DNA of 26,164 bases. Source: a virus. Lineage: Duplodnaviria; Caudoviricetes. The position numbers were made by a program, and so were the translations under genes. Shown piece after piece: positions 1-26,164 of the stretch; position 1 is the first letter of the stretch; each line of letters begins with the position of its first letter. Location: the IMG/VR virus record IMGVR_UViG_3300006127_000086, positions 1 to 26,164 of that record. The stretch is one strand, 5' to 3'. Below the pieces are notes generated by a model that saw nothing but the letters and a program-made list of their open reading frames with translations, was not told where the DNA came from and did not search any database.

Positions 1-138
1 AATGGTTGGGTTAATCTGAAGGCATTTGATAATAATGATGCCGCTGTATCGTTTGCTAATAATGTTGAGAAACAAATACCAGATGATGTGGAAGATGAAT
101 TTGTAGAAATTGAATGCTTTACGGTACGCAGTTGGTAG
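1..138 (+). CDS. 3' part of hypothetical protein (truncated by window), paralog of 922..1098
   Basis: Frame 1 reads NGWVNLKAFDNNDAAVSFANNVEKQIPDDVEDEFVEIECFTVRSW-TAG, matching NGYVNLKAF...KQIPDNVEDEFVEIE in 922..1098. Confidence 0.85.
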   Translation, partial: NGWVNLKAFDNNDAAVSFANNVEKQIPDDVEDEFVEIECFTVRSW

Positions 139-150
139 TAAAATATAATG

Positions 151-213
151 GTGTTGTTTCGGTACAACACATTATAAAGAATGCTTGTGGTTTTTGCAGG
201 CATCCTTTATAAT
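151..213 (+). promoter_or_regulatory. Early sigma70-like promoter with upstream palindrome
   Basis: GTGTTG-tttcggta-CAACAC (151-170); TTGTGG (185-190), 17 bp spacer, TATAAT (208-213). Confidence 0.75.
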
Positions 214-267
214 GGTACATTATTGATTATAAAGAGTTTTCAAAGTAAAACACAAAAAAGAGGATTT

Positions 268-552
268 ATGTTGAAATTTACTGGAGTTGCAAAAGTTGGT
301 GATATTATCCGTGCCTATGATTTTAAACCAATGGCAGGTCGTGACGATGCATTTATTGAAGGTGTTGTAATTGATGCCGACAATATGGAAGGTGGTTACA
401 AAGCATTTAAGATTGAGGTTACAGCAGATAAATTTAAAAAATACGAAACAAAACCAAAGAAAACCAATCGTGTTGGTGCCTTAATGTATGTACCACATGA
501 AACAGGTTTTATGGAATTTGATTTTAGAGTGGTAAATCTTAGTAAAGTATAA
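268..552 (+). CDS. hypothetical phage protein
   Basis: ATG at 268 follows an AGAGGA RBS; the track start at 181 lies inside the promoter. Confidence 0.8.
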   Translation: MLKFTGVAKVGDIIRAYDFKPMAGRDDAFIEGVVIDADNMEGGYKAFKIEVTADKFKKYETKPKKTNRVGALMYVPHETGFMEFDFRVVNLSKV

Positions 553-607
553 TGGTTGAATGTGGCATTCTGTCGGATATAAGACCACATCTTTTTAGGA
601 ATATATT

Positions 608-925
608 ATGAATTTAAACTACAAACAAAAAGAAGATTTAATGCAGATGATATTTGCAAAGTGGCAGGCACCTGCAGGCTTTCGCTCATCATACAAAGGT
701 GTACCGATGGACAATTATGATGGTATCAAGCAGTTTATTGATTTTACCAAGTATTATGTAATGTTCCGTGGTCCTAGACCACAACCAGGTTTTAAAGGTT
801 CTACTCGTAAGCGTTATGCTCATTCATTTGATGTATATCAGCGTAGCCGCCGTGATACTGATTTAATTAGGACTGAGCGTGAGGCATTTTTGCGTGGCGT
901 TCAATGGGCAAAGGAAAATGTATGA
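608..925 (+). CDS. hypothetical phage protein
   Basis: AGGA RBS, 105 aa ORF, coupled to next gene. Confidence 0.8.
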   Translation: MNLNYKQKEDLMQMIFAKWQAPAGFRSSYKGVPMDNYDGIKQFIDFTKYYVMFRGPRPQPGFKGSTRKRYAHSFDVYQRSRRDTDLIRTEREAFLRGVQWAKENV

Positions 926-1098
926 AAACTGTTTATATTGTAAAATCTTTCGGTCCTGAAAATGGTTATGTTAATCTAAAAGCATTTGCTGAATTAAGTG
1001 ATGCTGAAAGCTATCAGGCAGTAGTATCAAAACAAATTCCCGATAATGTTGAAGATGAATTTGTTGAAATTGAAGAATTATTAGTTGATTACGGTTAA
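922..1098 (+). CDS. hypothetical protein (paralog of 1..138)
   Basis: AAGGA RBS, ATGA overlap with upstream gene, internal paralogy. Confidence 0.8.
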   Translation: MKTVYIVKSFGPENGYVNLKAFAELSDAESYQAVVSKQIPDNVEDEFVEIEELLVDYG

Positions 1099-1113
1099 TA
1101 GGAGTCATTGATT

Positions 1114-1434
1114 ATGGATTTTAAAGATTTTGATATTTGTGTGCAGGAGTATGTTGAACATTTGCAAAAAGATTATGATAGTAAAGGTACCAATCAATTC
1201 ATAGAGTTTACCTATGAGTATGGTCGCAAATATGTCCATGTGATTATGAAGCATATTGGTGAGTTTAGTATTGGTCAGCGTTCTTCTCATTCATGGATTA
1301 TGATGGATGATGATAAGAAGTTTAAGCGTGGTGATATATTAAAGTCAGCAACATGGCGTGGTCCCGCTCGTAACTTTTCTCGTGGTAATATTATTTGTGG
1401 TGGTTTTAATCATATTAAATGGGCAGGCGTATGA
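1114..1434 (+). CDS. conserved-looking hypothetical phage protein
   Basis: GGAG RBS; GRKY...GDILKSATWRGPARNFSRGNI pattern typical of phage early proteins. Confidence 0.8.
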   Translation: MDFKDFDICVQEYVEHLQKDYDSKGTNQFIEFTYEYGRKYVHVIMKHIGEFSIGQRSSHSWIMMDDDKKFKRGDILKSATWRGPARNFSRGNIICGGFNHIKWAGV

Positions 1435-1622
1435 GCATAATGATTGAACGATTGATTACCGAAATGGTTGATGATTATATGGTATCAATCAAAAAGATGA
1501 AGAAAGCAGAATTATTGCCTTTATTAGAAACACTAATGAAAGATAATCTGCGTGAATGTACCGATGATACAATCATCAGTTTGTATGAAGAACAATTTAA
1601 CACTTATTTGAATGTGAGATAA
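1431..1622 (+). CDS. hypothetical protein
   Basis: ATGA overlap with previous gene, tight packing. Confidence 0.7.
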   Translation: MSIMIERLITEMVDDYMVSIKKMKKAELLPLLETLMKDNLRECTDDTIISLYEEQFNTYLNVR

Positions 1623-1623
1623 T

Positions 1624-2073
1624 ATGGGTACCAGAGCATTAACATTTGTATATGAAGAATGTAAGAGTGGTGAAAAGCCAGAAGCAATTATCAATATGTA
1701 CCGACAGTTTGATGGTTATCCTGAAGGTCATGGCCAAGAGTTGGCAGAGTTTTTAACTACTGGTACAATGACCAATGGTCTGCGTATGGGTCAAACAGGA
1801 CGATTCTTCAATGGTATGGGTTGTTTAGCTGCACAGTTGGTGTGTAATTTTAAAACAGAAGCAGGACAGTTTTATTTGTATCCTGTAACGGCAGAAGATT
1901 GTGGCCAAGATTTTGAATATCACATTTATAATATTGATGGTAAATTAAAAATCAAAGTATTCTATTGTGGTTGTAATTTCTTTGGTATTAGCGGTAGTGA
2001 CCAACATGATGGTATCTTTGAAGGTAATTTAGAAGAATTTACCGAGTTTTGTAAAGAAAAGGAAGCAGCATGA
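1624..2073 (+). CDS. conserved hypothetical phage protein
   Basis: MGTR...YRQFDGYPEGHG motif common in phage early regions. Confidence 0.85.
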   Translation: MGTRALTFVYEECKSGEKPEAIINMYRQFDGYPEGHGQELAEFLTTGTMTNGLRMGQTGRFFNGMGCLAAQLVCNFKTEAGQFYLYPVTAEDCGQDFEYHIYNIDGKLKIKVFYCGCNFFGISGSDQHDGIFEGNLEEFTEFCKEKEAA

Positions 2074-2252
2074 GTTATGATGCAGATTATGAAAAAGTTT
2101 ACATGGTTGAGTTTGAATCAGGCAGAACCATTCATGTGCAATTCTTTGATGTTGAGGAAGTAAAAGAGTATTGTGCAGATAACCATGCTGGCGATGTTAT
2201 CAAATCAATTTATAAAGAAGTTTATAATTCTTGGGAAGATGAAGAAGAATGA
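2070..2252 (+). CDS. acidic hypothetical protein
   Basis: ATGA overlaps at both ends; very Asp/Glu-rich. Confidence 0.75.
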   Translation: MSYDADYEKVYMVEFESGRTIHVQFFDVEEVKEYCADNHAGDVIKSIYKEVYNSWEDEEE

Positions 2253-2470
2253 ATAGATTACGAGGCACCGAATCAGCCAAAGGCATGAAAGGCATTCTTA
2301 TTCGTGTTGGTGACCGCCATGTGTTTCGTGTATATCGTGAAGATTATACTTTTCTTGATTATGATATATTGCACTATGATTTAGAGATACAAATTTTAGA
2401 CGATGCGGTTTTGTATCGTAGTGAGTTTGGTAATTACCTTGATTATCCACCTATTGATGAAAGTAAATAA
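2249..2470 (+). CDS. hypothetical protein
   Basis: Coupled ORF in operon. Confidence 0.75.
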   Translation: MNRLRGTESAKGMKGILIRVGDRHVFRVYREDYTFLDYDILHYDLEIQILDDAVLYRSEFGNYLDYPPIDESK

Positions 2471-2857
2471 ATGCCAGTAAGATATTCTACCAATTGGATG
2501 GGTGTTATCAATATGCAATGGTATATTGATCGTGGTTTAACCAAAAGAGTAACACGAACACTTACCGAAGATTCTAAATTAACTGGCAGAAAAGCTGGTG
2601 AATCATTTGAGTACAATGAGATTATTCAGGAGTATTCATGCGGCCGTATTGATTGCCATGGTGATGAATATGGTGAAAGTTTGGGACCATATGGTGCAGA
2701 GATTAGTATACCACCAATGACTGACCAAGATTGGGGTAGATTTAGTAATTGGTTGGATACCTTTGAAACTGATGCAATGTGGAAATTCAAAGATATTGTT
2801 GAGTTGTATGAAAGAAAAAATCCAAAAATAACTTGGGCTGAAGGATATGAAGAATGA
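2471..2857 (+). CDS. hypothetical protein
   Basis: Abuts previous stop, 128 aa. Confidence 0.8.
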   Translation: MPVRYSTNWMGVINMQWYIDRGLTKRVTRTLTEDSKLTGRKAGESFEYNEIIQEYSCGRIDCHGDEYGESLGPYGAEISIPPMTDQDWGRFSNWLDTFETDAMWKFKDIVELYERKNPKITWAEGYEE

Positions 2858-2991
2858 ATGATGAAGAATTGGTAGAAATACCAAAATCACAATTTGAATT
2901 TCTTGTATTGAAGGCCAACATAGAGCTTTTACAGAGAGTGAATTATTTGATTGATATGATTGAAGAACAAATTGAGAAGGTAAAAGAATAA
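2854..2991 (+). CDS. small hypothetical protein (45 aa, not in ORF track)
   Basis: MNDEELVEIPKSQFEFLVLKANIELLQRVNYLIDMIEEQIEKVKE; ATGA and TAATG overlaps fill the gap exactly. Confidence 0.7.
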   Translation: MNDEELVEIPKSQFEFLVLKANIELLQRVNYLIDMIEEQIEKVKE

Positions 2992-3392
2992 TGGGTATTA
3001 GTGCGTATAAAGAAATTACAGAATGGGATAATTCGGAGTTTAAAGTACCGAATCATACCTATCTGTTTGATGGTAAGTCCAATATTCTGGCCTATGCCAA
3101 GGCGAGCAATGATGAGTTGGTAATATTGCATAAACCATTACCAATGGACACCCGTAGGCGTAAATTTGTAAAGGTCAAGCATAAAGAACTGGACGCCTAT
3201 GGCGCAACGGTGGTGGTCGATGTACCTAGTCTTGATTCAACGCCTCATTGGTTCGTTAAGAGTGATTCAGGCAAGACCTATACAGTCACCTTAGAATCTG
3301 GTAAGTATACCTGTAATTGCGTAGGGTATGCCTACAGAGGCAAATGTAAGCACTCTGATAGTGTTGCTTCGGAACAACAGATTACAAAATAA
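2991..3392 (+). CDS. SWIM-type zinc finger protein
   Basis: C-terminal YTCNC-x8-CKH (CxC..CxH) preceded by VKSDSGKTYTV. Confidence 0.75.
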   Translation: MGISAYKEITEWDNSEFKVPNHTYLFDGKSNILAYAKASNDELVILHKPLPMDTRRRKFVKVKHKELDAYGATVVVDVPSLDSTPHWFVKSDSGKTYTVTLESGKYTCNCVGYAYRGKCKHSDSVASEQQITK

Positions 3393-3422
3393 ATTTGACT
3401 TATACCGTGGCACCTGTATAAT
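3361..3422 (+). promoter_or_regulatory. Early sigma70-like promoter with upstream palindrome
   Basis: GTGTTG-cttcggaa-CAACAG (3361-3380); TTGACT (3395-3400), 16 bp spacer, TATAAT (3417-3422). Confidence 0.8.
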
Positions 3423-3449
3423 GATACACTTAATTGAGAGGAAAACTAT

Positions 3450-3665
3450 ATGAAATTGCCTTACAAAGATATTTTTATTGGTGAAGTGAGTGAATATATC
3501 ACCAATCCGTTTTCAGGCCAAGGCATTATGTTATCACCTGAAGAAGTTGCTGTGTATGATACATTAAAAGGTTGTGAAATTTTTGGTGATTATGCTGGCT
3601 TGAGAAAAGGTATCAATTGGTTTATTGAGAATAATGCCGAAGCGTATATGATTTTATTGGATTAA
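3450..3665 (+). CDS. hypothetical phage protein
   Basis: GAGG RBS right after promoter; ends EAYMILLD. Confidence 0.85.
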   Translation: MKLPYKDIFIGEVSEYITNPFSGQGIMLSPEEVAVYDTLKGCEIFGDYAGLRKGINWFIENNAEAYMILLD

Positions 3666-3666
3666 T

Positions 3667-3825
3667 ATGGAAAAATATTTTAGTTATTTGAATGTGTTAC
3701 GGGATTCTGGTGTAACCAATATGTTTGGTGCTTCACCGTATTTACAGAATGAATTTGGTTTGAGTAGAGGCGAAGCCAAGAAAGTCTTGGCCGCATGGAT
3801 GAATTCTTTTAAGGAAACAGTATGA
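3667..3825 (+). CDS. small conserved phage protein (52 aa, not in ORF track)
   Basis: MEKYFSYLNVLRDSGVTNMFGASPYLQNEFGLSRGEAKKVLAAWMNSFKETV; ATGA overlap with ATPase. Confidence 0.8.
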   Translation: MEKYFSYLNVLRDSGVTNMFGASPYLQNEFGLSRGEAKKVLAAWMNSFKETV

Positions 3826-4985
3826 ATAAGAATGCAATGGCATTTATTGTAGCGTGTGAAGAACGATTTGGTGATGAGGCAGTTATTACTCGTGATGGTA
3901 TTACTCAAGTTTGTAATGAATCTGGTGCCCCCTATCCATATTGGTTGGTTACCAAGGCACAATATCGTTATGACCGTGGTCAATACAAAGTACCACCATC
4001 TGGTGAAACTAAAATAATTAAAGCAAAAGTGAAACAAGAAGAACCTGAAACAGAAATGGCTTATGCACAACCTGCACAAGTGTTAGAGTTCCGTCAACCA
4101 AAACTGATTGATGAATCTGATTCTGCTGTGCCTGAGAAATACAAAGATTATGTACCATTTGGTTTCTTTAAAGACTTACGCAATATCGTATCATCTAAGA
4201 CATTCTATCCTGTATTCATTACTGGTTTATCTGGTAATGGTAAGACCTTGATGGTTGAGCAAGTGTGTGCTGAATTAGGTCGTGAGTGTATTCGTGTGAA
4301 TATTTCTATCGAAACTGATGAAACCGATTTACTTGGTGGTCCTACATTGGTCAATGGTAATGTGGTCAATCGTGATGGTCCTGTATTACAGGCGATGAAG
4401 CGTGGCGCAGTTCTATTGATTGACGAGGTAGACCGTGGCTCTAATAAGTTGATGTGTTTGCAAGGCATTATGGAAGGCAAACCTCACTACAATAAAAAAT
4501 CTGGTGAGATGGTACAACCAAAAGATGGTTTCACCATCATTGCGACCGCCAACACCAAAGGTCGTGGTAGTGATGAAGGCAAATATCTTTCACAGATTCT
4601 TGATGATGCTTTCTTAGAACGATTCCCAATTACGGTAGAACAGGAATATCCTGATGCCAAGACTGAGAAAAAGATTCTATCACCATTGCTTGATGATAAG
4701 GATTTTGTTGAGAATTTATGCCAATGGGCAGATGTGGTTCGTAAATCATATGATGAAGGTGCTACTGATGAGATTATCTCCACTCGCCGATTGGTACATA
4801 TTGCCAGAGCATTTGGTATTTTCAAAGATAGAATGAAAGCAATCACCTTGTGTGTGAATCGTTTTGATGAAGAAACCAAATTGGCATTCCTTGATTTGTA
4901 TTCTAAAGTTGATGCATCGGTAGAATCGCCTGCCAATACTGCTACCAGTTTGGCTGAGACTACTAATGTTAAAATACCATTATAA
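3822..4985 (+). CDS. CobS/MoxR/CbbQ-like AAA+ ATPase of T4-like phages
   Basis: Walker A GLSGNGKT, Walker B LLIDEVD, ATANTKG sensor, LDDAFLERF Arg finger, STRRL sensor 2. Confidence 0.9.
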   Translation: MNKNAMAFIVACEERFGDEAVITRDGITQVCNESGAPYPYWLVTKAQYRYDRGQYKVPPSGETKIIKAKVKQEEPETEMAYAQPAQVLEFRQPKLIDESDSAVPEKYKDYVPFGFFKDLRNIVSSKTFYPVFITGLSGNGKTLMVEQVCAELGRECIRVNISIETDETDLLGGPTLVNGNVVNRDGPVLQAMKRGAVLLIDEVDRGSNKLMCLQGIMEGKPHYNKKSGEMVQPKDGFTIIATANTKGRGSDEGKYLSQILDDAFLERFPITVEQEYPDAKTEKKILSPLLDDKDFVENLCQWADVVRKSYDEGATDEIISTRRLVHIARAFGIFKDRMKAITLCVNRFDEETKLAFLDLYSKVDASVESPANTATSLAETTNVKIPL

Positions 4986-5009
4986 TTATGGTAAATATGG
5001 CAAAAATGG

Positions 5010-5038
5010 TTGCCAACCAACCATTGATTGTGTATAAT
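5010..5038 (+). promoter_or_regulatory. sigma70-like promoter
   Basis: TTGCCA (5010-5015), 17 bp spacer, TATAAT (5033-5038), intergenic. Confidence 0.7.
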
Positions 5039-5097
5039 CGGTGCTGTAGCGGTATGATGTTTTTTTATATTATGTTTAATTTGATAGGAGTATTACA

Positions 5098-5418
5098 ATG
5101 GCTTTAACAGTTCGCAAAGGTAAAATCAATCGGCACGAAAAGATTACCCAAGTATTATTAAGTGGCAAACCAGTATCACCTGCAGAAATCTCTGCTGTAT
5201 TTGAAGGCACAGACCAAGCAGCAGTATTGTATCGCTTGAGTACCAACATTTATAATATTCGTAAAGATGGTGGTATTGTAAAAGTAATTAAGGATGGTCG
5301 TAAAGTTCAAGCATACCAATTGGTTAACCATACTGAGTTTGATGTGAATGGCCGTTACCAAGGTCCAGTTAAGACTGCACCATTGGTTAAATCTACACAA
5401 GAAGCAGTAACAGCTTAA
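5098..5418 (+). CDS. putative winged helix-turn-helix DNA-binding protein
   Basis: AGGAG RBS; LLSGKPVSPAEI...RLSTNIYNIRKDGGIV...YQLV resembles a winged-HTH pattern. Confidence 0.6.
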   Translation: MALTVRKGKINRHEKITQVLLSGKPVSPAEISAVFEGTDQAAVLYRLSTNIYNIRKDGGIVKVIKDGRKVQAYQLVNHTEFDVNGRYQGPVKTAPLVKSTQEAVTA

Positions 5419-5424
5419 TCTTTA

Positions 5425-5465
5425 GTCACCGCATGCTCGTTGTGAAACGCCAGTAAGTCGGTGAC
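5425..5465 (+). ncRNA. candidate structured RNA element (GNRA-capped hairpin)
   Basis: GTCACCG/CGGTGAC outer stem, TGCT/AGTA middle stem, CGTT-GTGA-AACG tetraloop hairpin; GC-rich in AT-rich context; no U-tract. Confidence 0.4.
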
Positions 5466-5474
5466 ACCACTATT

Positions 5475-5561
5475 ATGAAAACTTTAATCGTTGGTATTAT
5501 CTTATTGTGTTTAATTGCCTATGTGGCAAATAAATTTATTAAAATTAAAATGAAGGATTGA
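5475..5561 (+). CDS. small single-TM peptide (28 aa)
   Basis: MKTLIVGIILLCLIAYVANKFIKIKMKD. Confidence 0.5.
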   Translation: MKTLIVGIILLCLIAYVANKFIKIKMKD

Positions 5562-5563
5562 TC

Positions 5564-5935
5564 ATGAATGATGTGGATGAAATTATGAAAAATAAATTTG
5601 ATATGTCGGATAGGTTTGATTTCGAAGAACAATTAACCCGTTGTTGGTGTATTGTTGATGAATTAAAAGACCTTGATGAAGGCCTCTTTGAAGGTTGGTT
5701 AGATTTTAGTAAAGATAAAGTTTCTACTCATATTCTTGGTATTGCAGAAGCATATGATGTGAAATTTCATAAGTTATGGCATTTATTTGAAACTGTATTC
5801 ATGAATATGGTTCGTGAAAATAAAATGTTGAACGAAGAATGTGCTGCATTGCGTGAGCAATTACAACAATCCAATCCTGATGCACATGGTTATGGTATTG
5901 CGGCAATTAAACCCAATAAGAAAGATAAGAAATGA
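5564..5935 (+). CDS. hypothetical protein
   Basis: AAGGA RBS; DRFDFEEQLTRCW pattern; start uncertain. Confidence 0.8.
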   Translation: MNDVDEIMKNKFDMSDRFDFEEQLTRCWCIVDELKDLDEGLFEGWLDFSKDKVSTHILGIAEAYDVKFHKLWHLFETVFMNMVRENKMLNEECAALREQLQQSNPDAHGYGIAAIKPNKKDKK

Positions 5936-6150
5936 AATATATTGCTAAACCAAGTTTGTTTAATAATAAAGGTTTGAAAGAGTTTAGTGATGCTCGTGAA
6001 GCTGTCCTATACTTGAATAAGGTGCTGTCGGATAACGAAGTGAATCCTGAGTTGGACTATGTGTTTATTGCACCTAAGGCGTCTCCTAAGCAGTTAAAGC
6101 ATGCGATTGAGGAGTATGTTGGTATTGGTAAGTTGGTTTGTGTCGCTTAA
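5932..6150 (+). CDS. hypothetical protein
   Basis: ATGA overlap. Confidence 0.75.
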   Translation: MKYIAKPSLFNNKGLKEFSDAREAVLYLNKVLSDNEVNPELDYVFIAPKASPKQLKHAIEEYVGIGKLVCVA

Positions 6151-6192
6151 AAACAACACATGGCTTGTGCTGGTCCGTGGTTGTGTTATAAT
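6140..6192 (+). promoter_or_regulatory. Early sigma70-like promoter with upstream palindrome
   Basis: GTGTCG-cttaaaaa-CAACAC (6140-6159); TTGTGC (6165-6170), 16 bp spacer, TGn-TATAAT (6187-6192). Confidence 0.7.
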
Positions 6193-6219
6193 GAAATCTT
6201 AATTGGTGAGGAGTTTTTT

Positions 6220-6360
6220 ATGGATCATATTAGTCGTGAAGAAATTATTACAATGTTATCATTTAAAGGTTTTACTACTGATGCATTGATTAAGAAGTCT
6301 GATGAAGAATTGGACAATTTGTATATTGAATATATTGTATTGGCGGAAGATTATGTTTAA
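6220..6360 (+). CDS. small hypothetical protein
   Basis: GAGGAG RBS before ATG 6220; the track start lies inside the promoter. Confidence 0.75.
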   Translation: MDHISREEIITMLSFKGFTTDALIKKSDEELDNLYIEYIVLAEDYV

Positions 6361-6487
6361 TTTTATTGCTGGTGTTATTTTAGGTTATTTGGTTGCTAGT
6401 GTTGGATTTACTGGTATTGCTCAGGCATTGGATAAAACTGTTGATACTGTTAAAACTATTTCAGTTAAAGTGGATACGGGTAAATGA
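6353..6487 (+). CDS. small membrane protein
   Basis: MFNFIAGVILGYLVASVGFTGIAQALD hydrophobic N-terminus. Confidence 0.7.
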   Translation: MFNFIAGVILGYLVASVGFTGIAQALDKTVDTVKTISVKVDTGK

Positions 6488-6663
6488 ATTATAAACCATT
6501 ACCTCTCAATGTTCGTAATCTAAGAGATATTATGATTACAATACATTTAAATCATTTGCATAGCGTTCAATTGGATATGATTGATGAGGCAGTAGAAAAG
6601 TCTGATATGAAAGATGCAAAAGAAGTAATTAAGTATATTATGGAGAAAAAAAGTGAAAGTTAA
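6484..6663 (+). CDS. hypothetical protein (59 aa, not in ORF track)
   Basis: MNYKPLPLNVRNLRDIMITIHLNHLHSVQLDMIDEAVEKSDMKDAKEVIKYIMEKKSES; ATGA overlap. Confidence 0.65.
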   Translation: MNYKPLPLNVRNLRDIMITIHLNHLHSVQLDMIDEAVEKSDMKDAKEVIKYIMEKKSES

Positions 6664-6892
6664 ACTGTTGGTCGTGGCATGTGTATTAATGATGCCAGCC
6701 TGTTCATCTGCGCCTGTTTATAAAGTAAAAGGTTATGATGGTCCTGAGGTCATGAGTCGCAATGAAGTAATCAATGCGGGTCGTGAATGTCTCCGTGCTA
6801 AGATGAGACCTACTACCGAATATGTGGCACAAAAGGTAGAAACTGGTGGTAAGGTATTGGTGCCTGTTGATGTTCGTTGCGATGCTTACTAA
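6653..6892 (+). CDS. putative lipoprotein
   Basis: GTG start after GGAG; K-rich n-region, hydrophobic h-region, ACSS lipobox-like Cys. Confidence 0.65.
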   Translation: MKVKLLVVACVLMMPACSSAPVYKVKGYDGPEVMSRNEVINAGRECLRAKMRPTTEYVAQKVETGGKVLVPVDVRCDAY

Positions 6893-6894
6893 TC

Positions 6895-7221
6895 ATGAAT
6901 ATTATTGATATGTTGTCCTCTGTTGGTATTACTCCAACGGTATTACAATTATTAATTGTTGGAATCTTTTTCACACTTATTGTTGGATTGATTCTATTGA
7001 CCTATTGGAAACAAATTCTACTAGGCATCGGTGTTGCTGGTTGTTTATTTGTATTCTCTATGCCATCCGCCAAGACCGTGGATTCACCTGAGGTAAAAGC
7101 TGTGAGTTCAGCTGAGGTAGCACCACCTGAGTTTATTGAAGATTGTATTCGTTTGAATGATAATGCAACCAAATCAAGTTGCGAGAAGATGTGGAAAGAA
7201 GATGGTAATGGCAACAATTGA
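6895..7221 (+). CDS. membrane protein (2 TM) with C-terminal Cys pair
   Basis: Two hydrophobic segments, then EFIEDC...SCEKMW. Confidence 0.75.
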   Translation: MNIIDMLSSVGITPTVLQLLIVGIFFTLIVGLILLTYWKQILLGIGVAGCLFVFSMPSAKTVDSPEVKAVSSAEVAPPEFIEDCIRLNDNATKSSCEKMWKEDGNGNN

Positions 7222-7441
7222 AGAAGATAAAATGCTGGCAGACCTATCGGAAGATATTGATATAGCCTTGTTAAAATGGATGAATACATATGAGGTGCCA
7301 GCATTAAATTTGACCGCAGTTATATTGGCACGATTAACATGGTTGTCCAAACAAGGTCATTATGAATCAGATTTTATTGAACTCCTAAAAGCTCCTGAAC
7401 AGATATTAACACAAGAAGAAAACAAGGATACTTTACATTGA
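7208..7441 (+). CDS. hypothetical protein
   Basis: Operon packing; start uncertain. Confidence 0.7.
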   Translation: MATIEEDKMLADLSEDIDIALLKWMNTYEVPALNLTAVILARLTWLSKQGHYESDFIELLKAPEQILTQEENKDTLH

Positions 7442-7731
7442 AAATTGTAATTAACTCTTGCCACGGCGGATTTAGTTTATCTGAAAAGGCACAAAAACTA
7501 TTTTGCCAATACTCCATGATTGAATGGAAAGATTGGCAAGAAGATTGGTCTTATTATGATATTGAACGTAATGACCAATATTTAGTTCGTGTGATAGAAG
7601 AATTAGGCGATGATGCCAATGGTAGATTTTCAGAGTTAAAAGTAGTAAATATTCCCGATGAAGTAGAATGGCAGATTGAAGAATATGATGGCCTAGAATG
7701 GGTTGCAGAAAAACATAGAATATGGAATTAA
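7438..7731 (+). CDS. conserved hypothetical phage protein
   Basis: TTG start after AAGGA; KIVINSCHGGFSLS...IEEYDGLEWVAEKHR pattern. Confidence 0.8.
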   Translation: MKIVINSCHGGFSLSEKAQKLFCQYSMIEWKDWQEDWSYYDIERNDQYLVRVIEELGDDANGRFSELKVVNIPDEVEWQIEEYDGLEWVAEKHRIWN

Positions 7732-7732
7732 A

Positions 7733-8689
7733 ATGAAGATTGCAGTTTGTTCCGACCTTCACCTTGAATTTGGTGATATCACACTACACAACGACCAACA
7801 GGCAGATGTATTGGTCTTGAGTGGTGATATTTGTGTTGCGGCCGATTTGTTGGAACAAACTAGTCCTGATTTTAAATATGGCCATGCCGCTCTTGGCACT
7901 AATAAAAGCCGAAGAATCCATGATTTCTTCAGTAATTGCTGTGCCATGTTTCCACATGTAATCTATGTTATGGGTAATCATGAGCATTATCATTATGATT
8001 TCAAATATACTATTGACCATCTAAAGAAAATGTTGAGTTACTTACCTAATCTACACATTTTAGATAAAGAAGTATTTGAATTGAATGATGTTACCTTTAT
8101 TGGTGGTACATTATGGACTGATATGAACAAGGAAGATCCAATGACTTTGTTCCATGTCCGTAGTGCCATGAATGATTTTAATTGTGTAAAGAATAGTAAT
8201 AGAATGGTTAGTCGCAAGGTGCCAATCTATGAAGAAAATCTATTGTACACAGAAGATGGTAAGAATGGTGGTCGTTATATAAAAGACGAAAAGGGAAATA
8301 TGTTCCCAATTGGTTATAAACATAAAGATGAACCAAGCAAATTCTGTCCTGAAGATTCGGTAGAGGACCATAAGAAGATGTTGGACTTTATCCGGCATGT
8401 TGTTGAAGGTAATCATGATAGAAAATATGTGGTTGTTGGTCATCATACACCAAGTCCATTCAGCATACACGAAATGTATGCCAATGATAGGACAATGAAT
8501 GGTGCTTACACTAGTGATTTGATTGATTTTATTATGGATCGTCCACAGATTAAATTATGGACTCATGGTCACACTCATCATCCTTTTGATTACATGATTA
8601 AAAGTACTAGAGTGATTTGTAATCCTCGTGGTTATGATGGTTACGAAGCACGTGCAGATAAATTTGAATTACAATATGTGGTGGTGTAA
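7733..8689 (+). CDS. calcineurin-like metallophosphoesterase
   Basis: Motifs SDLH, GD, GNHE, HH, HGHTH, NPRGY. Confidence 0.92.
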   Translation: MKIAVCSDLHLEFGDITLHNDQQADVLVLSGDICVAADLLEQTSPDFKYGHAALGTNKSRRIHDFFSNCCAMFPHVIYVMGNHEHYHYDFKYTIDHLKKMLSYLPNLHILDKEVFELNDVTFIGGTLWTDMNKEDPMTLFHVRSAMNDFNCVKNSNRMVSRKVPIYEENLLYTEDGKNGGRYIKDEKGNMFPIGYKHKDEPSKFCPEDSVEDHKKMLDFIRHVVEGNHDRKYVVVGHHTPSPFSIHEMYANDRTMNGAYTSDLIDFIMDRPQIKLWTHGHTHHPFDYMIKSTRVICNPRGYDGYEARADKFELQYVVV

Positions 8690-8802
8690 TGCTAAGACCT
8701 ACACCACCAAAATTACCAAGTAATGAACCAATGACCTTGCGTGACTGGTTGCCAATCATATTAATTGTGATTATAATATTATATTGTGCCATTAAAGGAT
8801 AA
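8689..8802 (+). CDS. small single-TM peptide (37 aa)
   Basis: MLRPTPPKLPSNEPMTLRDWLPIILIVIIILYCAIKG; TAATG overlap, fills gap. Confidence 0.55.
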   Translation: MLRPTPPKLPSNEPMTLRDWLPIILIVIIILYCAIKG

Positions 8803-8804
8803 AA

Positions 8805-9485
8805 ATGAAAGTTTGGATTAGTAAATATCGTAATCATTGGATTTCTCCATATACTATTCTCAAGAAGGTTTGCTTTTGGGAAAAGGATGAGGACATCTTT
8901 TATAATCTCGATGATAAACCTAATGCACCATACGAGAAATGGGTCAAACTACTTGACCCTATTTGTGTTGCGATTCAAAAGTTTTTAGACTTTGTTCACC
9001 CACGATGGACCTATATTAAGATTGACCGATGGGATACTTGGTCGATGGATCATACATTGGCTGAGATTATTTTACCAATGTTAATTCAGCTGCGTAATGA
9101 TAAACATGGTTCACCAATGGTAGATGATGAAGATGTACCAGAAGAATTAAGAGCAGTTAAAAAACCAAAACTAAAACGCAAGAAAAATGATGTTCGTAAT
9201 ACAATACAGGTTCATGCAGTTGATATGGGTGAAGATGATGGTGAATCCACCGTTCACCTTAAATGGGATTGGGTTCTCAATGAAATGATTTGGGCTTTTG
9301 AACAAAAGGTTAAAGATGATGATGAATCACAATTCTTTGACCATACAGGTTGTGGTGATACAGCACCTTGGGATAAAGATTATGTTTCACCTAAGGTAGA
9401 TTGGGATGGATTAAAAGCACATCAAGCAAGAAAGACCAATGGTTTCCGGCTTCTAGGAAAGTACTACGAGGGCCTTTGGGATTAG
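8805..9485 (+). CDS. conserved hypothetical phage protein
   Basis: WDTWSMDHTLAEIILPML...WDWVLNEMIWAF...NGFRLLGKYYEGLWD pattern. Confidence 0.85.
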   Translation: MKVWISKYRNHWISPYTILKKVCFWEKDEDIFYNLDDKPNAPYEKWVKLLDPICVAIQKFLDFVHPRWTYIKIDRWDTWSMDHTLAEIILPMLIQLRNDKHGSPMVDDEDVPEELRAVKKPKLKRKKNDVRNTIQVHAVDMGEDDGESTVHLKWDWVLNEMIWAFEQKVKDDDESQFFDHTGCGDTAPWDKDYVSPKVDWDGLKAHQARKTNGFRLLGKYYEGLWD

Positions 9486-10085
9486 TTTGCAATTATCAAA
9501 ATGCCATCGTTTCATATTTGCAAGTTGACCAGTTTTATTACAATGTGGACAGGTTAGTTTGATTAAATTGTTTTGATGGCACTTTAAATTCTTTTTGTGT
9601 TGTTCAGACATTGGCCTAGGAATACCTTTTGTTGCTTGGGATATTTTTGATTTAATTTCATCACTTAAAGGTTTTCTTTTTTTACCTCTTAACGCATCAG
9701 CTCTTTTTTGTATATGTTCTGGTGTTTGTGGTTTTGAAACTTTATTACTTTCAGATATTAATTTTTTTGTTTTATCCGAAACTTTGTGACCAAAAGTTCC
9801 ATCTCCACCTAATGTTGAATTGTAACCGTTTTTCATAGAGTTGTATTCATTAATAAAATATGATTCCATTTCTTTAAGTGTGTGTTGTTTATCTTTTGAT
9901 TGGTATATTACAGACCATTCAAAATTATCCCAACCATATTTACGGATAGCACGATAGAATTTATAATCTTGATTTTTTGAGGCAGACTTGTGTATTCTGA
10001 CCCTATTCGGCCAGTTAGAATCAAAACCAATGTAAACTTTACCAGTTTTGGTATTGACGGATTTGTAGATAGTGTATATACTCAT
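9453..10085 (-). mobile_element. free-standing GIY-YIG homing endonuclease with NUMOD3-like repeats and C-terminal CPHC Zn finger
   Basis: TIY-x9-VYIG, catalytic R and E, NGYN-x3-GGDG, SDKTKKLISES/SDEIKSKISQA repeats, CPHC...RWHFDNCK; antisense to flanking operon. Confidence 0.9.
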
Positions 10086-10090
10086 ACCTA

Positions 10091-10098
10091 TATTTATG
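10091..10098 (-). promoter_or_regulatory. T4-type late promoter for GIY-YIG gene
   Basis: CATAAATA on - strand, 5 nt before the ATG; T4 gp55 consensus is TATAAATA. Confidence 0.6.
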
Positions 10099-10123
10099 TT
10101 TATTTAACTTTGTGGGATTAATT

Positions 10124-10396
10124 ATGAAACAATTCGAAAATACAGACAAAACATTGTGGCGTTCCACAGAAGATATGGAATCTGTATTCGTAACTAAAAG
10201 TGGTGCTATTGGACTTAGTTATGCTGGTACCGTTTTTGTGAGAAGTGTTGAAACTTGGGTTAAAGATATGCAAGAATTTGATAGATTCCGTATTGCACTA
10301 GCAGAAGCACGAGCAAGAATTTCTAAACTTGAAGGTTATATTGCCGATAAAGTAATTGAAGATGATAAATTTGTGAAGGGAATTCCTAGACGATGA
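10124..10396 (+). CDS. hypothetical protein
   Basis: GGGA RBS before ATG 10124. Confidence 0.75.
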   Translation: MKQFENTDKTLWRSTEDMESVFVTKSGAIGLSYAGTVFVRSVETWVKDMQEFDRFRIALAEARARISKLEGYIADKVIEDDKFVKGIPRR

Positions 10397-10773
10397 ATAA
10401 TTTTGAGAAACACAAAAGGGAGAATATTATGGAAAAAACCAAAGTTGTATCAAAGCCAAATCCGTTAAAAAGTAGTACGACTTATACTGAGGTTGTTTCA
10501 CGACCAGAACAATGTGAAATAACAGAATCACACTATACAGCATTTGATGGTTTGGATTGGTCTGATATGATGATTCGTGAATTGGCAGATAGAATTGAAA
10601 GATTGGCAAACGTTATTGATCCTGTGATGGAAATATCTGGTCCAGAATGTGAAGAAGATTCACGACCACGAGTTACCAATACAACACTTATTGCTAGAAT
10701 TACTGCACAAGGTGAAGTGTTGGAGAACCTTAATAGACGAGTTGAAAATATGATTGGTAGAGTGAGGTTATAA
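10393..10773 (+). CDS. hypothetical coiled-coil protein
   Basis: Coupled ORF; alternative start 10429 has GGGAG RBS. Confidence 0.75.
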   Translation: MNNFEKHKRENIMEKTKVVSKPNPLKSSTTYTEVVSRPEQCEITESHYTAFDGLDWSDMMIRELADRIERLANVIDPVMEISGPECEEDSRPRVTNTTLIARITAQGEVLENLNRRVENMIGRVRL

Positions 10774-11033
10774 TGGCTGAAGTTACTTACTCAAGTGTTA
10801 ATATGTCGCCTGAAGAATATCAGGCACGACTGACGCAAATAGCACATCGAACTATCCAATATTTGGGAGAACAAGGACACATTTCAAAAAAAGAAATGGA
10901 TGAATTACTTGAAACTGTTGTCGTTGTGCCTGTTGCCAATAATACTTTATTTGGTAAATTAAGAGATTTTCTTTTTGGTAAGGATACTAAGGAGAATAAA
11001 ACTATTATACAACATGTTGTTACCCAAATATGA
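10773..11033 (+). CDS. hypothetical protein
   Basis: GAGG RBS, TAATG overlap. Confidence 0.75.
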   Translation: MAEVTYSSVNMSPEEYQARLTQIAHRTIQYLGEQGHISKKEMDELLETVVVVPVANNTLFGKLRDFLFGKDTKENKTIIQHVVTQI

Positions 11034-11272
11034 TACCATACTTAGATTACCGTGAAGCCAAGAAACGATTGGCTAATGCTAAAGAAACCATTGAGTTAAT
11101 GGGTGGTGAATCGGAATGTCCTGATATGGTATTAGGTCAAAGAGATTACCTTGAGTTGGAAGTGGAATACTTCCGTGAACGCAATGGTAAATATAATCTT
11201 GGCCTATTGATTGGTGGTATTATTTCTGTTATAATTGTAGTTCTACATCGTTATGGAGTTTTGAATGTTTAA
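11030..11272 (+). CDS. hypothetical protein with C-terminal TM
   Basis: LGLLIGGIISVIIVVL segment. Confidence 0.75.
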   Translation: MIPYLDYREAKKRLANAKETIELMGGESECPDMVLGQRDYLELEVEYFRERNGKYNLGLLIGGIISVIIVVLHRYGVLNV

Positions 11273-11513
11273 AAAACTAACTGAGTTGTTGAAAAAGTAT
11301 GCCGTTGTTATTGTTGCTGGCCTTATTTTAGGTTCTGTTGGATATAATCAATACATTAGTATTACCAATCCACCAGAGTTGCAACAGTTTAAAGGTAGTA
11401 TTCAGAACCATTTGGTTTGGAATATTAAAGGTGAATGTTATTTTGTTAGACCATACACAAACACCACCACATATTTAATCAGGGTAGATGATTGTGATAA
11501 AGGAAATAAATGA
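11265..11513 (+). CDS. hypothetical membrane-anchored protein
   Basis: GGAG RBS, N-terminal TM, two Cys. Confidence 0.75.
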   Translation: MFKKLTELLKKYAVVIVAGLILGSVGYNQYISITNPPELQQFKGSIQNHLVWNIKGECYFVRPYTNTTTYLIRVDDCDKGNK

Positions 11514-11680
11514 AAACCAATAAAGATTTTAAATTAAGTAAAAGCACCAAACGCACACTTTCAACTTTACCATCAGGTGTTCGTGGTCATTGGAAGAAAA
11601 TGATGATTGATGCTGAAGTTGCAGAGAAACGTGCCAAGTTGGCCAAATTAAGTACCAAAACAAATCAAGGAGAAGAATAA
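11510..11680 (+). CDS. small basic protein (56 aa, not in ORF track)
   Basis: MKTNKDFKLSKSTKRTLSTLPSGVRGHWKKMMIDAEVAEKRAKLAKLSTKTNQGEE; AGGA RBS; overlaps at both ends. Confidence 0.75.
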   Translation: MKTNKDFKLSKSTKRTLSTLPSGVRGHWKKMMIDAEVAEKRAKLAKLSTKTNQGEE

Positions 11681-11976
11681 TGAGTATTTTTATTGAAGTC
11701 GAATCAGTTGAAAAAAATTGTAAAGTAATTATCAATCTAGATTCTATTATTGAAATTGCTCCACTTGTTGAAGGTGGTTGTGCATTGTTTATGGCTGATG
11801 CAGCTGCCGTCAATGGTAAGACAGCATACAAAGTAAAAGATTCTTATGATGCTTTTAAACAATTTGCTATGGAAACAGTATCGGCTGATGATATTGCTAA
11901 ACGTGTTAAATCTTTAAAGAAAACTGCTGGTGAAAAAGAACCATTGGAAATTCCTGTTCTTGGTATTAAGAAATAA
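11680..11976 (+). CDS. hypothetical protein
   Basis: AGGAG RBS; VIINLDSIIEI pattern. Confidence 0.8.
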   Translation: MSIFIEVESVEKNCKVIINLDSIIEIAPLVEGGCALFMADAAAVNGKTAYKVKDSYDAFKQFAMETVSADDIAKRVKSLKKTAGEKEPLEIPVLGIKK

Positions 11977-12266
11977 TGAACGATTTGTTAGGAACAACAT
12001 TTGGGTGGATTCGTAATGATTGGCAATCTCATAAACTTAGGTTTGTGGTTGAGTTGTTTGCTTGGGCTATTAGTATTAGTTGTTCTATTACTATGGCACT
12101 TACCGTTCCAAATCCCCCTCTCCGTGTTTTGTATCCTATTTGGATTAGTGGTTGTGCTATGTATGCTTGGGCTGCTTACACTCGCAAATCTTTTGGCATG
12201 TTGGCTAACTATATTTTGTTAACCTCTATTGATAGTATTGGTTTGATTAGAATGATTACATCATGA
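11976..12266 (+). CDS. small multi-TM membrane protein
   Basis: Three hydrophobic segments, coupled. Confidence 0.75.
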   Translation: MNDLLGTTFGWIRNDWQSHKLRFVVELFAWAISISCSITMALTVPNPPLRVLYPIWISGCAMYAWAAYTRKSFGMLANYILLTSIDSIGLIRMITS

Positions 12267-12850
12267 ATATTTTTTATCTCGACAAAAACCCACAACGATG
12301 TGCAGAAATGCATGTCGATAAACATTGCGTAAAGATGATTCTCGAATATGCTCAATTACTTTCTACCGCACACCGTGTGCTTGACGGTGTTCTTACTACT
12401 GGTTTATCTCAGTCTGGTCGCAAACGGCAGTTATACATTCTTAATGATGACCTTGATAAAATATTGTATTCTGCCACCCATGTTAATCATCCTTCTGCTA
12501 TATGGTGCAGACAATCTGCTGCAAACTATATGTGGTTGGCGGAATTGTTAGAAGAATGTTGCAAAGAATATACTTATCGTTATGGTAAAATTCATAAGGT
12601 TGAATCTAGTGGACTCATGCAAATATTGAAAAACATCTTTCCAATCAATATTCCGAACAAACCATTTACAGAACCAACACCTGCCATGCCAGATGAATGT
12701 AAAGTTCCTGGTGATTCCTTACAGTCATACCGTAATTATTATGTGATGAATAAAGGTCACCTATGGTCATGGAAAGGAAAGATAAATAGTAGGAAAGAAC
12801 CAAACTGGTTCGTTAAAATGGTTGAACCTTTATCTTATGGATACGCTTAA
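12263..12850 (+). CDS. pyrimidine-dimer DNA glycosylase / endonuclease V-like protein
   Basis: MNIFYLD...HVDKHCVKMILEYAQLLSTAH...HVNHPSAIW...EYTYRYGKIHK...AMPDE...YRNYY. Confidence 0.8.
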   Translation: MNIFYLDKNPQRCAEMHVDKHCVKMILEYAQLLSTAHRVLDGVLTTGLSQSGRKRQLYILNDDLDKILYSATHVNHPSAIWCRQSAANYMWLAELLEECCKEYTYRYGKIHKVESSGLMQILKNIFPINIPNKPFTEPTPAMPDECKVPGDSLQSYRNYYVMNKGHLWSWKGKINSRKEPNWFVKMVEPLSYGYA

Positions 12851-13131
12851 TGCCAAGTTATGATTTTTTAAACAAAAATACAGGTGAAGTAGAAGAACAC
12901 CGTATGTCTTATACTGTCTTAGAACAGTTCAAGTTGGACAATCCACATTTAGAATTACATATTTTTTCTGAGAACCTACCCGTTATGTCGGATGGTACTC
13001 GTTTATCTGTTCCTGGAATGGGTCGAGCTGACTCATCGTTTGAGAAGTATGTTATTAATCCAATGAAAGAGCGTATTCCAAACAACACGATCAAATCTGG
13101 TCACAAAACCAAGGCACCTAGAGAATGGTAA
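12850..13131 (+). CDS. FmdB-like small protein (degenerate, lacks Zn Cys)
   Basis: MPSYDF..TGEV N-terminus typical of this T4-like family. Confidence 0.6.
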   Translation: MPSYDFLNKNTGEVEEHRMSYTVLEQFKLDNPHLELHIFSENLPVMSDGTRLSVPGMGRADSSFEKYVINPMKERIPNNTIKSGHKTKAPREW

Positions 13132-13173
13132 CTGTGAAGAAATTGCCTATACTTTTAATTAAGAGAGGTGTGA

Positions 13174-13344
13174 ATGTCGAAAAAAAGAATGATGTCCAAA
13201 CAACAGCGTCTTTATTACGAACAGAACAACAAAGAAAGAGTACACCAAGAATTGGCAGAAATGGCCAAGCAACACAGAGAAGTAGAAAAAACAAAAACAA
13301 TACTATCAACATTTGATCCACACAGAAATTCATATTATAATTAG
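13174..13344 (+). CDS. small basic hypothetical protein (56 aa, not in ORF track)
   Basis: AGAGGT RBS; MSKKRMMSKQQRLYYEQNNKERVHQELAEMAKQHREVEKTKTILSTFDPHRNSYYN; ends 8 nt before the radical SAM gene. Confidence 0.65.
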   Translation: MSKKRMMSKQQRLYYEQNNKERVHQELAEMAKQHREVEKTKTILSTFDPHRNSYYN

Positions 13345-13352
13345 GAACATAA

Positions 13353-14798
13353 ATGCTATTTGAAATACACAGCGAGCGTGCTGATGGTGATAAGAAAATC
13401 TTTTACTATGATAATGAGACCAATTATCTCAAGCGTGAAGATGGTATTATTTACCAATTCCCCGAAGGCACAGTTCACGACCATAATTTGACCGAATATA
13501 AGTCATTCGACAAAGACCGACCACTTAAAAAATCAAGACAAATTCAACTACTTAAAATCCAATTGGGTTTAAGTTGTAATTACTCATGCGATTATTGTTC
13601 ACAGAAGTTTGTTGAACGAGCACCAGAAACATCTAAGAAAGATATTGATGCCTTCATGGACTTGTTAAATGAATTGGATTTTGATGAACAAAAAGGATTG
13701 AGAATTGAATTGTGGGGTGGTGAACCACTGGTGTATTGGAAGACATTGAAACCATTGGTGGAGGCCATTGTGGACAAATTCCAAGATTGGAATCGTTTAC
13801 CACAATTCTCTATAATTACCAACGGTTCTATTCTTACCGAAGAAATCTGTGATTGGCTGATGAAGTATAACTTCAATGTGTCCATCTCACATGATGGACC
13901 TGGTCAATCTGTTCGTGGTCCTGATCCATTTGATGATCCAGAGAAAAAGAAAATCATTCTTGGTTTCTATCGTATGATGACCAGATTGAAAAAGGGTATC
14001 TCATTCAACCCAATGATGAACGCAAAGAACAAATCTCGTAAAGAAATCTTTGAATGGTTTGTAAATTTAACTGGCGATGTTAATGTTAAGTTAGGTGAAG
14101 GTGGTATTGTAGATGCTTATGACGAAGAAGGTATTACTAACTCATTACAATCATTAAAAGAGCACTTTGAATATCGTCAACAAGGCTTTGCTGATTTCTT
14201 TACAACTAATGGCCGAATTGGTTTTATTGGTCAACAACAAAAGATTGATGGGTTCACACAAGCAGTATTATCACATTCACCATCTAAGTACCTCGGTCAA
14301 AAATGTGGCATGGACGATGAACACGTTATTGCAGTCGATTTGCGTGGTAATGTAATGACCTGCCAAAATGTAAGTTCATTAGAAATCTCTAAGAATGGTG
14401 AATCACACCTTGGTGGTAACCTTAAAGATTATGATAACGTAGAGATTAAGACTTCTACACATTGGTCAAATCGTAAAGAATGTAGTTCTTGTCCTGTTCT
14501 ACACCTCTGTAAAGGTGCCTGTATGTTCTTGGACAAGAAGTTTTGGGACATTTCATGTGCCAATGCCTATTCTGATAATATTGCTTTGTTTGCTGTATCA
14601 TTAGAAAGAATGACCGGTTACATTCCAACTTTGATTAAAAATGATGCATTACCATTGGAACGCCAAGATATTTGGGGTACAATCTACGAACACAAAGAGA
14701 AACCTGTTAAAAAGATTATACCAATCAAAATTGTAAGTGAAGTAATTGGCGAGATGGATGGTGTGGAAGTTTACGGTAAATCCAGAATTGAAGAATGA
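13353..14798 (+). CDS. radical SAM enzyme with SPASM domain (peptide/protein maturase type)
   Basis: CNYSCDYC (CxxxCxxC), WGGEP, ITNG, ISHDG; SPASM CG...GNVMTC...CSSC-x5-C-x3-C...C. Confidence 0.93.
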   Translation: MLFEIHSERADGDKKIFYYDNETNYLKREDGIIYQFPEGTVHDHNLTEYKSFDKDRPLKKSRQIQLLKIQLGLSCNYSCDYCSQKFVERAPETSKKDIDAFMDLLNELDFDEQKGLRIELWGGEPLVYWKTLKPLVEAIVDKFQDWNRLPQFSIITNGSILTEEICDWLMKYNFNVSISHDGPGQSVRGPDPFDDPEKKKIILGFYRMMTRLKKGISFNPMMNAKNKSRKEIFEWFVNLTGDVNVKLGEGGIVDAYDEEGITNSLQSLKEHFEYRQQGFADFFTTNGRIGFIGQQQKIDGFTQAVLSHSPSKYLGQKCGMDDEHVIAVDLRGNVMTCQNVSSLEISKNGESHLGGNLKDYDNVEIKTSTHWSNRKECSSCPVLHLCKGACMFLDKKFWDISCANAYSDNIALFAVSLERMTGYIPTLIKNDALPLERQDIWGTIYEHKEKPVKKIIPIKIVSEVIGEMDGVEVYGKSRIEE

Positions 14799-15514
14799 AT
14801 GTAATTGTTTGGACATTGTTAACCTCTCATGTAGGTGTAATGGTAACATCCATATACTTACATAGAGGTCTTTGCCATAAACAATTTACAATGAATCCTG
14901 TATTGGAACATATCTTCCGTTTTCTAATGTGGATAACAGAAGGTATTGTCTCAAAGGATTTCGTAGCACAACACCGCAAACACCACAAGTATTCAGATGT
15001 ACAAGGTGACCCACATTCACCCAAACTATGTGGTTATTGGAAGGTCACATCTCAATGCCTGATACCTAATTTCTTTAAGAAGTATAGGTATTTTTTAGAT
15101 GAATGGGCATTACAGAACTATGGTGGTGGTACACCTGAGGACTGGTTGGAAAAGAATGTATATTGCCATACCAAGTTAGGTCCTTTAGTATTATTGGTCA
15201 TAAACCTATTCTTATTTGGATGGGTCGGAATGGTGTCTTGGGTGTGTTCCATGTTTATTACATCATTCTTTATGAACGCCATGATTACGGGGTTTGGCCA
15301 TTGGTTTGGTTACACCAATTATAAGATGAGAGACCACACAAAAAATGTGTTCCCAATTGGCATATTATCATGTGGTGAGGTACTACACCATAACCATCAT
15401 AAAACACCTGGTAATCCTAATTTTTCTCATAAATGGTTTGAGTTTGATTTGGGATGGTTTTACATCAGGATTTTATCAAAACTTAGACTTTTGAAAGTAA
15501 ACAAGAGTATATAA
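14795..15514 (+). CDS. membrane di-iron fatty acid (delta-9/acyl-CoA type) desaturase
   Basis: His boxes HRGLCH, HRKHH, HHNHH; DPHSP; FEFDLGW; TM segments. Confidence 0.9.
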   Translation: MNVIVWTLLTSHVGVMVTSIYLHRGLCHKQFTMNPVLEHIFRFLMWITEGIVSKDFVAQHRKHHKYSDVQGDPHSPKLCGYWKVTSQCLIPNFFKKYRYFLDEWALQNYGGGTPEDWLEKNVYCHTKLGPLVLLVINLFLFGWVGMVSWVCSMFITSFFMNAMITGFGHWFGYTNYKMRDHTKNVFPIGILSCGEVLHHNHHKTPGNPNFSHKWFEFDLGWFYIRILSKLRLLKVNKSI

Positions 15515-15517
15515 ATA
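15510..15517 (+). promoter_or_regulatory. T4-type late promoter
   Basis: Exact TATAAATA 27 nt upstream of the Cys-rich gene. Confidence 0.8.
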
Positions 15518-15544
15518 GTGATATATTTCAACAAAGAGTAAAAA

Positions 15545-16540
15545 ATGACGCTACCATCATCCGGACAAATTGCTGTTTCAGACGTAAATAATGAATTGGG
15601 AATAGGTACTACCTATGGTTCTTCATTGTCCTTCTTAAATGGTTACATGAAATCGCCAGCAAATCCACCAAATTTGGCTGCTTTTTATGGTATGACTTAT
15701 TTCCAAAATAATAACCAAGGTAATTGTAACAACGGTAACTGCGCCACATCTGGAGGTCCTAACGGCAACTGTACAAGTAACTGTAATTGTGGTAATAAAC
15801 AATGTACCAACTGTTATATTTCTGGTACTTCAGACTGTTCTAATTGTTCTAATTGTAATGCCATCAATTGTTCCAACTGTGATTCTAGACCATATCTACA
15901 ACCAAATTGCAATTGTAATTGTACCTATAATTGCACTACTAATGCCGTATCATATAATTGTACAACAGGTCAAGTATCTTATAACTGTAATTGTGATTGT
16001 AATTGCTCTAAGATTGTGTGTGGTAAATTACATGATTTAGGTATGATGAGTCACAATGTGTGGGCAGCTGACCAAGCATATGGTCGTTTATTGAGAGCCA
16101 CAGATAAAGACATTTATCGTGGGTATATCCGTTGGGCACGACCTGTTACACAATGGATGGACACTAGAGGTTCAGACTTTATGTTATGGGTCAATAAAGA
16201 ACAACGTAAAAAAGAACAAGCAAAGATGATGATTGCTTTAACACATAAAGTCGGTTCACCATGGTCCGAACACATGGCATATCTGATGGGCGCTATCAAG
16301 AATGATAATGAACATGGTCGTCTTTTAATGAAGATTGGTCGTTTCTTCTGCAAATCAGTAAACTATATTCCTAAAGTGCCAACGAAGTATAAGAAATCTA
16401 AATGGTTGATACCATATTCATTATTGAGTTCATATACAATCTGGTTCTTATTAGAATTTAGTTACTATACAACACTTACATACCTCAAAGCAAAACAAGC
16501 ATTTGATGTATTAATACACAAAGAAGTAAAGGAATATTAA
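15545..16540 (+). CDS. Asn/Cys-repeat protein, probable late/virion protein and candidate substrate of the cluster
   Basis: N-terminal MTLPSSGQIAVSDVNNELG; 21 Cys in residues 61-154; distinct C-terminal domain starting KIVC; late promoter. Confidence 0.85.
   Translation: MTLPSSGQIAVSDVNNELGIGTTYGSSLSFLNGYMKSPANPPNLAAFYGMTYFQNNNQGNCNNGNCATSGGPNGNCTSNCNCGNKQCTNCYISGTSDCSNCSNCNAINCSNCDSRPYLQPNCNCNCTYNCTTNAVSYNCTTGQVSYNCNCDCNCSKIVCGKLHDLGMMSHNVWAADQAYGRLLRATDKDIYRGYIRWARPVTQWMDTRGSDFMLWVNKEQRKKEQAKMMIALTHKVGSPWSEHMAYLMGAIKNDNEHGRLLMKIGRFFCKSVNYIPKVPTKYKKSKWLIPYSLLSSYTIWFLLEFSYYTTLTYLKAKQAFDVLIHKEVKEY
15722..16006 (+). repeat. protein-level (N/D/Q)-C repeat tract
   Basis: 18 NC, 2 DC, 1 QC dipeptides; codons vary (AAT/AAC, TGT/TGC). 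Confidence 0.9.
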
Positions 16541-16541
16541 A

Positions 16542-16940
16542 ATGGCAATTCCATTTCCAGAAGTATCTGTTGAACAATACAATTCTTGTTTCAAATATTT
16601 TTTAGATGTTGAGTTAAATGGTATCATTTCAGAGTTGAATGCTGACGAAAAGAACCAATTCTTTAAAATGATTACTGAATATCCTGCTCTATTAGATAAG
16701 TTATTCTTTGTTAAAGGTGCGCCTTTTACCAACTATGTAATTTATGGTAATGAATTCTATGAGGCTTTAGCAGACCACCATGATGATATTGATTACACAC
16801 CAAGTTGGATTGTTTCTGAATACAAAGAGTGGTTAGTAAACAACAAAATGCCTTTTCCTGAAGATAAAGCAGTAAAAGATGGTTTAGATTTTACTCCAAT
16901 GCTAAACTTCCAAGCTAAAATGGCAGAACTCACAAAATAA
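16542..16940 (+). CDS. hypothetical acidic protein in the cluster
   Basis: AAGGA RBS, 1 nt after the Cys-rich gene. Confidence 0.85.
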   Translation: MAIPFPEVSVEQYNSCFKYFLDVELNGIISELNADEKNQFFKMITEYPALLDKLFFVKGAPFTNYVIYGNEFYEALADHHDDIDYTPSWIVSEYKEWLVNNKMPFPEDKAVKDGLDFTPMLNFQAKMAELTK

Positions 16941-16956
16941 AGTTTTCTACTATATT

Positions 16957-17610
16957 ATGGAATTAGAAAAGGGTGTGTACCCAAGTAGTGTAGATAAATC
17001 ACTTTGGGAAAGTCCAATATGGGTAAGAAAAACTGGTTTTGATATACACTTCAACAAAGAATTGTTATTAGAATTATACAATATTGCTAACAATATCAAA
17101 TTAGGTTTAGATGAGAATGTCGGCAGTAGTTTATTGGATTACACACACAATCACCCCTGCCTCAAAGAATTACTTGAAACTAAAAAACGAGTAATTACTG
17201 AGGTCGTCAATCAATATTTACCCAAGACACATAAAGCATCTTTCTTTCCCATTTCCAGTTGGTTAAATGTAAAAGAATCTGACGAGGTGATTGAGATGCA
17301 TGGTCATCCAGATTCAACAATCGCCTGTACCTATTACATAACTGTACCAACCAATGGTGGTGAACTATATTATTTGGACACAGGTAAAATAGGTGAACAC
17401 CACACTTCAATCAAACAAATCAAACCTGAAATCGGTGATTTAGTATTTTTTCCATCATATGTGTTACATGGGGTAACTGCCAATAAAGATAATAACTTGA
17501 GAGTAAGTTTATCTACCGATTACAGTTACAAATTAACTGATGATAGTAAAGATCAATTGGTGATATCAAGTTGGATTAATTCAATGATTAAGATAGAAAA
17601 ACTATTATGA
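16957..17610 (+). CDS. 2OG-Fe(II) oxygenase (TIGR02466-like)
   Basis: WLN...HGHPDS..CTYY...GGEL...PEIGDLVFFPSYVLHGV...RVSLS. Confidence 0.88.
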   Translation: MELEKGVYPSSVDKSLWESPIWVRKTGFDIHFNKELLLELYNIANNIKLGLDENVGSSLLDYTHNHPCLKELLETKKRVITEVVNQYLPKTHKASFFPISSWLNVKESDEVIEMHGHPDSTIACTYYITVPTNGGELYYLDTGKIGEHHTSIKQIKPEIGDLVFFPSYVLHGVTANKDNNLRVSLSTDYSYKLTDDSKDQLVISSWINSMIKIEKLL

Positions 17611-18170
17611 ATCCATATTACACAAAATTAAAACCTATTGATTTGGCCAAGTTTATCAATTTTAAAATATTGGGGTCACAATACATCTGTGCAGGTTCAT
17701 TGGCTGAATATTCATATGTTGATGTTGATAGTTCCATTATTGTACCAGAGCCATATCAAGATAAATTCTTCACAACACATTTAGCAATTAGTGGTAAAGT
17801 TGTACCTCACCGTGACCAAGGCATTCAATGTAAGATTAATATCTACCTCTCAGATAATCATGCCATCACAAGATTCTATTCATCCACAAACCAATCAGAT
17901 TACAAAGAGATTGCTAAAGATTGTGTTGGTTGTAACTATGATAAGTTTATAAGTGGTGAATGTGCTTGTAGTATTAAACCGTATAATCTTACATTAGTTG
18001 ACCAGTATGAGGCAAAACCATATGATGTATATCTATTAAATACAACACAGATGCATAGTGTAGAAGAAATTACTTCTGATAATGTTAGGTTGGCACTCAC
18101 GATGACCACAGGTATGAGTTATGAATCTGTTTATAACATATTAAAAGACCATGGATTAATTGATGTTTAA
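17607..18170 (+). CDS. putative 2OG-Fe(II) oxygenase (DSBH)
   Basis: PHRD...LLNTTQMHSV...RLALT (HxD...H...R). Confidence 0.75.
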   Translation: MNPYYTKLKPIDLAKFINFKILGSQYICAGSLAEYSYVDVDSSIIVPEPYQDKFFTTHLAISGKVVPHRDQGIQCKINIYLSDNHAITRFYSSTNQSDYKEIAKDCVGCNYDKFISGECACSIKPYNLTLVDQYEAKPYDVYLLNTTQMHSVEEITSDNVRLALTMTTGMSYESVYNILKDHGLIDV

Positions 18171-18696
18171 AATAATTGGTAATGTTCATATTGGTGGCGT
18201 CAATATATTAAAAAAACAAATTGAGTTTTCCACAAGACCAGATGATAAAGAGTTCTATGGTATAAGATACTATGATGTTGAATCTCCAATCTTATCATAT
18301 ATTTACTCTCTTTTACCTTCAGAAGTACACAAAGATTTTTACTCATCACTATTAATGATAAATGATAATCTACCCGCACACACAGACATTGTAGAAACGG
18401 CAGCATTCAATTGTTATATTAAACCTGGTAACTATTACACCAGTTTCTATACAAGTAAACCAAACCCAACATTAAGTGAATATGCTGACCATGGCGAAGG
18501 TCATATTTACCAACCAGAAGATTTGGTATTCATGGGTGGGTTTCAGGCGAAACAATTTGATATAGTACTGATTAATAATAAGGTGATTCATGGTGTGGTA
18601 TCAAATACTCTTGCCAAAGAGGTTAGAGAAGTGTTACAATTAGCAACTAATAAGTATAGTTATAATGAAGTATGTAATATGTTGAAAGGTGTATAA
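18163..18696 (+). CDS. putative 2OG-Fe(II) oxygenase (DSBH)
   Basis: AHTD...LINNKVIHGV...REVLQ; same architecture as previous gene. Confidence 0.75.
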   Translation: MFKIIGNVHIGGVNILKKQIEFSTRPDDKEFYGIRYYDVESPILSYIYSLLPSEVHKDFYSSLLMINDNLPAHTDIVETAAFNCYIKPGNYYTSFYTSKPNPTLSEYADHGEGHIYQPEDLVFMGGFQAKQFDIVLINNKVIHGVVSNTLAKEVREVLQLATNKYSYNEVCNMLKGV

Positions 18697-19466
18697 TGTT
18701 TTACGAAAAACTAGATATTAAATTTGACCTTGAAAAATTAAGAGAAGAAGTAAAGAAATCTGTATTTACTTTGGGTGACCAAGTTATTCAAGGTGAAGAA
18801 TATGAAACGCCACAATATAATGGTTTTGGTGGTTGGAGTTTACTAAGTCAATCTGGTGACTGGCGAGATGGTTTTGAATTCTTTCAAAACGAACAAGGTA
18901 CTTCTTTAGAAGAAGTATTCTTTCCAAAAAATTCAAACAACTATGAGACTTTAAAATATCTTGGAATTACACATTCAATGTTGTACAAGATTCCAACACA
19001 GGCATGTGTAGGTGAGATTAAAAAATTGTTAGATGAAATTGAATCGTTAGGTTTTTATCCTAGGCGAGCAAGAATTACTTGTTTGAAAGCAGGTTCCAAA
19101 TCATTAGTTCATAGTGATGGACCTAAACAAGAGTATATAGCTAGAATTCACATTCCATTATGGACAAATAAAAAAAGTGTTTTCATTTGTGACGGTATTA
19201 ACTTACATATGGAAGCAGGTTCTGCTTATATTGTTTGGGTCAATGATTGGCACCAAATTAGAAATGATGGTGACGAAGATAGATATCATATCATCATGGA
19301 TGCCTACGATACCAAAAAGATTACACAAACTTTTCATTATGATGGTGAAATCAAACAACTTGAAGATTATGCTGAGGCATTACAAAAGAGAATTGATGAG
19401 ACAGTAATCACTCCTGAGAAGATTGAACTCTTTGAGAATGAACTGAGTAAGTATAGAACCAAGTAA
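18696..19466 (+). CDS. aspartyl/asparaginyl beta-hydroxylase-like 2OG-Fe(II) oxygenase
   Basis: RARITCLKAGS..VHSD...RIHIPLWTN...HMEAGSAY...WHQIRNDGDEDRYHIIMD. Confidence 0.85.
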   Translation: MFYEKLDIKFDLEKLREEVKKSVFTLGDQVIQGEEYETPQYNGFGGWSLLSQSGDWRDGFEFFQNEQGTSLEEVFFPKNSNNYETLKYLGITHSMLYKIPTQACVGEIKKLLDEIESLGFYPRRARITCLKAGSKSLVHSDGPKQEYIARIHIPLWTNKKSVFICDGINLHMEAGSAYIVWVNDWHQIRNDGDEDRYHIIMDAYDTKKITQTFHYDGEIKQLEDYAEALQKRIDETVITPEKIELFENELSKYRTK

Positions 19467-19467
19467 T

Positions 19468-20004
19468 ATGAATACACAAATACTTTTTGGAACACCTTTT
19501 TGGTCTAAAAAACTTACTGATGATAATGAATTTAATCTATCTTTATTAAAAGAAGGATTAAACTATCAAGGTGGTAATTATTTTGATTTGCCTGGTGAAT
19601 CAATTGCAAAGTTAAAAGATGAAGTTAGCAAAGAGATAACTGAAATTATTAAGATTCATAAACCCTCTTATAATTCAATTAAATTTGAAGCAAGACAAAA
19701 TCCAATTGAACCATTACAAGATGATAGTCCACATTTTCATCCTGAACGTTTTTTGGTGGCAGTATATTATGTTCGTGTGCCTGAATCATCAGGAGATTTA
19801 TTACTACATGATCCTAGGGGTTCGGTAAATTGGAACGACAACCAAATAATCTCAGATAATATCAAATTAGGTAGAACATTTTATAAAGTATCACCAATAG
19901 AAGGAACATTGGTAATATTCCCAGGATATTTAATACACTCGGTTACTACTAATCTAAGTAATGATGTACGAGTAAGTATTGCAATTAATATAATAGTAGA
20001 ATAA
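19468..20004 (+). CDS. 2OG-Fe(II) oxygenase (TIGR02466-like)
   Basis: HFHP..LVAVYYV..PESSGDLLLHDPRG...EGTLVIFPGYLIHSV..N...RVSIAIN. Confidence 0.9.
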   Translation: MNTQILFGTPFWSKKLTDDNEFNLSLLKEGLNYQGGNYFDLPGESIAKLKDEVSKEITEIIKIHKPSYNSIKFEARQNPIEPLQDDSPHFHPERFLVAVYYVRVPESSGDLLLHDPRGSVNWNDNQIISDNIKLGRTFYKVSPIEGTLVIFPGYLIHSVTTNLSNDVRVSIAINIIVE

Positions 20005-20005
20005 T

Positions 20006-20670
20006 ATGCCATTTACCTTTTGTCCACCAAAAGTCCTCGATGACTTAAAATCTGAAACCTTTCCTGATGGCATGAGGTATTATACTCTACCTGATGGTAC
20101 TAAATTGCCTTCTGTTACTACTGTGATTGGCGCCCAAAAGAAAGAGGGTATCATGAAATGGCGTAAAAGAGTTGGTGAAGCAGAAGCTAATAGAATCTCC
20201 AAACAAGCAACAGGTCGAGGCACCAATGTACACACCTTATGCGAGAGATATCTAAACAATGAGAAGTTAGGCACAATCATGCCTGATGCGTTGGAGATGT
20301 TCCAATCAATTAAGCCACAATTGAATCGTATCGACAATATTCATTATCAAGAATGTGTATTGTGGTCTAAACAATTAGGCATGGCAGGTCGTGTGGATTG
20401 TATTGGTGAATTTGATGGTGTATTATCTGTTATTGACTTTAAAACATCAAAGAAAATTAAAGAAATGGCACACATTGAAGATACTTTTGGCAAACATCAG
20501 CATATGCTTTGATGTATGAAGAAATGATTGGTACACCAATTGATAATCTGGTAATTATTATGGCAGTTGAGAACGAAAAACCTTTGGTATTTCAGCAGAA
20601 AACCGCTGACCACATACCTGGATTGGTAAAAGCGATTGATTATTACCACAAAAATGTTGCCAAAGCCTAA
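20006..20670 (+). pseudogene. PD-(D/E)xK (RecB/Cas4-like) exonuclease with a 1-nt frameshift at about 20482
   Basis: PSVTTV, RGTNVH, AGRVDC, IDFKT in frame; continues in -1 frame YFWQTSAYALMYEEM...VAKA-TAA at 20670. Confidence 0.8.
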
Positions 20671-20685
20671 ATATAATGATATAAT
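20657..20685 (+). promoter_or_regulatory. composite sigma70 + late-like promoter upstream of the tmRNA unit
   Basis: TTGCCA, 17 bp spacer, TGn-TATAAT with CTAAATA (20667-20673) in the spacer. Confidence 0.7.
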
Positions 20686-20735
20686 GGTTTCCTATTTCGA
20701 ATAAAATAGGTGGTGGGTCGGACTAAGAGGCGAAA

Positions 20736-20867
20736 ATGAAAGTAAAAGAACTAGTTAAAAAATTATATAAAGCTGAAGTTAATCACAATATGAGTAAAGT
20801 GAAAAAACTTTGGTTTAAACTGTTGAAGAAAAGCCTTAAAGGCAAGCATACTGAAGCAGTTAAGTAA
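20736..20867 (+). CDS. small very basic protein (43 aa, not in ORF track)
   Basis: GAGG RBS; MKVKELVKKLYKAEVNHNMSKVKKLWFKLLKKSLKGKHTEAVK. Confidence 0.7.
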   Translation: MKVKELVKKLYKAEVNHNMSKVKKLWFKLLKKSLKGKHTEAVK

Positions 20868-21160
20868 TTCGTAGAAGTTGTTTGAAAGTTGTTGTGGACG
20901 CTGGGGCAGTACCAGCCCGGTCCACCATAATCGTATATGAAAACCAATCCTAATGTACGATTATGATGGGCCGGAAATAGATTCGACATGGCAATAATTA
21001 GAACAATGGAGAATCGGCAAAGCGAAAGCCGTTAGGATTGAGGACACTCGGTCGAAGAAGCAAATTAAATTAAACGCTAACGATGAAAGTTACGCACTGG
21101 CAGCCTAAACACCTGTCGGAGTTTTCCAGCGATTGTACTTGGCAACAGAAACAATCGTTC
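20868..21160 (+). ncRNA. ssrA: circularly permuted (two-piece) tmRNA
   Basis: Acceptor piece ends GCTGG-GGCAGTA-CCAGC-CCGGTCC-A-CCA (20927). Coding piece starts GGGCCGG...GATTCGAC (20968), giving a G3-U70 pair. Tag ANDESYALAA-TAA at 21076-21108; 3' hairpin with GCAACAGAA. Outer ends approximate. Confidence 0.93.
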
Positions 21161-21231
21161 CACAAACCCTATCACAAAGTCAGAAGTACTTGGGTCCAAG
21201 GTCAGAGTAACGACCGTAAACAAAAGGAGAT

Positions 21232-21762
21232 ATGATGTTCGCATCAAAATCAAAAGCTATATTATTGTTGTTAAGTTGTGCTTTATTGGCATATTCATTC
21301 CCATCTATTTCACAAGAGGTTACTCAAATGGTAGTAGAACAACAAGTGAGTGAAGATTTCAATAAACAATTAAAGTGCCTTGCAGATAATGTTTATTTTG
21401 AATCCGCAACAGAGTCCTATGAAGGTAAATTGGCAGTAGCACAGGTAACAATCAATCGTGCAAACGATCCAAAGTTTGGTGGTACAGTATGTGAAGTGGT
21501 ATACCAACGTAGTTATGTTAATAAGTTGGTGGTATGCCAGTTTTCATGGACTTGTATGAAAAATATGTTGGTAAGAGACAAGTATGCCTACGATGAATCT
21601 GAAATGGTTGCAAGAAAGGCCTTGACGGAACCAGATGTTCATGATACAATAGCGAGAACAAATGCGTTATACTATCATAACACACAGGTGAATCCAGGTT
21701 GGAACTTACAACGAGTTACACAAATTGGTCACCACATATTTTATAAAGCAAAGAATATTTGA
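21232..21762 (+). CDS. SleB-like cell wall hydrolase (Hydrolase_2) with signal peptide
   Basis: CLADNVYFES..E...GKLAVAQVTINR...VCEVVYQ...QFSW...ALYYH...IGHHIFYK; AGGAG RBS. Confidence 0.9.
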   Translation: MMFASKSKAILLLLSCALLAYSFPSISQEVTQMVVEQQVSEDFNKQLKCLADNVYFESATESYEGKLAVAQVTINRANDPKFGGTVCEVVYQRSYVNKLVVCQFSWTCMKNMLVRDKYAYDESEMVARKALTEPDVHDTIARTNALYYHNTQVNPGWNLQRVTQIGHHIFYKAKNI

Positions 21763-21763
21763 G

Positions 21764-21985
21764 ATGCCTACAAGAGATGAGATTAAACAATTTAGTATGA
21801 TGATTGAACAATTGGCGGCAGATGAACATTTAGGTTTAATGGATGCCATCTGCCATCATTGTAAAGAAACAGAATTAGAAATAGAAGTTGCTGCCAGTTT
21901 AATTAGTTCAGCACTCAAAGCCAAGATTAAAGAAGAAGCACAAAGTTTAAATTTAATTAAGAAATCTAGTAAACTACCAATATGA
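21764..21985 (+). CDS. 33: late promoter transcription coactivator gp33
   Basis: FSMMIE...MDAI..C...LIS..LKAKIKEEAQSLNL; T4 synteny 33-59-32. Confidence 0.85.
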   Translation: MPTRDEIKQFSMMIEQLAADEHLGLMDAICHHCKETELEIEVAASLISSALKAKIKEEAQSLNLIKKSSKLPI

Positions 21986-22602
21986 GTGAAAACACAGGCT
22001 TTGCGGCCTTTGCTTTATATAATGCTATAAAATTACATTTTACATCCGATTCTTACGATTACTTTAAATATAATGGCAAGACGAATGTATCAAAGCAGTC
22101 CTTTATGGTACGAAAAGATAAGTACCAATTCTATAAATTGTCCCGTAAATATTCTTTAGAAGAACTTAGAGATTTTTATGTGGCAAACTTTCTACAAGGT
22201 GATAAGTGGGTAGGTGATATGACTGGTACTGAAGGTGAGGAAAATTACCTAAAATGGCAAAAAACTCAACAGGCCTTGACTTATACTTTTAATAATGATA
22301 TAATATACTTGTTTGATTTGGTAGATGGTGCCGAGTCTTGGACAAGAGATGATATATTGAGATGCCACGGTGGCGGTTGGCCAATGATTATCACTAAGTT
22401 GATGAAGAATGAAGTAACATTAGAATCGGTTTGTATTTTGGTTGATTTGGTAGGTTGTATGCCTCGATGGGAAAAGGAAGTTACTGAAGATATTATTTGG
22501 CCATTCTGGCACCGATTGATTAAAAAGTATACACCATTTATACAGTATGATAAAGAAAAGTTTTTAAAGAATTTGAAAGAAAAAATTAAAGAATATGCGT
22601 AA
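21982..22602 (+). CDS. 59: helicase loader gp59
   Basis: LYNAIKLHFTSDSYDYFKYNGK...RKDKYQFYKLSRKY...KKYTPF. Confidence 0.9.
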   Translation: MSENTGFAAFALYNAIKLHFTSDSYDYFKYNGKTNVSKQSFMVRKDKYQFYKLSRKYSLEELRDFYVANFLQGDKWVGDMTGTEGEENYLKWQKTQQALTYTFNNDIIYLFDLVDGAESWTRDDILRCHGGGWPMIITKLMKNEVTLESVCILVDLVGCMPRWEKEVTEDIIWPFWHRLIKKYTPFIQYDKEKFLKNLKEKIKEYA

Positions 22603-23086
22603 GCCACAAATTAGTTGTATATATCTTGATATGGATGGAGTTATTGCTGATTTCACCAAGAGATATCAAGAGTTATACAAGATGATGCCAAGAGAGGCAG
22701 AAAAGAATAAACAGTTCAATAAATTCTTTGATGAGTTTATTGCTACAGGTCAATTTGCAACATTAGAATTGATGCCAGGAACTATGGAAGGAATTGAATT
22801 TCTCCGTAAGGCTTCTGTACCTACTCAAATTCTATCCTCAACAGCAAGTCAGGAAAGATATGATGCGATTTCTAAACAGAAATTGATATGGTTACAGACA
22901 CATGGTATTACATTCACTCCAAACTTTGTTCCAGGTAAAAGACTGAAACAAGAGTATGCAGCACCTGATAAGATTATCATTGATGATACTGAATCCGTTA
23001 TCGAACAATGGAAAGCAAAAGGTGGTATTGGCATTCTTCACAAAGATTGGCCAACCACTCTGGCAATACTTAAAATGTATGTTTAA
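22595..23086 (+). CDS. HAD-family 5'(3')-deoxyribonucleotidase-like protein
   Basis: IYLDMDGVIADF (DxD), ILSS, K..WL, IIIDD...W...GGIGILH. Confidence 0.85.
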   Translation: MRKPQISCIYLDMDGVIADFTKRYQELYKMMPREAEKNKQFNKFFDEFIATGQFATLELMPGTMEGIEFLRKASVPTQILSSTASQERYDAISKQKLIWLQTHGITFTPNFVPGKRLKQEYAAPDKIIIDDTESVIEQWKAKGGIGILHKDWPTTLAILKMYV

Positions 23087-23088
23087 TC

Positions 23089-23595
23089 ATGAAACCTAGT
23101 TTAAAGTATAATTCATTATCTAAAGAAATATTACAACACCTTTTTAATTATGAAGATGGTGAATTATATTGGAAAAATCACCATTGGTTTAAAAATAATG
23201 TAGGTAAAAAAGCCGGAACAAAAATGAAAACTGGATATTACCACATTTGTATCAAACAACAGATTTATTTAAAACACCGATTGATATTTTTATATCATCA
23301 CGGATATTTACCAGAATATATCGACCATATAAATGGTGATAAAGATAATAACAGAATTGAAAATTTAAGACCAGCAGATTATAATCAAAATGGTTATAAT
23401 CAAAAAATTCCAAAAAATAATAAAAGTGGATATAAAGGTGTTGTCTGGCGTGAAAATCAAAAAAGGTGGATAGCTCAAGTTGGTTATAAAAACAAAATGT
23501 ATCATCTTGGTAGTTTTATTTTAAAAAAAGATGCCATTGATACTGTTAAAATTTTTAGAGAAAAACACCACAAAGAATTTGCTCGAGAAGCTTGA
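23089..23595 (+). mobile_element. HNH homing endonuclease with AP2-like C-terminal domain
   Basis: HRLIF...IDHINGDKDNNRIENLR...N; NKSGYKGV.W....RWIAQV...HLGSF. Confidence 0.88.
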
Positions 23596-23620
23596 TTTTT
23601 ACTAAATATTATGATATAGT
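23592..23620 (+). promoter_or_regulatory. composite sigma70 + late-like promoter of gene 32
   Basis: TTGATT, 17 bp spacer, TGn-TATAGT with CTAAATA (23602-23608) in the spacer. Confidence 0.65.
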
Positions 23621-23692
23621 AGTTGATTATGAGAAGTAATTTGAATAAGTCGTTTATATTCCGTTTATACACCGTTAATAAGGAGAAGTACA

Positions 23693-24595
23693 ATGAGTTT
23701 CGCTAATCTCAAACGCCAATCAGGCAACCTCAGCAAATTACAACAAGCAGTTGAGGCACTCAATCAAAACCCCGAAGCAGGTTCAGATAAATCAGAAAAC
23801 TTTTGGAAGCCAGAAGTAGATAAAGCAGGTAATGGCATGGCCGTTATTCGTTTTCTACCTGCATCTGAAAAAGATGGTGATGATGCTCTGCCATGGGTCA
23901 AGATTCATAAACATGGTTTTCAAGGACCTGGTGGTTGGTTAATTGATAATTGTTTAACCACACTTAACAAGCAATGTCCTGTTTGTGAACACAATTCTAC
24001 ATTATGGCAGTCAGGTATTGAAGCTAATAAAGATGTAGTTCGTAAACAGAAACGTAAGTTGGATTATATTGCCAACGTATACATTGTTTCTGATCCAAAA
24101 CATCCTGAAAATGAAGGTAAAGTGAAGTTGTTCCGTTTTGGTAAAAAGATTTTTGATAAAATCTCCGAAGCAATGAACCCACAGTTTGAAGATGAACAAG
24201 CAATCAATCCATTTGATTTATGGAAAGGTGCTAATTTCAAGTTGAAGATTCGTAAGGTAGAAGGTTATCAGAATTATGATAAGTCTGAATTTGAATCACC
24301 ATCAGCATTATTTGAAGATGATGGTCAGATGGAAGATGTTTATAAGCGTGAATTCGCTCTGAGTGATTTGATTGCTGATAAAGAGTTCAAGTCTTATGAT
24401 GAGTTGAAGAAACGTCTTGATAAAGTTCTAGGTTTGAATGGTGAAACACCAACACCTAAGACTACTGTTGAGACAATCAAAGAACAGACTCGTTCAGCAC
24501 CTAAACCAGCAGCAGAAGATTCACCCTTTGTTGAACCAGATTTAACAGAAGATGATGACCTGAGTTATTTTGCTAAACTAGCAGAAGAAGAATAA
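23693..24595 (+). CDS. 32: single-stranded DNA binding protein gp32
   Basis: WKPEVDKAGNG.AVIRFLP, Zn ligands H...C...CPVC, GANFKLKIRKVEGYQNYDKSEF, acidic tail; AGGAG RBS. Confidence 0.96.
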   Translation: MSFANLKRQSGNLSKLQQAVEALNQNPEAGSDKSENFWKPEVDKAGNGMAVIRFLPASEKDGDDALPWVKIHKHGFQGPGGWLIDNCLTTLNKQCPVCEHNSTLWQSGIEANKDVVRKQKRKLDYIANVYIVSDPKHPENEGKVKLFRFGKKIFDKISEAMNPQFEDEQAINPFDLWKGANFKLKIRKVEGYQNYDKSEFESPSALFEDDGQMEDVYKREFALSDLIADKEFKSYDELKKRLDKVLGLNGETPTPKTTVETIKEQTRSAPKPAAEDSPFVEPDLTEDDDLSYFAKLAEEE

Positions 24596-24616
24596 ACCTC
24601 CCACCCCTTGGTTTAG

Positions 24617-24640
24617 AACCCACCGAAAGGTGGGTTTTTT
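24617..24640 (+). terminator. rho-independent terminator
   Basis: AACCCACC-GAAA-GGTGGGTT followed by TTTT, between convergent genes. Confidence 0.9.
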
Positions 24641-24645
24641 ATTGG

Positions 24646-26073
24646 TTAAACCACAACTGAAATACTCATCAAATAACGGTCAAGGTCAGCATTTCTTGCT
24701 CTTGCCGTATTTGTTTGTACAATCTTAGGTGGAGATTTATCACCAATAGTATTAGTACTACTGTTTACAGAAACGATTGGTTGAGTATCACCACCTGTTG
24801 ATGCTTGTGTTGGTGCCGTTTCAGGTACCGGTGGATTGGCAGATTTTTGTACTGGTTGTGCAGTTGGTGTTGAAGGTGTTGCTGGTGCTGGCACACTAGG
24901 TGGTGGCGCAGGAGTTGCAGGAGCTTGTTGTTGAGGAACACTTACAGTATTTCCTTTTTTAATTTCTGCTCTAGATGCCTTAGCCCAAGCGTAAGCTTCT
25001 TCTTGTTCTTTCTTTGGTGCTTCTATTGTTGCTTTATAACCTTTTGCTTTTAAATAATCAGCAGCAAGTTCATCTACACCAGTATCTTTATTATAAGTTT
25101 TTGCTGAAGTTTTTTCTGGATGTTCTTTCAACCAAACTTGATATGCCGCTTGACCTTCTGGTGTTTTAGATTCTTTTAATCTTTCTCCAACCAAATCGTC
25201 CATAAGTTTTTCATTCTCTACCGACATAACTTCACTACCACCAACAGCATTGGTTGCTCGGACCTGTTTTTCTAATCCTCTAACATCACCTTTGTCTGCT
25301 AATTGTTTTTCTTTATCTTTTGACCAATCAAGCATCCATGCACTTAGAGCTATGCCTAAAGCTGGCAAAGCAAAAAGAGCACCAAATTCACCTGTAATAA
25401 ATTTCATTAGCCAATCTTTTTTTAGTGCTTCTATCATTGGCGTCAAAAGTTTAGATAAATTCTCAAACTTTTCTTTTAAATCATTAATGAAATCCATTAT
25501 ACCACTAAACAATCCGCCATCTTTCTTTTCTTCTGCAGGAGTTTTTGGTACTTTTAAATATTTTTTGATAGTTCTGACCAACTCATTGTGTCTGCGGTCA
25601 TCTTCATCCATTTCTTCTTGTTTGAATGCTTTCTCAATTTCATGGTTGAGTTTATGTAATTCTTCATTTTGCATCATAAAGTTATACATTTTGGCCAGTA
25701 CATCAGCCACACCATCACCACGTTTCAATGGTTTAATTGGACCTGCAGCAATAGTAGTAAATTGAGGATCTTTCTTACCTTTGATTTTCTTGCGGCCAAT
25801 ACCACCAAATGCTTTGATATCTTTATCACTACGACCAAACAATCTACCCAAACCAGTAACAGCAAAATCACCAAAAGCACCTTTGCCTGTGGCTTTTCTG
25901 ACCCAATTTAAAGGATCCAAACTCTCTTTAATACCTTTGGCTTTGGCTTGAAATTTTTGAGAAACTGCACCACCGATAGAAGCAGTAATACTTTTACCTT
26001 CACCAAACTTTTGTTGATTGATGAGAGATAAAAGACTCTTTTTTCTAATGCTTCGTGCTTTTTGATAGTCCAT
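24646..26073 (-). CDS. hypothetical protein, probably virion/baseplate-hub region
   Basis: 475 aa; basic N-terminus, coiled-coil, hydrophobic stretch, Pro/Ala/Thr-rich linker; opposite strand after gene 32 as in T4-like layouts. Confidence 0.75.
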   Translation of the reverse strand: MDYQKARSIRKKSLLSLINQQKFGEGKSITASIGGAVSQKFQAKAKGIKESLDPLNWVRKATGKGAFGDFAVTGLGRLFGRSDKDIKAFGGIGRKKIKGKKDPQFTTIAAGPIKPLKRGDGVADVLAKMYNFMMQNEELHKLNHEIEKAFKQEEMDEDDRRHNELVRTIKKYLKVPKTPAEEKKDGGLFSGIMDFINDLKEKFENLSKLLTPMIEALKKDWLMKFITGEFGALFALPALGIALSAWMLDWSKDKEKQLADKGDVRGLEKQVRATNAVGGSEVMSVENEKLMDDLVGERLKESKTPEGQAAYQVWLKEHPEKTSAKTYNKDTGVDELAADYLKAKGYKATIEAPKKEQEEAYAWAKASRAEIKKGNTVSVPQQQAPATPAPPPSVPAPATPSTPTAQPVQKSANPPVPETAPTQASTGGDTQPIVSVNSSTNTIGDKSPPKIVQTNTARARNADLDRYLMSISVVV

Positions 26074-26074
26074 T

Positions 26075-26164
26075 TTATGCTAAATTAAATTGTTTCTGTA
26101 AAAATGCTGGATAATCTGATACAATTTCTTCTATTATACTATATGTAGTACCACCTTTAATTAT
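26075..26164 (-). CDS. 3' end of upstream gene (truncated by window)
   Basis: IIKGGTTYSIIEEIVSDYPAFLQKQFNLA-TAA ending 1 nt before the next ATG. Confidence 0.6.
   Translation of the reverse strand: MIKGGTTYSIIEEIVSDYPAFLQKQFNLA

Follow-up and report, generated by a model that had tools for sequence, protein, structure and literature searches.

In quinohaemoprotein amine dehydrogenase, the radical SAM (rSAM) enzyme QhpD thioether-staples a subunit, QhpC, that is retained in the larger assembly; the links are Cys-Asp/Glu and the product is a cellular enzyme. In Methanococcus voltae, CrpC cross-links a whole Cys-rich protein, CrpA (Dieter et al. 2026, PMC13692751). As far as the available part of that paper describes it, this pair (TIGR04463) consists of an rSAM enzyme with seven SPASM cysteines encoded beside a large Cys-repeat protein on an archaeal chromosome, with CXXQ/D repeats and RRE-leader recognition, and the product is the modified protein, not a short peptide. 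NxxcB (substrate NxxcA) and PapB form Cys-to-Asn/Asp β-thioethers in secreted short peptides whose spacing is NxxC or CX3D; NxxcB tolerates Asn, Ala, Gln, and Asp as acceptors, and TqqB links adjacent residues (PMC9389541, available sections). The T-even adhesin gp38 is composed of a small N-terminal domain and a variable body and, as far as described, does not require a modifying enzyme (PMC12032242, available part).

The window analysed here, a stretch of 26,164 nucleotides, is from a T4-like phage. Nine contiguous ORFs on the + strand cover positions 13353–20004, with overlaps at four of the eight junctions and gaps of 1–30 nt at the remainder, an arrangement that the earlier note had read correctly. 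The cassette sits amid early/replication-type genes, outside any tail module, a point against the reading proposed below. Like CrpC/CrpA, it has a seven-SPASM-Cys rSAM gene beside the gene of its presumed protein substrate, and like QhpC, that substrate would be a protein subunit stapled within an assembly. It differs in being phage-borne, in its ladder of adjacent Asn-Cys (NC) pairs on tail-type proteins, and in having no shared leader. Judged by sequence, the system would work like CrpC/CrpA and NxxcB, yet it stays below the cut-offs of their families. Our literature searches turned up no account of such a system; the available parts of PMC12801897 and PMC11118758 do not describe it, and the word ‘phage’ is absent from the main text and three supplements of PMC13692751.

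We propose that the ladder belongs to a virion fibre-tip protein and is probably modified by the rSAM enzyme, with Cys-Asn thioethers as the most likely product, and that the oxygenases and the desaturase are variable accessories. Cross-linking of a host-binding fibre part by chemistry of the kind used for peptide antibiotics is likely because the enzymes adjoin an NC-repeat protein whose relatives are tail-fibre ends. If this is true, the parts with which many aquatic phages and prophages bind their hosts differ chemically from what their genes encode, and host range could therefore depend on enzymes besides the fibre sequence. Some of the many unexplained phage oxygenase and rSAM genes would then have a role, rSAM protein cross-linking would be extended from cells to virions, and an enzyme stapling a short portable tag would be on offer.

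The radical SAM enzyme and the Asn-Cys ladder

The rSAM/SPASM enzyme (13353..14798, + strand, 481 aa), the predicted maturase of the ladder, matched PF04055 above the Pfam cut-off (E 5.8e-09) and phrog_1802 in PHROG (E 3.6e-63). The CX3CX2C motif at residues 75–82 (C75, C79, C82), the GGEP motif (G122-G123-E124-P125), and seven SPASM cysteines (C318, C337, C377, C380, C386, C390, and C402) were invariant in 20/20 aligned relatives. The C-terminal part aligned with the C-terminal domain of CteB, and no Pfam SPASM match was listed; as regards a RiPP recognition element, approximately 60 conserved residues lie N-terminal to the rSAM core in the alignment, with no PqqD-type Pfam match. The best NCBIfam profile was that of PapB (NF047865; 90.8 bits vs a cut-off of 340), and the enzyme scored below all maturase cut-offs, with 53.1 of 525 bits for TIGR04463, 58 of 425 for TIGR03974 (SCIFF), and 68.8 of 453 for TIGR03906 (QhpD). 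The PDB sequence matches were 8vpo and 5wgg.

The NC protein gene (15545–16540, + strand) encodes a tripartite protein with an anchor, the ladder, and a helical C-terminal domain, KIIC. The ladder, the predicted substrate, comprises residues 60–155 (15722..16009) and contains 21 Cys, 24 Asn, 18 NC pairs, and two DC pairs; shuffled controls gave a mean of 5.2 NC pairs and a maximum of 13 in 20,000. Since six different dicodons encode the pairs and the shuffles fall short of the 18 observed, the ladder is not a microsatellite, and a DNA repeat artefact was ruled out. Modelling of this region gave no confident fold (pLDDT <50).

The residue preceding Cys was Asn, Ala, Gln, or Asp for 98% of 1306 cysteines in 82 viral ladder tracts. 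These are the four acceptors of NxxcB (PMC9389541, available sections), and we count the agreement in favour of thioethers. Asn occupied position −1 at a frequency of 0.76 vs 0.29 expected and position −3 at 0.41, the latter partly reflecting NC periodicity, and Asp occupied +4 at 0.10 vs 0.04, a weak CX3D motif. The prevailing motif is adjacent NC, neither NxxC nor CX3D, and in this the ladder departs from the substrates of NxxcB and PapB. The number of cysteines was odd in 40/82 tracts, and simple disulfide pairing is therefore not favoured.

It is also conceivable that the rSAM enzyme acts on the ladder of the virion protein and that the product is not a thioether but C-C or C-N links, epimers, or oxidized Cys, or that the cysteines stay free for metal or inter-chain disulfides. 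Such an outcome would agree with the dominance of adjacent NC and with the similarly weak scores from SPASM profiles of many reaction types, including cyclophane and sulfatase maturases. We consider it unlikely, as the top profile (PapB) and both PDB sequence matches are peptide-maturase-type enzymes, and the seven SPASM cysteines equal the CrpC count, which leaves one open iron site (PMC13692751, available part).

The pairing of the rSAM enzyme with the NC protein, as claimed in the earlier note, was supported by genomic context. Of 77 viral loci, 73 had a ladder next to the rSAM gene and the remaining four stop at contig edges; among GTDB bacterial loci the figure was 62 of 80 (54 of the 56 in which at least 3 kb upstream was present), whereas 0 of 4177 opposite-strand control ORFs contained one. 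In the reverse search, 57 of 58 distinct ladder+KIIC proteins had an rSAM gene as a neighbour, but none of 10 ladder-free KIIC loci did. Since the loci are related and partly redundant, the counts are not independent events. rSAM homologues without a Cys-rich neighbour, which would speak against the pairing, were sought and did not prove common; RSP15 has a three-Cys end only, and none of the four proteins translated beside the distant rSAM of RP12 carries a ladder. Identity co-variation over 34 loci gave rho 0.40 for rSAM-ladder and 0.55 for rSAM and a neighbouring exonuclease, neither value being decisive.

Our proposal starts from this nearly exceptionless co-occurrence and from the annotated tail fibres of relatives that end in a ladder. 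The rSAM enzyme would take a hydrogen atom from the residue preceding each Cys, mostly Asn, and that carbon would be joined to the sulfur atom of a Cys that an auxiliary Fe-S cluster holds in place. The enzyme presumably recognizes the ladder itself, because the clade shares no leader.

Predicted late expression and the tail-fibre context

The NC gene is preceded at 15510..15517 (+ strand) by TATAAATA, which matches the T4-type late promoter consensus; it is the single match within the window, where 3.25 are expected by chance. The position of the motif ahead of NC genes is conserved, with 55 of 85 NC genes having TAAATA at most 80 nt upstream (50 of these at 26–39 nt), compared with 135 of 1034 other ORFs. 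A sigma-70 scan gave no excess vs shuffles. This context supports the late expression assumed in the earlier note, and the NC gene may be transcribed late from TATAAATA together with the 132-aa gene and the five oxygenase genes.

A fibre-tip role for the NC protein, likewise suggested before, is supported by the position of the relatives’ ladders at the ends of annotated tail fibres. Two cultured phages of Achromobacter, JWF and 2-1, each have a tail-module protein with a terminal ladder and a Hint domain after it, and an rSAM gene whose product is 42–44% identical lies two genes after the ladder protein; these phages allow direct testing of the fibre-tip modification. Short NC genes come directly after Peptidase_S74 fibre genes in four loci (L015, L076, L085, and L086), and in L056 the ladder is fused to S74.

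The N-terminal domain of the NC protein (residues 1–59; 15545..15721, + strand) is conserved among 28 aligned proteins and is predicted to be a fibre-attachment anchor. The match of its Atlas model to a GP38 cluster (TM 0.65) was below the tool’s bar, the Gp38-domain row in BFVD had E 2.2, and there was no PDB match by sequence or profile or by VIA (N-domain model pLDDT 60). Neither the N-domain nor a short NC protein had a match in any cultured phage. With the full NC protein model, no PDB fold matched at E 0.001 and the BFVD fold search returned only unnamed phage proteins.

The NC protein resembles gp38 (PMC12032242, available part) in its small N-terminal domain and variable body, and in the four loci above the NC gene, gp38-like, directly follows a chaperone-ended fibre gene, which the window gene does not. 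Gly-rich bodies on similar N-termini occur only in the relatives L072 and L073, where the body is inserted, and L242, where it follows a similar start. Unlike gp38, the NC protein has no Pfam or PDB match, carries the ladder instead of a polyglycine sandwich body, and has an extra C-terminal domain. The anchor would dock the stapled ladder onto the tail-fibre end, replacing the polyglycine host-binding body of gp38.

The earlier note had described a ranthipeptide-like system; read as a leader-core ranthipeptide, this is not supported: ladders ride on unrelated N-termini in proteins of 72–611 aa, no leader is shared, and CX3D is weak. In a variant of that idea, the ladder is a RiPP core excised between an N-terminal leader and the C-terminal domain, and the modified peptide acts on the host or on competing phages. 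Stand-alone ladder proteins of 72–140 aa, processing-type domains after the ladder, and tailoring sets that vary as in natural-product clusters would accord with this. It is nevertheless very unlikely, as many ladders are the C-terminal end of 180–610 aa tail-module proteins with no common leader, the NC gene has a late promoter, and Pfam, NCBIfam, and PHROG profiles found neither a protease nor an exporter in the cassette.

The KIIC domain and its 132-aa companion

KIIC (residues 156–331; 16010..16540, + strand) gave an all-helical model with pLDDT mostly >90. It was C-terminal in 96/96 further proteins, 83 of which are ladder-free, and belonged to no family in Pfam (no match at E 0.1), PHROG, or NCBIfam. 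The best PDB fold (VIA, Z 6.7) was not significant and is a common helical arrangement. The slot after the ladder that KIIC fills holds a Hint or S74 autoprocessing domain in L056, JWF, 2-1, and L102, but KIIC matched neither the Hint nor the Peptidase_S74 profile. We predict that KIIC is a removable assembly or processing module. With regard to a membrane anchor, its best 19-residue hydropathy was 1.11 in the window protein and >1.6 in 97 of 216 relatives. A CFI-box-CTERM assignment found no support (NF041770, 0/36 members; hhalign with one stand-alone CFI-box protein, probability 0.2%).

The gene at 16542..16940 (+ strand) encodes a 132-aa helical protein that could be assigned to no known family, the predicted partner or chaperone of KIIC; its family showed no Pfam domain in 48 matches. 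The gene was adjacent to or at most 1.5 kb from 66/66 ladder+KIIC genes and near five of nine ladder-free KIIC genes, the other four having no detectable partner, and it occurred at 0/12 ladder+rSAM loci lacking KIIC. An independent profile also found the family after ladder-free KIIC genes. The 132-aa gene tracks KIIC, not the rSAM gene, and the two form a second, rSAM-independent module. Identity co-variation over 54 loci was similar for KIIC-p132 (rho 0.43) and ladder-p132 (0.41), and neither is decisive. The earlier note had overlooked the KIIC end domain and its companion, and its title left out the 132-aa ORF.

Alternatively, KIIC is an effector delivered by a toxin-carrying ladder protein, with the 132-aa gene as its immunity gene; its invariably C-terminal position, the small divergent gene after it, and the Hint/intein end that precedes it in P0135 and P0158 would accord with this. 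This explanation is highly improbable: KIIC ends gp5-like, DUF4815, and Gly-rich tail proteins, where it is conserved and not exchanged, it matched no toxin fold, and a partner was undetected both at the four ladder-free genes mentioned and beside the cultured cyanophage copy. In the module that we favour, and this is the weakest step of the proposal, KIIC and its companion would help assembly, after which KIIC would be removed or shed, as would the Hint or S74 domain that relatives carry at this position.

More broadly, we suggest tentatively, and with some doubt, that phages of several tail types staple their fibre tips by means of a portable Asn-Cys tag, a leader-independent rSAM enzyme forming adjacent-residue Cys-Asn thioether rings, and swappable oxygenases, desaturases, and halogenases that tune the tips; in this lineage, KIIC and its small partner would join Hint and S74 as a third kind of removable assembly module.

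Oxygenases and desaturase

The earlier note had counted five 2OG-Fe(II) oxygenases, three of which pass Pfam cut-offs. Two are TIGR02466-like: the enzyme at 16957..17610 (+ strand, 217 aa) matched PF13759 with E 1.5e-16, and that at 19468..20004 (+ strand, 178 aa) with E 1.8e-18, scoring 60.6 bits for TIGR02466 vs a cut-off of 62.5. The third (18696..19466, + strand, 256 aa) is Asp/Asn β-hydroxylase-like (PF05118, E 4e-08; weak PDB match to a β-hydroxylase, E 0.032). For the putative oxygenases at 17607..18170 (187 aa) and 18160..18696 (178 aa), paralogues on the + strand, no Pfam, NCBIfam, or PHROG profile passed its cut-off; the former had only sub-threshold HalD/BesD matches, the latter no library match. 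We call them oxygenases because an H-x-D...H...R set is invariant across both families in a 21-sequence alignment (H74, D76, H144, and R156 in the 18160 protein). The PF05118-type and other oxygenases might hydroxylate Asn/Asp or other ladder residues.

The membrane-type desaturase, a presumed accessory (14795..15514, + strand, 239 aa), matched PF00487 (E 1.5e-10) with three His boxes and scored 251.9 bits for the DesA profile vs a cut-off of 400, the window protein being shorter. Of 42 KIIC-type loci, 10 carried it and 32, some of them truncated, lacked it; other loci carry halogenases, cupins, or a second rSAM instead. The dedicated nine-gene pathway of the earlier note is thus not a fixed set, and the oxygenases and desaturase are likely to add optional decorations.

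Alternatively, the unit comprises only the rSAM gene and the ladder; the desaturase would serve to remodel host lipid, the oxygenases would have metabolites or DNA as substrates, and their genes would simply gather in a variable region. This is rather unlikely in our opinion, even if stand-alone desaturase relatives occur in 11 phage loci, oxygenase number and type differ among loci, and few if any occur in RSP15 and JWF. The families of the oxygenases at 16957 and 18160 were each found in 36 of the 42 KIIC-type loci and that of the 18696 enzyme in 38. In the desaturase tree, 31 cassette copies were separate from five stand-alone phage copies, on long branches and with biased sampling, and in prophage tail modules PF13759 oxygenases lie between the ladder gene and the rSAM gene.

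Association of the radical SAM enzyme with the Asn-Cys ladder

The relationship between the radical SAM/SPASM enzyme (rSAM; 13353-14798, + strand) and the Asn-Cys tract (the ladder; residues 60-155) of the NC protein encoded at 15545-16540 was examined in 77 viral loci retrieved by either protein, which comprised 52 distinct proteins and included L001, a contig of the same phage as the window. The rSAM was present in 77/77 loci and an Asn-Cys protein in 73, each of the other four loci running off a contig end. Among the best 80 of 197 GTDB rSAM loci, a ladder was present in 62, and in 54 of the 56 whose upstream sequence reached 3 kb or more, as compared with 0/4177 opposite-strand ORFs. A reverse search, in which the best 80 of 159 matches gave 58 distinct proteins with both a ladder and the C-terminal domain of the NC protein (KIIC), found the rSAM at 57 of them, and the lone miss begins at a contig edge. 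None of ten ladder-free KIIC loci had the rSAM. The rSAM and the ladder are thus a single unit, with counts that come from related loci and hence are not independent events; identity correlations did not single out the pair. Several Limnohabitans and related genomes (L087-L161) have more than one rSAM-ladder tail module, and one MAG has four.

Predicted chemistry of the ladder

The rSAM contains a CX3CX2C motif and seven further Cys, invariant in 20/20 aligned relatives. Its top profile was PapB, with a score far below the cut-off, and its PDB sequence matches were 8vpo and 5wgg. In 82 viral tracts (1306 Cys), selected, like the GTDB tracts, on at least two NC, the residue preceding Cys was Asn in 76% (29% expected), Ala in 12%, Gln in 6%, and Asp in 4%; in 43 GTDB tracts Asn preceded Cys in 71%. 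Odd numbers of Cys per tract were as frequent as even ones, and the ladder had no confident predicted fold. NxxcB joins Cys to Asn through a beta-thioether and also accepts Ala, Gln, and Asp, the same residues as those before the ladder Cys, and TqqB links adjacent residues (PMC9389541). CrpC, whose seven SPASM Cys compare with the seven further Cys of the rSAM, cross-links a whole Cys-rich protein (PMC13692751). Taken together, these features favour thioethers as the predicted modification, perhaps between neighbouring residues. Cross-linking at the protein scale by rSAM enzymes is already known. Such cross-linking of virion parts was not found in searches of mainly open-access literature, nor in passages of PMC12801897 and PMC11118758 or three supplements of PMC13692751.

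Tail-fibre context and the KIIC domain

The context in relatives supports placing the ladder at the ends of tail fibres. In Achromobacter phages JWF and 2-1, the ladder ends a tail-module protein encoded two genes downstream of the central fibre/hub gene, with a Hint domain directly after it. The rSAM lies two genes beyond (44% and 42% identity, respectively). The annotated side tail fibre of Ralstonia phage RSP15 ends in only three Cys, and no ladder was found in four proteins translated next to the distant rSAM of RP12. In bacterial genomes, ladders terminate proteins of 72-611 aa, some of which contain collagen or CBM domains; their genes lie amid genes for tail and lysis proteins. L056 has the ladder fused to a Peptidase_S74 domain (S74), L072 and L073 have an inserted Gly-rich body, and L242 combines a similar N-terminus with a Gly-rich body and KIIC, without a ladder. 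The ladders of P0003, P0010, P0015, and P0051 have grown by duplication of three sub-repeats, giving proteins of up to 420 aa.

In L015, L076, L085, and L086, short NC genes with an N-terminus of the window type lie immediately 3' of S74-ended fibre genes, the position described for the gp38 adhesin gene (PMC12032242). Structural support for a gp38-type anchor is weak: the N-terminal domain (residues 1-59) reached an Atlas TM of 0.65 to a GP38 cluster, below that tool's bar, and had no PDB match.

Residues 156-331 (KIIC) form a confidently predicted helical domain with no family and no clear fold match in the searches made. The best 120 of 185 longer matches yielded 96 new proteins, in all of which KIIC lies at most 14 residues from the protein end and 83 of which have no ladder; they include DUF4815, Gly-rich, PA14, weakly gp5-like, and Hint types. 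In a cultured cyanophage, KIIC is located between two annotated fibre genes. Homologues of the 132-aa gene p132 (16542-16940) followed KIIC in 66/66 ladder loci with room and in 5/9 ladder-free loci, and occurred in 0/12 ladder loci lacking KIIC; seven genes too close to contig ends were set aside, and the profile contained the five ladder-free partners, which an earlier profile without them also recovered. KIIC and p132 form a second module beside the rSAM-ladder unit. Since Hint, S74, and KIIC occupy the same slot, we infer that this may be a removable assembly module.

KIIC stands immediately behind a Hint/intein C-terminal end in P0135 and P0158, in the latter twice after tandem Hint. In L249, a stand-alone CFI-box-CTERM protein (1261-1587) is encoded downstream of a ladder-free KIIC gene. 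Some p132 homologues of L020, L023, and L054 have an N-terminal D-x-N-x-D-G repeat, which we take to resemble an EF-hand loop.

Genome setting, accessory enzymes and predicted late promoter

The window, a virus contig of 26,164 bases, is a piece of a T4-like phage genome, as shown by family matches to the gp33 late coactivator, gp59, and gp32 at 21725-24595. The nine genes of the cassette (13353-20004) are real, closely packed on one strand and, in the window, outside any tail module. Three of the five oxygenases (16957-20004) scored above Pfam cut-offs, and the remaining two (17607 and 18160) were assigned solely by the invariant H-x-D...H...R set. Of 42 distinct KIIC-type loci, some incomplete, 38 had a PF05118-type oxygenase, 36 had each of two further oxygenase types, and 10 had the desaturase (14795-15514 in the window). 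Ten short-type loci had no desaturase, and some short-type loci had halogenases, cupins, or a second rSAM. Desaturase relatives were free-standing in 11 loci, and a tree with long branches and a biased sample separated 31 cassette desaturases from 5 stand-alone copies (100/99). It is plausible that the oxygenases and desaturase act on the ladder.

The sole TATAAATA in the window, by itself not above chance, lies immediately upstream of the NC gene. TAAATA was found upstream of 55/85 NC genes, in 50 of them at 26-39 nt, as compared with 135/1034 other ORFs, 3/91 p132 genes, and 20/65 rSAM genes; we take this motif to be the T4 late consensus.

Downstream of the cassette lies a PD-(D/E)XK exonuclease gene (20006-20670) whose product is 221 aa in L001; in the window, a change of one base around position 20483 splits the gene, which is likely an assembly error. 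A permuted tmRNA with the tag ANDESYALAA lies at 20835-21199, and two free-standing ORFs (9453-10085 and 23089-23595) were judged homing-endonuclease-like by eye on their translations.
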